Virus record (IMG/VR): IMGVR_UViG_3300025407_000799
Coordinates: 33,799 to 97,798 of that record
Source: a virus
Reading direction: 5' to 3' (one strand)
Length of the DNA: 64,000 bases
Made by a program: the position numbers and the translations under genes. Each line of letters starts with the position of its first letter. Position 1 is the first letter of the stretch. The notes under the pieces are model-generated. The model was not told where the DNA came from. It searched no databases and saw nothing but the letters and a program-made list of their open reading frames with translations. Below, in pieces: positions 1 to 64,000 of this stretch.

Positions 1-155
1 TTGAAGGCGATCCAGATGAAGAAATCGTAGACCGTTGGTTCAGAGATTTAGCCGGCAATATGCTTGCAGAAGCAGGTATTGCAGAACCAGAACGTGTCGG
101 TGCTGGATTTATTAATGTAAGTAAAATAGGTGGCGGAAAAGCTGAAGTTAAATGA
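1..155 (+). CDS. 3' end of a hypothetical phage protein, truncated by the window start
   Basis: Frame 3 is open from position 3 (EGDPDEEIVDRWFRDLAG...KAEVK) to TGA at 153-155, with an ATGA overlap into the next gene. Confidence 0.75.
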   Translation, partial: EGDPDEEIVDRWFRDLAGNMLAEAGIAEPERVGAGFINVSKIGGGKAEVK

Positions 156-1171
156 CGTATATTTTAGTTGATACTGCAAATACATTCTTTCGTGCTAGGC
201 ACGTTGTTCAAGGGTCAGCCGATATTAAGCTCGGCATGGCATTTCACATTACACTTAACAGTATCAAGAAAGCATGGAATGACTTCGGTGGTACTCATGT
301 AGTATTCTGCCTCGAGGGTCGAAGCTGGCGTAAGGACTATTATAAACCTTACAAAGCTAATCGACAAGAAACTCGTGCAGCTATGACACAAAAAGAACAA
401 GATGAAGATAAATTGTTCTGGGAAGCATTTGACGAATTTAAAAATTTCATTGTAGAGAAAACTAACTGTACTGTAATGCGTCATGAAAACTTAGAAGCAG
501 ATGATTTGATTGCAGGTTGGATACAAGCACATCCGCATAGCAAACACGTTATTATTTCGACAGATGGAGATTTTGCACAATTAGTAAGTCCTACTGTTAG
601 TCAGTATAACGGTGTAGGTGATTTACATATTACACACGAAGGAATCTTTGATGCCAAAGGTAAACCCGTTAAAGACAAAAAGACAGGCGAGCCAAAACCA
701 GCACAAGACCCGGAGTGGATGTTATTCGAGAAATGTATGCGTGGTGATACCAGTGATAATGTCTTCTCGGCGTATCCAGGTGTGCGTACTAAAGGTTCTA
801 AAAACAAAGTTGGTCTTACTGAAGCGTTCGAAGATCGTAAAGCCAAAGGATTTGCGTGGAACAATCTCATGCTTCAGAGATGGGTTGACCACAATGGCGA
901 AGAACACCGTGTACTAGAAGATTATCAACGTAATGTACAGTTATGTGACTTGACTGCACAGCCTGACGATATTAAAGAAAAGATTAAAGATACTATCAAT
1001 ACTAATGCTAGACCTAAAGAGGTTACGCAAGTTGGTATCCGTATGCTCAAGTTTTGTAATGCTTGGGATATGAAAAAGATCGCTGATAACATTCAGCAAT
1101 ATGCAGAACCATTCCAAGCAAAGTATCCTGAAAAAGATCTTACTTGGCGCACACTAACCCAGGAGAATTAA
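152..1171 (+). CDS. rnh: T4 RNase H-like 5'-3' exonuclease (FEN/PIN-like fold)
   Basis: N-terminal ILVD motif, SWRK..Y..YKANR, LEADDLIA, IISTDGDF.QL and GD.SDNV acidic catalytic motifs. Confidence 0.9.
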   Translation: MTYILVDTANTFFRARHVVQGSADIKLGMAFHITLNSIKKAWNDFGGTHVVFCLEGRSWRKDYYKPYKANRQETRAAMTQKEQDEDKLFWEAFDEFKNFIVEKTNCTVMRHENLEADDLIAGWIQAHPHSKHVIISTDGDFAQLVSPTVSQYNGVGDLHITHEGIFDAKGKPVKDKKTGEPKPAQDPEWMLFEKCMRGDTSDNVFSAYPGVRTKGSKNKVGLTEAFEDRKAKGFAWNNLMLQRWVDHNGEEHRVLEDYQRNVQLCDLTAQPDDIKEKIKDTINTNARPKEVTQVGIRMLKFCNAWDMKKIADNIQQYAEPFQAKYPEKDLTWRTLTQEN

Positions 1172-1172
1172 A

Positions 1173-1364
1173 ATGGCAAAACTAGCAAAACTAGCAAAAG
1201 TAAATGAATCGATCACTATCAATCGTTATGATAACGGCTATATGGTTGAAGTTGGAGGACGTGATGAAGAAGGCGAATGGAAAACCGCTAAGATTCTTTG
1301 TAACTCTGAACAAGATATGCTCGATGTAGTTCAAGAGTGGACTACAATGGATTTGGACAACTAA
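1173..1364 (+). CDS. hypothetical protein
   Basis: AGGAG SD upstream; 63 aa; codon usage like neighbours. Confidence 0.75.
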   Translation: MAKLAKLAKVNESITINRYDNGYMVEVGGRDEEGEWKTAKILCNSEQDMLDVVQEWTTMDLDN

Positions 1365-1374
1365 GGAGATATCT

Positions 1375-1878
1375 ATGGCTCAGTGGACTGTCAGTACATA
1401 TTATAAAAAATCTTGTCAAGAAGTTGAAACCTACAACCAACGTAACGGTGATGGTAAAGTTACTGTAGTGAATGGATTTCGCTATGGTGAGTGGACTGTA
1501 GAAACTACAGACGAGAATCCTCCAGAATTTGAGTTTGTAGAAGTGCCCGATGGTGATGGTCGTAAAGACAGCATCAATATGTTAGATTGTGAAATCAACA
1601 ATATCGAAAGTGTTGAACTTGTTGAAATGTTTGACGGCGGTTGTTGGTATGATGTAGATGTTACAGGACTTGATGAAGAAGCTCAAGCAGAAATTGAAGA
1701 TTTCCTTGAAGAAAATAGCCCTTACGAATTGGAAGAACGTGAAGACGATCCGTGGATGCAAGGCGACACTGAGTGGTGGATTTGGGGGCCAATTGAAATT
1801 AAAAACGAAAATGGCGACACTGTGCGTATTATCTGTGCAGATGCCGATGGCAATGTTATTGACTTTGTCGAGGAATAA
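1375..1878 (+). CDS. acidic hypothetical protein
   Basis: AAGGAG SD; 167 aa, D/E-rich. Confidence 0.8.
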   Translation: MAQWTVSTYYKKSCQEVETYNQRNGDGKVTVVNGFRYGEWTVETTDENPPEFEFVEVPDGDGRKDSINMLDCEINNIESVELVEMFDGGCWYDVDVTGLDEEAQAEIEDFLEENSPYELEEREDDPWMQGDTEWWIWGPIEIKNENGDTVRIICADADGNVIDFVEE

Positions 1879-1881
1879 ATA
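1875..1881 (+). promoter_or_regulatory. putative T4-like late promoter (ATAAATA)
   Basis: Variant of the T4 late consensus TATAAATA at a gene junction. Confidence 0.5.
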
Positions 1882-1932
1882 CGTATATTACTCGGGTGCC
1901 GTCAGGGCCCGTGTAATACTAAGGAGAAAAAT

Positions 1933-2412
1933 ATGACAGAAATACACGCCAAGCCTATTGTGGATGGTAAGTTTTGGATCGTAGAGCAAGATGGCGCTAA
2001 GATTGCAACACTACATAAAAAAGAAAATAACAAGTTTGTACTATCAAGTACTAACGGTGAACTAATGTTTAATAAGAAACAAGATCTTACAAAACAGTTC
2101 GGAGAAGGGTTTTTCTTATCAAGTACTAAAGTTAAAGTTACACAAGCAGATCCTAATGAATGCCACGGATTTCCTACTAGTGTAAACCCATACAATGCTA
2201 TGTATGATGTACAACGTAAATTACCGTTGTTTACAAAGAGTAATGCTAGTAAGAGTTTGTACTGTGCAGGTTACTACACTATTAAATTTAATAAAGGTTG
2301 GGTTAAAAGTTTTTGCCCTAAAGCAATTACCATAGAACGTAACCCGTTTAAAGGTCCTTTTAAAACAGAATTTGAAATGAAACAGGTATTGAGCAATGTC
2401 AAATCAGATTAA
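1933..2412 (+). CDS. hypothetical phage protein
   Basis: AAGGAG SD at 1921-1926; 159 aa. Confidence 0.8.
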   Translation: MTEIHAKPIVDGKFWIVEQDGAKIATLHKKENNKFVLSSTNGELMFNKKQDLTKQFGEGFFLSSTKVKVTQADPNECHGFPTSVNPYNAMYDVQRKLPLFTKSNASKSLYCAGYYTIKFNKGWVKSFCPKAITIERNPFKGPFKTEFEMKQVLSNVKSD

Positions 2413-2641
2413 TTTAACCCCTATTACACAATTTGCACAATCGTTACGTGCTGCAGAATTAAGCCAAAGTAAAGAAGTTAAATTAACTATTCAACAGGCT
2501 AGATTGTTAAATTTAGCCCTTACTGAATTGTTAGACAAGGTTTCTCAAGATTATGAAACCTTGTTTAACTCACTTAAAAATAATCCATCTACAGAAGTTA
2601 TTACTGTTAGTATGGACGGTGGAGGTTTTAGTAACAAATAA
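2396..2641 (+). CDS. hypothetical protein
   Basis: 81-aa ORF overlapping the upstream gene, ending ..MDGGGF. Confidence 0.7.
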   Translation: MSNQINLTPITQFAQSLRAAELSQSKEVKLTIQQARLLNLALTELLDKVSQDYETLFNSLKNNPSTEVITVSMDGGGFSNK

Positions 2642-2678
2642 GACTAAATATATGCGTACATAATTGGATACGCATATC

Positions 2679-2963
2679 ATGAGTCGACCTAAGCCAAAAG
2701 TATTATTAGAACATACTAATAAAAGAACTTATAAATCTGAACAGATTTTAGAAGCCGAAGCCATCTGGGCTGTATTTTACAAAAACGAGCCTTTTAATCT
2801 AAAGTCGTTTAATAGTCTTACCAGCTATCCTGGACCAAAATACAAAAAAGTTTCTTTCTCAAATCCTGGCCATGCACATAATTTGGCAAAGAAATTGAAT
2901 CTTACATTTGGAACTGAAGATTTCCAAGTTGTCATGTTAACTCAAGGTACTATTGTAAAATGA
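2679..2963 (+). CDS. hypothetical protein (likely start MSRPKP at 2679 rather than TTG at 2664)
   Basis: ATG at 2679 with GGA ~10 nt upstream; TAAATA at 2645-2650; ATGA overlap with the next gene. Confidence 0.75.
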   Translation: MSRPKPKVLLEHTNKRTYKSEQILEAEAIWAVFYKNEPFNLKSFNSLTSYPGPKYKKVSFSNPGHAHNLAKKLNLTFGTEDFQVVMLTQGTIVK

Positions 2964-3367
2964 TATCGAGAGATGCTTTGACTAAAATATTCTTACAACA
3001 ATGGGGTAAGAGTATGGACGAAGCAAACACCAAACTATTTTCTCGTAAATGGTGGCAAAGTACTCGTGCTGGAAAGCAAAACAATTTCAGACTGAGTGAT
3101 GAAGGTTATGAATTTTTGGTAAAAGAATTGGACCTTAAAGAATACGAAATTCCATTTACCGAACCAATTGAACTTAGTCCTCAAACATTAATCTTTTTGG
3201 AAAGATATATCGATTGTCCGTACTATCTTACTCCAATGTCAATTACTGTCTTTTCAGAACGCAAGGGTTTTGAACTAATGTTGTTTTCAGACGACATCAG
3301 AAAATTTGGCATTATTAAAGCTATGAATGAGCGAGAAAAAGAACTCGCTAATGAAAAAAACAGTTGA
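2960..3367 (+). CDS. hypothetical protein
   Basis: 135 aa, translationally coupled to the upstream gene. Confidence 0.75.
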   Translation: MISRDALTKIFLQQWGKSMDEANTKLFSRKWWQSTRAGKQNNFRLSDEGYEFLVKELDLKEYEIPFTEPIELSPQTLIFLERYIDCPYYLTPMSITVFSERKGFELMLFSDDIRKFGIIKAMNEREKELANEKNS

Positions 3368-3392
3368 CATACCTTTGGGTTTCCTATACAAT
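3364..3392 (+). promoter_or_regulatory. sigma70-type early promoter
   Basis: TTGACA (3364-3369), 17 nt, TACAAT (3387-3392). Confidence 0.85.
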
Positions 3393-3446
3393 ACATACAT
3401 CAACAGCGTTACTTCGTAACAATTTTAACTTAGTATAGGAACTAAA

Positions 3447-4535
3447 ATGCCAGAAATCAGTAGCCGTACAGTGGGCCCAAGCGGTGCTAAAAAGTCTTTG
3501 CGTAAGGCTTTTCAAAATAAACGTCCAATTTTCCTTTGGGGTCCTCCAGGAATTGGAAAATCGGATATTATCAAACAACTTGGTGTTGAGACTGATTCTC
3601 ACGTAATCGATGTTCGTTTGAGCCTTTGGGAACCTACTGACATTAAAGGTATTCCATACTTTGATTCCAACGATAATACAATGCGTTGGGCACCTCCATC
3701 GGAATTGCCAAGTGCAGAAATGGCAAAAGAACACAAGAACATTATCTTGTTCTTGGATGAAATGAACTCTGCCGCTCCTAGCGTACAAGCGGCGGCTTAT
3801 CAATTGATTTTGAATCGTCGTGTTGGTACATATCACTTGCCAGATAATGTTGTACTAGTTGCGGCAGGTAATCGTGAAACTGACAAGGGTGTTACATTCC
3901 GTATGCCTGCTCCATTGGCTAACCGTTTTGTTCACTTGGAAATGACTGTTAACTGGGATGACTACTTTGAGTGGGCTGTTGAAAACAAAATCCATAAAGA
4001 CGTAGTTGGCTTCTTGAGCTTTTCTAAAAAGAGCTTGTACGACTTTGATCCAAAGTCTAGCTCACGTGCGTTTGCTACTCCACGTTCTTGGAGCTTTGTA
4101 AGCGAATTGCTAACAGATGACGATGTCGATGTAGATACACTTACAGACTTGGTATCAGGTTCTGTAGGCGAAGGTCTTGCAATCAGCTTTATGGCTCACC
4201 GTAAAGTTGCAGGTAAAATGCCTAACCCAACTGATATTTTGTCAGGTAAAGTTAAAAAGATGGATTCCAAAGAAATCTCAGCTATGTATTCTTTAACTGT
4301 GTCATTGTGCTACGAGTTGAAAGATGCTTGCGAGAAAAATGCTAAAAACTGGAATGATATGACTAATAACTTTTTCGAATTTATGATGAATAACTTTGAA
4401 ACTGAATTGGTTATTATGGGTACAAAATTGGCGTTGAGTACTTACAAGTTGCCGTTGGATCCGGACGAAATCAAATGCTTTGACGATTTCCATGCCAAAT
4501 ACGGCAAGTATATTAGCCAAGCTACTGAAAAGTAA
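3447..4535 (+). CDS. MoxR-like AAA+ ATPase
   Basis: Walker A GPPGIGKS, Walker B ILFLDE, sensor-1 AAGN, arginine-finger PLANRF, TPRSW. Confidence 0.9.
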   Translation: MPEISSRTVGPSGAKKSLRKAFQNKRPIFLWGPPGIGKSDIIKQLGVETDSHVIDVRLSLWEPTDIKGIPYFDSNDNTMRWAPPSELPSAEMAKEHKNIILFLDEMNSAAPSVQAAAYQLILNRRVGTYHLPDNVVLVAAGNRETDKGVTFRMPAPLANRFVHLEMTVNWDDYFEWAVENKIHKDVVGFLSFSKKSLYDFDPKSSSRAFATPRSWSFVSELLTDDDVDVDTLTDLVSGSVGEGLAISFMAHRKVAGKMPNPTDILSGKVKKMDSKEISAMYSLTVSLCYELKDACEKNAKNWNDMTNNFFEFMMNNFETELVIMGTKLALSTYKLPLDPDEIKCFDDFHAKYGKYISQATEK

Positions 4536-4551
4536 TTCGGTATAGTCTTAT

Positions 4552-4580
4552 TTGACAGGACCTTAGGGTCCTGTTATAAT
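4552..4580 (+). promoter_or_regulatory. perfect sigma70 promoter with a palindromic spacer
   Basis: TTGACA (4552-4557), 17 nt, TATAAT (4575-4580); inverted repeat ACAGGACC-ttag-GGTCCTGT. Confidence 0.85.
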
Positions 4581-4604
4581 ATATACATATAGTAAAGGAG
4601 TATC

Positions 4605-5789
4605 ATGTCACATACAGATCCAATTATCGACAAAATTATCGTAGCCCGTGTGGGTCTATTACTTCGCCATCCATTCTTTGGTAATCTTGCAACACGTTTG
4701 AAAATTGAAGAAGGCTCCGAGTGGATGGGTACTGCCGCTACAGACGGACGTACTATCTATTTTAATCGTGAATTTTTTGAACCACTTTCGGTCAAACAAG
4801 TTGAGTTCGTTATTGCTCACGAAATTCTACACAATGTATTTGATCACATGGGTCGACGCGAAGGTCGTAATCCACGTATCTTTAACATTGCCGCTGACTA
4901 TTGTGTTAACGGACAATTAGTTCGTGACCGTATCGGCGAGCACAATATTGAAGGTATTAAAATCTTCCATGATTCAAAATACTACGGCATGGGTGCTGAA
5001 GAAGTTTACGATAAAATCTTCGACGAAATGGACGAGGAAGAATTGAATGCCCTTGGACAATTATTGGATGACCACATCGACTGGGGCGAGAATGGTAAAG
5101 ATGGTCAACCAAAGTATTCTAAAGAAGAATTAAAACAGATTCGTGACGAAGTTCGTGAAGCTACTATGCAAGCCGCACAAGCCGCAGGTGCTGGCAACAC
5201 TCCTGCTAGTGTACAACGCATGATCAAAGAACTTACAGAGCCTAAGATGAATTGGCGTGAAATACTACGTCAACAAATCCAAAGCACTATTAAGAATGAC
5301 TATTCATTTATGCGTCCCAACCGCAAGGGCTGGCACATGAGTGCTGTATTGCCTGGAACACAATTTCAAGAAACAATTGATATTTGTGTAAGTATTGACA
5401 TGTCAGGTTCTATTGGTGACGAACAAGCTAAAGATTTCTTAAGTGAAATCAAAGGCATTATGGAAGAATATAAAGACTTTAAAATTAAAGTATGGTGCTT
5501 TGATACTAAAGTCTACAACGAAGCCGACTTTGATGGTTATAATATCGATGAGTTTGATAACTACGAGCCAATGGGCGGTGGCGGAACTGAGTTTGATGCC
5601 AACTGGGAATACATGAAGGAACACGATATTCAACCTAAAAAGTTTATTATGTTTACTGATGGTTATCCTTGGGGTAGTTGGGGTGATGAAGATTATTGTG
5701 ATACAATTTTTATCATCCACGGTAATAACACTATTGTTCCACCGTTTGGAGAATATGCCTATTACGAAGCTGTTAAAGAGGCAGCGTAA
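4605..5789 (+). CDS. HExxH metallopeptidase-like + vWA domain protein (DUF2201-like MoxR partner)
   Basis: TAATDG, HEILH zincin motif, MIDAS DMSGS, GGGGTEF, FTDG. Confidence 0.88.
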   Translation: MSHTDPIIDKIIVARVGLLLRHPFFGNLATRLKIEEGSEWMGTAATDGRTIYFNREFFEPLSVKQVEFVIAHEILHNVFDHMGRREGRNPRIFNIAADYCVNGQLVRDRIGEHNIEGIKIFHDSKYYGMGAEEVYDKIFDEMDEEELNALGQLLDDHIDWGENGKDGQPKYSKEELKQIRDEVREATMQAAQAAGAGNTPASVQRMIKELTEPKMNWREILRQQIQSTIKNDYSFMRPNRKGWHMSAVLPGTQFQETIDICVSIDMSGSIGDEQAKDFLSEIKGIMEEYKDFKIKVWCFDTKVYNEADFDGYNIDEFDNYEPMGGGGTEFDANWEYMKEHDIQPKKFIMFTDGYPWGSWGDEDYCDTIFIIHGNNTIVPPFGEYAYYEAVKEAA

Positions 5790-6076
5790 TGGCATTAAAA
5801 AATGGCAAACCTAATCCTTTAGATTATTTCAATTTACGGAGGGTTGAGTTTGCCTGCCCTCATTTTAAATACACTTCAATAGACAGGTATAATCCAACTT
5901 TAGTCAAATCTATCGACTCATGGATACGTAAGAATCTAAATAATAGGTACTATGTGGGTCAAGGCATAACACTAGATAATACCAATACGATTGTGTATAA
6001 TACACGTATTGGTTTTGAAAGTGAAAAAGAACTCAGTTTTTTCACAATTGCCTGCCCGCATCTTCAAACTAGATAA
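5789..6076 (+). CDS. hypothetical protein
   Basis: 95 aa; TAATG stop/start overlap. Confidence 0.75.
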   Translation: MALKNGKPNPLDYFNLRRVEFACPHFKYTSIDRYNPTLVKSIDSWIRKNLNNRYYVGQGITLDNTNTIVYNTRIGFESEKELSFFTIACPHLQTR

Positions 6077-6110
6077 TTAAAATAGTACTTTACCATAAAG
6101 GAGATAATAC

Positions 6111-6389
6111 ATGTCTGACGTACAATCTACACCAGAAGCGCAACAAGGCGCTACCGAACTTACTATCAATGATTTAAATGCACTTAAAGTAATCATCGAT
6201 ATTGCTAGCTCACGCGGAGCATTTAAACCAAATGAAATGGTAGCTGTTGGCCAAACTTATACTAAGTTGACAACATTTTTAGATGCAGTTGCAGCTCAAC
6301 AAGCAGCTCAGCAACCAGCACCAGCCCCAGCGGCACCACAACAACCAGCAACAGCAGGTACAGTCGCTAGTGCATTAGCAGGAGCATAA
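6111..6389 (+). CDS. hypothetical protein with Q/P/A-rich tail
   Basis: AAGGAG SD; 92 aa. Confidence 0.8.
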   Translation: MSDVQSTPEAQQGATELTINDLNALKVIIDIASSRGAFKPNEMVAVGQTYTKLTTFLDAVAAQQAAQQPAPAPAAPQQPATAGTVASALAGA

Positions 6390-6390
6390 T

Positions 6391-6996
6391 ATGGCCGAAA
6401 TTAAACACGTCGGCCGTGTTAAAGCTACTAACAAAAAATGTTTAGTAGCTTATCGCACATTGCCCGGCGATGCATACCATTGCCTAATTGTTCCAACAGA
6501 GAACATGCCCGATATCTATCATGATGCAATTATTAACTTGGTAGAAAGTTCAGCTGGACAGGAATCCTACGAACTTGCTCAAGCAATGGATCGTACACAA
6601 TTCCCGGACGGTTCACGTATGTTGCCATGGTTACATGCAAATAATCGATTGATTAAAGCACCAACAGGCGCTATTGAAATGACACCTACTCTACAGACTA
6701 GTATTTTGTTGAGTGAGTTGAATCAAATTATTGCCGAACAACGCGGTGTGCCAATCGACGAACTTGCTCTTACAGAAAGTACGAATGATAAACCAGTTGA
6801 AAAGAAACCAGAGCTGGCAATTGAACAAGCTCCTGAAAAAGTTTCAGCAACTGTCAAAACCGCACTCGTACCAGATGAACCAGAAGCCAAAGCAAAATAC
6901 TATCGTAGTCAAGCAGATAAGTTAGCAAAAGAAGCTGCTAATTTTAGACGCCTAGCAGAGGAATTGGTTCCTACCAAGAAAAAAGCCACTAAATGA
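6391..6996 (+). CDS. hypothetical phage protein
   Basis: AGGAG SD; 201 aa; C-terminal helical/coiled segment. Confidence 0.8.
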   Translation: MAEIKHVGRVKATNKKCLVAYRTLPGDAYHCLIVPTENMPDIYHDAIINLVESSAGQESYELAQAMDRTQFPDGSRMLPWLHANNRLIKAPTGAIEMTPTLQTSILLSELNQIIAEQRGVPIDELALTESTNDKPVEKKPELAIEQAPEKVSATVKTALVPDEPEAKAKYYRSQADKLAKEAANFRRLAEELVPTKKKATK

Positions 6997-7313
6997 CACC
7001 AACGGGAAGAGTTCTTCCCAAGGATGTCATAGAGCATTGGCCAGAAGTATTCGGTGAAGTACAACTGAATGTGATACCTCTCAGGTATTTGCATACGGTA
7101 TTGGTCAATTTTAAAAATGGCAAAATTTGGGAAATAAAAATAACAGCACAAACTAAACGTGATGGTTGGAGTGCCTTTGAAAAGAATCTCTCAGATATTT
7201 GTAAAAATTATGAAGATTCTATTGATAATGTAGACTTTAAATTAGATACAAAATTAGTTAAAAAAGACATCGAACGTAGTACGCAAAAGTTTTTAAAGAA
7301 AAAAAAGCTATAA
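6993..7313 (+). CDS. hypothetical protein
   Basis: 106 aa; ATGA overlap. Confidence 0.75.
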   Translation: MTPTGRVLPKDVIEHWPEVFGEVQLNVIPLRYLHTVLVNFKNGKIWEIKITAQTKRDGWSAFEKNLSDICKNYEDSIDNVDFKLDTKLVKKDIERSTQKFLKKKKL

Positions 7314-7316
7314 ATA
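7309..7316 (+). promoter_or_regulatory. T4-type late promoter motif TATAAATA
   Basis: Exact T4 late consensus immediately before the thyX ATG; only 1 nt separates them, so function is uncertain. Confidence 0.4.
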
Positions 7317-7317
7317 T

Positions 7318-8001
7318 ATGAATGTTAGACTGCTTAGTTTCAGCCAGCCAACCGAAGAATTTGCAAGCATGGGAATTGATGACGCCCAAGAGCTCATTGC
7401 CTATTGCGCCCGTGTATCCAATCCCTCCAATCAGCTCAACACTTCCACGTCGGAAAAACTCATACAATACCTCGTCAAACACAAGCACTGGAGCCCACTT
7501 GAAATGGTCTCAGCTTGCATTGAAATCACAACCACTAGAGATATTGCCCGACAAATCCTTAGACACAGAAGTTTCAGCTTCCAAGAGTTCAGTCAGCGAT
7601 ATGCTGACCCTACTCGAGACTTGTCGTTTGTACGTAGAGATGCTAGAAAGCAAGACACAAAAAATAGACAAAACAGTATAGAACTAGATGTTCATAATAA
7701 CGACGAAGATCGTTTTTTAGCCTATCAATGGGAACGTATGCAAGAGTTAGTTATTAAACAAAGCCGCGATGCATATGAATGGGCTATTAGCAAAGGCATT
7801 GCCAAAGAACAAGCTCGTGCTGTATTACCCGAAGGGTTGATTGAAAGCCGGTTGTATATGAACGGTACACTACGCAGTTGGATTCATTTTATCGATTTAC
7901 GTAGTGCAAATGGTACACAAAAAGAACATCAAGAAGTTGCTATTGCATGTGCCAAAGTCATTAGCGAAATATTTCCAATGTTTAATTCTATTAAAGAATA
8001 A
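7318..8001 (+). CDS. thyX: flavin-dependent thymidylate synthase
   Basis: ThyX signature RHRSFSFQEFSQRY, H.SPLE, KEQAR.VLP, GTLRSW.HF. Confidence 0.95.
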   Translation: MNVRLLSFSQPTEEFASMGIDDAQELIAYCARVSNPSNQLNTSTSEKLIQYLVKHKHWSPLEMVSACIEITTTRDIARQILRHRSFSFQEFSQRYADPTRDLSFVRRDARKQDTKNRQNSIELDVHNNDEDRFLAYQWERMQELVIKQSRDAYEWAISKGIAKEQARAVLPEGLIESRLYMNGTLRSWIHFIDLRSANGTQKEHQEVAIACAKVISEIFPMFNSIKE

Positions 8002-9370
8002 CACACTCAACTAATTTAACTCCCGCATCGGAATTACTTTCTAATGCCATAGCAAATACATCTGGGTCAGGTTGAGCTACAGCTTTACCCCATCCAGAAC
8101 CGTAAGGTTTAACTCTAGAGCCTTTGGTAATTGCACCGTAAATCTTAACAGGAACACGACCTTTTAACGCAACATAAGTTCCGCCTTCGAGATCGTCATT
8201 CATCTTAATACCAGGATTGCCACTAACTACTCCGATTGCCTTATCGTCTTTTCCGCAAGAAGTAATTTCTTTTTCTCCGCCTACTGTTACTACAGTACCA
8301 ACTTCATATTCATTATCAGCAAGATATTTTTCTGCTAAGTCAGCACTTTGAATACTAGTATTTGAAGCATGAATAGCACGGAATCTAGCACTAGTAGATC
8401 CAATGTCTGTAAGATCGGCAGCACCTGGATAAACTATATTGCCTAACAGTTGTAGAGTAATAATTTTTGCAGCACCAGATGTAGTTCTAAATACAATAGG
8501 AATACCATCAATGTTACTTGTGATAACAGGAGTTGTTTGTGGTTGACCAGTACCAAATGTATACTGTGGATTTGTAATAGATAAACTAGTGCCTAAATTA
8601 ATTCCAGAATCTGAGAAAGTTACAAGATTTGAAAATGTACTAGGAATATCACCGCGTACATAATTGCTAGAACTTATTTCGCCTAATGCATCAGAATTTG
8701 TTGCTGTTCCCCAGAATTTATAACCAGTACTACTCCATACACCGTTAGTTTGTGTTGTAGAATTTAATGTAATACCTTGTTTAACATCTGTAAAACCAGA
8801 AGTTACACTAGTGATAGTGTTTAATGTAAAGTTTGCATTGCTAACTGTGAAAATTACGTTAGATCCATCGATGACAGATTCAATTACATTATGAGAAGTA
8901 TTTGAACCTTGCTCCTGTAAACTCTTAATAGAAAACTGTGTTGTTCCACTGTTGGTACTAGTAGTGAATGGTCCAATCGGTGTAAAAGAATTTACAGGAT
9001 CTCCGTTATAAACATTCAATTGTTTATTAGTAGTATCAAACCAAAAATCACCAATACTCAATCCACTAGGTGGTTGATTAAATGGTGTAGATTCTGCACT
9101 ACCTGCTGTACGGAATCTGCTACCATCATAAAATCTTAATTTATTTTTAGTAGTATCAAACCAAATTTGACCAGCTAATGGGTTAGTTGGTTGAGTTCCA
9201 TTTGCAAAATTTTCTAGCAAATAGATAAAATTTTCATTTTGTGCTTGGCCGTAACCTGCGTAGTTCTTACCGATTAAAGTAATATCAAGTGAATTATCAA
9301 TGGTGCCCGGAGCTACAGTTAGCCCGTTTCCGATTGGTTTTCCATTGTAATGATTTATTGTGTATGACAT
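7991..9370 (-). CDS. tail fibre/spike protein with a putative C-terminal autocleaving intramolecular chaperone domain
   Basis: Shared fibre N-terminus (LIGKNY.GYG..QNENF..LLENFAN...P..P..GQIWFD); C-terminal SADLAEKY...GTVV..GGEKEIT...VALKGRVPVK. Confidence 0.75.
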   Translation of the reverse strand: MSYTINHYNGKPIGNGLTVAPGTIDNSLDITLIGKNYAGYGQAQNENFIYLLENFANGTQPTNPLAGQIWFDTTKNKLRFYDGSRFRTAGSAESTPFNQPPSGLSIGDFWFDTTNKQLNVYNGDPVNSFTPIGPFTTSTNSGTTQFSIKSLQEQGSNTSHNVIESVIDGSNVIFTVSNANFTLNTITSVTSGFTDVKQGITLNSTTQTNGVWSSTGYKFWGTATNSDALGEISSSNYVRGDIPSTFSNLVTFSDSGINLGTSLSITNPQYTFGTGQPQTTPVITSNIDGIPIVFRTTSGAAKIITLQLLGNIVYPGAADLTDIGSTSARFRAIHASNTSIQSADLAEKYLADNEYEVGTVVTVGGEKEITSCGKDDKAIGVVSGNPGIKMNDDLEGGTYVALKGRVPVKIYGAITKGSRVKPYGSGWGKAVAQPDPDVFAMALESNSDAGVKLVECVIL

Positions 9371-9394
9371 TCTGATCTTTCCTTATTCTAGTAT

Positions 9395-10060
9395 TTATTT
9401 AGGCTGTGATTCTACCCAAGTGCTGAATGCTGCTAACTGATCTGCATCGTAGCCGTATAACTCTGGATATAAACTAAGCCATACTGACGAAAGCTCAGGT
9501 ACAAGAGCTTTAAATCTGATAGTTGCTCTACCCGTTTTTTCAAGTTTAAATGTTGTAGGAGCACCATTTGTTGTTTTAGTCTTATAAGCATCAGTTGCAG
9601 CACCATTGATACTCATAGGAAAATCTAATTTTTGTAAATTTTTAATTTCAATTTGTGTAATATCGTTCCAAACTTTTCCGTCTTGATCGACAACACTTGG
9701 TACTAATGTTACAGTATTATCAACACCTACTATAGCATTTTTCTTATTATCTAAGTAAGTGTTAGGGCCAAACTCTACCATCATTTTTCTAACTTTTAGT
9801 GTATTATCTGGCATCCAAAAAGATAAATGACTAGGATTTAAAATACTTTCAGCTATTGCATCGTGCATTTCTTTAGTCATAGTTCCAATATAGTGATTTT
9901 CAATACTTCTATCATTATGAACAATATCTGCAAATGGTGCTAGTGCTCCGTACAATCCTATGATTAGTCGTGTTACTGTTGAAAAACTTACTGAATAAGT
10001 TTTATCTGCTGTCCATCCTGTTGATACTGTTGTTAATCCTGCATCAGGTGCCGTTGTCAT
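9395..10060 (-). CDS. hypothetical protein in the fibre cluster
   Basis: 221 aa; ATGA overlap with the U32 gene. Confidence 0.75.
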   Translation of the reverse strand: MTTAPDAGLTTVSTGWTADKTYSVSFSTVTRLIIGLYGALAPFADIVHNDRSIENHYIGTMTKEMHDAIAESILNPSHLSFWMPDNTLKVRKMMVEFGPNTYLDNKKNAIVGVDNTVTLVPSVVDQDGKVWNDITQIEIKNLQKLDFPMSINGAATDAYKTKTTNGAPTTFKLEKTGRATIRFKALVPELSSVWLSLYPELYGYDADQLAAFSTWVESQPK

Positions 10061-11055
10061 ACTATGTTCCTTGTTAATTTATTGTATACGTTATCGCAAT
10101 GATTACACTCTGTTCCGCATACTGTTTTACAATTATTAGTTAGTTGATTAAAACCCTGCTCTGTAATTTCATTTATCAATATATTTGCAAGACCAAAATT
10201 ACCAGTAGTACTTAATAAATCTCCAAACTGAATATTTCCACTACCTTTTTGATATGCATCGATAACTTTATACCAACGCATTATTGGAAATCCTCTACCT
10301 GCAATTTTAATAGTATCTACCATGTCTCCAAATTTGTCTAAATCATTGGGAAATGTAAAAGCTGTTTTTAACCATTCGGATGGTTTATCATTAAAATATT
10401 TTACACATCCAAGTGTATTATGTACCTTAGTAGTTATGTCACGTTTATCTTGAAATTTAACTTGGCTAATAATAAGGTCGTCCCATTGTTTCCATTTGCA
10501 ATCTACAATACAACCTTCGTTAACTAACATAGTAATTTTAATATTATGCTGTTTAGCATAGTCACTCATTTTTTTAAGTGTATCTAAATCTCGATTCAAA
10601 CTACGGTCAACTATTATACTAGTAACTTGTAAAACTTCATGCATAAAAATAAAATCTTTAAGTGTACGCACTAGATTGTTTACACTATTTTTTAAAATTA
10701 AATCTGGCTTGTGTTGGCGAAAATCATTAATGATACCAGCTCTTAGCAAATATGTATTATTAAGAGTTACAATGTCAGCATCGATATCTTTTACATGAGC
10801 AATTAAATCTGGAACTTGTTCGTAAAACTCATTACTATAAACGCTTGGGTTCACTAAGTAGTGTAGTTTAATTCCGTATTTTTCTCTGATAGCATATAGC
10901 TCGGTGAACATTTCTTTATTACCAAATATAGTTCTTGCACTACCAAATTTATTGTCGCTGAAATATACATCAGTAATTGATGTTATATCCAGGTCAGGAA
11001 GTGCATCGAGCATACCTGGAGTGTAAGGAACGCTAAATTTACGGATTATAGACAT
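10057..11055 (-). CDS. peptidase U32-family protein (putative Fe-S dependent hydroxylase)
   Basis: LVNEGCIVDC...GC cysteine cluster, KIAGR (cf. U32 KIEGR), DRSLNRD, C-terminal CKTVC..C..C; likely start ATG at 11055 (MSIIRK). Confidence 0.75.
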   Translation of the reverse strand: MSIIRKFSVPYTPGMLDALPDLDITSITDVYFSDNKFGSARTIFGNKEMFTELYAIREKYGIKLHYLVNPSVYSNEFYEQVPDLIAHVKDIDADIVTLNNTYLLRAGIINDFRQHKPDLILKNSVNNLVRTLKDFIFMHEVLQVTSIIVDRSLNRDLDTLKKMSDYAKQHNIKITMLVNEGCIVDCKWKQWDDLIISQVKFQDKRDITTKVHNTLGCVKYFNDKPSEWLKTAFTFPNDLDKFGDMVDTIKIAGRGFPIMRWYKVIDAYQKGSGNIQFGDLLSTTGNFGLANILINEITEQGFNQLTNNCKTVCGTECNHCDNVYNKLTRNIV

Positions 11056-14000
11056 TGTTTGTTCTGCTTCCAATTCCAATCCAGCCAGCTGTAATACTAG
11101 TTCCGTGATACCAGTGATCTCCAGATATAGTTAGATAAATGGTAAAAAATCCATAATAATAACTATTTCTATCGTAAGAAGAAGGAGTTACTGATACACT
11201 CCATTGTGCTGGAGATAATCCGTAATAGCTAATACGTGCATCATATATATTTGATAAGCTAGCCATGACATTTAAATCATAATTGCCTTTCCAGCGAAGA
11301 TTATTTGAATCATTACTTAAACCAAGATAGCTACCAAGGTCTACAGTAAATGTAACCGTACCAGTAGTACCGTATTCGCTCAATGTTGCATTAGTTATAG
11401 TAGTACCCCACCCTGATCCAAATCCGCTAGTTGTACTTGAACTTGAACTAGAATATGCTGTATACAAATCTATAGATCCAACAATAGTTTGTACTATATT
11501 TTGTAATTGTGCCTGCGGGCTAGCAATTTGACGAGGTATCGAAGGAGTATTTGATAAATCATTATAATCTCCAGTAGCAGCAACTCTAGCAAGAGTATTA
11601 CCAAAATTTACATCAGTAAGAATCTTTGCCCATGGACTCCAAGTAGTACCTGTATCTCTGCGACTACGTATAAAGTTGTCTGAATGAGCACCAGTTGAAC
11701 CACTCCAGCCAACTAATAGTTCTCCGCCACCACCACCGCCTAAGGTAATTAAATTACCGTATGTAGTCGGATAGCCTGGATTATTATAAACTCCACGTAG
11801 TGTTAATTCGTTACGAGGTTCGTAGGTTGAATTATCTTCTGGCCCAATGACTCCCGAAGTATTGAGAACATTGGCTGAACCAGCATTACCAGATACGTTA
11901 CCTGTAACATTACCTGTAACATCACCAATTACAGCTCCGCGATGTGTTCCGTAACTATCACCTTGTAATGTGCCACTAAATGTTGTAGCTGTTAATGTAC
12001 CATTTTGTACATTAAATGACAATCCTGTATTGTAAATTGATTCATTTTGTCCTGGAAATGCAGTGCCAACTTCACTTGCACCTAATAGATAGTAAGTGCC
12101 AACGCCGGCTGTTTGATTTAAAAACAAGTGTGCTGCATTTACAGAATTAGAAGCTGTATCTGCATTGCCAAATAAATTACCAGTTACATTGCCTGTAACA
12201 TTGCCAGTATGCAAACCAGTAGTATTACCTGTTACGTTACCTGTAACATTTCCAGTTAAATTGCCTGTAACATTACCAACTACGTTTCCTTGGAAATGAT
12301 CTGTAGCTGTATGCACAGCGCCTGTAACATTACCAGCAACATTGCCAGTTACATTACCAGTTACATTTCCTGTTACATTACCTACAATATTTGCAGAAGT
12401 ATAACCTATTTGATTCGTAGAAGAATTAAAAACTTGTGTATTGTTAGAACCGTACAGACTACCAGTTACATTTCCTGTAACATTGCCAGTATGCAAACCA
12501 GTAGTATTACCAGTTACATTACCAGCAACATTGCCAGTTACATTACCAGTTACATTACCAACTACATTTCCTTGGAAATGATCAGTAGCTGTATGTACAG
12601 CACCAGTTACATTACCAGCAACATTGCCAGTTACATTACCAGTTACATTACCAACTACATTTCCTTGGAAATGATCAGTAGCAATATGAACGCTACCTGT
12701 AATATTACCAGCAACATTGCCAGTTACACTACCAGTTAACGGTCCAGTAAATGATCCAAAAATTGGAGCTCCATTAAATCCAAAAGTTCCTGCATTATAA
12801 TTAAACCACAATATGTTGTTTGATGAATAAAGATCTCCATTTAAAGATCCAAAAGTTGGACCGTAATGAATTCCAGTAGTTTCTCCGCTAATATTAATGT
12901 TCCAAGTGACTGTATTATTATCGTTAAAAACAAAGTTTGTAGGTTTATCTGGGATATTTGCCCAGTGTACTAACAAAGCTAAATCAGCTGTTACAGCTGA
13001 GGTAGCTGAGTTAGCATGATCTGCATTAGTAGCCGTAGTCGCATTACCGTAAAAGTTAGGAGCGGTTACGGCATTAGCTGAAATATTCGCACTTGAAATA
13101 TTGTTAACATTAATGTTTCCAGATCCATCTCTAACAACAATAGTATTGATTGTTGGTAATCCTGGAGCTCCAACACTTGCTTGTCTATAATATCCACTTA
13201 CATTTAATAAATTTGATTGAGCTGCTGTACCGGTAAATGTGTTTGCATATACTGTTCCAAATTGTAATGAATTGCTTCCTAAATTTGAACTACTCAATCC
13301 TGTTGGTAAAATATTTCCGCCAATAATTTGTATAGCCCCGGCATTATTTTGTAAGGTTAGTGTATTACTATCGGGAGCATAAACTGTAGGACCATATTGA
13401 CTATTTGATAAAGTCAAAACTGGTAATGTTGTACCAATAACAATACCTTCATCTGGGAATTTAGTCAGTGTAGGAAATACTGTATCTACTAAAGGTGCAT
13501 AAAAACTTGGAAGATTATTTCCAAGTTTATTAGCATTTGTAATAGTACCGTGATATTCATAAGAATTGTTTATTGTTACACCTGAATAGATTATAGGAAA
13601 TCCAGGTATTGCAGGACTAGGAGTAAAATCAGCATCTGCGTTTACAATGAATAAAGTTGTACCGTTAACTACAGCTCGTTGTACAGCATGAGCATGGCTT
13701 GGTATAGCATTATCTGTTATTGCAACACTTTGCATTTGTGTTGCCGCGAATCCAGTAACACTTTGTGGGCCAACCATTGTATAGTTAGATCCATTATAAA
13801 CATTTAACTGATTGTTAGTGGTATCATACCACATATCACCCAGTGTTGCACTTACTGGTTGTGTACTACTAACATTGTTAATTGCTATGGTTTTCCATAA
13901 CTTGTTTGTTTCGTCAAAATAAACATTTAATTTTAAATTTGTAGGAGTAGAGTCAAACCACACTTGCCCTAAAATAGGTCTTGGAGGAGGATTTTGATAA

Positions 14001-14158
14001 GCAAAATGTTCAAGTAACCATACTAAGTCATCATTCAATGCCTGACCGTAGCCAGAATGATTCTTACCAACTAGAGTAATATCTAGTGAGTTATCGACTG
14101 TCCCGTCAACAACCGTAGCAAGCGGTTGTTTATTATATCGGGTTATTGAATATGCCAT
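11039..14158 (-). CDS. long tail fibre protein with (GNVT)n shaft and C-terminal knob/receptor-binding region
   Basis: Shared fibre N-terminus, long GNVT/GNVA tetrapeptide run, knob-like IRSRRD..TWSPW.KI, and a VA.TGDYNDLSN.P repeat. Confidence 0.8.
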   Translation of the reverse strand: MAYSITRYNKQPLATVVDGTVDNSLDITLVGKNHSGYGQALNDDLVWLLEHFAYQNPPPRPILGQVWFDSTPTNLKLNVYFDETNKLWKTIAINNVSSTQPVSATLGDMWYDTTNNQLNVYNGSNYTMVGPQSVTGFAATQMQSVAITDNAIPSHAHAVQRAVVNGTTLFIVNADADFTPSPAIPGFPIIYSGVTINNSYEYHGTITNANKLGNNLPSFYAPLVDTVFPTLTKFPDEGIVIGTTLPVLTLSNSQYGPTVYAPDSNTLTLQNNAGAIQIIGGNILPTGLSSSNLGSNSLQFGTVYANTFTGTAAQSNLLNVSGYYRQASVGAPGLPTINTIVVRDGSGNINVNNISSANISANAVTAPNFYGNATTATNADHANSATSAVTADLALLVHWANIPDKPTNFVFNDNNTVTWNINISGETTGIHYGPTFGSLNGDLYSSNNILWFNYNAGTFGFNGAPIFGSFTGPLTGSVTGNVAGNITGSVHIATDHFQGNVVGNVTGNVTGNVAGNVTGAVHTATDHFQGNVVGNVTGNVTGNVAGNVTGNTTGLHTGNVTGNVTGSLYGSNNTQVFNSSTNQIGYTSANIVGNVTGNVTGNVTGNVAGNVTGAVHTATDHFQGNVVGNVTGNLTGNVTGNVTGNTTGLHTGNVTGNVTGNLFGNADTASNSVNAAHLFLNQTAGVGTYYLLGASEVGTAFPGQNESIYNTGLSFNVQNGTLTATTFSGTLQGDSYGTHRGAVIGDVTGNVTGNVSGNAGSANVLNTSGVIGPEDNSTYEPRNELTLRGVYNNPGYPTTYGNLITLGGGGGGELLVGWSGSTGAHSDNFIRSRRDTGTTWSPWAKILTDVNFGNTLARVAATGDYNDLSNTPSIPRQIASPQAQLQNIVQTIVGSIDLYTAYSSSSSSTTSGFGSGWGTTITNATLSEYGTTGTVTFTVDLGSYLGLSNDSNNLRWKGNYDLNVMASLSNIYDARISYYGLSPAQWSVSVTPSSYDRNSYYYGFFTIYLTISGDHWYHGTSITAGWIGIGSRTNNVYNP
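11880..12740 (-). repeat. 12-nt tandem repeat array encoding (G-N-V-T/A)n with higher-order duplications
   Basis: Repeated gttacattacca/gtaacattgcca units; H(I/T)ATDHFQGNVVGNVTG x3; NTTGLHTGNVTGNVTG x2. Confidence 0.9.
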
Positions 14159-14194
14159 CTTTATCGCTCCGTATATCTTTTATTTGTTTTCATC

Positions 14195-15346
14195 TTACCA
14201 ACTAGTACTACTTAATGGTGATCTCTTCCATAAATTTTCAGCAATACAAACATAAATCCAATTTGAATCCCATACTATTTGTCCTGGATGGCCTGTACTA
14301 GTCGATGTTGGAGGAACCGTAGTGTCACTAAGTCCGCCGTATGTAACTGTATTTCTTATTCTAAATGTACCATTAACGTCTAAAGTTGCTGTTGGTAAGT
14401 TTGTATAAATTCCAGTAAACTGTTGTTGAGCGTCGATAAAAAATGCAGACTGATTAGAAGAACTTGTGTTTCTTAAATTTATATCAAAATTTTGATTGTC
14501 TGTTGTTGATTTAATTTGGAATGTTACTGGTCCTGAATACTCAGGTTGAACGCTAATTTCTATATTGCCGCTTGGGCCTAGTACTAGTTGCTTGTTAGCT
14601 TTAATATACAAACCGCCTAAGCCACTAGAATCAGTATCAATAATACTATTTCCTGTTGTTTGTACAAAAGAAGAGGATGTATAATTATTAACTCCGTCAG
14701 TTAAAGACTCTGCCGTATTTGCAGGAACATCAAACATAATACCTGGATACGAACTTACATTAAATCCTGGAACTAGACTGGTTGGATATGTATTTTCTAA
14801 ACCTTGATTAGATTGTGGGACAAATGAATCTTTAGAAAATACACCAAGTAATTGAGAATTAACTCGTAGTTCTACTACTACATGATTCAAACTATTAACA
14901 TCTAAAACATCTAAAACATTAAAACCAGAAGCTTTTTGATTAGCTGTATAAATGGGTCCTGCAAGTATTGGTCCTGAATTCGAACCATCGCTAAAGAATA
15001 ATTGCTGATTTGTACTATCAACCCAAAAGTCACCTGCTGACAAACTACTAGGAGGTGTTGTGCTTACTGTTGTACCTCCAGCAACATTAAACGATTGTGA
15101 ATCGCTGTCATATACTTTTAATTTTTTTGTAGATGTGTCAAACCATAACTGACCCATTAATGGATTATTAGGTTGTGTAGTATTTGCAAAATTTTCTAAT
15201 AGATGAACAAAATTATCATTTAAAGATAAACCGTATGCAGTGGCATTTTTACCTATTAAGGTTAAATCTGTTGTTAGCTGATCAACGGTTCCATCTAGAA
15301 CCGATGTTAATTGTGTTCCATCAGTTTTAATTATTGGGTATGCCAT
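14195..15346 (-). CDS. tail fibre-related structural protein
   Basis: Shared fibre N-terminus; C-terminal P.TSTSTG.PGQI.WD..WIYVC.A.N.WKR motif. Confidence 0.75.
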   Translation of the reverse strand: MAYPIIKTDGTQLTSVLDGTVDQLTTDLTLIGKNATAYGLSLNDNFVHLLENFANTTQPNNPLMGQLWFDTSTKKLKVYDSDSQSFNVAGGTTVSTTPPSSLSAGDFWVDSTNQQLFFSDGSNSGPILAGPIYTANQKASGFNVLDVLDVNSLNHVVVELRVNSQLLGVFSKDSFVPQSNQGLENTYPTSLVPGFNVSSYPGIMFDVPANTAESLTDGVNNYTSSSFVQTTGNSIIDTDSSGLGGLYIKANKQLVLGPSGNIEISVQPEYSGPVTFQIKSTTDNQNFDINLRNTSSSNQSAFFIDAQQQFTGIYTNLPTATLDVNGTFRIRNTVTYGGLSDTTVPPTSTSTGHPGQIVWDSNWIYVCIAENLWKRSPLSSTSW

Positions 15347-17508
15347 TATATGTTAGCTCCGGTATAGATGATGTAGTTAATAGCAAGATATGGATTCATC
15401 ACATTCACTGCTTGTCCTGTAACTGTTGCTCCAGTAGAAGAATCAACAACCGGTCCAGCAGATGGTAAACCTCGTGTTAGGCCGGTTGTACTGGCCAAAC
15501 CATGTCCAATTACTGTTGGATTGCCATCCGGTGTACTTGTAGTATCACCAACTGCATAGTATTGAATACCTTTAGGACTATTTAAGTTATGAGTATGCTG
15601 TGGAAGCTGACTTGTCGATAGTGCAACACTTGAACGTCCTGGGCCAGTTAAACTGTCTGATCCTGCTCCAAGGTTATCTGCGGTAGTTTCACTAACTCTG
15701 TTTGCCGCACTGCCTACTGTATAGACGCTAGATGATCCACCGCTTGCTGGAACTTTGATATTATTATTCATATTATCAAGTCCAAGTGGGAAACGTCCTC
15801 TTAAATCAGGTAACTTAAATGTACCAGCACCTAATAATCCTGCACTAGATCCGTTACTGTAGGTATATCCAATTAATTTATACAAATCTGTATAGATACT
15901 TTGCAATACTTCACTACCATCACATAATAAGAAACCGGCCGGAACAGCTGAAGCAGGGCCTGCAAATGGTAATATACAACCAATTGGAACCAATGGAACA
16001 TGTTTAAAAAATGTTTGTTTGGTCATTTGAGCAAGTGACTGTGTTCCTTGCTTATATACTAATAATGTGTCTGGAAAAGATGAATTAAGAGTACTAGAAT
16101 CACTTGATACTTGTTGATTTGTAATAAAATTTGTACTGATTACAGTATTAAAAGTAGCTGTACCGTCTAGACTTGCTCCATTAAATGAAACAGAATTACT
16201 TGTAACATCGCCTGTTAATTTAAAAATAGTAGGATTAGCTAGTTGTGTCGCACTACCGTCAACGGCACCAGTTACATATCCTGCAAATGTTCCACTAAAA
16301 TTTCCTACAAAATTTTGAGCGTAGATATTTCTAAATTTTAATGTACTACTACCAATATCATATACTTGTGTGGCCGTTGGAAGTAGTGCTGATCCAGAAG
16401 TTGGAGTACCATTTGAATTCCAATTAATATATAATTGACCGCCAATATAAGTATCGTCGTTTAAATTACTTACACCTGTTACTGTCGACGATCCTGTAAT
16501 TGTTTGATTGCCACCAATGTCAATATTTCCACTAACTTTTACATTACCTATTACATCTAACGCGGCAGATGCAGAAGGACTTGGATTGTTTATACCCACT
16601 TGTCCGTTAGCATTTACTTGAATAACTGTATTTGTAGTATTTGTAGAATCAGTTAAAACAAAAGATATGTTATTATTAGGGTTACTAGAAACTAACTGTG
16701 TCGATACACCAGTTGTTTTGATTTGAAAACTCAAATCACTACCAAGTTTTATACCATCGTTAACTTGAATATTTAAAGGACTGTTACTGGTACTAGCAAC
16801 ATCTCCTCTTAAAAAATTTGTTGAAGCAATTACTTTATTATTAACAAGCAATCCGTTTGCCGATTGTGCTGTTCCCCATAGACCTGCACTAGCACCTAAT
16901 GCAGGATCTGTACCGTCGCTGAATAAATTTACACCTTTCTTTATAGATGCAAAACCATTTAAACTTGTTTTAGGAATAAAACTATCTTGGCTTACTATTG
17001 CAACTCTACTACCAGATGCATAAAATGTAACAACAAAATGAGGTTGATTACCAGTGTCAATAATTTCTTCTGCAACCGGACCTGTTGAAGATCCTGAACT
17101 AAATTGCGGACCTACCAAAATCCAACTTGATCCAGAATATACATATAACTGACTAGTAGCGGTGTTAACCCAAATATCTCCGCTAACTGGACTTAAAATA
17201 TCTGAACTACTACTGGCTTTTTTAATTGCACCTGCTGGATTCCATGTCCCGCCATCATATACTTTTAAAAGACTATTGGCATTATCATACCATAGTTGTC
17301 CTTGTACAGGATTTGAAGGAGGTGTTGGATTGGCAAAATTTTCTAATATATGTAAAAAATCTGTTGCAATTAGTTGACCATAACCGCTATTATAGTTTTT
17401 ACCTACAAATGTTATACTGGTACTGGTAGAATCAATTTTTTGATCTTCTACAGTAATAGGAGGCTTATTTGGATTGTTTAACTCAGTATATTGAATTTTA
17501 TAAGACAT
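15346..17508 (-). CDS. tail fibre protein with phage tail-collar domain (gp12-like)
   Basis: Shared N-terminus; tail collar motif PIG.ILPFAG...P.GFLLCDG...FKLPDLRGRFPLG; LPQHTH; NPYLAINYIIY. Confidence 0.85.
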   Translation of the reverse strand: MSYKIQYTELNNPNKPPITVEDQKIDSTSTSITFVGKNYNSGYGQLIATDFLHILENFANPTPPSNPVQGQLWYDNANSLLKVYDGGTWNPAGAIKKASSSSDILSPVSGDIWVNTATSQLYVYSGSSWILVGPQFSSGSSTGPVAEEIIDTGNQPHFVVTFYASGSRVAIVSQDSFIPKTSLNGFASIKKGVNLFSDGTDPALGASAGLWGTAQSANGLLVNNKVIASTNFLRGDVASTSNSPLNIQVNDGIKLGSDLSFQIKTTGVSTQLVSSNPNNNISFVLTDSTNTTNTVIQVNANGQVGINNPSPSASAALDVIGNVKVSGNIDIGGNQTITGSSTVTGVSNLNDDTYIGGQLYINWNSNGTPTSGSALLPTATQVYDIGSSTLKFRNIYAQNFVGNFSGTFAGYVTGAVDGSATQLANPTIFKLTGDVTSNSVSFNGASLDGTATFNTVISTNFITNQQVSSDSSTLNSSFPDTLLVYKQGTQSLAQMTKQTFFKHVPLVPIGCILPFAGPASAVPAGFLLCDGSEVLQSIYTDLYKLIGYTYSNGSSAGLLGAGTFKLPDLRGRFPLGLDNMNNNIKVPASGGSSSVYTVGSAANRVSETTADNLGAGSDSLTGPGRSSVALSTSQLPQHTHNLNSPKGIQYYAVGDTTSTPDGNPTVIGHGLASTTGLTRGLPSAGPVVDSSTGATVTGQAVNVMNPYLAINYIIYTGANI

Positions 17509-17511
17509 CGA

Positions 17512-18120
17512 TTATACTCCTACTAGGCCAGTTAGACTTTGAATACGTACTGTATAATCAATTTGAATCAAACGATTTAAACTTTTTAGTACCGGATGGA
17601 ATACAACGTGAGTTAATAACAAACTTTGTCCAGTACTACTATAACTTTGTAAACCTAATTCATCGAATACATAAGTGTTAACACCGTCGCTGTTTGTATC
17701 ATAAGCAGCTTGACCGCTAGGCTCTCCGTAATCTAATAAACAAGTACAAAAAATATCAGTATAATTTTGACCAGTTACGTGGCGTACTTCAGTAAAATTA
17801 CGTGTTGGATCCACATTGGTACTTGAACTAGGATCAATTACCTTGCTATAAGTTTGATTATAAAGACTAGCATTAGTTCCACTGCTATTTGGAGTTAGAT
17901 ATGTAATAATTCCTGTAGGGTCAATACTAGTTCCGCCGTTACCAAATGCAATATTATATACAAAGCCGTTTCCGCTGTTAGTCATAGCTTCAACAATAGC
18001 TATACTCATATTTTCATAATGAATAGCATTACGTTTGTTGATGTAAATTTCGTTAGAAATTGGGTCATAAATTTTAATATGACCTTCTATATGAATCCCT
18101 GTTGCGTCTTTAGTCTGCAT
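17512..18120 (-). CDS. virion structural protein (baseplate/fibre attachment candidate)
   Basis: 202 aa, beta-rich (FDELGL...THV.F.PV.KS.NR.IQIDYTVRI); first gene after a late promoter. Confidence 0.6.
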   Translation of the reverse strand: MQTKDATGIHIEGHIKIYDPISNEIYINKRNAIHYENMSIAIVEAMTNSGNGFVYNIAFGNGGTSIDPTGIITYLTPNSSGTNASLYNQTYSKVIDPSSSTNVDPTRNFTEVRHVTGQNYTDIFCTCLLDYGEPSGQAAYDTNSDGVNTYVFDELGLQSYSSTGQSLLLTHVVFHPVLKSLNRLIQIDYTVRIQSLTGLVGV

Positions 18121-18140
18121 ATCTATCTCTCTTTATCTTA

Positions 18141-18171
18141 TATTTATCAACGGATATAATCTGGTAGTTTA
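18141..18171 (-). promoter_or_regulatory. late promoter ATAAATA with upstream TAAACTAC element
   Basis: Minus strand TAAACTAC (18171-18164), 16 nt, ATAAATA (18147-18141). Confidence 0.6.
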
Positions 18172-18179
18172 ATCCCGTT

Positions 18180-19922
18180 TTAGGCATTATTTCTTGTTTT
18201 TATGGTAACAAAGTTGTAGTCTCGAGACGAAGCTTTGTTAGTAAAGACGTAAGTTCCTGTTCCAGCTACAAATGTTACCCAATCAGTTAAGGTTGGATTC
18301 AAATTAGTTGTACCCAATAACACTGGATCAGATCCACTGCCCATTATGTAAGTGTATACATATCCGTTATCGTTATCGTTGATAATAATCATACCACTAA
18401 AACTTGTAAAAGTAACAGTATCGTTTGTATTCAAAGTTATTACACCTGCGGCACTAGCATCGATATTAACATTATTGTTTGTAGGCGGTAAAGATAGCAT
18501 ACCTCCTGATTTAAACGACCAGTTTGTTATGGCGCCATCTGCTGTAATGGCTACTTCAGTATTGTCATGCAAGTAAACTTCTGCGAAATTAGGAGATGAG
18601 GTATTAGTAAAGATATCAATTATATTAGTATCAGAAGTCATCGCCCCGTTAGCTAATTTTAAAGATCCGTCAATTCCGCTCAAACTAGTTGTAAACAAGG
18701 TGCTAGTACCGTGTTTGATATTAACACTGCCGTTTGTTGTACCAATGTCCATATTTCTAGATACATTGTTTTCACTAGATCCTCCAGAGCTAGCTAACAA
18801 CGATACGGTTGCTGTACCAGGGGAAGCAAACGATGCATCTATAGAAAACACAGATAACCCAGCTGTGTTATTGAAATTCAAAACAGAATTATAAGATCCT
18901 GAAGTAGCAGAAGTTTGTATTGAGATTGATTCTTTAACTAATACATTTTCATCAATTTCAACTGTAGAATTTCCAGTGGAAGTTATTGTACTACCAGTAA
19001 ATACAAAATTTCCAATAGAAGGAATACTAGGTGTATGCGATAGATCTCTATAGTCCCCACTAGTTGCAACTGTAGAAAGTGTTGGAGTTCCAGACAAATC
19101 ACTGTAACTACCGCTAGTTGCTACTGTTGCAAGAGACGGTTTGTTAGTTAAACTATTATAATTTCCATTGAATGCAGATGAGCTTAATTGATAAACACTT
19201 AGATCTGGCTTACCAGTTAAATCTGCATAGGCTCCGCTGAACAATGATGGCTTACCAGTTAGATCTGAATATGCACCACTAAACAATGATGGCTTACCAG
19301 TTAGATCTGAATAAGCACCGCTGAATAATGATGGCTTATTAGATAAATCGTTGTAACTACCGCTAGTTGCCACTGTAGAAAGTGATGGTTTATTTGACAA
19401 ATCATTGTAACTACCACTAGTTGCTACTGAAGCAAGTGTTGGTTTATTTAAAATTCTAGAAATTCCAGAACTAGAATTCCAGTCACTATTAACTTGTGCG
19501 GCTGGAATTGTAGGTAAATTCAATAAATCGTTATAGCTGCCACTAGTAGCCACAGCAGCAAATACAGGTTTATTCAATAGACTTTGATAACTTCCAGTAG
19601 TTGCTACAGCACTAAGTACCGGTGCACCTGTAAGTTTAGAATAAGCTAAACTAGTAATCCAAATTGGATTACTATACTGACCCGATGCTACTAGTAAATT
19701 ATCTACGGTGATAGGCGATGCTGTCCAACTTAAAGATAATCCGTCAGTAGTTAACAAACCATTTTGAAAGTTTGTTTGCGGAGGTAATGTAAGTCCGGTT
19801 AAGGAAGTTACTTTTGTATACAAGTCTGTAAAATTATCATTTATTTTGACTGAGGCAACACGCAATGTGTCGCCGGTGCCGTCATTAACTGAATTTCCAT
19901 AATTTAAAATTTGTTGTGTCAT
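18180..19922 (-). CDS. fibre-like structural protein with VATSGSYNDL.NKP repeats
   Basis: N-terminal G...NDGTGD.LR.A..KIN.NF..LY motif typical of T4 gp9/gp10/fibre N-termini; about 10 SGSY.DL..KP repeats. Confidence 0.75.
   Translation of the reverse strand: MTQQILNYGNSVNDGTGDTLRVASVKINDNFTDLYTKVTSLTGLTLPPQTNFQNGLLTTDGLSLSWTASPITVDNLLVASGQYSNPIWITSLAYSKLTGAPVLSAVATTGSYQSLLNKPVFAAVATSGSYNDLLNLPTIPAAQVNSDWNSSSGISRILNKPTLASVATSGSYNDLSNKPSLSTVATSGSYNDLSNKPSLFSGAYSDLTGKPSLFSGAYSDLTGKPSLFSGAYADLTGKPDLSVYQLSSSAFNGNYNSLTNKPSLATVATSGSYSDLSGTPTLSTVATSGDYRDLSHTPSIPSIGNFVFTGSTITSTGNSTVEIDENVLVKESISIQTSATSGSYNSVLNFNNTAGLSVFSIDASFASPGTATVSLLASSGGSSENNVSRNMDIGTTNGSVNIKHGTSTLFTTSLSGIDGSLKLANGAMTSDTNIIDIFTNTSSPNFAEVYLHDNTEVAITADGAITNWSFKSGGMLSLPPTNNNVNIDASAAGVITLNTNDTVTFTSFSGMIIINDNDNGYVYTYIMGSGSDPVLLGTTNLNPTLTDWVTFVAGTGTYVFTNKASSRDYNFVTIKTRNNA
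19030..19650 (-). repeat. tandem coding repeats (L.TVATSGSY.DL.NKP and SLFSGAYSDLTGKP x3)
   Basis: Near-identical 42-nt and ~51-nt units at DNA level. Confidence 0.85.
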
Positions 19923-19927
19923 TTTTT

Positions 19928-22900
19928 TTATCCTTTGTCTAATGTTACATTACCGCTGTCGAATGTTACTTTAGAACTATCTATAGTTAGTTTTCTGTTG
20001 TTGTTAAATCCAGTATACCATATACCCGGAGTGGCCTTAAGGAAAGATGCAATATTACTTACATCATTCAATATATTAACAGGATTAGCAGAATGGTCGC
20101 CGTCCCACGACTGGCCGCTCTTTCTAATTATCGTAATTTGAGTACCTTGTGTAACTACGTTTGCCAATGTTATTACTGATCCTGCTGTAGTTACATTAGA
20201 AACAACAAATTCTTTAGCAAACTTTTCATCGCCGTCTTTAATTGTACCAACTGGATCTGTATCAGAGATAGGAATTGTTGGACTGTAAGGAGCTAAAGTA
20301 GGATTGTAATGAACATAATCATATTTTTTCAATCTTCTTAAGTCATCCTGTCCGCCTACAAATACTTCAAATAATGAATTATAGTCTGTAAAAGTAGGAT
20401 CTAATGTAAATCCAAGGTCTAGATTGAATGTTGTAGTTACTCCATCTGAAATAATTGGCCTCACATCGGTAATATCACTGTACGGGATAGTAGAATCTGT
20501 ACCAATATCTTGTACACTTGTTCCTACATTACTATAAGATCTAACACCAGTTCCTAAAGTTCCCCTACGTAACTGACTTAATATATTAAGATCTTTCTTA
20601 AAATATTCGATACGTTCACCGGCAATTTCTATCACACCTGGTTTGTTAGTTGAAGGGTTTGGTGTTGTTAAAACTGTTCCATCTTTAACTACAATTTGTG
20701 TGTCATACCAATTTAGCTCTTGTGCCAATAGTGTATGTCGGTTGAGTGCCAGTCTCTTATAAACAGTTCTGTTCAACATGTCTTTAAACTGCATGTATGA
20801 AATTCCAGGTTGTGGTACATTGTTGTTAAACAATAACACTGAAATCTTATCAGTTGGGGCAGGTGGAACTGTTAATTGCACACTTTGGTGATTTGATAGC
20901 ATCTGATAATCAATTAACGGAGTTAACAAACGTCCGTTTTGAATAATCCAAGCATATTCTTCGTCAGGTACAGTATGATTTAAATTGATAATTCCACGTG
21001 TTGCATCTTGATAACGATAATAATCAACAGATCCTGGTATCGAAGATACTAATGAAGAAATATTAACTGTAGTTCTTTCAAGATCTAATATATCATGATT
21101 ATAAGATGTTAATACTTGAATTTTATGACTGCTATCATAAGAATTATTTAATGTTAAATCTCCAGTTGTAGAATCATAAGAATACTCTGCATTGGTTCTA
21201 ATACTAACAACTAATTGTTTTCCTATATTCTTATCACGTATTTTTTTACGCAACGTCACTGTAAGGCCAGTTAGGTCAACAACATATTCTTTATTCAAAG
21301 CTATTAACTTTTTATCAATATACACCCTAACATCTGAATACTGAACAGCATTTAAAGTAAACTGGTCAGCTGAAATAGTATAAGCAAGCGTATCAGATGT
21401 TATTGTAAAATAACTATTAGCAGGAGCTTCCAATACAGTATTGTCAACTATTACAATCATATTTGATTCTGCAGGTAAACCAACACCAACAGGATTATCT
21501 AATTTAAATGTATTCTGAGGTATTGCATACAACGGTAATAACTCAGTTTGCGTAACTGCAACCGTTTGAATAGCACTTGCTACGATAATATAGTTTATTA
21601 CAGATCCTGCTGCAGGAGTTACACTAAAACGCAAACCAATCATACCGCCTAACGAGTATGTATTGTCTGTTTTAAACAATATAGGATTTACTAATACACC
21701 ATTTAAATAAATTACAGATGAAACAGTATCCAGCCATTTAGCTCTGGTGATAAATTCTGATGTAATTCCATCACAAATAAAATAATCACCGTCTAAAATA
21801 TTTTGACCATTAATACCAATAGTAAAAATACTAATAATTTTATTAGCTGCAGGTGGTTGAACAAAAACAATTCTGTTCTGATTAAATGAAACATTATAAT
21901 CCACACCCGCTACTTTAATTACATTATCAACTTTTACTACAATCGCACCTGGATTGTTTAATAATTGACTGTATGCAAATGTTAATAAGCTACCATCGCC
22001 AACATAGTTGTCAATTTTAACTTTTGCTCCAGCATTGTATGTTTGATCGTATACTTTAATAGCCAATGTATCAACTACTTGTCCTGGCATTACTTCTTCT
22101 GGAGCAGGACTAGATGTTGGTGTTACTAATCCGTCACCATCAATGATAATATCATCTGCTAAAATACCAGTTGCTGTAGTATAAGCTAAATCGCCGCCAG
22201 TAATCGATGTATCATAATCTTGATCAGCAGGTGCAACTGATCCATCACTAGATGCTTGACGAATAACAAATTCATCACCAACAGTCACTGGATAACTATC
22301 AGATATTGTCACAACTGTATTTGCTGTAGAAGAATTAACCACTTGTCTAATTGTAGCAGTTGCTGTAGCGGTTTCAATACCTTGTTCAAATGTAATAGTT
22401 GGATTATTTAAATATCCACTACCTGGATTTGCTAATACAACAGAGTCCACACCATAAACTAAAGTAATTGTTGCATTTTGACCAGTGCCTCCCATTAATG
22501 ATTGGCTGGCTTCATCAACTCCACCTTCATATATTGTTGAAGACAATATTTGTAATTCATCAATTGGTCCAATTTCTGTAAAGCTGGCTGTTCTTGTTAC
22601 TTGTAAAATAACAGCACTCGAACCAGTAATAGTAGTCGAAGCGGTAGTTAATTTACGATTTAATGTCCAGAAACTGCCATTGCCAGTTCCATGACTAGAC
22701 GGATCAAGGCCTGTAATGTATGTTATATCAACGCTAGAAACTGTACCAACTACAAATGTTTGCGATAACACCGTGGTGTTTTCATAAGAAACAGAATGGT
22801 CAGTAACATCAGTAACTATATATTTTCCGTTAAATCCATTAGGAAATCCAGATACTTCTGTATACTGGCCTAATGCAAATGGTATACTAGCACGAGTTGC

Positions 22901-25900
22901 AAATGTGATAGTTGCGATTGTTCCATCGCCACGGATTCCTGTGCTGATTAATGAATCAAATTGTGCAATTCCTGATCCGGTTAAAATCATTCCTGGATAA
23001 ATTTCGCCAGAAGTTATAGTTCCTACAACTAGTGTTGAATTAACTATAGAAGAATTGATCATTGTTACATTAGCAGGACCATACTGTGGAGTTGCTACTA
23101 GTATGTCGCCAACAGTATAGCCAGTTCCGAGATTGTTTCCGTTATAAGATACATCAACAGCTTTCATTATTGGTGTTGCTGATGCTGTATAACTTGGAGC
23201 ATTGAGATCAGAATCGCTAAATGTTATTGCAGGCAACTGAGTATAACGACCCGGACTAGTAACAGTAACTGAAAATACCGGGAACGGTGTTTGCATTTTT
23301 GCCTTAGAATTTTTCTGATCCACTGTTCCAAATTTTGGATCGTCTAATCTTACAGGACTTGTTTTTCCAGTGATAACAATTTCTGCTCCAATTGCAGGAA
23401 CATAAGATAATAATACTACTGTACCGTCGTTATTTACTACCATATCGATTGTATCTTTTAGTAGTTTAGTAAACTGTATCGAATTGCCATTAACAATTGG
23501 ATAATAATTATTAATTTGTGCAGGATCCTTAAAGATTACAGAATTTAAAATTAAACTTACAGTACCAATTGTAGTTGAAGGTGCTTGCAACAAACTTGTA
23601 AAACTTACAAAATTAAATGATGCATTGGTGACTTTATAAATGCCGTTGTAAGAATTTGGAATAAATCCTGTTACAATAATAGTAGTACCAGATTCAAATG
23701 GAACATATTTTTGAGTGTCAAACGTTATTGTAACTGTGTGACCGTCACCACTAATATTGTTTGCATTTAAAGTAGTAGAAGAATCTGGTGTTCCTAATGT
23801 AATTGTATTTGTATTAGTGTCAATATTTTCAACTACCGTATCGTATGCAAATACTGATACAGCATCTGAAGTAACAACATCTCCTAAATTAATTCCATCA
23901 ACGCTATTTAAAGTAAGTTTATTACTACCAGCATAGTTATATGTAAATGTTAATACGCCTGTTGGTGTACTATCAGGAGCTTTACTCAAAGTTAATGTTT
24001 TATTAGTATAATCAACATACGTCACTGTTTGTCCGCTAGTAAAACCTGTTCCAACAACAGCCATTCCTATTAAAATTCCAGTAGCGTCGGAAACAGTAAG
24101 TGTAGTATAGTAACTTCCTACTGGGTTGTACGTAGTTGTAGGTCCTGCAGCTGTTTTTGTAACTACTGATGTTACAACTACGGTAGTAGCTAAAATATTA
24201 TACTCAAATTTAATTTGATTAGAGTTCAGTGCAGATATGGTTGTTCTATCTTCAGTACTTGCAGCATGATATACGTTTATTTCAGTACCAGGATTCAATT
24301 GATAAGGTAGTGTAAAAGATCTAAGTTGATCTGCAGTAGCTGTAACAAAATAGTCAGTATAATTACTATCAAAATTATCCCAAGTATCAGTTCCAAATGG
24401 GTTTGAATCCCAACCGTGAATACTATTAAATCCTAAACCATTAACTTGTACGCCACCATAATCAGTTCCAGTTAATAACTGTGTAAGATCTTTTCCTAGT
24501 TGGCCACTTGTTGGATTATAGTAATATTGAATGCGGTCAACAGCATTTAATAAAGATTGATTTATCTTATATGTAACAACTATAATACTCTGATTAGACG
24601 GAGGTGTTAAAAAAGTAATAACTCCAGTGTAATGTGTATAGCCGTTATATTTTGCTTTAATAACAGAAAGTTTATAATTTTCTCTAAGTGCAGGTATGCC
24701 ATTGATAGTAACTGTATTTTGACCAATACGTGTATCAGGAGCCCAAGTCAACGCCCATTGCAATCTGCTACCAGAACCAGTGAACGTTTGTGTTTTTTGT
24801 AATACTGTATTATAATACGTATAGTCAGTTCTATCAAATTTTATTCCAATTAACGAACCACGAACTACACCTTTACCAATAACAGCAATTACCCTGGCTG
24901 ATATTCCTATTGGGCCAAGTCCTCCTGAAATAGTAACTGTTGGGGTAGACAAGTATCCTGTTCCAGGATTAGTTAATACTATTCTACTTACAGCACCATT
25001 AACTATAAATGCCTGAGCTGTTGCACCAGAACCACTTTCGCTAGTTATAATAACTTGTGGAGGAGTTATATAATTAGAACCTCCGCTGATAATAACAAGA
25101 TCTGTAACAACAAATCCTAAATTATCATTCCAGAATTTCCAAGGATAAGTTTGTATAACAGAGTTATTAGAAGATACACCAGTTCCGTCAAATATAGTAT
25201 CAACTGGTACAACTTTGTTATTTGAATAAACAGGTTGTAAATCAAAATCAGTAATGGCACTTTGTCCAACTTCTAAACCTGTGTAGTTGCTAATATATTC
25301 TCTTAATTTTGTTCTGTATGGTTTAACTTCTGAAACATAATCTTCAAAGTTAGCAATATTATCAACAGGGTAGTTTACTGGTTGATCTAACTTACCTACA
25401 TTATGTGTTGCACGAACAAAACTAGTTTTAAATGCCCAATCAATATATACTTGTTCACTATGTGCATAGTGTATTGCAGCAATGAACAAGTCTAAATAGT
25501 TTTGTTTTAAATTACCAATAAAGATATTTTCTTTAATTGTATTAAGAATAATTCTTAATTCTGTACTAGCAACAACATCAAAACTTCCGCCATCAAATAT
25601 GTCGCTGTCATAACCAATATTAGTAGATTCAAAGTTGTAAAGTTTAGTACTTAATTGTATTGTACCATTCTGTATACCTACTATGTTATAACTTTGAGTC
25701 CAATCAACACTGGTCGAATTTGCATATTTTTCTAGTAACAACCAACCGCCTGCATTTACTGTACGAACTTTTACTAGTTCGCCTATTTTAGATTGAAGAG
25801 TGTTTAACTCTACAAATGTATCCACAGCATGATCTGGAGCACTATACTGACTATACCCAGTTGCATACCAATCAACATAATTCCAATAATTTCTCACATC

Positions 25901-28900
25901 ATATGCTTGTGTAAGTATACGTGACCATATCTTAGATGTAGTATCGTATGCATAGATACTCCAATTATTGTTGGCAACACTATCGCTTTTTACTAACACA
26001 CAATAAGTTCTTACTGTTAATGTTGTATTACTAATATCGTAGCCAAAGCCTCCGCTGACTACTGACACATTAGTAATTTGTCCTAGGCTATTAATTGTTG
26101 TTTTAAGTACAGCATTTTTTCCCGGACTATCGATAGTTACTGTAGGTGCAATTAAATAACCGCTACCTGCAAAAGTAATATCTATACTTGTAATTGTACC
26201 GTTAGTAATTACAGGATTTAAAATTGCTTTTCTAAATGATGTAATATTCAAATATGGTAACTCTGCATCAGTGTCAAGAGTATTATCATATAGACCTGAT
26301 ATCACTGTTGGAGGAGTATCGTAGCTTTCTAAAGCACTAATATTATAGTTTTCACTAATTTGATTTAAAATCAATGTTCTGTTTGTACGTTCTACAAACT
26401 CTTTAAGAGCTTCAATACGATTTACAAACATACTTTGACGTGGACGATTCTCTACACCATATCGTAGTTTAGGAGGCTGAGTCAAATCTGGAACACCACG
26501 TCCTGCCGAATCAACACCGCATAAACTATCAAACCATTTTTGTTCTAATGTCAACGGTAAATCCACAATAGGATCGTTACTAATTAATTTCCATTGACTA
26601 TGAATATTCTGATCTGTTTTATTTGTTAACCAATACTCTACCGCTAGTACTACATCTTTATCTTTCAAATACTGACGAGTATTAGTTAAACTAAATGAAT
26701 CCGGACCTAACAAAGACAAGTAAGAATAACTTTGTCCGCGAGGGTTAGCAATTAAACTGGCAACATCCAATGCTGTAATATTACGTCCCGGTACATGCGG
26801 AACTACTGATTTATTTTTAACCCAGAAATAATAAGTCTTAACAAATGCTTTAGTAAGATTATTATATTGCTGTCTTACGCTGTATACATTATTGCCATAT
26901 AAACTTGTACCGCTTATACCTAAAGCAAGTCCAGCAGGAGTATCTGCTTGTGCATCCCACTGAGCTGGCAATAATTTTGATTCAACCCATTCGTAAATAT
27001 CTATACTTGCACCTGGGGCTAGTTTGTTCCAACTATTATTTCTATAATTTACATCATCAAAATAAGATTCAACAAACTTGGCGGTACTTAAATTCCACCA
27101 TAACTGACCAATTTGATTCTTTGACCAGTAACTTGAGTTATCTGCATTAACATTAACAGATCCTGGATTATCAGAATACACCGCAGGATCATAGAAAGAT
27201 TTATATTTTATTTCTTCATCTGCAACGCCTGCAATTTTTCCTTGCAATGGATCAATAGTATCTAAGTAAGATACAAGTGTTCCAAGATTTTTATTATATA
27301 AGAATGCTTTCTTAACTCGGCTAACAATTGGAATCAAACTAGATGTCTTATCAAGAGTCCAGCTGTATTTGTCAGACGGTTTAACGTAACTATAAACTTG
27401 TCCAGATTGAATATGTGTCTGGTCAGTTGCATAAGGTGCACCGACTACTACCGTATTATCGCCTGCAGAGAATCCAATTCCATATCCATCAGAACTTGTG
27501 TCTGCACTTTGCAAACTTTCACTAAACACCCACTTGTCTCCATACATATCATATATGTCAACTCGTCCACTACCTATTTGTGTTTGGACAAATAGTGTAG
27601 AATTTTTATCATAGGTGCTAGGTGTAGTTGCCTGAGAAGTTGTATCGCTAAGATATGGATTATCTTGATTATTTTCTAATGTTTTAGCATAAGAATCAAA
27701 CGTTGTTGTTATAGAAGCATTGCCACTTTGACTATAAACAGCAATAGTTTTGCCTCCATTCATAAACGCAACCTTGTTTCCAAAGTGTCCTTGAATTTCT
27801 GAATAATGATCTACTAGTGTTTGATATGGAGTTGGGCCATATTCAGCTCCGTTAAATTTATAAACATTAACAGTTCCATTTTGTGTACCATCTCCAACAA
27901 CAATATATACTCCGTCATCTGAAACACTTAAACTTGTTCCAAAAGAAACATCAGTACCTGAAATTGGCTGTAAAGTAATTCCATTTTTAAAGATTTGTAC
28001 AATACCATTTCCGTTGCCATCTTCTGTACTAATAGCAATGATTGAATTATCAGCACTTACTTGAATATTTCTTCCAAAATTATCCCCAACAGTAGTACCT
28101 GCAAGGAAAGAGTTATATCCCCAATCTATAGTTTTAAACGTTATTGTACCATCTGGGGTTCCAGTAGGAGGTGCGCTTAAAATTAATGTAGTTGTACTTA
28201 ATATTTGTAAAACATATTGTCCACTGATAAATCCTGTACCAGTAACTAGCATACCTGGGCTTACATTATATAAAGGAATTGGATTAGTAGATGATACAAC
28301 TAATGTAACTCCCGAACTTCCTACAGGATTATATGTTGCAGATACAGATTTTTGTACACCATAAGATAATTTATAAACTCTTCCGACATTATTTGTTAAT
28401 CCATCGTATGAGCTTCCGCCTAATGCTCCAACATATAAAGAATCTTGTCCAAAAACTAAAGTTGCACCAAAGTTTTCATTATCAACAGGATCTTCACTTA
28501 TGATTGTATCGACAATAGAGTAAAAATTATCATTATTCTTTTTATATAAAGTAACAATACCTTGACCCACTGTTGTCGAATCATAGGCTTTTATTTGTTC
28601 AATAGCAACACCAGTTCCGTTAAAGACAAAACCAGTTCCAGTAATTGGCGCATCTGCAATAAATGCTGTTCCAATTGCATTTGAACTAGCACCTGCTAAC
28701 AAGAAATTGCTAGTGCCTTGGAATATAATAACGTATGTTGATCCAGATTGTAGATCAGTTGCTAAAACTTTTCCGCTTTGACGAGCAACAAACGTATCAC
28801 CTACATTGTAAGTTACACCAGTAGTGTTTGCAATGTAGTTCCAATCTGTTGTTCCTAGAACACTAATTTCATAAGTATTACCAATTGAAAAATATCCTGA

Positions 28901-31900
28901 TTCAATTAATTGACCGTATCTGTTAATTTCTGAAGGAATGTAAGAAATTTGTTGCCAAGATGGTTGTCCGTTAACTGTAAAATTAGAAATTGCTCCATTC
29001 TGGTCAACCGACGATACTGTTAATATAAAGTCATTGACCACATTGACTCCTCCTAACTGACTACCAAGGACTGTAATCGTATCTCCAATAGAATATCGTG
29101 TACCTCCAAGGGCGCCTGAATTAGGAGCAATCCTATATCCGTAAGGAGGAGTTATGATACGTAATGTTGCACCTGCTCCTGATATAACTGATCCACTAAC
29201 ACCTGGCGTAGTTTTTGCTAGTAAGATTCCGTTGTTTAGTGTAGAAGGAGAACCAGAAATAGTTATAGCAGCATTTAATTTTATACTAGAAGTTGTTGTA
29301 ACACCATCTGTTGGTATAGTGATTGTTAAATCGTCGTCTGGAGATATTCCACCTAACTGAGTTCCTGAAATTTTTATTTTGTTACCTGGAGCGTAGCCAA
29401 TACCGCCATATTTTATAACTACATTATAGTATCCTGCAGTTGGCACTGTGGCATCTCCAATTACTCTTGTAGCTGTTGGAACAACAACCACGTCAAAGAT
29501 TGCACCTGAACCTAAACTTGTAGTAGTTGCACTGAAATCAGTAACAATATATTCATGTTGAATAGCGGTAAGAGTTCTGTATAAAGAATCTCCAAGTTTT
29601 ACAATACTGTTTGAACCGTAGTCAAGTGAAGAATTGTATTCTCCTTTGTAGCTAGACGAAACTGATCCAGCTGATTTTGATCCTACAGCAAGCCAAGTAC
29701 CATCTGGGCTAAAGGCTATGGCACTAACCGGAGTATTATCTGATATAGAAGATACTGTTGGAGCTGATATTAATTGTTTTTCAGCCCATGATAAGTTTGA
29801 CTGAGCACGATAATATGTAACAACATTACCTCGGTTATCGCCTACAGCTAACATGTCTCCTTTTTTGTTTACAGACACACGTAAACCAAAATTTGTTTCA
29901 TCGCTTGGAAAACTATTGTTAACTAAAAATTCGCTGTACACTGGATTATATTTCCAAGTACCCCAAGATTTACTGCCAGCATCATCTGTCCAAACAATTT
30001 CTCCAGGTAGTAAATCTTTTTTTATAACACTATCGAGATTATTAATAGATGTAGTTCGTTGACTAATCATAGCAAACACTACCATTCTATCTTGTTCAAC
30101 AAAAGGATTTATCCAACCGTTAACAGTTTTAGATATTACAAAAGAATTTAGATTAACACTTTCAACTTTATAAAAACCGCTAAATTGCGAAACTTGGCTT
30201 ATGCCTATATACATTCCAGCTGTTATTCCTGACAAATATTTTGTAGAAATTGTTATCTGTTTAAGAGTAGGATTGTATATTGCATTTTCTACTGTTATAT
30301 TCATATCAGTATAGCGATACACATTCCAACTGTTACCTTCAAATGCTACCCATACACAATCTCCATTATTAAACTTAGTAATGTCTTGTGTAGTTAATTC
30401 GTCTATAGTTCCTAAACTTAATAATACGTCTGCTGGGTTAACATAACCTGCACTACGTAACAATGGCTTGTAAGGATTAGTATCATCAAACACAGGAAAC
30501 GGATTAGAATTGTATCCTGCTGGTTTTAGATATACATCTTGTGCAGCTTGTTGAATAACAAAATCATTAATAGATGAATCGTAATGTTGTACTAGTGCTA
30601 CAGCTTGAGGATTACTATTAAAATTGCCTTCATCTAATACAAACTCAACATCTTCAAATGCACGATTGGCACCATATTGACCAACACGTAACGCCCACTC
30701 TTCGTAGAACATTAAACTTTCTGCGTTGTCTGAACTTAAAACATTAAACAACTTATTAAGAACATTTTGTGTTCCTTTTTCACGAACCATTCCTTGATAG
30801 AATTTAAATTCGCTAACATCATCTTGAATAATATTTTCAAGATATTGACGTTTTTGATAGCCAATTAAATGTTGTGCCATCTTTTGTTGTTGAGAGTCAA
30901 AGTTATCAACTTCTAAACTATAGAAATCTGTAAATTGTGTTGCCAAATTAGTCCAGTTTGGCATAATAACTGGGCTAGGTGTTTTAGACATTACAGACCA
31001 ATCGCTAGAAACAAATGTGTCCGACCCTGCTAAAAATTTATTTGCACTATAATAATGTCCTTGATGTAGAATTATGTCTCCCATATTATAGTCTTGCCAT
31101 GGTTGCCAGCTATCTACACTAGCAGCATCAAATATAAATCCAGGAATATCTAATCCGCCATACCAGTTAGTGGTTACATAACCACTTACCTTAATACGTT
31201 CACGTCTATATCCGCTTGGAGGATTGTAAATTACATCATTAAAAATATCAGTATTTTTAATTGTAACAACGTGTTCGTTTTGTATTAAGTAAAAACTAGC
31301 ACTATAAATTCCATCAGTTGTTCTTGGAGCATAGGTAATAGTGTTACCTTCTCTATAACTGTCCATTTGTTTAGGAGAAATACTAGTTCCGTCTACTTTA
31401 AAAATTTCGTAATTATTAAACTTGTTACTAATATCATCAACTACAGTTAGTGTAGTTGTAAATGTTACAGCAGCCGCGCTTGGGCTTAAACTGATAACAC
31501 TTGCTCCTGCAGCACTTAACCCATCTAATTTATTAAAATCGTCTGCGTTAAATTCGGCGCTAGGAGGAATATTAGTTATAGCACTATAGTAATTTCCGTT
31601 ATATCTTAAAATAGTTCCATAAGAAATTGCTTGATTTGGTTTCCAATCACTCCACTTTTCTTGACCAGTGCTCCAGTTCTGTGTACTCCAAAATAAAAAT
31701 TCTTTTGCACTAGTTTCCCAGTTTAACACAGATTCAAGATTGCTATTATAGTCATCAAATACAAATCCTTGGTTTTTTAAATATTCACCATAGCCTAGTA
31801 AGAAGTCTACTACTTCCTGAGCAGAACTAAACTCTGTTCCATAGGGTACAGTAATTAAAGTTGAGCGATCCCAAATTTTTCTAAAAATAACATCAACGCC

Positions 31901-34900
31901 GCCTACAGCAGGCAAGCCAGGTAATACTTGGAAATATTGTGTATCAAATGTTGACTCGGTATTAGCAACTACTGTTCTATAATATTTGTTATTATATTCA
32001 ACAATAGACCCTACAATATATTGTTGGCCTGGAGTCCAAACAGAATATGTTTGACTTATTCCGCCGACATTTATTGCTGATCCTGATTGCTGGAAATCAT
32101 AATAATAAAAATACGGTTGCGTTCTACTATATCCACGGACTTGATATCCTGTCTGAAGTTTAGTAATCATTACACCGCTGTAAGTTAATTTCTTAACAGG
32201 GCTACTTGTGTTTAAGAATATACTATAATCTTCCTTTGGAATGAATACATTTCCAGTACTCATCGGAGTTTTACTTTCTAGTAAAAGATTAAATTGATCT
32301 TGATTTGTAAATGCACCAACACGATAACTTAGTTGTGCTGTCATTAATGCCAAATCAGTTTCGTAACTGTTATAGCTAGCAAGATTATTACTAAAAATAT
32401 AATTTAAAATAAGATCTATAACATAGTTAATAATACCAGATGTTTGTACTCTGTTTTCACTAGAATATATGCTTGGCAGAATTATATCCATTGGACGTAG
32501 ACGCAAACCAGTGTCTTTATAAATCAATTGACCGGCGAGATTTCTAACAATTCTGCTTCTATCTAATAATGTTCCAAATGTTTTTGCAGGAGTTAATAAT
32601 AAACTGGCTGCAATAACACTGAACGGATAATAACTACTTCTACGCCAAGCATTCTCAACTGGCGCAACATCACCGAATACATAATCGCCATCAACACTTG
32701 GTGTAATTGGACCATTGGCTAACCCTGTTATTGTTGGGTTTAATAAATTACCAGACTCGTCTACTGGAATGCAGTTCATTAAGAAAGGTTTAGCATATTT
32801 GGTTTGATATACTAAAGGTTTTCCAGGTTCTCTAATTATACCTTCAGATATATCTTGCCACATTACAAGATTATCTTTAGTGTAAGGAGAAGGCCCATAG
32901 ACACTAATCCACCAGCTAGGCATAATACTAAACCCTAGCATTTCCCAAGGACAAATGTTTGGACGGTCAGTGTCTAGCAAATATTTGTAAATACCTCTCC
33001 AGTATCCTGGTATCTTTCCACCAGTAGGTCCAGTACTACGTTTGTAGTTGTATGTAAATGGATTTCCAATATCGTAGCTTAGAGGTTTAGTAAAATCGCT
33101 ACCAATTAATCCTGTCCATTTATAAAAATTAGGTGCTAATACTTGTTCAAATTCTACTCGGCTATAATCATTTGTTCTATTATAACTAGGAATAATATCA
33201 TTAATATCAAAAATAGTAGGATCGTATTGAACTTTTATGTTATTAAAAATACGTTTTTCTAATTCTAAAATAATATCATCTCTGTAGTCATTGTATGCTA
33301 AGACTAAACTTCCGTCATGTCCTTGAATAATGTTTACAGGAGTCAATAATGTAGTGTCTAAGTATTTCTTTGGTTCATACTTTGGCCACATTCCTAATTT
33401 TGTAGGTGTTGATGGGATAAAACAACCGTCAGTACTTTCATATTCGTAGGTAGTTATAGTATCACCGGTAACTAGAGAATGTATTATATCAATAAATCCT
33501 TGACTATCAAAAGTATAGTCGGTTCCATACACAAGTTGTACTTGATTTAAATATACACCAACCGCTTTATTAGACATTGTGTCTAAATTGAATACAGTTG
33601 TAAGAGGATACTTTTTAATTCTACCGTCAACAACAGGCAAATCTGTTACTAATTTTGCACCGTATGGAACCATATCGGTAAAATAATAAGGTGCTGTATT
33701 TGGTTTGTTGGCATTAATTTTTTGTAAAATTAAATCAACCATAGTAACTGGATCTGCATCTATACCTAAGTTAGAAGCAATAGATAAGAAATTACGTTTA
33801 AAATTATTGTAATCATCTCGAGCAGTTTCAATTGCTTTAATTACATTTGTATTTTCACTTGTTATATGATATAAGCTAAGACTTAATGGTCCACTATGTT
33901 GCACAAAACGTGTACCGTATTGTGTTATATTACCAAGATCCCTTAAATCGCTTTCACCCGGAAAAGCTCCAATAAAATCAATATTGTCTACGATTGTGTT
34001 TACATGATCGGTAACTTCACCTAATGTAAAGTCCGCCATACTATCGTTTAATGGATTATTTTGTAAATTAATCGGTATTTCATAATAACCGTTAGAATTT
34101 ATAGGCTGTGCAGCAAATGCTTTAATTGTCAACACATCTGTTAACGATATTGCTGTGTTTAATACAATTTTTTTATAAAGAGTAGTATCAACTAACTTCC
34201 ATTCGGTAGAATTTAATCTTTGCCCGTTAACATAAATGCGAACAACTAAATCTGAAAGATTTGTAATATCGTCAAATATATCTAAATTAAAATTATTTGT
34301 AATCTTAGAATTTTTATAAATTCTAACAGCGGCTTGTACAGTTTTAGTATTGCAAATTTGCCAACCGTTCTGGTACATAGGACGGCCTGCATAGTCTTGT
34401 CCTACTAAAAATCCTACATCAATTTTTTGTGTAATAAGATTTGTAGTTTGTTTGTATTGAAAACTATCAGTTGCTAGATTAAAATTAAAAACTATATCAC
34501 CAATGTTTGCTACATTTTGATAGCTTAATGGAAAACCTAAAACGCTATCATTGATACTATTGCCAACTTTGTAAGAAAATAACTGTGTGCCTTTGAAGGT
34601 AGATCCATTATATACACTGGTATCTCCGTAACTAATTCCATTGTTGTCTACTATATCAAACAATGGCGCTTGATTGGTATTAGTTTTTTGTTGTGCTTCT
34701 ACCCAAGTTGTTCCATTAAACCAGAACATTTGGCTATAATAAGTTTTACCAGATTTAATTATAGCTGTTTGTCCAACGGTAGGAGTTTCAGCTTCTACTA
34801 AATGAATTTGTTTACTACCAGAATTTAAATGACGCAGATCTACAAAAGTTACTTCGTAAACTTTATTAACAACTAATGGATCAATATCAGCTGTAACTAA

Positions 34901-36310
34901 AATTCTATGTCCTTGTACTAGATCAACGCCGTCGATATTATAACCACTACTTCCTTCTATGGTTGAAAATACGTCTACTGTAAAATTATCAATTAAATCT
35001 ACATCTGTTATGGCTTGTGTACCAAAATTAAATAATTTTAAATCTGAAACAAATTCAATAATTGGTCGTGTTGCTCTAGCTTTTTGATCTAACTCAGGTG
35101 CAATGTTGTTATAAGCACAACTTGCTTTAATTACATCTTGGTGGAACCAACGATTATATCTTGACCAAGGATTGTGATCTCGACTTGTTCTGTTAATAGT
35201 GATATAGTCTTGTACGCTGGCATAGCCAGTAGCATCACTAAATGGTTCAGATTCGAATGGTGTGCTATCAAATGCAGAAGTTTGTTCAATAGTATAAGGT
35301 GTGATAATTTCTAAAACACTAGTTGGTACTAAACGTATTGCTGTACCTACACCATCAACATAATATTCACCTTTTCCGTAACTAGCAGGTGTAACATTAC
35401 CACCAAAACTTACTTTCATACCGTTACTAATAGCGGTACCGTCTGTTAATTTGTATGTTTGTTTTCCAAGAAAATCTTTTTCAACATCGATAAAGCTATT
35501 TTCATCAATGCTAAAAACTTCAATACTACCACCAAGATTGATATCTGTTTCACTTTGATAATATAGTATACTTGGTGCATCTAGCGGCACAGTAAAAGTT
35601 ATTGTTCCATCAGTTACCGCATAGTTATCAATGTTTCTATTAATATATCTATCAATGGAACCAATAGATCGAGATAATTTAATACTAAAAGGATTACCTG
35701 GACTATTGATTACAAATGTATAAGTATGACCTTTATAAATTTTAAGTATTGGATCAGGTGTGAATCCATCAGGAGTAAACACATACTGATTATTTGCTCC
35801 TTCATTTTGTAATTCTACAGAGATAGTACTAGAAATTTTTTCTTGCTGTCCATAAATTTTAATAACTTCTGGACCGTACGGCAACCAATAATAATTTTGA
35901 AAATTAACGAACTTATCCCAATCGATATGCGGATCCCAACTGTAAAATTCTTGTGAATTTAAGCGTTGGTGACTCTTTGTATTACCGCCAAAGACGCCAA
36001 TTTGATTAATATAGTCAATGTAATCTTTAAAGAATTTAACATTACCAAGACTATCTCTAATAGTAATACCTGGCTCTAGTTGATAATTTTGTCGTGTTGT
36101 ATCTGCAGCTGAAATATAATTGTCAGTGCCTATAGCAGCTTTTGCATTTTCTCTTCCGATAAATCCGCTAGTTTTTGTAACACTACCTGGTTGGAATAAC
36201 TGGTCTATTGTTGCTTGTAAAAACTTTTTATTTGCCGGAGTTTGAAAATACTTTGGTAATAAGTTTAAACTAGGGCTTGTGATACCTGTTGGGTTATTAG
36301 CATTAGCCAT
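19928..36310 (-). CDS. giant 5460-aa virion structural protein (baseplate wedge/adsorption apparatus candidate)
   Basis: Uninterrupted 16.4-kb ORF directly after the gp6-like gene; FG-GAP-like blades, W.P...Y..G.I..Y....Y modules, V..I.I...G.GY...PT.TI repeats. Confidence 0.8.
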   Translation of the reverse strand: MANANNPTGITSPSLNLLPKYFQTPANKKFLQATIDQLFQPGSVTKTSGFIGRENAKAAIGTDNYISAADTTRQNYQLEPGITIRDSLGNVKFFKDYIDYINQIGVFGGNTKSHQRLNSQEFYSWDPHIDWDKFVNFQNYYWLPYGPEVIKIYGQQEKISSTISVELQNEGANNQYVFTPDGFTPDPILKIYKGHTYTFVINSPGNPFSIKLSRSIGSIDRYINRNIDNYAVTDGTITFTVPLDAPSILYYQSETDINLGGSIEVFSIDENSFIDVEKDFLGKQTYKLTDGTAISNGMKVSFGGNVTPASYGKGEYYVDGVGTAIRLVPTSVLEIITPYTIEQTSAFDSTPFESEPFSDATGYASVQDYITINRTSRDHNPWSRYNRWFHQDVIKASCAYNNIAPELDQKARATRPIIEFVSDLKLFNFGTQAITDVDLIDNFTVDVFSTIEGSSGYNIDGVDLVQGHRILVTADIDPLVVNKVYEVTFVDLRHLNSGSKQIHLVEAETPTVGQTAIIKSGKTYYSQMFWFNGTTWVEAQQKTNTNQAPLFDIVDNNGISYGDTSVYNGSTFKGTQLFSYKVGNSINDSVLGFPLSYQNVANIGDIVFNFNLATDSFQYKQTTNLITQKIDVGFLVGQDYAGRPMYQNGWQICNTKTVQAAVRIYKNSKITNNFNLDIFDDITNLSDLVVRIYVNGQRLNSTEWKLVDTTLYKKIVLNTAISLTDVLTIKAFAAQPINSNGYYEIPINLQNNPLNDSMADFTLGEVTDHVNTIVDNIDFIGAFPGESDLRDLGNITQYGTRFVQHSGPLSLSLYHITSENTNVIKAIETARDDYNNFKRNFLSIASNLGIDADPVTMVDLILQKINANKPNTAPYYFTDMVPYGAKLVTDLPVVDGRIKKYPLTTVFNLDTMSNKAVGVYLNQVQLVYGTDYTFDSQGFIDIIHSLVTGDTITTYEYESTDGCFIPSTPTKLGMWPKYEPKKYLDTTLLTPVNIIQGHDGSLVLAYNDYRDDIILELEKRIFNNIKVQYDPTIFDINDIIPSYNRTNDYSRVEFEQVLAPNFYKWTGLIGSDFTKPLSYDIGNPFTYNYKRSTGPTGGKIPGYWRGIYKYLLDTDRPNICPWEMLGFSIMPSWWISVYGPSPYTKDNLVMWQDISEGIIREPGKPLVYQTKYAKPFLMNCIPVDESGNLLNPTITGLANGPITPSVDGDYVFGDVAPVENAWRRSSYYPFSVIAASLLLTPAKTFGTLLDRSRIVRNLAGQLIYKDTGLRLRPMDIILPSIYSSENRVQTSGIINYVIDLILNYIFSNNLASYNSYETDLALMTAQLSYRVGAFTNQDQFNLLLESKTPMSTGNVFIPKEDYSIFLNTSSPVKKLTYSGVMITKLQTGYQVRGYSRTQPYFYYYDFQQSGSAINVGGISQTYSVWTPGQQYIVGSIVEYNNKYYRTVVANTESTFDTQYFQVLPGLPAVGGVDVIFRKIWDRSTLITVPYGTEFSSAQEVVDFLLGYGEYLKNQGFVFDDYNSNLESVLNWETSAKEFLFWSTQNWSTGQEKWSDWKPNQAISYGTILRYNGNYYSAITNIPPSAEFNADDFNKLDGLSAAGASVISLSPSAAAVTFTTTLTVVDDISNKFNNYEIFKVDGTSISPKQMDSYREGNTITYAPRTTDGIYSASFYLIQNEHVVTIKNTDIFNDVIYNPPSGYRRERIKVSGYVTTNWYGGLDIPGFIFDAASVDSWQPWQDYNMGDIILHQGHYYSANKFLAGSDTFVSSDWSVMSKTPSPVIMPNWTNLATQFTDFYSLEVDNFDSQQQKMAQHLIGYQKRQYLENIIQDDVSEFKFYQGMVREKGTQNVLNKLFNVLSSDNAESLMFYEEWALRVGQYGANRAFEDVEFVLDEGNFNSNPQAVALVQHYDSSINDFVIQQAAQDVYLKPAGYNSNPFPVFDDTNPYKPLLRSAGYVNPADVLLSLGTIDELTTQDITKFNNGDCVWVAFEGNSWNVYRYTDMNITVENAIYNPTLKQITISTKYLSGITAGMYIGISQVSQFSGFYKVESVNLNSFVISKTVNGWINPFVEQDRMVVFAMISQRTTSINNLDSVIKKDLLPGEIVWTDDAGSKSWGTWKYNPVYSEFLVNNSFPSDETNFGLRVSVNKKGDMLAVGDNRGNVVTYYRAQSNLSWAEKQLISAPTVSSISDNTPVSAIAFSPDGTWLAVGSKSAGSVSSSYKGEYNSSLDYGSNSIVKLGDSLYRTLTAIQHEYIVTDFSATTTSLGSGAIFDVVVVPTATRVIGDATVPTAGYYNVVIKYGGIGYAPGNKIKISGTQLGGISPDDDLTITIPTDGVTTTSSIKLNAAITISGSPSTLNNGILLAKTTPGVSGSVISGAGATLRIITPPYGYRIAPNSGALGGTRYSIGDTITVLGSQLGGVNVVNDFILTVSSVDQNGAISNFTVNGQPSWQQISYIPSEINRYGQLIESGYFSIGNTYEISVLGTTDWNYIANTTGVTYNVGDTFVARQSGKVLATDLQSGSTYVIIFQGTSNFLLAGASSNAIGTAFIADAPITGTGFVFNGTGVAIEQIKAYDSTTVGQGIVTLYKKNNDNFYSIVDTIISEDPVDNENFGATLVFGQDSLYVGALGGSSYDGLTNNVGRVYKLSYGVQKSVSATYNPVGSSGVTLVVSSTNPIPLYNVSPGMLVTGTGFISGQYVLQILSTTTLILSAPPTGTPDGTITFKTIDWGYNSFLAGTTVGDNFGRNIQVSADNSIIAISTEDGNGNGIVQIFKNGITLQPISGTDVSFGTSLSVSDDGVYIVVGDGTQNGTVNVYKFNGAEYGPTPYQTLVDHYSEIQGHFGNKVAFMNGGKTIAVYSQSGNASITTTFDSYAKTLENNQDNPYLSDTTSQATTPSTYDKNSTLFVQTQIGSGRVDIYDMYGDKWVFSESLQSADTSSDGYGIGFSAGDNTVVVGAPYATDQTHIQSGQVYSYVKPSDKYSWTLDKTSSLIPIVSRVKKAFLYNKNLGTLVSYLDTIDPLQGKIAGVADEEIKYKSFYDPAVYSDNPGSVNVNADNSSYWSKNQIGQLWWNLSTAKFVESYFDDVNYRNNSWNKLAPGASIDIYEWVESKLLPAQWDAQADTPAGLALGISGTSLYGNNVYSVRQQYNNLTKAFVKTYYFWVKNKSVVPHVPGRNITALDVASLIANPRGQSYSYLSLLGPDSFSLTNTRQYLKDKDVVLAVEYWLTNKTDQNIHSQWKLISNDPIVDLPLTLEQKWFDSLCGVDSAGRGVPDLTQPPKLRYGVENRPRQSMFVNRIEALKEFVERTNRTLILNQISENYNISALESYDTPPTVISGLYDNTLDTDAELPYLNITSFRKAILNPVITNGTITSIDITFAGSGYLIAPTVTIDSPGKNAVLKTTINSLGQITNVSVVSGGFGYDISNTTLTVRTYCVLVKSDSVANNNWSIYAYDTTSKIWSRILTQAYDVRNYWNYVDWYATGYSQYSAPDHAVDTFVELNTLQSKIGELVKVRTVNAGGWLLLEKYANSTSVDWTQSYNIVGIQNGTIQLSTKLYNFESTNIGYDSDIFDGGSFDVVASTELRIILNTIKENIFIGNLKQNYLDLFIAAIHYAHSEQVYIDWAFKTSFVRATHNVGKLDQPVNYPVDNIANFEDYVSEVKPYRTKLREYISNYTGLEVGQSAITDFDLQPVYSNNKVVPVDTIFDGTGVSSNNSVIQTYPWKFWNDNLGFVVTDLVIISGGSNYITPPQVIITSESGSGATAQAFIVNGAVSRIVLTNPGTGYLSTPTVTISGGLGPIGISARVIAVIGKGVVRGSLIGIKFDRTDYTYYNTVLQKTQTFTGSGSRLQWALTWAPDTRIGQNTVTINGIPALRENYKLSVIKAKYNGYTHYTGVITFLTPPSNQSIIVVTYKINQSLLNAVDRIQYYYNPTSGQLGKDLTQLLTGTDYGGVQVNGLGFNSIHGWDSNPFGTDTWDNFDSNYTDYFVTATADQLRSFTLPYQLNPGTEINVYHAASTEDRTTISALNSNQIKFEYNILATTVVVTSVVTKTAAGPTTTYNPVGSYYTTLTVSDATGILIGMAVVGTGFTSGQTVTYVDYTNKTLTLSKAPDSTPTGVLTFTYNYAGSNKLTLNSVDGINLGDVVTSDAVSVFAYDTVVENIDTNTNTITLGTPDSSTTLNANNISGDGHTVTITFDTQKYVPFESGTTIIVTGFIPNSYNGIYKVTNASFNFVSFTSLLQAPSTTIGTVSLILNSVIFKDPAQINNYYPIVNGNSIQFTKLLKDTIDMVVNNDGTVVLLSYVPAIGAEIVITGKTSPVRLDDPKFGTVDQKNSKAKMQTPFPVFSVTVTSPGRYTQLPAITFSDSDLNAPSYTASATPIMKAVDVSYNGNNLGTGYTVGDILVATPQYGPANVTMINSSIVNSTLVVGTITSGEIYPGMILTGSGIAQFDSLISTGIRGDGTIATITFATRASIPFALGQYTEVSGFPNGFNGKYIVTDVTDHSVSYENTTVLSQTFVVGTVSSVDITYITGLDPSSHGTGNGSFWTLNRKLTTASTTITGSSAVILQVTRTASFTEIGPIDELQILSSTIYEGGVDEASQSLMGGTGQNATITLVYGVDSVVLANPGSGYLNNPTITFEQGIETATATATIRQVVNSSTANTVVTISDSYPVTVGDEFVIRQASSDGSVAPADQDYDTSITGGDLAYTTATGILADDIIIDGDGLVTPTSSPAPEEVMPGQVVDTLAIKVYDQTYNAGAKVKIDNYVGDGSLLTFAYSQLLNNPGAIVVKVDNVIKVAGVDYNVSFNQNRIVFVQPPAANKIISIFTIGINGQNILDGDYFICDGITSEFITRAKWLDTVSSVIYLNGVLVNPILFKTDNTYSLGGMIGLRFSVTPAAGSVINYIIVASAIQTVAVTQTELLPLYAIPQNTFKLDNPVGVGLPAESNMIVIVDNTVLEAPANSYFTITSDTLAYTISADQFTLNAVQYSDVRVYIDKKLIALNKEYVVDLTGLTVTLRKKIRDKNIGKQLVVSIRTNAEYSYDSTTGDLTLNNSYDSSHKIQVLTSYNHDILDLERTTVNISSLVSSIPGSVDYYRYQDATRGIINLNHTVPDEEYAWIIQNGRLLTPLIDYQMLSNHQSVQLTVPPAPTDKISVLLFNNNVPQPGISYMQFKDMLNRTVYKRLALNRHTLLAQELNWYDTQIVVKDGTVLTTPNPSTNKPGVIEIAGERIEYFKKDLNILSQLRRGTLGTGVRSYSNVGTSVQDIGTDSTIPYSDITDVRPIISDGVTTTFNLDLGFTLDPTFTDYNSLFEVFVGGQDDLRRLKKYDYVHYNPTLAPYSPTIPISDTDPVGTIKDGDEKFAKEFVVSNVTTAGSVITLANVVTQGTQITIIRKSGQSWDGDHSANPVNILNDVSNIASFLKATPGIWYTGFNNNRKLTIDSSKVTFDSGNVTLDKG

Positions 36311-39300
36311 TAGTTACTCCGTAGTTTGCGCTGATAATATTTTGACTAGTTGTAAATGAGTTCAAAGCTGTACCTGTTACTGTTTTTAAATTTGTGTTAG
36401 TTAATCCTGATACAATTACAATATTAGATGTAGTTGCACAGCTAACAAATATTTGATTGCTTGGACACTGAATTTCAAACAAACTACCAAAGTATTGATT
36501 AGTTTGTACTGGAACAATTACAAAATTTATAACATCGGGTGCTAGTTGATTGATAATGTACGTGCTTAGTTCTGAAAAATAAAATGTGTCTCCAAAGTTC
36601 CAATTTTCAAGGGCAAAGAATGTGTTTATTGCAGATAACACACGGGCTTGAATGTCAGCATTTGATACAGCACTATTTGGATTTACCATAACATTAAACG
36701 TTGCTTGTAAACTAGGATCGGCAGCTGGTCCAAATAAAAGTTTATATGTAACTGGATGATAAATTATTTCGTCGCTGATAGATTTAATTAAATTAAGAGT
36801 TGGACTTAATAAATTGTTTAGCTCATCGCTGCTTGGAGGTAGCGGTTCAGTAACATTGCTGCCAACTAGCCATTGTCTAAACTGTGAATCATAATCTGAC
36901 GTCAACACATATACATCCATAATATTACTTGAACCTGGATCTATACGACTATCATAATCTGCACTATGAACATATTGGAATTTTAATTTGTCGCGGCCGG
37001 TGTATACTTTATAATCTAAAGTTGGAATAGGATTAACAGATGTTGAAGTATACTGCGTAACTACTTGTGTATCAGTAAAATACAAATACTGACCGTCTAT
37101 TAAATTTAAATCGCTAAAGCCTGTAGAAGTTGTAAAAATTACGGGTCCAACATTTAGATCGGTTGGGTTATTATAAACATACTTGTAATCTTCTTGGCCA
37201 TTACTAATAGAATATTTTTGTTGAACAATATATGTATTATTAACAATGTCAGTAAACAATTGAGGATTGTCTACTACACCATTATTATTAGTATCAGCAA
37301 AACTAATAACAATCTTAGTAGGATCTATATATCCATCTTGCCCTACATATTCGCTAACAACTTGCCAAGAAATATCTTCTGTATAAGGTTTATTTAAATT
37401 TAAAGAGTCAGGATTTACACTTAAAACTTTAATAGTATCGGTAATAGTATTACTTGAAATAGTATCATAAATTTTAACATTAGTGTCAAAGTAGAAAGTT
37501 ACATCTTGATCACTTTCAAATACATATCGTAACTGACGACTAGTAACTGTATAATATTCGTTATTAGTATCAAATAACAAGAACCAGCTAGAGTCGAGAT
37601 TTAAAGCAGATGTATTACCTTGATTAGCAAGACTAAATGGACCAGTCTTGTTTAGGCTTTGTTCAAAAATAATTTGCCAACTTTGTGTAGACACATCGTA
37701 GCGTAATCCAAATGGTTTATTTTCTAAAATTAAATCTACCATAGTTGTAATTACAGAACTACTGATAGTTGTAGTAAATTTAGGAATAATTTGATTAGCA
37801 ATTGGCGCGGCTTCCACTGTGCCATCAGCATAATATCGTGTTGGTATACTACGATTTAATACAATCGGTCCATTGCCAGCTACAGTTTTTCCAGTACCGT
37901 TTCCAGTACCGTCTTCTGATACACTAACTACTTCTGCCCAGATATAGAACGAAGTTCCTGTTGGGTTAGAAGGAGATTGATTTGGTTTTAATTTGTTACC
38001 GTCATTTTTATCAAAGTGATAACCAGTTGGTGCTGTAAATTTGATTAAACTTTGTGGAGTAAGATAGCGCAAATCAGTATAAGTGAAAGATGAAACTTTA
38101 TAAGGATTATTAAAAGTACCGATATAACCACTGCTGGTGTTGCTATCAGTAGTCACACTATACCAGGATACATTTAAACTACTTGTTAAAAAATCAACGA
38201 AATTTGTATAATAAAAATCTCTTAGACTTGGTGTGTTTAAAATATCATAAATTGTATTGTATATAACACCTTGAATATCAGATTGTGTTACATAGGTAAA
38301 GTTTACACTAGTGGTAAAAGGTTCTCTATATAAAATACCATCATCGGCAAATATATTAGTACTAGAATATTTTCCTGTAGGATCTACTAAGTCAAAATAT
38401 CGACTAATACCGCTACTTGTTCTATTGACAGCTTTTACTTTTGCTACTTTTGTAGTTGCACTTAGAGGATTAATATTATAATCCTCACCTGTAATCATTC
38501 TATTTTGTGTATAGTATGTTTGAGGAGCATTAGTTTTAACACTAGCGTTAGTTTCAGTTGTTGCAGCATTAGATACTGTTGTGGCTAAACTCAAACTAAC
38601 TGATAATGTTTCTGCTTTATTACTTTGACTGATATAAGGAATGTTTATAATAACATTAATAATATCGCCAGGATTGATAGAATATGTTAAGCCGTTGCTA
38701 ACTCGATAATAAATTCTAAAATTACCAAGAGGCAAATTACCAAATGTACCATCACTAAAACTTAAACTGATAGCATCGCTGGCTCTTGTAATTACACTAT
38801 AAATGTCCTTCACACTACTGTTCAAGCTATTATAGATAATGTTATTGCCTGTTAATGCGGGCACTTGAGTCCATAATGTGCTTTCAAGATTTGTTGATTG
38901 ATTTAAACCGTACAACCATACATCTGAATTATTAATATTTTGAGTATTAATATCAATTACTTGATTACTAGTTGGTACTGAAACATTAAATGTTCCTTGA
39001 TTTAATATACCTTGTGTAAAATTAAAGAAGAAACCTGTGCCTGGACTTCCGGCTCCGTGACCGTCATCTCTATAAACACAGGCAATGCTGTTGCCAATCT
39101 TTGGTGGTTCTTCGTAAATGTACGGCTGTCCTTTAAATGTAGTACTTGTAATTTCAAATACCATATTGCGGCCAGCAATAGTTTTAGTAAAAGTATAAAT
39201 TGGAATATCTGTGTTGTTAGCGTTAAATCTATACTGAGCGGTTGGCACTCCGTAAATCGTTGCTTGATCCACAGGACTTCCAAATTGCTGTGTTTGTGGA

Positions 39301-39791
39301 AGGGCAGCATTTATAACTTTGATAAATTGATCGTACCAGTTAGCGTTAGCTGGATCATTCCAACTGATAAACTGTCCTGCTAAATTACGACCGTTGCTAT
39401 CGTATAATACTTCTGTCGTTTGAACGGTGTTTACTTTTAATAAGCCTTTGGCGGCTGTGTTTCTACGGGCATTATAACTGATTAAACGTGCTAAACGTAA
39501 TACACTATCACGACGTTCTGCTAGCTCTAAGAAGTTTTCACGGGCATTTAAGTCAACTCTGAAAGCTATGCTTTGGCCCACGAACGCTATAAGATCGATA
39601 AGGGCAAGGTATTCACTTGACTCAATGTAATCGTTAAAATCTTCAGGAAAATTAGTACGGATATAGTCAATCATTGTACGACGCAAGTTATCAAAATCGT
39701 AACTTTGGAAGTCTGCGTTCTTAAATGATTGATAAATTTTCTGCCAGTCTTCGCTGACTAACAGGTTGTTTAGTCTATCCGTTGAGCTCAT
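36303..39791 (-). CDS. baseplate wedge protein, T4 gp6-like
   Basis: DFDNLR..MIDY, ENFLE.AERR.SVLRLA..ISY, FSDG.FG..P, AP..YYTQNRM.T.EDY. Confidence 0.85.
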   Translation of the reverse strand: MSSTDRLNNLLVSEDWQKIYQSFKNADFQSYDFDNLRRTMIDYIRTNFPEDFNDYIESSEYLALIDLIAFVGQSIAFRVDLNARENFLELAERRDSVLRLARLISYNARRNTAAKGLLKVNTVQTTEVLYDSNGRNLAGQFISWNDPANANWYDQFIKVINAALPQTQQFGSPVDQATIYGVPTAQYRFNANNTDIPIYTFTKTIAGRNMVFEITSTTFKGQPYIYEEPPKIGNSIACVYRDDGHGAGSPGTGFFFNFTQGILNQGTFNVSVPTSNQVIDINTQNINNSDVWLYGLNQSTNLESTLWTQVPALTGNNIIYNSLNSSVKDIYSVITRASDAISLSFSDGTFGNLPLGNFRIYYRVSNGLTYSINPGDIINVIINIPYISQSNKAETLSVSLSLATTVSNAATTETNASVKTNAPQTYYTQNRMITGEDYNINPLSATTKVAKVKAVNRTSSGISRYFDLVDPTGKYSSTNIFADDGILYREPFTTSVNFTYVTQSDIQGVIYNTIYDILNTPSLRDFYYTNFVDFLTSSLNVSWYSVTTDSNTSSGYIGTFNNPYKVSSFTYTDLRYLTPQSLIKFTAPTGYHFDKNDGNKLKPNQSPSNPTGTSFYIWAEVVSVSEDGTGNGTGKTVAGNGPIVLNRSIPTRYYADGTVEAAPIANQIIPKFTTTISSSVITTMVDLILENKPFGLRYDVSTQSWQIIFEQSLNKTGPFSLANQGNTSALNLDSSWFLLFDTNNEYYTVTSRQLRYVFESDQDVTFYFDTNVKIYDTISSNTITDTIKVLSVNPDSLNLNKPYTEDISWQVVSEYVGQDGYIDPTKIVISFADTNNNGVVDNPQLFTDIVNNTYIVQQKYSISNGQEDYKYVYNNPTDLNVGPVIFTTSTGFSDLNLIDGQYLYFTDTQVVTQYTSTSVNPIPTLDYKVYTGRDKLKFQYVHSADYDSRIDPGSSNIMDVYVLTSDYDSQFRQWLVGSNVTEPLPPSSDELNNLLSPTLNLIKSISDEIIYHPVTYKLLFGPAADPSLQATFNVMVNPNSAVSNADIQARVLSAINTFFALENWNFGDTFYFSELSTYIINQLAPDVINFVIVPVQTNQYFGSLFEIQCPSNQIFVSCATTSNIVIVSGLTNTNLKTVTGTALNSFTTSQNIISANYGVTNG

Positions 39792-39809
39792 AATATGTCC
39801 TAATAATGA

Positions 39810-39841
39810 TATTTATCGAATAAAATTATGTGGGTAGTTTA
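39810..39841 (-). promoter_or_regulatory. late promoter ATAAATA with upstream TAAACTAC element
   Basis: Minus strand TAAACTAC (39841-39834), 17 nt, ATAAATA (39816-39810). Confidence 0.6.
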
Positions 39842-40279
39842 TTGTGTAAGTAACAATCCGTTGTCTTGATCGAACTTTAATTGTAAGGCTTCCTGCAAAT
39901 TATACAGCAAATATGTTAGTGTACATTGTATTTGTAGGCCTTGATCGTAGGGTGTAATCACAATATTTCCTGCTTGCACACGAGGATCACTATTAAAAAT
40001 CTGATTAACATTTTGTAGTATAAGATTCTTTATTTCTTCTGTTAAAGGCTCAAATAATACGTCCCAAATAATGGTTCCGTAAGTTGGATTCATTAAACGT
40101 TCGCCCTGTCTGACATAAAAATGATTTAATAAGTCTTGTTTAATTAATTCAAAATCATATAAGGCAAAATTTTTAGTGGCGGTGCTTACTGTACTGAATC
40201 CCCTATAACGCTGTACTGTACGTTGAGGAGTAGTTTTAGTTTGCTCTATGGTTGTTCTAGTGTGTAAACTTGTAGCCAT
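39839..40279 (-). CDS. baseplate protein, T4 gp25-like
   Basis: LIKQDLLN.F..RQGERLMNP.YG..IW..LFEP...DPRV. Confidence 0.88.
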   Translation of the reverse strand: MATSLHTRTTIEQTKTTPQRTVQRYRGFSTVSTATKNFALYDFELIKQDLLNHFYVRQGERLMNPTYGTIIWDVLFEPLTEEIKNLILQNVNQIFNSDPRVQAGNIVITPYDQGLQIQCTLTYLLYNLQEALQLKFDQDNGLLLTQ

Positions 40280-40280
40280 A

Positions 40281-41912
40281 TTAATTTCCTTTTAAGAATG
40301 TGTCCATTGATAGCGAATATGTTTTCCAAGCATCAGGCACCGGAATAGCTGTAGCAGCTTCTCTATCAGTAGCACTAGGTTTAAACATCGTAGCATCTAA
40401 ATTTTCATGATGTGGATAAGGTTCAGCTGTTGGAATACGAGCTAAAATACTAGTAATAGTAGTTCCATCAACATCTGTTGGATTATCTATTGTAGGCAAT
40501 GGGTCTGGAGCGGTTGCTGCAGATGCAGATCCTGCTGTTGCAGCTGCAGGGCCGTTAAAATTAATATTGCCGCCTGATATAGTAGTATTGGCGGCGGAAA
40601 TCGCCATATCGCCGCCTGATGTAAGTTTGTTTGCTCCGCTAGTATTAACATCTAAACCGCCACCAATAGTCATATTAGTTTGTCCGCCAGTAGTAACATC
40701 CCATGTTGCTCCAAAAGATTCTTTTACAGCACCTGAAATAGTTTCATCTTGTGTGCCATCTACTTGTATAGCAACATTACCGTTTACAATACAAATTTTA
40801 TTTTTACCAACTTCAGTTTGGTGTCTTTCGGCAACTTTAAGATTAAAATTACGACCTGCTTCCATGTTAATATCACGGTCAGCATAAAAGTTTAAATCAT
40901 TACCAGTATGTACACTAATGCTATCCTGAGCATAAATGTCTATCTTGCCATCGCTAGTTAATTCTATCCAACTAGTTCCACGACTATTACCAATATAAAT
41001 CAAATCTTCTGTGTTATGCAATAAAATTTGATGACCTGTTCGAGTTCGAATTCTAATTAATTCATTAGCCGGTAGTCCTACATCACCGTCAGTTTCACTT
41101 GCATCAATACTGGCATAATCTGGTGGTCCGTCTGTGGGCGCGGTTTTTCTTAACCAGTTTGCATCACCGTCATCCATGACAAAAGAACTTCCGCCAAGTC
41201 TACTAATAAATGTATCTGCTAACCACTCGGCTTTACCGCTTTTAACTTTTTTTCCTTTTTTATCCAACGGACCTGGAGTACTAATACCAAATACATTACT
41301 AGGACTTTCACGTCTAGCACTACTTGTTGTAATACCCCTAGTGTCATCTAACACTAAACCTTGATGTGTTAACATTTTAGTAAAAGGATGTTCTGGTTTA
41401 AAATTCTTATCAGGATCGCCTGGACTATTGTTGTCTTCTATTTTTTTATTATATTCTGCTGCAGGAACACGACCATTGCGACCTTGATTATCTGGATCTG
41501 GATTTTCAACTACACTTTCAGTGGCCGCAATCCCAGGAACCATAAAATTCATATTTTCATCTTGAACACAACCAATCCAATAACCGCGTTTAGGATCACC
41601 GTCAATAAAAATAACAACTACAGTAACACCAACATCAGGTGGCACCATCCACATACCATAACTTTTTTGTGTGTCAGCAAAGTCGTTGTTTTCACCGTTA
41701 GCTTGTACACTAGTGACTCCGTAAAACGGACTCATATATTTTACTTGATGTAACTGACTTTCACTAGATGATCCGCCAACTGGTTTTAGAATTTCAACTT
41801 CTAATATACCCATGTATGTTGGATCAAGATTGCTGACAACTCTGGCAAGGAACGGCCCAGGCTTTGGCGTTTTAGGGGATGCCGAGTACTCTTCGTATTC
41901 ATGTTCAGCCAT
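40281..41912 (-). CDS. baseplate central spike, gp5/VgrG-like (no lysozyme domain evident)
   Basis: OB-fold motif DP...G.L.V..., PPDVG..VVV.FI.GD...GYWIG; RTRTGHQILL; beta-helix repeats; C-terminal P.AEPY..HE. Confidence 0.8.
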   Translation of the reverse strand: MAEHEYEEYSASPKTPKPGPFLARVVSNLDPTYMGILEVEILKPVGGSSSESQLHQVKYMSPFYGVTSVQANGENNDFADTQKSYGMWMVPPDVGVTVVVIFIDGDPKRGYWIGCVQDENMNFMVPGIAATESVVENPDPDNQGRNGRVPAAEYNKKIEDNNSPGDPDKNFKPEHPFTKMLTHQGLVLDDTRGITTSSARRESPSNVFGISTPGPLDKKGKKVKSGKAEWLADTFISRLGGSSFVMDDGDANWLRKTAPTDGPPDYASIDASETDGDVGLPANELIRIRTRTGHQILLHNTEDLIYIGNSRGTSWIELTSDGKIDIYAQDSISVHTGNDLNFYADRDINMEAGRNFNLKVAERHQTEVGKNKICIVNGNVAIQVDGTQDETISGAVKESFGATWDVTTGGQTNMTIGGGLDVNTSGANKLTSGGDMAISAANTTISGGNINFNGPAAATAGSASAATAPDPLPTIDNPTDVDGTTITSILARIPTAEPYPHHENLDATMFKPSATDREAATAIPVPDAWKTYSLSMDTFLKGN

Positions 41913-41914
41913 TT

Positions 41915-44173
41915 TTAATCTCCGGTGGCATCTTTAGGTGCCGGATCTTTCTTCTCGTTAGAAGTGTTTAGTGTGGCCGATGAACTACCTGCTCCGTCAA
42001 TTTCTTGACCGTTTCTTCTAGGACCGCTTAATACCTGAGTAAACTGTCCGTTATCAAAATAACTTACAACTTTAATAACTTGATAGATACCACTCCAAGT
42101 TAGTACAGGAGCACTCTTAGTACTTTTACCAAAATCATACAAGCCTGTAGATTGATTAATATCAACAGGCGTTCTGAAATTTACCTTAACATCTACTTCA
42201 CTACCTTGATAATTTACACTACCGTCTTTGTTTAAATTTTGATACTGTGTAGGAGAGCTTGTATAATTACCCATGCCGCTTTGCGCAATCCAATATGGAT
42301 CTCCAATTATTTTTAAATCTAATTGTAGCATACCGGCTGCACTAGTAATAGCATCATGGAATTGTTTTGCAGCTCGTGTACCTTCATCTTCTATACCACC
42401 ACCGCCTGTGCCGTCACCAGCAAATGATGTGCTTGATCGATTAACAGCTTGTGGTATTACTCCTAATTTTCTTTCAGGTTTTTTACCACCATCTAATGAC
42501 TTTAAATTATTTTGATCATTACTGTCTGCACCGCTAGCTTCTGTTTGTTGTTTATTATCAATAGTACGCTTAATACTAGTAGCACCCATTTTGCCAGCAA
42601 AGCCTGTTTTGAATTCAATTCTAAAATTCAATACATCCACATTTTTTCCGGTATACAAATAATCATATACTTTGACACATTGTTTTTCTAATTCAGCAAA
42701 TCCTGGAGCTTTTGAGTTTGGTGCTGTAGTTTTACTAGTGTGTACCCCATACGGAACAATTCGATAAACAATCACTCGAGGCTTTGTTCCTGAGCTTTGT
42801 AAATTTCTATCGTCGGTGATTGTATAAACTTGAGTATCAACACGCCACCATTTACGCATACCTGCTTTATCAATATTTTGTTCTTGTAATTGTGTTGTAG
42901 AATAATCACTGTTAAGCAATACCGCATCAATAGCTACTGTTATATCAGTATCTTGGCTGAAACGCAAATCGCTAGTTTGTGGATTAACAGTATTGTTACT
43001 ACGAATTACATCTCCGTTGACTACAACTTTACTATCTTTGCCTACTGGAGGGTCACCTTTACGTGTATCACTAAAACCCATTTTAGCTTTACCAATAAGA
43101 TTTACATTTGCTGGATCTTGTACTAGAGTATTATTTGCTGGTATAGTACTTTTTACTAATTTTAATTGTTTTGCGATTGCATCAACACTAGTTGCGGTAC
43201 CTGTAGTTACAGCACCTGTGGAATCTTCTGTATCACCTTTGGCATTATCTACGCCAGCACTACTAACATCAGTTGGAAATAATATTAATATTTGATCTGC
43301 AACTTCAACTTCTTTATCAGTTACCAGTTGTTGCAAACGTTTATTCAACATCACTTGTAAACTTTTTTCGCCAGTTTGCAAAACTTCCTGAACAGTTACT
43401 CCTTTAACACTTGCATCTGTTTTAATACCAGAAACGTGACTACTAAGTGCTTGTTTATTCCAAGGATATGCTGTGCAATGATATACTGATCCTGCATCAG
43501 TAACAGTCATAGAAATATCTTTAAATCTAAAAGGAATTCTACGGGATGTTCCTGCAATATTATCCAATCGACCTGTTTCAGTATTTCCTCTAAAATCTAT
43601 AGTTAATAAAAATGGTGCTTGTGTATAATTGTCATGACCCGAATCCCAAGCTGCTTGTTGCAAACTCATCATAAACGTACCCATACTATATGGTTCTGTT
43701 ATATTAAAGTTCATGTCCATCATATTGGTATTATTACCTTTTTCCAAACCGATGGTACTATTAATTTCAAGTTTATCTACAAAATAATCAAACTGTCCAA
43801 ATGGTGTTTTTACTCTGTTGGTAGGATCTGCGTTGGCACTTTTGCAAATTAATTCTAACTTAACGCCACTCATATATCCTTTGTCTGGATTGTTTAACTG
43901 GTCATCTGTAAGGACAGCTATTCCCAATACATAGTCATAACTAGCATAGGCAAACAACGGATTTTTTATAGGAAGACTAACACCCGATAGTGGAGAAAAT
44001 AATGTTCCAAGACTACTTAATGCTCCGCTAACAGCATTTCCAATTGACGATAACGCACTGGCAGGTCCCGAACTTAAAAAGTTTGTTACACCTCCAACAG
44101 CACTACTAACAGCATTGCCTACAGACGTTGTTGCTGAATCAACTGCTCCTGAAATATCATCTAATACTGACAT
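41915..44173 (-). CDS. baseplate hub protein (gp27/VgrG N-terminal-like)
   Basis: Lies between gp53-like and gp5-like genes; L.IIGDPYW and SGIYQV.KV.S.F..GQFTQ.L C-terminal motifs. Confidence 0.6.
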   Translation of the reverse strand: MSVLDDISGAVDSATTSVGNAVSSAVGGVTNFLSSGPASALSSIGNAVSGALSSLGTLFSPLSGVSLPIKNPLFAYASYDYVLGIAVLTDDQLNNPDKGYMSGVKLELICKSANADPTNRVKTPFGQFDYFVDKLEINSTIGLEKGNNTNMMDMNFNITEPYSMGTFMMSLQQAAWDSGHDNYTQAPFLLTIDFRGNTETGRLDNIAGTSRRIPFRFKDISMTVTDAGSVYHCTAYPWNKQALSSHVSGIKTDASVKGVTVQEVLQTGEKSLQVMLNKRLQQLVTDKEVEVADQILILFPTDVSSAGVDNAKGDTEDSTGAVTTGTATSVDAIAKQLKLVKSTIPANNTLVQDPANVNLIGKAKMGFSDTRKGDPPVGKDSKVVVNGDVIRSNNTVNPQTSDLRFSQDTDITVAIDAVLLNSDYSTTQLQEQNIDKAGMRKWWRVDTQVYTITDDRNLQSSGTKPRVIVYRIVPYGVHTSKTTAPNSKAPGFAELEKQCVKVYDYLYTGKNVDVLNFRIEFKTGFAGKMGATSIKRTIDNKQQTEASGADSNDQNNLKSLDGGKKPERKLGVIPQAVNRSSTSFAGDGTGGGGIEDEGTRAAKQFHDAITSAAGMLQLDLKIIGDPYWIAQSGMGNYTSSPTQYQNLNKDGSVNYQGSEVDVKVNFRTPVDINQSTGLYDFGKSTKSAPVLTWSGIYQVIKVVSYFDNGQFTQVLSGPRRNGQEIDGAGSSSATLNTSNEKKDPAPKDATGD

Positions 44174-44174
44174 A

Positions 44175-44477
44175 TTATAAACCTAATGCTGTAGTTAGAC
44201 TACTATTTTTACAAATATAAATTTGAGTTCCTGGAGAGAAATCTAAAATAGGATCTTGAAGAACATCAAGATTGCGTTGCATGAACACCCACCATAGCTG
44301 TGTTGTTCCATACAAGTCATACGACAATAAATCTGGACGGTAAGCATACTGTGGTTCTATTGTATAAAGAAAATCATCCACTTCTGCACTTACAGGTCGT
44401 ATAGATAAAATATCCAAATAATTATTTTTAACTGGAGTAGTATACCAAGGACTTGTGTTAGAATATTGTGCTGACAT
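44175..44477 (-). CDS. LysM-like baseplate wedge protein, T4 gp53-like
   Basis: YRPDLLSYDLYG...LWWVF..RN...DPI.DF..G..IYI. Confidence 0.8.
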   Translation of the reverse strand: MSAQYSNTSPWYTTPVKNNYLDILSIRPVSAEVDDFLYTIEPQYAYRPDLLSYDLYGTTQLWWVFMQRNLDVLQDPILDFSPGTQIYICKNSSLTTALGL

Positions 44478-45490
44478 TATACATATCCAAATGAATTATT
44501 AAGGTACCCGCCGCCAACAAACCTATCAAGGCTAAAATTACGAGCACTATTTCTGCTGTAAATTGGTTGTAAAGTTATACTAAATGAGCTCTTAGTTGGC
44601 ACATGAGCTACTCCGCCGCTAGTAGTTCCGCCAAGGCCAAGACTTCCGGCTAGCGCAGCAACTTGTCCTACACCACCAGCTATGCTACTTATACCGCCTG
44701 CAATGTCGCCAAGTCCAGGAATGGCTCCGCCTAATGATCCTCCAATGCTACTAGCTAGTCCGCCAACAGCATCGCTAACACCCTGTATGTCACCTGCCAT
44801 ACTACCGACAACATTACATCCAATATAGTCACAGTTAGCATCTAAACTTGTACTAAAACTTTGTACTACAACAGGTACATTTTTAAAAATATAATTTCCG
44901 TAACCATTTAACATAACAATTGGAGGAGGATTGCCGGCCTTTGGATCAGATCCAGCGAACATTTTGGTAAGGCTACGTAAATAATGAACCGCCGCAATCC
45001 AATATAAAGCCTGAGTTGAATCTTCAACATTCATAGGCGCTGTAATTGATATCTGTCCTGGATCACTATTTTTAAAAGTTCTAAAAGAATAGTTGGTATG
45101 TGTCGTATCAATACTATTATATGATGCTGTGCTGGCAATATTAATTGTTGGAGTGTATGGAAATATGAGACCACCTGCATCTTTTAACGGTTTAAGTACA
45201 GGACTTCCTTTGAAGCTAGTCCAATTGACTAAACTTAAACGTACACGCCAATCTGCGGGATCAGCATCCCCGCCAAAACTAGCTACCGCACTTACTAAAT
45301 CCCCTACAGCTTCCCCTGCTTCTGGCAAGTTAATGGATCTCAATGCGCTACCAAAGCCACCTGGGTCACCATTATATGCTGTAGATACAGCACTGGCTAA
45401 TCTACTGGCTGTGTTTACGCCAGACGACACTGCACCTATTAGGTTCTGTGAACTGGTAGCTGTTTGTATGAAACTATCGCCGAATGACAT
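44477..45490 (-). CDS. tail tube initiator/baseplate-tube junction protein (gp48/gp54-like)
   Basis: FPYTP.I, G.PPP.V.L.GYG.Y.F..VPVVV.SF motif; first gene of the baseplate operon. Confidence 0.65.
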   Translation of the reverse strand: MSFGDSFIQTATSSQNLIGAVSSGVNTASRLASAVSTAYNGDPGGFGSALRSINLPEAGEAVGDLVSAVASFGGDADPADWRVRLSLVNWTSFKGSPVLKPLKDAGGLIFPYTPTINIASTASYNSIDTTHTNYSFRTFKNSDPGQISITAPMNVEDSTQALYWIAAVHYLRSLTKMFAGSDPKAGNPPPIVMLNGYGNYIFKNVPVVVQSFSTSLDANCDYIGCNVVGSMAGDIQGVSDAVGGLASSIGGSLGGAIPGLGDIAGGISSIAGGVGQVAALAGSLGLGGTTSGGVAHVPTKSSFSITLQPIYSRNSARNFSLDRFVGGGYLNNSFGYV

Positions 45491-45513
45491 AATAAAATCC
45501 TCTTTTGGTATAT

Positions 45514-45545
45514 TATTTATTTGACTTTATTAAGTGCGTAGTTTA
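45514..45545 (-). promoter_or_regulatory. late promoter ATAAATA with upstream TAAACTAC element (baseplate operon)
   Basis: Minus strand TAAACTAC (45545-45538), 17 nt, ATAAATA (45520-45514); GAGGA SD downstream. Confidence 0.6.
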
Positions 45546-45549
45546 TAAT
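45521..45549 (+). promoter_or_regulatory. sigma70-type promoter for the late sigma/recombination operon
   Basis: TTGACT (45521-45526), 17 nt, TATAAT (45544-45549). Confidence 0.8.
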
Positions 45550-45574
45550 GTTACTATTATAGGACTGAGAACGG

Positions 45575-46414
45575 ATGACTTTACCAACACAAACTAAAGT
45601 AAATTACCTAAACAACAAGGATATGTTGTTAGAAATACATAGAAGTAAAAGCTCGTATTGCAGTTTTACACAACCAGAATATCATCAATATGACATGATT
45701 GTTGCTAGTTTGGATAAGATCAATATAAGAAGCATAGCAGAAGCCAAACGTAATCGAGCTAAGAGAATTGGAGATGCAGAATACCAACGGCGCAAAGCTG
45801 CTGGTGAAAAAGTCAAACAAGCAGATTGTGAAGTTGACTATAAAAAGATTCAAAAAACAGATGTAGTATTCAGGGTCATGACATTCGATCATATTCCATT
45901 GAACAATACTCGTAAAAAGAATCCTAAGAGTCTAGCAGACCATAGGGACAAGGTCAATTTCCCGCCATTCCAACATTGGAAATTTGATGAAAACGATGAG
46001 CTTGTTTGTGTTGGAAAAAGTCATTGGAAAGGTGATTTGGTTAAGGGCAAGTTCGACAAAGATGCTGGTCAAATTACTAACACTTTAGCTAGGATGATGT
46101 TAAAATTGTGCGAACGTTATGCAACCCGTGGCAATGTTCGCGGTTACACATACAATGACGAAATGAAAGGACAGGCCATTTTGCAGTTAACACAGATTGG
46201 ATTACAATTTGACGAAAGCAAATCCGACAATCCGTTTGCTTATTTTACTGCGGCTGTTACTAACAGTTTTGTTCGTGTTATCAATATTGAAAAACGCAAT
46301 CAAAATATTCGTGATGATATTTTAGAAATCAACGGCATGAATCCTAGCTACAGTCGTACTGGTGCTGGAGAACATGCGGCCGCTGTTAAACGATTTGATG
46401 AGAATCAAGAATGA
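45575..46414 (+). CDS. late-transcription sigma factor, T4 gp55-like, longer than gp55
   Basis: NYLNNKD.L, N.RGYTY.DEM...A, FD..KS.NPFAYFT....NSF.R.I..EK; lies upstream of gp47/gp46 as in T4-like phages. Confidence 0.85.
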   Translation: MTLPTQTKVNYLNNKDMLLEIHRSKSSYCSFTQPEYHQYDMIVASLDKINIRSIAEAKRNRAKRIGDAEYQRRKAAGEKVKQADCEVDYKKIQKTDVVFRVMTFDHIPLNNTRKKNPKSLADHRDKVNFPPFQHWKFDENDELVCVGKSHWKGDLVKGKFDKDAGQITNTLARMMLKLCERYATRGNVRGYTYNDEMKGQAILQLTQIGLQFDESKSDNPFAYFTAAVTNSFVRVINIEKRNQNIRDDILEINGMNPSYSRTGAGEHAAAVKRFDENQE

Positions 46415-46421
46415 TTTAACC

Positions 46422-46453
46422 CTAAAGTGTATAAATAAAACTATACACTTTGG
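46422..46453 (+). promoter_or_regulatory. late promoter TATAAATA embedded in an RBS-sequestering hairpin
   Basis: CTAAAGTGTATA (46422-33) pairs with TATACACTTTGG (46442-53); TATAAATA at 46430-37. Confidence 0.75.
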
Positions 46454-46461
46454 ATTAAAAT

Positions 46462-47223
46462 ATGTTTATCTATAAAATTATCGTTAATAATAATGTTTAT
46501 ATAGGACTTGATACTAAACCGTCCTATAAGTTATCACGATGGAAAAAGCATTGCGATGAGGCAACTACAAGATGTAAAACAAAATTACATAAGGCTATGA
46601 ATATGTATGGCATAAAGAATTGTGTAGTTGAAATATTAAAAGATAACTTTAAGTCTATTGGAGAACTTGCGTTATCGGAAATTGATTACATTAAGCAATA
46701 CGATTCTTATAAAAACGGACTTAACTCTACTCCAGGTGGAGACGGTTTAGGAAAATACGATTTAACTTTATTATCGCTTGCAGATATAAACAAAATCAAA
46801 TCTGCATTAGGTGAGCATTTTAGTAATTATAATAAAAATATCAAATGGGCAGGAACTACTGAAGTTGATAGAAAATTATTAACTAAACATTTACATACTG
46901 ACGAAATTTATCAAAAGAAATCGGATACCCTTAAGAAATTTTACAAAGCAAATCCAGATATTGCCAAAACAAAAGCAGTAGGGATTAGAAAATGGCAGTT
47001 GGAAAATCCAGAAGAAATGAAGAAACGCAATCAGATTAATTCGATTAAAGGTGCCGCGGCTGTTTCGAAGAAACTAAAGGTTGAACTGGAAGACGGTAAT
47101 GTGTTATACTATTCAAGTAAAAGTGAATTCCATAGATTAACAAATCAATGGGCAAACACCATTATTAAAAAAACACAAGAAGGTGTTTTCTACAATGGTT
47201 ATAAAATATGGGAAGAAAAATGA
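46462..47223 (+). mobile_element. free-standing Seg-like GIY-YIG homing endonuclease gene
   Basis: FIYKI....VYIG, R...H, catalytic E, NGLN.T.GG; basic C-terminal DNA-binding region; inserted between the gp55-like and gp47-like genes. Confidence 0.8.
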
Positions 47224-47462
47224 ACAACTACGATATGTCTATTCACACAAACCCTGATGCAAGAGCCTGGGCTAAATTCTTTGCTGAAAAGTATACAGTA
47301 TGGTCGGAAGATGGTGTAGAGTCTGATAGTGAGGCTTTAATGACTGCGTGGTTTGCCAATGCTATGATGGCGATGCACGATCATTTAGTGTTGAAAGGTA
47401 ATCCAATCAATGGAGATCATGCCCAATATCTTATAGATACCGAAAACGGAGTTAAAGAATAA
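47220..47462 (+). CDS. hypothetical protein
   Basis: ATG at 47220 overlaps the endonuclease TGA; 80 aa. Confidence 0.7.
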   Translation: MNNYDMSIHTNPDARAWAKFFAEKYTVWSEDGVESDSEALMTAWFANAMMAMHDHLVLKGNPINGDHAQYLIDTENGVKE

Positions 47463-48475
47463 TGGCAAACTTATTTAAAAAAGTTGCGTGTATGACCGAT
47501 ATTCATTTCGGTCTCAAGAGCAATTCATCAGTACACAATCAGGACTGTGAAGACTTTGTAGATTGGTATATTGCCAAAGCAAAGGAGGAAGGTTGTGATA
47601 CAGGTATCTTTATGGGCGATTGGCATCATAATCGCAATAGCCTTAATATTACTACAATGGATTATAGCCTTAGGGCCTTGGAGAAGTTGGGACAAGCGTT
47701 TGATCAGTTCTACTTCTTTCCTGGTAATCATGATCTGTACTATAAAGACAAACGAGACATACACTCTGTGGAGTTTGGAAAGTATATACCTGGTATCACT
47801 GTGGTACATGAGCCTACTACTATTGGAGATGTCACGCTGTGTCCATGGTTGGTGGGCGAAGAATGGAAGTCGGTAGGTAAGAAAGGCGGGAAATATATAT
47901 TTGGACATTTTGAATTACCTAACTTTTTCATGAACGCTATGATACAAATGCCAGATCATGGAGAGATTCAACTAGATAGTTTCAAACAATATGAACTAGG
48001 TTTTAGTGGACACTTTCATAAGCGTCAGCAACAAAAGAACATGATTTACATCGGCAATGCTTTCCCACACAATTATGCAGATACATGGGACGATGATCGC
48101 GGCATGATGGTTATGGAATGGGGAGGGCAACCTGAATATTTTAGTTGGCCAGATCAGCCTACTTTTAGAACAGTAACACTAAGCCGTCTAATCGACGAAG
48201 CAGACACTATTATCAAATCTAAGCAACATTTACGTGTTACGCTAGACATTGATATTACATACGAAGAAGCAAGTTTTATTAAAGAAAAGTTCATGGCAGA
48301 TTATGACATCCGCGAACTTACTCTTATTGCAGAAAAGAAAGATGTTGAAATTAATACCAATATCGATGTACAAGCATTTGAATCAGTAGATCAAATCGTT
48401 AGCAATCAAATTGTTAGTATTGATAGCGATACCTACGACAAAAATATTCTACTGAGCATTTATAACAGCCTATGA
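47462..48475 (+). CDS. recombination nuclease, T4 gp47/Mre11/SbcD-like
   Basis: Metallophosphoesterase motifs DIHFG, GDWHH, GNHD, GHF, SGHFH. Confidence 0.92.
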   Translation: MANLFKKVACMTDIHFGLKSNSSVHNQDCEDFVDWYIAKAKEEGCDTGIFMGDWHHNRNSLNITTMDYSLRALEKLGQAFDQFYFFPGNHDLYYKDKRDIHSVEFGKYIPGITVVHEPTTIGDVTLCPWLVGEEWKSVGKKGGKYIFGHFELPNFFMNAMIQMPDHGEIQLDSFKQYELGFSGHFHKRQQQKNMIYIGNAFPHNYADTWDDDRGMMVMEWGGQPEYFSWPDQPTFRTVTLSRLIDEADTIIKSKQHLRVTLDIDITYEEASFIKEKFMADYDIRELTLIAEKKDVEINTNIDVQAFESVDQIVSNQIVSIDSDTYDKNILLSIYNSL

Positions 48476-50247
48476 AAATAAAAGAATTAACCGTTAAAAA
48501 CTTTATGAGCGTGGGTAATCAAACCCAAGCTGTAAACTTCGGAAAGGAAAACTTAACACTTGTGCTAGGTGAAAACTTAGACCAAGGCGGTGATGATAAC
48601 GGCAGTCGTAATGGTACAGGTAAAACTACCATTGTAAACGCTCTTAGTTTTGCTTTATTTGGTAACGCACTTACTAACATTAAAAAAGACAATCTTATTA
48701 ACAAAATTAACAACAAAAATATGTTAGTGACTTTGACGTTTGAAAAAGACGGAACAGATTATCGAATTGAACGTGGACGTAAACCCAGTGTTATGAAGTT
48801 CTTTGTTAACGACCAAGAACAAGAAGGCGAAGAATCCGATGATAGCCAAGGCGATCAACGTGAAACACAAAAAGACATCGATGAACTTTTTGGCATGAGC
48901 CACGACATGTTCAAGCATATTGTTGCGTTAAACACTTATACAGAACCGTTTTTATCAATGCGGGCCAATGACCAACGTGTTATTATTGAACAGTTGTTGG
49001 GTATTACTATTCTTAGCGAAAAAGCAGAAACGCTTAAAGAGCTAGTTAAGCAAACTAAGGATGCTATTACACAAGAGTCTGCAAATATCGAAGCTGCCAA
49101 GAAATCTAATGATAAAATACAAATTAGTATTGATAGTTTGTTAACTAGACAAACAGCTTGGAATACGCAACATGCTAACGAACTTGAAAAGATAGGACGT
49201 AGCATAGTAGAGTTGGAAAGTGTAGATATTGAAGCTGAGCTTGCGAAGCACAGCGAGCTCAAAGAGTTCGATGAAAAAACAGCGAAGCTGCGAAGTTTAA
49301 ATAAGGAACGTGCTACGTTAGATAGCGCGATAGCGCAAGCGGAGCGAAGCGTTACGAAGTATGAACGCGAACTCGCCTTATTGGCAAGTAAGACCTGTCA
49401 CGCTTGTGAACAACAGCTACATGATCATAAGCATGAAGAAATGACAGCTCTAGCTCAGAAGCATCTGGACGAGGCGGTCATTTACTTTACTAAAGTATCA
49501 AAGGACCTGGAAAAAATTACAGCAGAAATTACTTCTATTGGTGAGGTTCCAGCCAAGCCTATTACCTACTACGACAGTTATGAGCAGGCGCTTAAACATC
49601 AGAACAACTTGAAGACTCTTGAAAATCAACTGATACAAAAAAGCAATGACACAGATCCTTATCAGGAACAGATTGACGAACTCACTGACACTGCCATGCA
49701 GGAAATCACCTGGGACAATGTTAATACTTTAACCAGCTTAAAGGATCATCAAGAGTTCTTATTAAAATTGTTGACTAGCAAGGATTCCTTTATCCGTAAA
49801 AAGATTATAGATCAAAACCTAGCATATTTGAACAATCGTCTAACTTATTATCTTGATAAGATGGGATTGCCTCATACTGTGTTATTCCAAAATGACTTAA
49901 CCGTTGAGATCACCCAGCTAGGGCAAGATTTAGATTTTGATAATCTAAGTCGAGGTGAGCGGAATAGACTTATCCTTGGTTTGTCATGGTCGTTTAGAGA
50001 TGTTTGGGAAAGTTTATATCAACCTATCAACTTGTTGTTTGTTGACGAGCTTATTGACAACGGGCTTGATGCTGCAGGTGTTGAAGGCGCATTGGCTGTA
50101 CTAAAGAAAATGGGTCGTGAACGCAAGAAGAATATTTTCTTAATTAGTCACAAGGACGAACTAATCGGCCGTGTTAACAATGTGTTAAAAGTTATCAAAG
50201 AAAACGGCTATACTAGCTATGCTAACGATTTAGAAATTAATGAGTAA
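48472..50247 (+). CDS. recombination ATPase, T4 gp46/Rad50/SbcC-like
   Basis: KNFMS.GN, Walker A NGTGKTT, zinc-hook CHAC in the coiled coil, signature LSRGE, Walker B LFVDE, ISH. Confidence 0.93.
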   Translation: MKIKELTVKNFMSVGNQTQAVNFGKENLTLVLGENLDQGGDDNGSRNGTGKTTIVNALSFALFGNALTNIKKDNLINKINNKNMLVTLTFEKDGTDYRIERGRKPSVMKFFVNDQEQEGEESDDSQGDQRETQKDIDELFGMSHDMFKHIVALNTYTEPFLSMRANDQRVIIEQLLGITILSEKAETLKELVKQTKDAITQESANIEAAKKSNDKIQISIDSLLTRQTAWNTQHANELEKIGRSIVELESVDIEAELAKHSELKEFDEKTAKLRSLNKERATLDSAIAQAERSVTKYERELALLASKTCHACEQQLHDHKHEEMTALAQKHLDEAVIYFTKVSKDLEKITAEITSIGEVPAKPITYYDSYEQALKHQNNLKTLENQLIQKSNDTDPYQEQIDELTDTAMQEITWDNVNTLTSLKDHQEFLLKLLTSKDSFIRKKIIDQNLAYLNNRLTYYLDKMGLPHTVLFQNDLTVEITQLGQDLDFDNLSRGERNRLILGLSWSFRDVWESLYQPINLLFVDELIDNGLDAAGVEGALAVLKKMGRERKKNIFLISHKDELIGRVNNVLKVIKENGYTSYANDLEINE

Positions 50248-50518
50248 GCACGTTGATCCAAGTCCCTATCAAAACGAAGAGTCGCATGAAAAACTCATGG
50301 CGGCTTTTCGCGAGTATTTTAAAGAAAATCAAGAATGGATCAACAAAGGCACACGTAGTTCAGGCGAACGTATGCGCTACTGGCTAGCGCAGATTAGAAT
50401 TATAGCCAAAGAACGCCGTACGCATGTACAACAGTATCGCGTATGGTTAGATAGGGCAAAAGCAGAACGTAAGGCAAATCAAAAGGCACAGGGTACGGAG
50501 ACAGATGACACTAATTAG
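50240..50518 (+). CDS. small basic protein resembling the histone H1-like Hc1 family
   Basis: W.NKGTRSSGERMR..L..IR..AKERR resembles the Hc1-type KGNKAAG.R.R motif (recognised by eye). Confidence 0.5.
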   Translation: MSKHVDPSPYQNEESHEKLMAAFREYFKENQEWINKGTRSSGERMRYWLAQIRIIAKERRTHVQQYRVWLDRAKAERKANQKAQGTETDDTN

Positions 50519-50521
50519 TGT

Positions 50522-50947
50522 ATGTCTTGGTACTATAACAATGAAATTGTAGAAGAACTTCCCGAAGATTGTGTTGGGTTTGTATATCTTATAACAAACA
50601 CAATTACAGGGCGTATGTACATAGGCAAAAAACTAGCAAAATTTTCTAAAACTACTTATCGAACAGTAAAATTAAAAAACGGCACTAAGAAAAAAAAGAA
50701 AATCCGCAGTAAAATTAACAGTGATTGGCAGACCTATTATGGGTCGTCGGATGAATTACTCAAGGATATTGCGCAGTTAGGTCAAGAAAACTTTCGCAGG
50801 GAAATACTGTTTTACTGTAAATCCAAAGCAGAAACGTCATATATAGAGGCTCGTGAACAGTTCAGCCGTCGTGTGCTGGAATCAAAAGACTATTATAATG
50901 GTCAAATTTCCGTGCGTGTACACGGTTCACACATACTCAAATCATAA
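50522..50947 (+). CDS. small single-domain GIY-YIG nuclease
   Basis: GFVYLITN...GRMYIGKK, YYGSS, catalytic E (YIEAREQF), YYN; Lys-rich insert. Confidence 0.8.
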   Translation: MSWYYNNEIVEELPEDCVGFVYLITNTITGRMYIGKKLAKFSKTTYRTVKLKNGTKKKKKIRSKINSDWQTYYGSSDELLKDIAQLGQENFRREILFYCKSKAETSYIEAREQFSRRVLESKDYYNGQISVRVHGSHILKS

Positions 50948-50949
50948 TA

Positions 50950-51424
50950 CTTTAGGCTACTAAATCACCAAATAAGCCAGCACAGGCGTTGACATTGTGC
51001 CCTGAATCCGTTCTGTTGTGTGACGGCAAGGTAGTTCTGCTTGGTGACAGAGTTATAAATCACTATCCTTTACAGGACGACGATTGGATATGCCATAACC
51101 AGTTTGATTTATAAGGGGAAGTAACAAGGCTAAAAGAGGGGTAGTAGCCCCACGGTTTAACAAGTGTTAGCGTATTTGTTAAGCCCGCCGTCATATAAAG
51201 ACTCTGCTCGTGGTACCGGATGACCGCCACTGTAATGCAGTAACGCTAAGGTGATATTGTGCAACTCGGATAATGTCAAAACAACTTTGCCCGCTAGGGC
51301 AAAGTGTGACTGAACAATCTGGATAATATCTTAACGCTTCGCGTTTAATAAATCATTAACTACTTCTTGATAGACTAATAAAAGTTCGAGCTGAAGCGAA
51401 GAACAGAAGAACGCTAGTTCTTCT
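50950..51424 (+). ncRNA. putative large structured non-coding RNA of unknown family (alternatively an origin/primer RNA)
   Basis: Largest ORF-free gap in the window; at least 8 nested helices, several with G-U pairs that only form on the + strand. Confidence 0.6.
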
Positions 51425-51660
51425 TATAACAATGGCATACGTGTTTCTTTAGTTACTTCGATATTCTCTTTGATAATATTATAGATCAATTCACGATCTG
51501 AGAATGTGTAGATATGAAGTAGATCTTCTACACTAACACCACCACGCATATACCAGGATATTCTAAAAAGTTCTTCTTTAAAGCCCTGGATCTGATTGTC
51601 TAGCCTAACTAGATGTGCTTGAATTTCGTCTGGTGGAAGACTAATTAGGCTTGTACGAAA
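51424..51660 (-). CDS. gp51/gpT-like ORF lacking its own start, probably made as a -1 frameshift extension of the upstream gene
   Basis: Open frame FRTSLISLPPDEIQAHLVRLDNQIQGFKEELFRISWYMRGGVSVEDLLHIYTFSDRELIYNIIKENIEVTKETRMPLL*; begins at slippery AAATTTTTTC. Confidence 0.7.
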   Translation of the reverse strand, partial: FRTSLISLPPDEIQAHLVRLDNQIQGFKEELFRISWYMRGGVSVEDLLHIYTFSDRELIYNIIKENIEVTKETRMPLL

Positions 51661-52472
51661 AAATTTGACTGATCAAGGTCTACAGCAAGATTGGCTTCTT
51701 GGCCACAGTTGTCGCATTTAACTGGGAATCGAGGCATGGCCCAAGCATCATTATTTTTTTGATTTCTAGCTTTGATAGCATCAAACACACTCTTGTCGCA
51801 GTTGTCCAACCATTCCATGATAAAGGGAGTTTCGGTAACTACTTGCTGACCAGTATCAACACTTTCAATAGTAGCACGATAAATTTCAGTTTGGATATCG
51901 GCTAATTCTTTGAATAAACTGTTAACTACTTCTTGTCTTTCTGGAGTGTTGTCCATGACTTCTGCTTGAGCAAGACGTTGTTGTAGTCTAAAGTTTTTAA
52001 GATTAAACTCAGTGCTTTGCTTATATGTTAATGGACGTAGATTAATGGTCAGATCGTCTGTGACAATTTTACCGTCATACTGACAGGCCATGTAAAATTC
52101 CACAACTTTGTTTAGATCGATGTCATAGTCATTTTCAGATCCGCAATTATTGCACTTGTGTCCCACGGTCATGGAGTTGCCATAGGTAGCAATACGAATA
52201 GCTGCCAATAAAATAACTAGATCCAGTATACACAATTCCCAAGGATCTTTGATAGCCGGGCAACAGCTGGTTAAAACTTGTGCTGTGCTTTCGCCAGACA
52301 ACAATGCATCTGGAGTTTTAACAATGATTTCATCCATGCCCGTCATACCATATACTGGTGTATTGGTAACATCGCCTTGGATAGTACCGGGCTTGTTAAA
52401 GATACCTCCGCTGGGGAACTTGATATAGATCTTAGGTTGTCTAAAGTACTTTTGTAACGGATTAACGGCCAT
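51645..52472 (-). CDS. baseplate hub assembly protein/tail assembly chaperone, T4 gp26-like
   Basis: NPL..YFRQP.IY...PS.G, MT..DEI, D...IL.AIRIATYG, two CxxC pairs, ends NFF. Confidence 0.8.
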   Translation of the reverse strand: MAVNPLQKYFRQPKIYIKFPSGGIFNKPGTIQGDVTNTPVYGMTGMDEIIVKTPDALLSGESTAQVLTSCCPAIKDPWELCILDLVILLAAIRIATYGNSMTVGHKCNNCGSENDYDIDLNKVVEFYMACQYDGKIVTDDLTINLRPLTYKQSTEFNLKNFRLQQRLAQAEVMDNTPERQEVVNSLFKELADIQTEIYRATIESVDTGQQVVTETPFIMEWLDNCDKSVFDAIKARNQKNNDAWAMPRFPVKCDNCGQEANLAVDLDQSNFFVQA

Positions 52473-52498
52473 TGTAATAACTCCAAAATATTGTCATG

Positions 52499-52556
52499 TA
52501 TTTATATACGCACTTTTTGGGTTATTTTCGTATTGGCTAGGTTTATTTGGTAAATA
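52499..52556. promoter_or_regulatory. divergent late promoters
   Basis: TATAAATA on the minus strand (52506-52499) and TAAATA on the plus strand (52551-52556). Confidence 0.65.
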
Positions 52557-52562
52557 CAAATT

Positions 52563-53588
52563 ATGAAAGTTTATGAAGTAATTTCAAAAGATCCTCAACT
52601 AGACGAATTCAGTTTGAATCCAATGAACTGGTTCGGTGCCGGTAATGCAGGAGCCGCAGCTAAACAAGCCAGTTATGATGCTGGGGCTGTTAAAAATCTA
52701 GCGGCAATTGCTAAAAAGCAATTTCCAAATCTAAGTCCAGCTGCTGGTAAAGCACTGGCTGACATTACATCTGGTACAGCTAAAGCTAGCAAGGCCGCAT
52801 CGCAAGAAGCATTTGCTATGAAAGTAGGTAATATTAGCTATGTGTTGCGTGTACTAGGTGCGTTTGCTATCAGTTACAAGTTGTACAGCAATTTTTCTAT
52901 ACTTGAAGATAAGTATAATGCAGGTGAATTAAACGCTGAACAGTATAAAGAAGCACACGAAGCCTACTGGGGACTGTGGGTTATTCAATTCATGGGTCCA
53001 TGGTTAGCAACAACTTTAGGTACAGCTAAACTAGTAGCATTTTTAATTCGTTTAATACTGGCGGTATTAACATTAGGTGTAACTGTGTTTACTGGCGGAG
53101 GTGCAGCCGCTGCAACAATTACAGGTCTAGTAGTTGAACAAGCTGTGTTTACGGCTTTACAAGCGTTCTTAATGTCTAAAACATTTGAACAATGGATGTC
53201 GGATCACTTTTTCAAAACACTAGTAACTATTGGTTCAGTACCAGATGCTAGTTGGAATATACTACGTCAGTATTTGAGTGAAATTCCAGTAATAAATGCG
53301 TTCTTCAAAGATAAAGGTGTTGATTTTTACACAGCTGCCAAGAAAGAAAAACAAAGAATCAATCCTGCGGCAGCTGCTGACGATGAAAAAGCAACACAAG
53401 CAAGAAACCTAGCACCTTTAGATTCTGATAAAAATGCTATTATGATTAACGGAATTCGTGTTACTGATAAAGACGGCAACTTAGACGATTATGCCATGAT
53501 GCGTCCTTTTGTTAAGAACTATTTAGAACTGCATCCTGAAGATCCTAATGTACAAAAAGTACTAGCACTACAATCCAAATCTAAATAA
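52563..53588 (+). CDS. putative membrane-associated virion protein upstream of the tape measure
   Basis: 341 aa with several long hydrophobic segments (e.g. LVAFLIRLILAVLTLGVTVFTGGGAAAA). Confidence 0.7.
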   Translation: MKVYEVISKDPQLDEFSLNPMNWFGAGNAGAAAKQASYDAGAVKNLAAIAKKQFPNLSPAAGKALADITSGTAKASKAASQEAFAMKVGNISYVLRVLGAFAISYKLYSNFSILEDKYNAGELNAEQYKEAHEAYWGLWVIQFMGPWLATTLGTAKLVAFLIRLILAVLTLGVTVFTGGGAAAATITGLVVEQAVFTALQAFLMSKTFEQWMSDHFFKTLVTIGSVPDASWNILRQYLSEIPVINAFFKDKGVDFYTAAKKEKQRINPAAAADDEKATQARNLAPLDSDKNAIMINGIRVTDKDGNLDDYAMMRPFVKNYLELHPEDPNVQKVLALQSKSK

Positions 53589-53614
53589 CAGTTATATACG
53601 CTGTTATTCAATCC

Positions 53615-53622
53615 TATAAATA
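53615..53622 (+). promoter_or_regulatory. T4-type late promoter TATAAATA
   Basis: Exact consensus 23 nt upstream of the tape measure ATG; preceded by inverted repeat 53584-53608. Confidence 0.7.
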
Positions 53623-53645
53623 CACTATATTTCTAGGATTTTTTT

Positions 53646-56600
53646 ATGGCCGCAGATAAAGACACCGTCGAAGCGTTTAAGCAAGCTCTTAAAGAATCTG
53701 GCATCGGTAAAGGCAACAGCGCACCAAGTAGTACGGCTGGTAATGCAGCCGGAGCAGGATTCGGCGCGGCTACAAAAGATGTTATTGACAGTTTTAATCC
53801 TCTAAGTGCCGCAAGTAAAGCTGTTGGTGCAGGCATGGATGCAGCCGGCAAAGCATACAATAATTTAAAAGGTGTAATTGAACCTAGTCTAGGCACATGG
53901 CGAGAACTTAGTGCTAGTGGTGCAAACTTTAATAACGATATAGTTGGCATGACAGCTGCAGCTGCAGGCGCACGATTAGATATAGCAGAGTTTGGCCAAG
54001 TCATTAAAAACAACTCAGGCAACTTTAACGGTTTAGGCGGAAGTGCTGCTAAAGGCGCAGAAAATTTTGCTAAGTTAAGTAAAGAAATGGCTGACAGCGG
54101 AGTCACAGATGACTTGCGCATGATGGGTATGACCAGTCGAGATATTAATGATGTCTTGGCAATCACGTTAACACAGCAACAGACTGTGAACATGAATGAC
54201 GAAGCTAGTAAGAAACGTGCTATCAAAGCAGCCACAGAACTAGCTACTGAAATGGATTTGATGAGCAAGTTGACTGGTAAGTCACGTGCTGAACAAGAAG
54301 AAAGTTTAAAGAAAGCACAAGCTGACATGCAAGTGGAAGCTAAGTTGCGTATTCTTACAATGGGTAAAAGCGAAGAAGAAGCAGCTGCAATTCGTAATAA
54401 TTACCTAACACAATATAACGAAGCTAATCTCCGTGGACAAGGACAAATGTTTAAAGAAGTCTTTGCCACAGGTACTGTGCAAAGTGAAGAAGCTGCTAAC
54501 CAAGTAGCTATCAGTGGCAGAGAAGCACAAGCTACAATGGCACAAGCTCGTGCTACCGCAGAAGGCAATGCCAAAGCTGCTACTGAATACAGTAAGCAAG
54601 CATCTGCGGAGATGATGAAAAATCAAAATGATGTTAATAAATTAAGTCTTGCTGTTTATTCTAGTAATACCGCCGCTGGCGAAACAATGAAAGCCAGTAT
54701 GACAGCTAATGCTGGCATTTATAAGAGTGAAACAGCTCTTATGAAGCAAATGGAGAAAGAAGGCAAACTAGATGGCATTAAAGACGAAGCTGAAAAACGT
54801 CGTATAGTACACGAAGAAGCATTAAAACAAGCCAAAGCAGAACAAACAGATAAAAAGCCAGGAAGTGAAAGCACCGAAGCACTTGTTAAATTAGGCGCAC
54901 GAGCTGATGATGTTAATAGTGCGTTTATGAATAAGGTTGTTGTTCCTATTAATAAAGATGTAGGTCCAGCATTACAGAAATTTAATGATGGATTATTAAA
55001 CTCTCAAGTTAAAGATAAATCAGGTAATGTAACTACTGTTAGTAAAACTTTAGAAAAAGAAGTAGGAGAAGGTTACCAAAGAGGTAAAGAGGGATTTTCT
55101 GGACCTAATGCCGGCAAAGATGGAGTTATTGGTGCCGCAAAAGATTCAAAATCAGGTAGCCCATTAGAAAATGCTGCGGCTACTGTTGGTGAAAGTGCAG
55201 GGTTTGCAACAGGTAAAATATTACTACCTGCATTAGACAAGACAGCAGACGTTATGAACAACGTCAAAAAAATGGCTGAAGGTGGAACTGTAAATAAACC
55301 CGAACTAGCTATTATTGGCGAGGCTGGAAAAGAGCATATAGTACCAGATGAAAAGATGCAGACCTTGATGCAAAACATGAAGGTTGATGGTTTAACAGCT
55401 GCCGCAACAGCTATGGCTGATTCACAAAAAGGCGGTGGCGTTAATGTATCTGAAATTTCTAATCTAGTTAAAACTACTATCAGTAGTGCAAGTGGTCCAA
55501 CAACTGGCGCAGCCGCGGCTGCACCTATGACAAAGAGTGAAAAGTTTCAAACAGCAGACTGGGCAGATGCAACTCAAGAAGAAATTGCTAAAGGACTTGA
55601 AGGATCAAAAAAACAACTAGCTCGTTGGACAACAGATGCGCAGGAAACTGAACAAAAAATTGCAGATATAAAATCTCTAGGATCTAAAAGACAACTTACT
55701 GAAAGTGAACAATATGATCTAGACGAACTTGAAAAAGAAAAAGCAAAAAATCAACGAGCAATTGATTATCATCAAACTACAATTAACGTATTAAACAATC
55801 TAGACGAATATAAGGCTAGATTAGAAACAGAAAGTAAACAAAAAGTTGTTTCAGCCTCGGAAGAAGCTGCTAAAATTGCAGAATCTCTTGGGTTAACACA
55901 AATTGATACGGTTAAACAATCAGCCGAAGAACAGAAAACAATCTTAAGTGAACATCAACAAACTACATTGAAATATGCCTACACTGATGCAGAAGGCAAA
56001 AAAATGCAGTTGGAAAATGCTAAAAATCTTGTTGATGCTGAAAAGAATGCCATTGCTGAAAAGAATAAACAAATTGAAGAAATTCAAGTTGCTGCTGATG
56101 GTCGTGAACTGACAAATAGAGAAAAGAGTCGCATTGAAAAACTGCAAAAAGAAATTGAAGGCAGTAAAGAAACTTTAAGTTACCGTGAACAAGATTTAGC
56201 AGTTTACGCTAATCTTGATAAGTTAAAAACAGAACAAATTACCAAACAAGCCGAAGCACAAAAACGTTTAGAAGAACTCGGCCTCACCGGCACAACAAAA
56301 CAAATTGCCACACAAGCCGAAGCACAAAAACGTTATGAAGAAATATCTAAAGGCGGTATAAAGACAGAAGAAGAACAGCGAGCTGAAGCAACTAAAATGG
56401 TAGAAGCTTCAAATGCTAAAATTGAAAAACTTAAAGCAGATGCCACTGGAAAAACAGAAGCAGCTGCTGGAAAAACAGAAGAACCTTCTAAATCTGTAAT
56501 ACCCGACTTTAGTTCTTTTGGAGAAGGAGTAAAAGGCTCGGGACTTCCTCCGTTCTTGCAAAAATTAAATGCTCAAATTAAAGATTCTAAACCTGCTCCA

Positions 56601-56879
56601 ATCAAATCACCAACTGAAGCAAATAAAGATGCATCTAAAACTACAGCACAAGCTGTTAAAGAAGAAAAGAAAGAAGAACCAAAAAAACAAGAAGCAAAAA
56701 AAGAAGAAAAACCAGCTACAGGAACAGTTGCAGAAGTTACCATGAAAGATCTACATGCCAGTCTAGAACACTTAAATAAGAGTATGACAAGCCTTCTTAG
56801 TTATAGTCAACAAACAGCCACAGCAGCACAACAACAAGTTAAGGCAACTAAAAGTTTAAGTGGCAATAAGTTTGCTTAA
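53646..56879 (+). CDS. tape measure-like protein
   Basis: 1077 aa, A/E/K/Q-rich and helical; MAEGG.V..PELAIIGEAG.E.IVP motif common in tape measure proteins. Confidence 0.75.
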   Translation: MAADKDTVEAFKQALKESGIGKGNSAPSSTAGNAAGAGFGAATKDVIDSFNPLSAASKAVGAGMDAAGKAYNNLKGVIEPSLGTWRELSASGANFNNDIVGMTAAAAGARLDIAEFGQVIKNNSGNFNGLGGSAAKGAENFAKLSKEMADSGVTDDLRMMGMTSRDINDVLAITLTQQQTVNMNDEASKKRAIKAATELATEMDLMSKLTGKSRAEQEESLKKAQADMQVEAKLRILTMGKSEEEAAAIRNNYLTQYNEANLRGQGQMFKEVFATGTVQSEEAANQVAISGREAQATMAQARATAEGNAKAATEYSKQASAEMMKNQNDVNKLSLAVYSSNTAAGETMKASMTANAGIYKSETALMKQMEKEGKLDGIKDEAEKRRIVHEEALKQAKAEQTDKKPGSESTEALVKLGARADDVNSAFMNKVVVPINKDVGPALQKFNDGLLNSQVKDKSGNVTTVSKTLEKEVGEGYQRGKEGFSGPNAGKDGVIGAAKDSKSGSPLENAAATVGESAGFATGKILLPALDKTADVMNNVKKMAEGGTVNKPELAIIGEAGKEHIVPDEKMQTLMQNMKVDGLTAAATAMADSQKGGGVNVSEISNLVKTTISSASGPTTGAAAAAPMTKSEKFQTADWADATQEEIAKGLEGSKKQLARWTTDAQETEQKIADIKSLGSKRQLTESEQYDLDELEKEKAKNQRAIDYHQTTINVLNNLDEYKARLETESKQKVVSASEEAAKIAESLGLTQIDTVKQSAEEQKTILSEHQQTTLKYAYTDAEGKKMQLENAKNLVDAEKNAIAEKNKQIEEIQVAADGRELTNREKSRIEKLQKEIEGSKETLSYREQDLAVYANLDKLKTEQITKQAEAQKRLEELGLTGTTKQIATQAEAQKRYEEISKGGIKTEEEQRAEATKMVEASNAKIEKLKADATGKTEAAAGKTEEPSKSVIPDFSSFGEGVKGSGLPPFLQKLNAQIKDSKPAPIKSPTEANKDASKTTAQAVKEEKKEEPKKQEAKKEEKPATGTVAEVTMKDLHASLEHLNKSMTSLLSYSQQTATAAQQQVKATKSLSGNKFA

Positions 56880-56894
56880 AAGGATATAAATTAG

Positions 56895-58637
56895 ATGAGT
56901 TGGAAAAAGTATTTTACGCCCGTACCTGTAAATGGTGAATTGTTAGGCCCTATCAGCGGCCAAAACAACGGCAATCGTCCTGGTCCGGCAAGAAGTAACT
57001 ATTCTAGCTACTTGCCGGATGTATATTCTGGTAGTCCAAATCGTATTGAGCGTTATCAACAGTACGAAGTTATGGATAGTGATCCAGAAGTTAACGCTGC
57101 TCTAGACATTCTAGCTGAATTCTGCACACAAAAACTAAAAGATTCAAAGAGTCCATTTGCGGTCAAGTGGCGCAATAAAGGAACTAATGTAGAAGTTCGT
57201 GTTTTAAGTGAATATCTACAACAATGGAACAAGTTGCAAAACTTTGATGTACGTATTTTTCGTATTGTTCGCAATACTTTTAAGTATGGAGATAGTTTCT
57301 TTATTAGAGATCCTGAAAATCAAAAGTGGAGTTACTTAGATCCTAGTCAAATTATCAAAGTTATTGTTAATGAAAGTGAAGGTAAGAAACCTGAACAGTA
57401 TATTGTTAAAGATCTAGCACCTAATTTTGAAAATTTAATTGCTACAATGATTACTCCTACAGTAAATCCACGTCAAACTGGCGGTGGTCCATTGCCTGCA
57501 AGCGGTTATTTAGGGCAATCAGGCGGTGGTAGTAGTAGCGGAACTAGTGGAGGTAACGTAGGCGGACGCTTTGGAATGAATCAAAAGGAAAATGCCATCG
57601 ATAATAAGCATATGGTTCATTTGAGTTTGTCAGAAGGTTTAGATCAAAATTTTCCATTTGGCAATAGTTTATTAGAAAATATCTTTAAAGTTTACAAACA
57701 AAAAGAACTATTAGAAGATGCAATCTTGATTTATCGTATACAACGTGCTCCAGAACGTCGTGTATTCCATATCGACGTGGGTAATATGCCTAGTCACTTA
57801 GCCATGGCATTCGTAGAACGTGTTAAAAACGAAATACATCAACGCCGTATTCCGTCACAAACAGGAGGCGGACAGAACGTCATAGACTCTGCATACAACC
57901 CTCTGAGCATTAACGAAGATTATTTCTTCCCTAAAACAGCAGACGGCAAAGGATCAGACGTCACAATGCTAGAAGGCGGTAAGAATATTGGCGAAATTGA
58001 TGACTTGAAGTACTTTACTAACAAGTTATTCCGTGGATTACGTATTCCAAGTAGCTATTTGCCTACTGGTGCGGATGATTCACAGAGCAATTTCAATGAT
58101 GGTCGTGTAGGAACAGCGTACATTCAAGAGTTACGTTTTAACAAATACTGTGAAAGACTTCAAAGTTTACTAACAGCAGTGTTTGATAGCGAGTTTAAAT
58201 TGTTTTTAAATGCTCGTGGATTGAATATTGATCCAGATTTATTTGAACTAAACTTTAATCCTCCTATGAACTTTGCAAGTTCACGTCAAGCAGCTATTGA
58301 CACTGAACGGATTAATACATTTAATACCATTCAAGCCGTTCCATTTATGAGTAAACGCTTTGCTCTTAAACGTTTCCTTGCACTAACAGACGAGGAAGTA
58401 GCAGAAAACGAACGTCTATGGGCAGAAGAAAATGGAAAAGGACAGCCAACTACTACCGATGCCGCTGGAGAATTACGTAGTGCAGGCTTGTCTGCTAGCG
58501 GAATAGAAGGAGACATGGGTGCTGCTGGTGACATGACAGCTCCAGAAGATATAACAGACACTGGCGAAGAACAAGGAGCTCCTAATCCTGGAGCTGCAAC
58601 ACAACCTGGGGCCGCTACTCCACCGCCTGCCGCATAA
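56895..58637 (+). CDS. portal protein, T4 gp20-like
   Basis: Y..MD.DPEV..ALD, LLEDAILIYRI.RAPERRVF.IDVGNMP, EDYFFP, GG.N.GEIDD..YF..KLF..L.IP.S. Confidence 0.95.
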   Translation: MSWKKYFTPVPVNGELLGPISGQNNGNRPGPARSNYSSYLPDVYSGSPNRIERYQQYEVMDSDPEVNAALDILAEFCTQKLKDSKSPFAVKWRNKGTNVEVRVLSEYLQQWNKLQNFDVRIFRIVRNTFKYGDSFFIRDPENQKWSYLDPSQIIKVIVNESEGKKPEQYIVKDLAPNFENLIATMITPTVNPRQTGGGPLPASGYLGQSGGGSSSGTSGGNVGGRFGMNQKENAIDNKHMVHLSLSEGLDQNFPFGNSLLENIFKVYKQKELLEDAILIYRIQRAPERRVFHIDVGNMPSHLAMAFVERVKNEIHQRRIPSQTGGGQNVIDSAYNPLSINEDYFFPKTADGKGSDVTMLEGGKNIGEIDDLKYFTNKLFRGLRIPSSYLPTGADDSQSNFNDGRVGTAYIQELRFNKYCERLQSLLTAVFDSEFKLFLNARGLNIDPDLFELNFNPPMNFASSRQAAIDTERINTFNTIQAVPFMSKRFALKRFLALTDEEVAENERLWAEENGKGQPTTTDAAGELRSAGLSASGIEGDMGAAGDMTAPEDITDTGEEQGAPNPGAATQPGAATPPPAA

Positions 58638-58644
58638 ATACAAT

Positions 58645-58887
58645 ATGATTTTAAGAGAGTTGTTTTATATTGATCCAGACACAAGGCATGTAGCCAATGA
58701 TTTGCGCTATGAGCCTAGACGCGATCAGACTCAGTTGCATAGAGATGATACACGTAAAACAAGATTAACACTAAGACAACTAAATGAACTACGTAAAAGT
58801 AGTGAAGCCCACATCCTGGAACAGGAAAGCGAACTAGAATTTATACATTCAATGTATGCAGCTCCACCAGCTGCACCAGCACAATAA
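58645..58887 (+). CDS. small head-module protein (possibly prohead core)
   Basis: 80 aa between the portal and core genes; ATAAATA 4 nt upstream of the ATG (leaderless-like). Confidence 0.7.
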   Translation: MILRELFYIDPDTRHVANDLRYEPRRDQTQLHRDDTRKTRLTLRQLNELRKSSEAHILEQESELEFIHSMYAAPPAAPAQ

Positions 58888-58889
58888 TT

Positions 58890-58916
58890 GAAAACGGCCA
58901 AAAAACGGCCGTTTTC
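58890..58916 (+). terminator. stem-loop, possible intrinsic terminator or processing site
   Basis: GAAAACGGCC-aaaaaac-GGCCGTTTTC, 10-bp perfect stem. Confidence 0.55.
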
Positions 58917-58994
58917 ACACCTTATCTATACACTTTTTTAACAAAAGTGTAAATATAATACAGCCTTGTAACCACAATCACAGGAGAACCAAAC

Positions 58995-59864
58995 ATGACT
59001 GACCGCGCTCAATTTGAAGCAATGCTTGAAGCTTTGATCAATGAAGATCATGAGCAAGCAAAAGAAATATTCCACAACATCGTTGTTGGAAAATCACGTG
59101 AAATTTACGAAGAATTATTAGCAGAAGACTTCAGCCCAGAAGAAGCTAACAAACACGCTGGCCTAGGCGGACACCAATCTGAAAACATGGAAGAAGAAGA
59201 TGATTCTATGGAAGAAGACATGGAAGAAGAAGGTGCCGAAGAAGAAAAAGGCGAAGACGAGCCAGAAGACGACGGTGAAGACGATGGCGAAGAAGAGCCA
59301 GACTTCGGCGGTGAAGACGATGGCGAAGAAGAGCCAGACTTCGGCGGTGACGAGGAAGGCGATGCCGAAGGTGGCGATATCGAAGATCGTGTTATGGATC
59401 TAGAAGACGCTTTAGAAGACCTAAAAGCAGAATTTGAACAACTAATGGCTGATGAAGAGCATGAGCCAGAGCATCATGACGGTATTGATGATCCAGCATT
59501 TGGTGGCATGGATGCAGAACAAGATGAAGTAGCACATATGATGGAATATGTAAACAAAGTTGCACTACCAAAACATGGCGACAATGGTCAAAATACAAAA
59601 TCAGTTATTGACAACATGAAGAACGATATGGGCGGCACAACTGCTAATATTGCTAAAAACTTCAGCACAACAACTGGTGGAACACAAGGCGGATTATTGA
59701 AGCCAAGTACAACACTACAAGACGGTGGAAACATCAATAAGCCAGGCGCTAATGCAGGCAAGACAGCGTTCAAGAAGAAAGAACCTGGTCATGGTCCAGA
59801 AAGCAAAGGCAAAGGCGAATCAGCTGACAATAAAAAGTCAACGATTGGCGGAAGAATTCGTTAA
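58995..59864 (+). CDS. highly acidic prohead core/scaffold-like protein
   Basis: AGGAG SD; D/E-rich low-complexity centre; lies between portal and protease. Confidence 0.7.
   Translation: MTDRAQFEAMLEALINEDHEQAKEIFHNIVVGKSREIYEELLAEDFSPEEANKHAGLGGHQSENMEEEDDSMEEDMEEEGAEEEKGEDEPEDDGEDDGEEEPDFGGEDDGEEEPDFGGDEEGDAEGGDIEDRVMDLEDALEDLKAEFEQLMADEEHEPEHHDGIDDPAFGGMDAEQDEVAHMMEYVNKVALPKHGDNGQNTKSVIDNMKNDMGGTTANIAKNFSTTTGGTQGGLLKPSTTLQDGGNINKPGANAGKTAFKKKEPGHGPESKGKGESADNKKSTIGGRIR
59273..59350 (+). repeat. perfect 36-nt tandem duplication (GEDDGEEEPDFG x2)
   Basis: cggtgaagacgatggcgaagaagagccagacttcgg twice, plus a partial third copy. Confidence 0.9.
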
Positions 59865-59887
59865 TTAATAAAGAGAACATATAATAT

Positions 59888-60514
59888 ATGTTATACCTCC
59901 GAGAGAATCTCAGTTTCAACGAAGCAAAAATGATCGTTGAATCTGATGACAAAGACGGTAAGAACTTGTACATGTCCGGGATTTGCATCCAGGGCGGTAT
60001 ACGTAACGCTAACCAGCGTGTTTACCCTGTTAATGAGATTGGCAAGGCTGTTAAGACCCTTAACGATCAGATTCAGAACGGTTATTCAGTTCTCGGAGAA
60101 GTGGATCATCCAGATGATCTAAAAATTAACCTGGACCGTGTGAGTCACATGATAGTTAATATGTGGATGGACGGTCCTAACGGTTACGGGAAGTTGAAAA
60201 TACTTCCAACACCAATGGGACAACTAATCAAGACAATGCTGGAAAGCGGAGTCAAGTTAGGTGTTTCAAGTCGCGGATCCGGGAACGTTAGTGATAACGG
60301 TTCCGGTGAAGTATCGGATTTTGAGATTATCACAGTAGATATGGTAGCTCAACCTAGTGCTCCTGGAGCGTATCCTACACCAATTTATGAACACTTGATG
60401 AATAATCGCGGTGGATTCAATGCCTTGCGTATAGCGCAAGAGGTGAAGGGCGATCCTAAAGCACAGAAATATCTCAAAGAGAGCTTATTGAATATAATAA
60501 GCAAACTCCAATAA
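59888..60514 (+). CDS. prohead protease, T4 gp21-like
   Basis: N.N.RVYP, GEVDHP, VSH, LPTPMG, LGVSSRG.G, D.VAQPSAP.AY. Confidence 0.93.
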   Translation: MLYLRENLSFNEAKMIVESDDKDGKNLYMSGICIQGGIRNANQRVYPVNEIGKAVKTLNDQIQNGYSVLGEVDHPDDLKINLDRVSHMIVNMWMDGPNGYGKLKILPTPMGQLIKTMLESGVKLGVSSRGSGNVSDNGSGEVSDFEIITVDMVAQPSAPGAYPTPIYEHLMNNRGGFNALRIAQEVKGDPKAQKYLKESLLNIISKLQ

Positions 60515-60527
60515 CAAGGAGAATCAC

Positions 60528-61622
60528 ATGTTGGATGCGCTAAAATCGTTATTTGAAAGCAATGTGATTTCTGAAGAGATCCAAGAGTCAATTCAAGCAG
60601 CTTGGGATTCAAAAATAAATGAAGCCCGTGAACAAGTTGCTGAACAACTACGCGAAGAATTCGCACAAAAATACGAACACGACAAAAACACAATGATTGA
60701 AGCTGTTGATCGCATGATCAGCGAGCAACTTTCTTCTGAAATTGTTGAGTTTGCCGATGACCGTCGTCAGTTAGCTGAAATGAAAGTTAAGCTAGCCAAG
60801 GAAAAGAAGAAGACAGCTGAAGTAATGAAGGAATTTGTTACACGTCAGTTAGCTACTGAAGTCCGTGAATTACACGAAGATCAAGTTGTAATGGCAAGCA
60901 AGTTCGGAAAGTTGGAACAATTCGTAGTTGAGGCTCTAGCTCAAGAAATTACAGAGTTCTTCAAGGACAAACAAGACCTAGCAGAAACTAAGGTACGCCT
61001 AGTTCGTGAAGGTCGCAATGAAATCAAGAAGGTAAAACAAGAGTTTGTAACTCGTGCTGCTAAGATGGTTGAATCAGTTGTGACTCAGAATTTAAATTCT
61101 GAAATCCATGCACTGAAAGAAGACATCGAAGCAGCTCGTCGTGCAGATTTTGGTCGTAAGTTATTCGAAGCTTTTGCTGCTGAATACTCGACCAGCTACC
61201 TAAATGAAAAATCGGAAACAGCAAAATTACTCAAGGTCATAGACTTGAAAGATTTGGCAATGAAGGAAGCAGCGCAAGCTGTTGTCAAAGCTGAACAAAT
61301 CCTAGAAAGTAAAGAATCTGAAATCCGTACTCTTAAAGAGAGTCAAGAAAGAAAAGAAATCATGAGTCAATTACTAAGTCCACTTAACAGTGAACAACGT
61401 GAAATCATGAGCGAATTAATGGAGAGCGTAAAGACTACTAAGTTGAACGAAAGTTTTGACAAGTATCTTCCAGCCGTAATAGCTGGCAAAGCTCCGCAGA
61501 AGAAACAGGCACTAGTAGAGGCTAAAGAAATAACCGGAAATAAAATTTCCAACAACCCACGTAGCAGCGAGATGGATTCGAATATTATCGATATCAGAAA
61601 GCTCGCAGGACTAAAAATTTAA
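60528..61622 (+). CDS. prohead scaffold/core protein, T4 gp22-like
   Basis: 364-aa E/K-rich coiled coil between the protease and major capsid genes. Confidence 0.8.
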   Translation: MLDALKSLFESNVISEEIQESIQAAWDSKINEAREQVAEQLREEFAQKYEHDKNTMIEAVDRMISEQLSSEIVEFADDRRQLAEMKVKLAKEKKKTAEVMKEFVTRQLATEVRELHEDQVVMASKFGKLEQFVVEALAQEITEFFKDKQDLAETKVRLVREGRNEIKKVKQEFVTRAAKMVESVVTQNLNSEIHALKEDIEAARRADFGRKLFEAFAAEYSTSYLNEKSETAKLLKVIDLKDLAMKEAAQAVVKAEQILESKESEIRTLKESQERKEIMSQLLSPLNSEQREIMSELMESVKTTKLNESFDKYLPAVIAGKAPQKKQALVEAKEITGNKISNNPRSSEMDSNIIDIRKLAGLKI

Positions 61623-61633
61623 GGAGAATTTAA

Positions 61634-62809
61634 ATGTCAGAACTACTTAATGGACGTTGGGCAGAAACAAAAGAAGCCCTATTAGAAGGCTTACAAGGCA
61701 CTAAAAAATCAGTAATGGGTGTGACCCTTGAGAATACTCGCAAGTATTTGATGGAATCTCCAACTGCTGGTGCTACTTCTGCTGGCAACGTTGCAACTTT
61801 AAACCGCGTGATTCTTCCAGTAATCCGTCGTGTTATGCCAACCGTTATCGCTAACGAGTTGGTTGGTGTACAACCAATGACTGGCCCAGTCGGCCAAATT
61901 CACACATTGCGTGTGCGTTATGCAGACTCATCAAGCGGTGCTAATGTACTAGCTGGTGAAGAGGCACTAAGCCCATTCAAGATTGCGGCTGCTTACTCTG
62001 GTAACCAACAAGACGCAGTTGCTAAAGCAGCTACTACAGCTTCTTTAGAAGGTCAAGCTGGTAACAGAATGAGCATTCAAATCTTGAAACAAACAGTTGA
62101 AGCTAAGACACGTAAATTGTCTGCTCGCTGGACATTTGAAGCTGCTCAAGACGCTCAAGCTCAACAAGGTATCGACGTTGAAGCTGAAGTTATGGCTGCT
62201 TTAGCTCAAGAAATCACAGCTGAAATCGACCAAGAAATTATCGCTTCGTTGACTTCATTAGCTGGTACAGCTACACAAACTTATGACCAAGCTGCCGTTA
62301 GCGGTACAGCTACATTCGTTGGTGATGAGCATGCCGCTTTAGCTGTTCAGATCAATCGCGTAAGCAACTTGATCGCTCAACGTACACGTCGTGGTGCTGG
62401 TAACTACGCTGTTGTTAGTCCATTCACATTGACTATCCTTCAGTCTGCTACAACTTCAGCATTTGCACGTACAACAGAAGGTACATTTGAAGCTCCAACA
62501 AATACAAAATTCGTTGGTACATTGAACGGTGCTATGAAGATTTATGTTAACAGCTATTCATATGACAATGCTCCAGTTCTAATTGGATACAAAGGCTCAA
62601 GCGAGAGCGATGCTCCTGCTTTCTATTGCCCATATATTCCATTGATGAGCAGTGGTGTTGTATTGGATCCATCAACATTTGAACCAGTCGTATCATTCAT
62701 GACACGTTATGGTTATGTTGAGTTGTCAAATACAGCTTCTTCTCTAGGTAACGCAGCTGACTATCTAGGTCTAGTTGCTATTACTAACGGTAACGTCAAG
62801 TTCAGCTAA
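61634..62809 (+). CDS. major capsid protein, T4 gp23-like
   Basis: RRVMP..IA.E.VGVQPMTGP.GQI..LR, VEAKTRKL.A.WT.E.AQD, EID.EI, FYCPYIPL, TRYG. Confidence 0.95.
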   Translation: MSELLNGRWAETKEALLEGLQGTKKSVMGVTLENTRKYLMESPTAGATSAGNVATLNRVILPVIRRVMPTVIANELVGVQPMTGPVGQIHTLRVRYADSSSGANVLAGEEALSPFKIAAAYSGNQQDAVAKAATTASLEGQAGNRMSIQILKQTVEAKTRKLSARWTFEAAQDAQAQQGIDVEAEVMAALAQEITAEIDQEIIASLTSLAGTATQTYDQAAVSGTATFVGDEHAALAVQINRVSNLIAQRTRRGAGNYAVVSPFTLTILQSATTSAFARTTEGTFEAPTNTKFVGTLNGAMKIYVNSYSYDNAPVLIGYKGSSESDAPAFYCPYIPLMSSGVVLDPSTFEPVVSFMTRYGYVELSNTASSLGNAADYLGLVAITNGNVKFS

Positions 62810-62840
62810 TTCAAACCTAAACAGTTTATTAGTAAAAATA

Positions 62841-62866
62841 AAAAGGACCTTCGGGTCCTTTTTGTT
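62841..62866 (+). terminator. intrinsic terminator after the major capsid gene
   Basis: AAAAGGACC-TTCG-GGTCCTTTT followed by TGTTT; UUCG tetraloop. Confidence 0.88.
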
Positions 62867-62877
62867 TGGGTAAATAT

Positions 62878-63465
62878 ATGATGCCTACAACTATATTTTA
62901 TTCTCCGACTAGTATACAACAAATAAGTTCTGTTGAAGAAGCTACTGGACGTCCTAGTATTCCTTGGACACACAGCGAACTAGTTATTAGTAAAGATAGC
63001 TATGCTGTATCGCAACAACCTTTATATTGTATTAGCGGATTATGGATGGAAAAATTTCGTAGTAAAACTAATGCATTATGGTGTACTGGTTTTAATATTC
63101 CCAATGTTAATTCTGCAATATTAGGCATAGAATTTCAATTAAACATACAACGTGCCGGACGTATACAAGACTTAATAATTCAATTAACTAAAGACGGTTT
63201 GACACTTGCAGGGGAAAATCGCGCAAGCGAAATTAATTCTGTTCAAACAGATATGAATACTGGAGATTTTACTACTCCGCTACACCCAGTCGGTGATTTC
63301 AATGTATACGGTAGTAGTACAGATTTATGGGGCGATACTTGGACTAGCACAGAAATATCTAGTTCAACGTTTGGAATTGTTATTAGTTTTCAAAGTAATC
63401 CGATAATTCCTCATAGAGACTTAGCTTATGTTGACCAAGTAGCTTTAAGAATCACCTACGCATAA
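62878..63465 (+). CDS. hypothetical (probably structural) protein
   Basis: TAAATA at 62871-76 followed by ATG ATG (62878/62881); YG...DLWG..W motif. Confidence 0.7.
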   Translation: MMPTTIFYSPTSIQQISSVEEATGRPSIPWTHSELVISKDSYAVSQQPLYCISGLWMEKFRSKTNALWCTGFNIPNVNSAILGIEFQLNIQRAGRIQDLIIQLTKDGLTLAGENRASEINSVQTDMNTGDFTTPLHPVGDFNVYGSSTDLWGDTWTSTEISSSTFGIVISFQSNPIIPHRDLAYVDQVALRITYA

Positions 63466-63556
63466 ATACATAGTACGATCCACATAGGGTGGATTTTATG
63501 CGGAAATCCAACCGCGTACGGCCTAGAACGCCGTGTTTTCATAAGGAGAAAATAAA

Positions 63557-64000
63557 ATGGGACGTCCTCTAAATAAGAAATATTTTGGTAATCGTAACGT
63601 CGGATCTGATGGAACATTCGCATCAGGTGCTACTTTGTCTAATACCAGCGCAGAAATTGGTGGTAAGAGCATCTCCAGTTTCAACATTACAAACCGTGGT
63701 TCATGGTTATCAAACAACGTAAGTCCAAATGTGCCTGTACTAGGTTTGGCAGTACCAGCTCCACAAATTGCTGATGGTATCCAAGCAACTTGGTCAGTGA
63801 CTTATTGTATTGACACAGTAACAACTAATGCTGGAAAAACAGGATTGGTAACTGGCGATACTTATACAAGCTCAATATTCCCAGGATCAATAATCACTGT
63901 TGGCGACCTAAGCGGAGCAAATGCTTTGTTTACAGTTACTAATGCCGGTAGCACTGGTAACATTCCACTTGATACAACAACAGTTAGTATTACTCAATTA
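63557..64000 (+). CDS. late structural protein, truncated by the window end (MGRPLNKKYFGNRN...)
   Basis: AAGGAG SD, ATG at 63557, open reading frame running off the window; ATAAATA at 63462-68. Confidence 0.8.
   Translation, partial: MGRPLNKKYFGNRNVGSDGTFASGATLSNTSAEIGGKSISSFNITNRGSWLSNNVSPNVPVLGLAVPAPQIADGIQATWSVTYCIDTVTTNAGKTGLVTGDTYTSSIFPGSIITVGDLSGANALFTVTNAGSTGNIPLDTTTVSITQL

What the first reader, a model, noticed from the sequence alone, without database searches (positions are those of the whole stretch)
50522..51424. ~470-nt highly structured non-coding element directly behind a minimal GIY-YIG nuclease: candidate nuclease-RNA system or primer RNA/origin
Seen: this is the only large ORF-free gap in the window, and it is GC-richer than other intergenic DNA. 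An 11-bp long-range helix TGTGTGACGGC/GCCGTCATATA (51017-27/51187-97, 2 G-U) closes a multi-branch domain. Inside are TTCTG/CAGAG (51035-52), a perfect 10-bp TTATAAATCA/TGATTTATAA (51053-62/51105-14) enclosing TCCT-ttac-AGGA, GGGGT/GCCCC (51138-51), and a 13-bp GGTTTAACAAGTG/TATTTGTTAAGCC (51154-66/51173-85, 3 G-U). Further 3' lie GTGG/CCAC with inner CGG/CCG (51210-30), ACTTTGCCC-gcta-GGGCAAAGT (51284-305) and AGAAGAAC-gcta-GTTCTTCT (51405-24). The G-U pairs favour a + strand RNA, co-oriented with the nuclease. I could not match it to tRNA, tmRNA, RNase P or group I/II intron cores. The 141-aa nuclease has a catalytic domain and a Lys-rich insert but no separate DNA-recognition domain. Inference: (a) an RNP in which the RNA scaffolds or guides the nuclease, by analogy to HEARO/omegaRNA-type pairs, or (b) a structured replication primer/R-loop origin, consistent with the strand-convergence point, the mini-hairpins and the phage RNase H.
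Basis: partly seen in the sequence, partly recalled or inferred. Interest (0 to 1): 0.85.

Follow-up and report, generated by a model that had tools for sequence, protein, structure and literature searches.

The report
Full-length twin-box Polynucleobacter-1 phage RNA
The gene-free 480 bases behind a small nuclease gene of this uncultured giant T4-like lake phage encode a real, multiply knotted non-coding RNA; its first third is an orphan motif catalogued in 2010, the rest carries one 7-letter word twice, and its job is still unknown.

Summary
Window 50948-51644 is the only large ORF-free stretch, and about 50975-51424 (+) is a conserved structured RNA. The remaining roughly 310 nt are in no Rfam family but are equally conserved in about 140 distinct phage contigs. 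Covariation supports 14 helices and three pseudoknots.

The nuclease link is real but not obligatory. It holds in 90-98% of phage loci, and was noted in 2010 as "downstream of PSSM2_218-like genes". One phage has a PD-(D/E)XK nuclease instead. In 14 bacterial genomic-island copies the RNA lies between a DUF6641 gene and a 188-aa tyrosine recombinase, with no GIY-YIG gene.

The oddest feature is two direct 7-nt boxes (GGATAAT, 51268-74 and 51321-27). They are identical in 138 of 138 phage RNAs despite at least 46 word changes. I found no complementary partner and no co-varying nuclease residue.

Earlier agents of this scan reported the same family on other DNA. Function remains unknown. An origin, a guide-RNA system and a cis-regulatory element are all poorly supported.

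The parts
50522..50947 (+). 141-aa single-domain GIY-YIG nuclease gene (SegE-like, homologue of P-SSM2 PSSM2_218)
   Evidence: Pfam PF19835, E 1.4e-33, residues 3-129; PHROG 447. Y22, Y33, R93, E109 and N126 are invariant in 129 homologues. P-SSM2 homologue is locus tag PSSM2_218.
50975..51114 (+). 5' domain, equal to Rfam RF01718 Polynucleobacter-1 RNA (P1, weak P2, P3, outer helix, two inner hairpins)
   Evidence: cmscan 78.9 bits, cut-off 37, model positions 1-141 of 141.
50975..51424 (+). Full-length RNA gene (about 450 nt); 5' end set by the Rfam model match, 3' end by the terminal hairpin; neither end was mapped by reads
   Evidence: Conserved block of 383-509 nt in 63 loci. 139 distinct homologues aligned. 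Structure test on A1: 87.2% paired against 72% shuffled and 37-43% slid.
50976..51000 (+). P1 (50980-84/50996-51000), plus a 3-bp pseudoknot between the 5' tail and the P1 loop (50976-78/50985-87)
   Evidence: P1: mean Watson-Crick 0.97, 5 of 5 pairs with two-sided changes. Pseudoknot: 0.92.
51053..51114 (+). Outer helix 51053-62/51105-14, enclosing hairpins 51067-68/51075-76 and 51082-87/51099-104
   Evidence: Inner 6 bp at 0.96-1.00 with 3-4 pair types each.
51138..51151 (+). GGGG/CCCC hairpin
   Evidence: Covaries; the alignment slips here.
51154..51185 (+). 13-bp hairpin whose loop TTAGCG (51167-72) forms pseudoknot PK1
   Evidence: 12 of 13 pairs with two-sided changes.
51244..51249 (+). 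3' strand of PK1 (CGCTAA), pairing with loop 51167-72
   Evidence: Mean Watson-Crick 0.96, 6 of 6 pairs with two-sided changes (helix 13).
51190..51240 (+). Knotted core: PK2 51190-94/51220-24, crossing nested helices 51204-07/51237-40 and 51210-13/51227-30; includes the near-invariant GGTACCGGATGACCGCC
   Evidence: Top covarying pairs 51204/51240, 51205/51239 and 51192/51222.
51264..51277 (+). Box 1: ACTC + word GGATAAT (51268-74) + GTC
51285..51304 (+). Hairpin CTTTGCCC/GGGCAAAG between the two boxes
   Evidence: helix 19.
51317..51330 (+). Box 2: ATCT + the same word GGATAAT (51321-27) + ATC, 53 nt after box 1
   Evidence: Identical to box 1 in 138 of 138 phage homologues. All fixed flank differences are transitions.
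51333..51345 (+). Small hairpin AACGC/GCGTT
   Evidence: Inner 3 bp 95% paired with compensatory changes (helix 20).
51384..51424 (+). 3' hairpin with a GA-rich internal loop (51384-404), then the terminal 8-bp hairpin 51405-12/51417-24, the probable 3' end or terminator
   Evidence: helices 21-23. The terminal hairpin is also present in bacterial copies.
50240..50518 (+). 92-aa basic ORF upstream of the nuclease (context only)
   Evidence: No Pfam or PHROG family. A homologue was detected in 55 of 139 loci and in L141.

Best explanation
Shown. Window about 50975-51424 (+) is the full-length gene of a roughly 450-nt, multiply pseudoknotted non-coding RNA. Rfam's Polynucleobacter-1 model (RF01718) covers only its first 140 nt. 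The family is carried by mobile elements of lake microbes: uncultured giant T4-like phages, where it follows a one-domain GIY-YIG gene, and genomic islands of small-genome Burkholderiales, where it lies between a DUF6641 gene and a catalytic-domain-only tyrosine recombinase.

Inferred. In this phage the RNA is made as the tail of the + strand gp47-gp46-ORF92-nuclease transcript; no promoter-like site lies in front of it. It ends at the terminal hairpin at 51405-24. It then acts as a gene product in its own right and not as the nuclease's cofactor.

Inferred, weakest step. Its working surface includes the two single-stranded boxes (ACUC-W-G.. and AUCU-W-A..). These behave like two equivalent docking sites that must carry the same word. 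All fixed differences between their flanks are transitions, which one complementary strand could tolerate through G-U pairs. In both hosts the RNA sits next to DNA-cutting or DNA-joining enzymes that lack a DNA-binding domain, and at the edge of a slot holding ever-changing cargo genes. I therefore place its function in DNA transactions or competition between related mobile elements, not in host metabolism.
For: Rfam hit. The whole block is conserved. Covariation: 77 of 90 pairs with two-sided changes; score 0.393 against 0.179 shuffled (0 of 500) and 0.07-0.10 slid; top mutual-information pairs define the pseudoknots. G-U-rich pairs fix the + strand. Linkage: 19 of 20, 70 of 78, and 102 of 118 loci found from the RNA side, the rest being too short or chance hits. 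Independence from the nuclease: PDDEXK_15 in L141; extra ORFs between nuclease and RNA in 5 loci; 17 of 151 genomes of one bacterial genus carry RF01718; 14 of 14 analysed bacterial loci have DUF6641, the RNA, a variable ORF and a 188-212-aa recombinase, with no GIY-YIG. Twin boxes: 138 of 138 identical, 10 words, at least 46 changes on the tree against 76-85 for shuffled labels; present with other words in bacteria. Cargo slot: the first ORF after the RNA belongs to 24 different clusters in 57 phage loci and varies among the 14 bacterial loci. No promoter-like site on the + strand in 50200-51800.
Against: No partner for the boxes was found: no third copy or complement within 4 kb either side in 138 loci, none in the 97.8-kb record, and only chance-level sites inside coding regions in a 99%-complete 345-kb relative. 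Four of 14 bacterial copies have non-identical boxes, so identity is not absolute. The link to DNA transactions rests on gene neighbourhood only. Covariation alone cannot exclude a folded single-stranded DNA form.
Confidence: 0.55

Rival explanations
1. Nuclease-RNA ribonucleoprotein. The RNA scaffolds or guides the domain-minimal GIY-YIG nuclease, and the twin boxes act as the specificity segment.
For: Linkage of 90-98% in phages over nuclease identities from 95% down to 53%. The nuclease has no DNA-binding domain, and its catalytic residues are invariant. In bacteria the neighbouring recombinase is likewise catalytic-domain-only.
Against: The RNA exists without the nuclease, and the nuclease exists without the RNA. 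No nuclease column tracks the box letters: maximum 0.15 of 1.04 bits for x, and 0.26-0.29 of 0.72-0.93 bits for y, z and w. There are only 10 words and no matching target.
Confidence: 0.12
2. Landmark model. The RNA has a job unrelated to the neighbouring enzymes, for example host take-over or translation. The GIY-YIG, PD-(D/E)XK and inserted ORFs are selfish or hitch-hiking genes that lodge beside a conserved RNA gene, as T4 segB sits in the tRNA cluster (from general knowledge).
For: Different enzymes occupy the same slot. The flanks are hyper-variable. PHROG relatives of the nuclease are annotated as homing endonucleases.
Against: The nuclease is nearly fixed beside the RNA instead of sporadic. 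It is a single-copy, widely conserved 140-aa family in 605 phage records, unlike typical two-domain homing endonucleases. The recurrence of DNA enzymes in the unrelated bacterial context would be a coincidence.
Confidence: 0.2
3. Replication origin or structured primer RNA.
For: The site is where transcription converges. The twin direct repeats recall donor and acceptor sites for primer or template switching, as with hepadnaviral DR1/DR2 (from general knowledge).
Against: There is no GC-skew extremum at 51 kb; the sign change is at about 45.5 kb, where gene orientation flips. The same element is present in bacterial chromosomal islands. No polymerase or primase is linked to it.
Confidence: 0.04
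4. Cis-acting 3' UTR or bidirectional terminator region of the convergent operons.
For: The terminal hairpin resembles a terminator, and the hairpin at 51284-305 scores as a terminator-like site on the - strand.
Against: About 450 nt with three covarying pseudoknots and near-invariant single-stranded blocks is far beyond what a terminator needs. In bacteria it follows a divergent gene, so it is not a 3' UTR there.
Confidence: 0.03

Closest known systems
Polynucleobacter-1 RNA motif (Rfam RF01718; Weinberg et al. 2010, Genome Biol 11:R31, PMC2864571)
   Same: Window 50975-51114 matches the whole 141-position model at 78.9 bits. The published note that the motif lies downstream of GOS11034 / PSSM2_218-like genes describes this same nuclease family. 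The Polynucleobacter and freshwater distribution is also the same.
   Different: The published motif is only the 5' third. The 310-nt remainder, with two further pseudoknots, the twin boxes and the terminal hairpins, is in no Rfam family. The 2010 paper found no copy in any purified phage and did not recognise the neighbouring gene as a GIY-YIG nuclease.
Large ornate orphan RNAs of phages and mobile elements (GOLLD, ROOL, HEARO; same 2010 survey and later work, from general knowledge)
   Same: Size, several pseudoknots, carriage by phages and islands, and unknown or only recently found function.
   Different: No Rfam match to any of them at E up to 5. None is known to carry an identity-coupled pair of direct boxes.
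OMEGA RNAs (IscB/TnpB) and IS110 bridge RNA
   Same: A structured RNA encoded next to a small DNA enzyme of a mobile element. The bridge RNA has two specificity loops.
   Different: The enzymes here are GIY-YIG, PD-(D/E)XK or tyrosine recombinase, not RuvC/HNH or DEDD. There is no hypervariable guide, only 10 words in 138 RNAs. The two boxes are identical to each other instead of matching two different DNAs, and no target was found.
T4 segB beside the tRNA and small stable RNA genes (from general knowledge)
   Same: A free-standing GIY-YIG gene lying next to structured RNA genes in a T4-type phage.
   Different: SegB has a DNA-binding domain and is sporadic. Here the nuclease is one domain and nearly fixed next to the RNA.
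Identity-coupled short repeats used for strand or template transfer or crossover (hepadnavirus DR1/DR2, coronavirus TRS, overlap regions of tyrosine-recombinase sites; from general knowledge)
   Same: What matters is that the two copies are the same, not what the sequence is. This is exactly the behaviour of the twin boxes.
   Different: No reverse transcriptase or RNA-dependent polymerase is linked. No inverted-repeat recombinase arms flank the boxes. No precise box-to-box deletion allele was seen; the one deletion variant, L088, has other end points.

Membership tests
Rfam RF01718 Polynucleobacter-1 RNA | Covariance-model score at or above the gathering cut-off over the full model | tested here: met
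   78.9 bits against 37, model positions 1-141 of 141, E 4.5e-15.
Rfam RF01718 Polynucleobacter-1 RNA | Model helices P1, P3, the outer helix and the inner hairpins kept by compensatory changes | tested here: met
   Mean Watson-Crick 0.84-0.99 with two-sided changes; helices 1-9.
Rfam RF01718 Polynucleobacter-1 RNA | Second model stem (P2) | tested here: inconclusive
   cmscan marks non-canonical pairs in the window. A 5-bp alternative, CCGTT/GACGG, forms in the window's register but is not aligned across the family (0.45).
Rfam RF01718 Polynucleobacter-1 RNA | Published context: downstream of GOS11034 / PSSM2_218-like genes | tested here: met
   The upstream nuclease hits P-SSM2 at the CDS with locus tag PSSM2_218 (36% identity, E 1e-9). 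Supplement text.
OMEGA / guide-RNA nuclease systems (HEARO-IscB, TnpB) | RNA adjacent to an IscB/TnpB-type RuvC nuclease, with a hypervariable guide at one end | tested here: not met
   The nuclease is GIY-YIG. No HEARO or other Rfam hit. The only variable segment has 10 states, is duplicated internally, and has no target.
IS110-type bridge RNA | Adjacent DEDD/Tnp recombinase; two loops each matching a different DNA (target and donor) | tested here: not met
   No such recombinase is present. The boxes are identical to each other. No complementary DNA beyond the locus itself.
Free-standing homing endonuclease (Seg/Mob type) | GIY-YIG domain plus a separate DNA-binding domain; sporadic presence among close relatives | tested here: not met
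   One domain fills the 141 aa. The gene is present in 102 of the 104 genuine RNA loci with enough upstream sequence.
Phage replication origin / R-loop primer | Strand-composition switch or initiation at the site | tested here: not met
   No cumulative GC-skew extremum at 51 kb. Initiation itself is not testable with these tools.

The most novel reading that the evidence does not exclude
The twin-box RNA is a programmable specificity module for DNA transactions of mobile elements. Its two identical boxes each pair with a DNA site carrying the same 7-9-nt core. This would bring together, or mark, two partners for a neighbouring enzyme that has no DNA-binding domain of its own (GIY-YIG, PD-(D/E)XK or a catalytic-domain-only tyrosine recombinase). 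The fast-changing word would set which relatives can exchange or exclude the adjacent cargo.
Probability: 0.04. Interest if true: 0.95.

Novelty: new variant of a known kind. Interest (0 to 1): 0.6.

Why it matters
An orphan Rfam motif turns out to be the head of a 450-nt, triple-knotted RNA. It is common in giant freshwater phages and in islands of abundant lake bacteria. Large RNAs with complex folds have usually proved to be ribozymes or cores of RNP machines.

The twin boxes show a kind of covariation not covered by normal RNA structure rules: identity between two direct repeats, kept through at least 46 changes. That points to an interaction not yet described.

The recurrent neighbourhood makes this a testable candidate for a new RNA role in competition or gene exchange between mobile elements. 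That neighbourhood consists of domain-minimal DNA enzymes and a cargo-gene hot spot, in two unrelated kinds of element. If the RNA proves to be only a stable RNA of unknown use, the practical gain is a corrected, full-length family model.

Tried and rejected
1. Boxes pairing with each other antiparallel: rejected. G-to-A changes in both copies break the pairs, and the GC variant does not pair at all (worked out by hand).
2. Boxes as -10 promoter elements: rejected. The words GATGAA and GATGAG lack the T at -7, and there is no sigma-70-like site on the + strand.
3. Boxes as a sense codon plus a UAA/UGA stop, a mini-ORF, or gene-60-like take-off and landing sites. This looked attractive in phages, where the box reads GGA-UAA and an in-frame 17-codon ORF runs from box 1 to box 2. 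It is rejected because the bacterial words (AGCGAAA, ATCAAAA and others) have no stop, the upstream start is not conserved, and the spacer length varies.
4. Block recombination as the cause of the concerted change: rejected. The letters between the boxes do not co-segregate with the word; the next-best mutual information is 0.2 or less on well-filled columns.
5. A third copy or a complement nearby: none found.
6. A wobble-tolerant common partner encoded elsewhere in the phage: none in the 97.8-kb record. In a 99%-complete 345-kb relative and a 230-kb relative the extra sites lie inside unrelated coding regions, at the level of the control.
7. Nuclease residues, or residues of the 92-aa ORF, tracking the word: no convincing signal.
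8. A precise box-to-box deletion allele: not seen. L088 has a different 69-nt deletion.
9. Inverted-repeat recombinase arms around the boxes: none seen by eye.
11. The 17-mer scan of bacterial genomes: 118 of 120 hits were chance matches in GC-rich genomes. Two were real, on short contigs of Bacteroidota MAGs, and are probably binned phage fragments.
12. Literature: no paper on GIY-YIG plus structured RNA, and none on DUF6641.

Full report
**What is there.** The window is part of a 97.8-kb IMG/VR virus record that CheckV rates about 26% complete. It is T4-like: gp47- and gp46-type genes lie upstream on the + strand, and a T4_baseplate gene converges on the - strand. Window 50948-51644 is the longest stretch without an ORF of 80 aa or more (697 nt; the next is 203 nt). 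The element has 42.6% GC against 36.5% for the window. The gene in front, 50522-50947, is a one-domain GIY-YIG protein. Pfam SegE_GIY-YIG covers residues 3-129 of 141 (E 1.4e-33), and the catalytic-type residues Y22, Y33, R93, E109 and N126 are invariant in 129 homologues.

**Known part.** A scan of all Rfam families gives a full-length match of 50975-51114 (+) to RF01718, Polynucleobacter-1 RNA: 78.9 bits against a cut-off of 37. [quoted passage not shown] It adds that none was found in a purified phage and that the 3' half is not always detected (PMC2864571 supplement). The nuclease's homologue in P-SSM2 is exactly the CDS tagged PSSM2_218, mis-annotated as NAD synthetase.

**New part.**
- Eighty IMG/VR loci encode a nuclease 70-95% identical to this one. 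In 19 of 20 tested, RF01718 starts right behind the nuclease gene, within about 30 nt of its stop.
- BLAST shows that the region 3' of the Rfam model (51115-51430) is at least as conserved as the model region: 50-56 loci hit against 42. The whole block is 383-509 nt long in relatives.
- A search from the RNA side with a near-invariant 17-mer of the 3' region found 118 further loci.
- I aligned 139 distinct elements. Mutual information with average-product correction recovers the Rfam helices and adds:
  - a 13-bp hairpin, 51154-66/51173-85;
  - a 6-bp pseudoknot between its loop and 51244-49 (PK1);
  - a knotted core in which 51190-94 pairs with 51220-24 (PK2), across the nested helices 51204-07/51237-40 and 51210-13/51227-30;
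  - a 3-bp pseudoknot of the 5' tail with the P1 loop;
  - hairpins at 51285-304, 51333-45 and 51384-404;
  - a terminal 8-bp hairpin, 51405-24.
- On the independent tool alignment A1, which still contains about 10 non-member rows, 87.2% of cells pair, against 71.9% in shuffles and 37-43% with slid partners. 77 of 90 pairs change on both sides. The covariation score is 0.393 against 0.179, with 0 of 500 shuffles reaching it.
- G-U is the commonest pair at several positions, so the folded strand is +.

**Twin boxes.**
- Two direct repeats 53 nt apart flank the hairpin at 51285-304: ACTC-GGATAAT-GTC (51264-77) and ATCT-GGATAAT-ATC (51317-30).
- The 7-nt word is identical in both boxes in 138 of 138 phage RNAs that have both. 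There are ten different words.
- On a tree built without these columns the word changes at least 46 times; shuffled labels give 76-85.
- The letters between the boxes do not co-segregate with the word, so this is not block exchange.
- Identity extends to two positions after the word and largely to one position before it. The fixed differences between the flanks are all transitions (C/U, U/C, C/U, G/A). A single complementary strand could tolerate these through G-U pairs.
- I found no such strand. There is no extra copy or complement within 4 kb either side in 138 loci. There is none in the 97.8-kb record beyond the boxes' own DNA. In a 99%-complete 345-kb relative and a 230-kb relative the extra sites lie inside unrelated coding regions, at control level.
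- No nuclease residue tracks the word.
- A second identity-type coupling, 51197 with 51301, suggests that AAAG at 51197-200 can compete for, or dock on, the 5' strand of the hairpin at 51285-304.

**Is the nuclease a partner?**
- From the nuclease side, 70 of 78 informative loci have the RNA, and 8 close relatives (77-82% identity) lack it.
- From the RNA side, 102 of 118 loci have the nuclease 245-330 nt before the core. Of the other 16, eight are too short and six are chance hits. One (L115) belongs to the same contig as L038, where an insertion separates the two. One (L141) carries a PDDEXK_15 endonuclease in the same place.
- Five loci have an extra ORF of 257-308 aa between the nuclease and the RNA.
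- More distant family members (Melnitz, cyanophages, ACP17, phiN3) have no RF01718 next to the gene.
- A lead from earlier notes of this scan sent me to bacteria. In one genus of small-genome Burkholderiales, 17 of 151 species genomes carry RF01718.
- In all 14 loci analysed the order is: DUF6641 gene (divergent), the RNA, a variable ORF, then a 188-212-aa tyrosine recombinase that is little more than the catalytic domain. There is no GIY-YIG gene.
- These bacterial copies keep the ACTC and ATCT flanks and carry other words (AGCGAAA, ATCAAAA, AGAGAAA, AACAAAA, GGAGAAA). Four of the 14 have non-identical boxes. This shows that intermediates exist. It also refutes my stop-codon reading of the phage words.
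- The nuclease is therefore a habitual neighbour, not a demonstrated partner.

**Context shared by both hosts.** The DNA just 3' of the RNA is a cargo hot spot. In 57 phage loci the first ORF after the RNA belongs to 24 different clusters before the conserved baseplate genes resume. In bacteria the ORF between the RNA and the recombinase differs from genome to genome. No promoter-like site precedes the RNA in the window. There is no GC-skew extremum at the locus.

**Reading.**
- Secure: a real, + strand, roughly 450-nt, multiply knotted RNA; a member and full-length form of the Polynucleobacter-1 family; carried by mobile elements.
- Likely: a stand-alone RNA product that does not need the GIY-YIG protein.
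- Speculative: a role in DNA transactions or competition between related elements, with the boxes as matched docking sites.
- Poorly supported: guide-RNA nuclease, origin or primer, and plain terminator readings.

Earlier agents of this scan reached the same description ("twin-box Polynucleobacter-1 RNA") on other genomes. I found the boxes independently before reading those notes, and I confirmed the bacterial-island claim myself.

**Limits.** There is no expression evidence. The alignments are sequence-based and slip in variable hairpins. Function is not established.

Noticed in passing
window 63478-63559 (+): Full-length match to Rfam RF02980, freshwater-2 RNA (75.4 bits, cut-off 49.9). This is a second catalogued orphan motif in the same phage.
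   Followed up: no
window 51425-52560 and loci L170-L199: The DNA right after the RNA is a cargo hot spot. In 57 relatives the first downstream ORF belongs to 24 different clusters. The window's 341-aa ORF (52563-53588) sits directly behind the RNA in other phages such as L181.
   Followed up: partly
window 51424-51644 (-): The 41-aa ORF at 51424-51549 is the C-terminal part of a protein that is about 70-94 aa long in 30 relatives (cluster 2). Here the 221 nt between it and the baseplate gene hold no long ORF. Another first-stage note (e1-6050655) proposes a frameshift at this point.
   Followed up: no
window 46462-47223 (+): A 253-aa ORF with a GIY-YIG-like N-terminus (IYKI...VYIG) gets no Pfam hit at E up to 0.01. 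It is probably a second, divergent homing-type endonuclease.
   Followed up: no
L330 (G053:C4:62000-81000), about 11850-17740 (-): In one bacterial genome the RNA module lies directly beside Zorya-like defence genes: an EH_Signature protein and an SNF2-helicase/Mrr-nuclease protein.
   Followed up: no
L354 and L356 compared with L353, L355, L357-L365: The three-gene block next to the small recombinase (clusters c2-c4, where c4 is an AAA ATPase) is inverted in 2 of 14 bacterial loci.
   Followed up: no
genus of G095 (151 genomes): The catalytic-domain-only tyrosine recombinase family is multi-copy. 75 of 151 genomes have it at E up to 1e-25, with up to 6 copies each. Copies at 78% identity or more mostly coincide with RNA-bearing genomes, but four such genomes (G283, G196, G176, G209) gave no RF01718 hit.
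   Followed up: partly
L088 (core at 8517): A natural variant of the RNA lacks about 69 nt, comprising the PK1 3' strand, box 1 and the hairpin between the boxes, but keeps box 2.
   Followed up: partly
window 51197 and 51301: A second identity-type covariation (A/A, T/T, G/G) links the conserved single strand CATATAAAGAC to the 3' strand of the hairpin at 51285-304. It suggests alternative pairing or a base triple.
   Followed up: partly
L324, L325 (G004) and L306: Full-length copies of the RNA lie on contigs of 1.5-2 kb binned into Bacteroidota MAGs. They are probably phage fragments, but could hint at the host.
   Followed up: no
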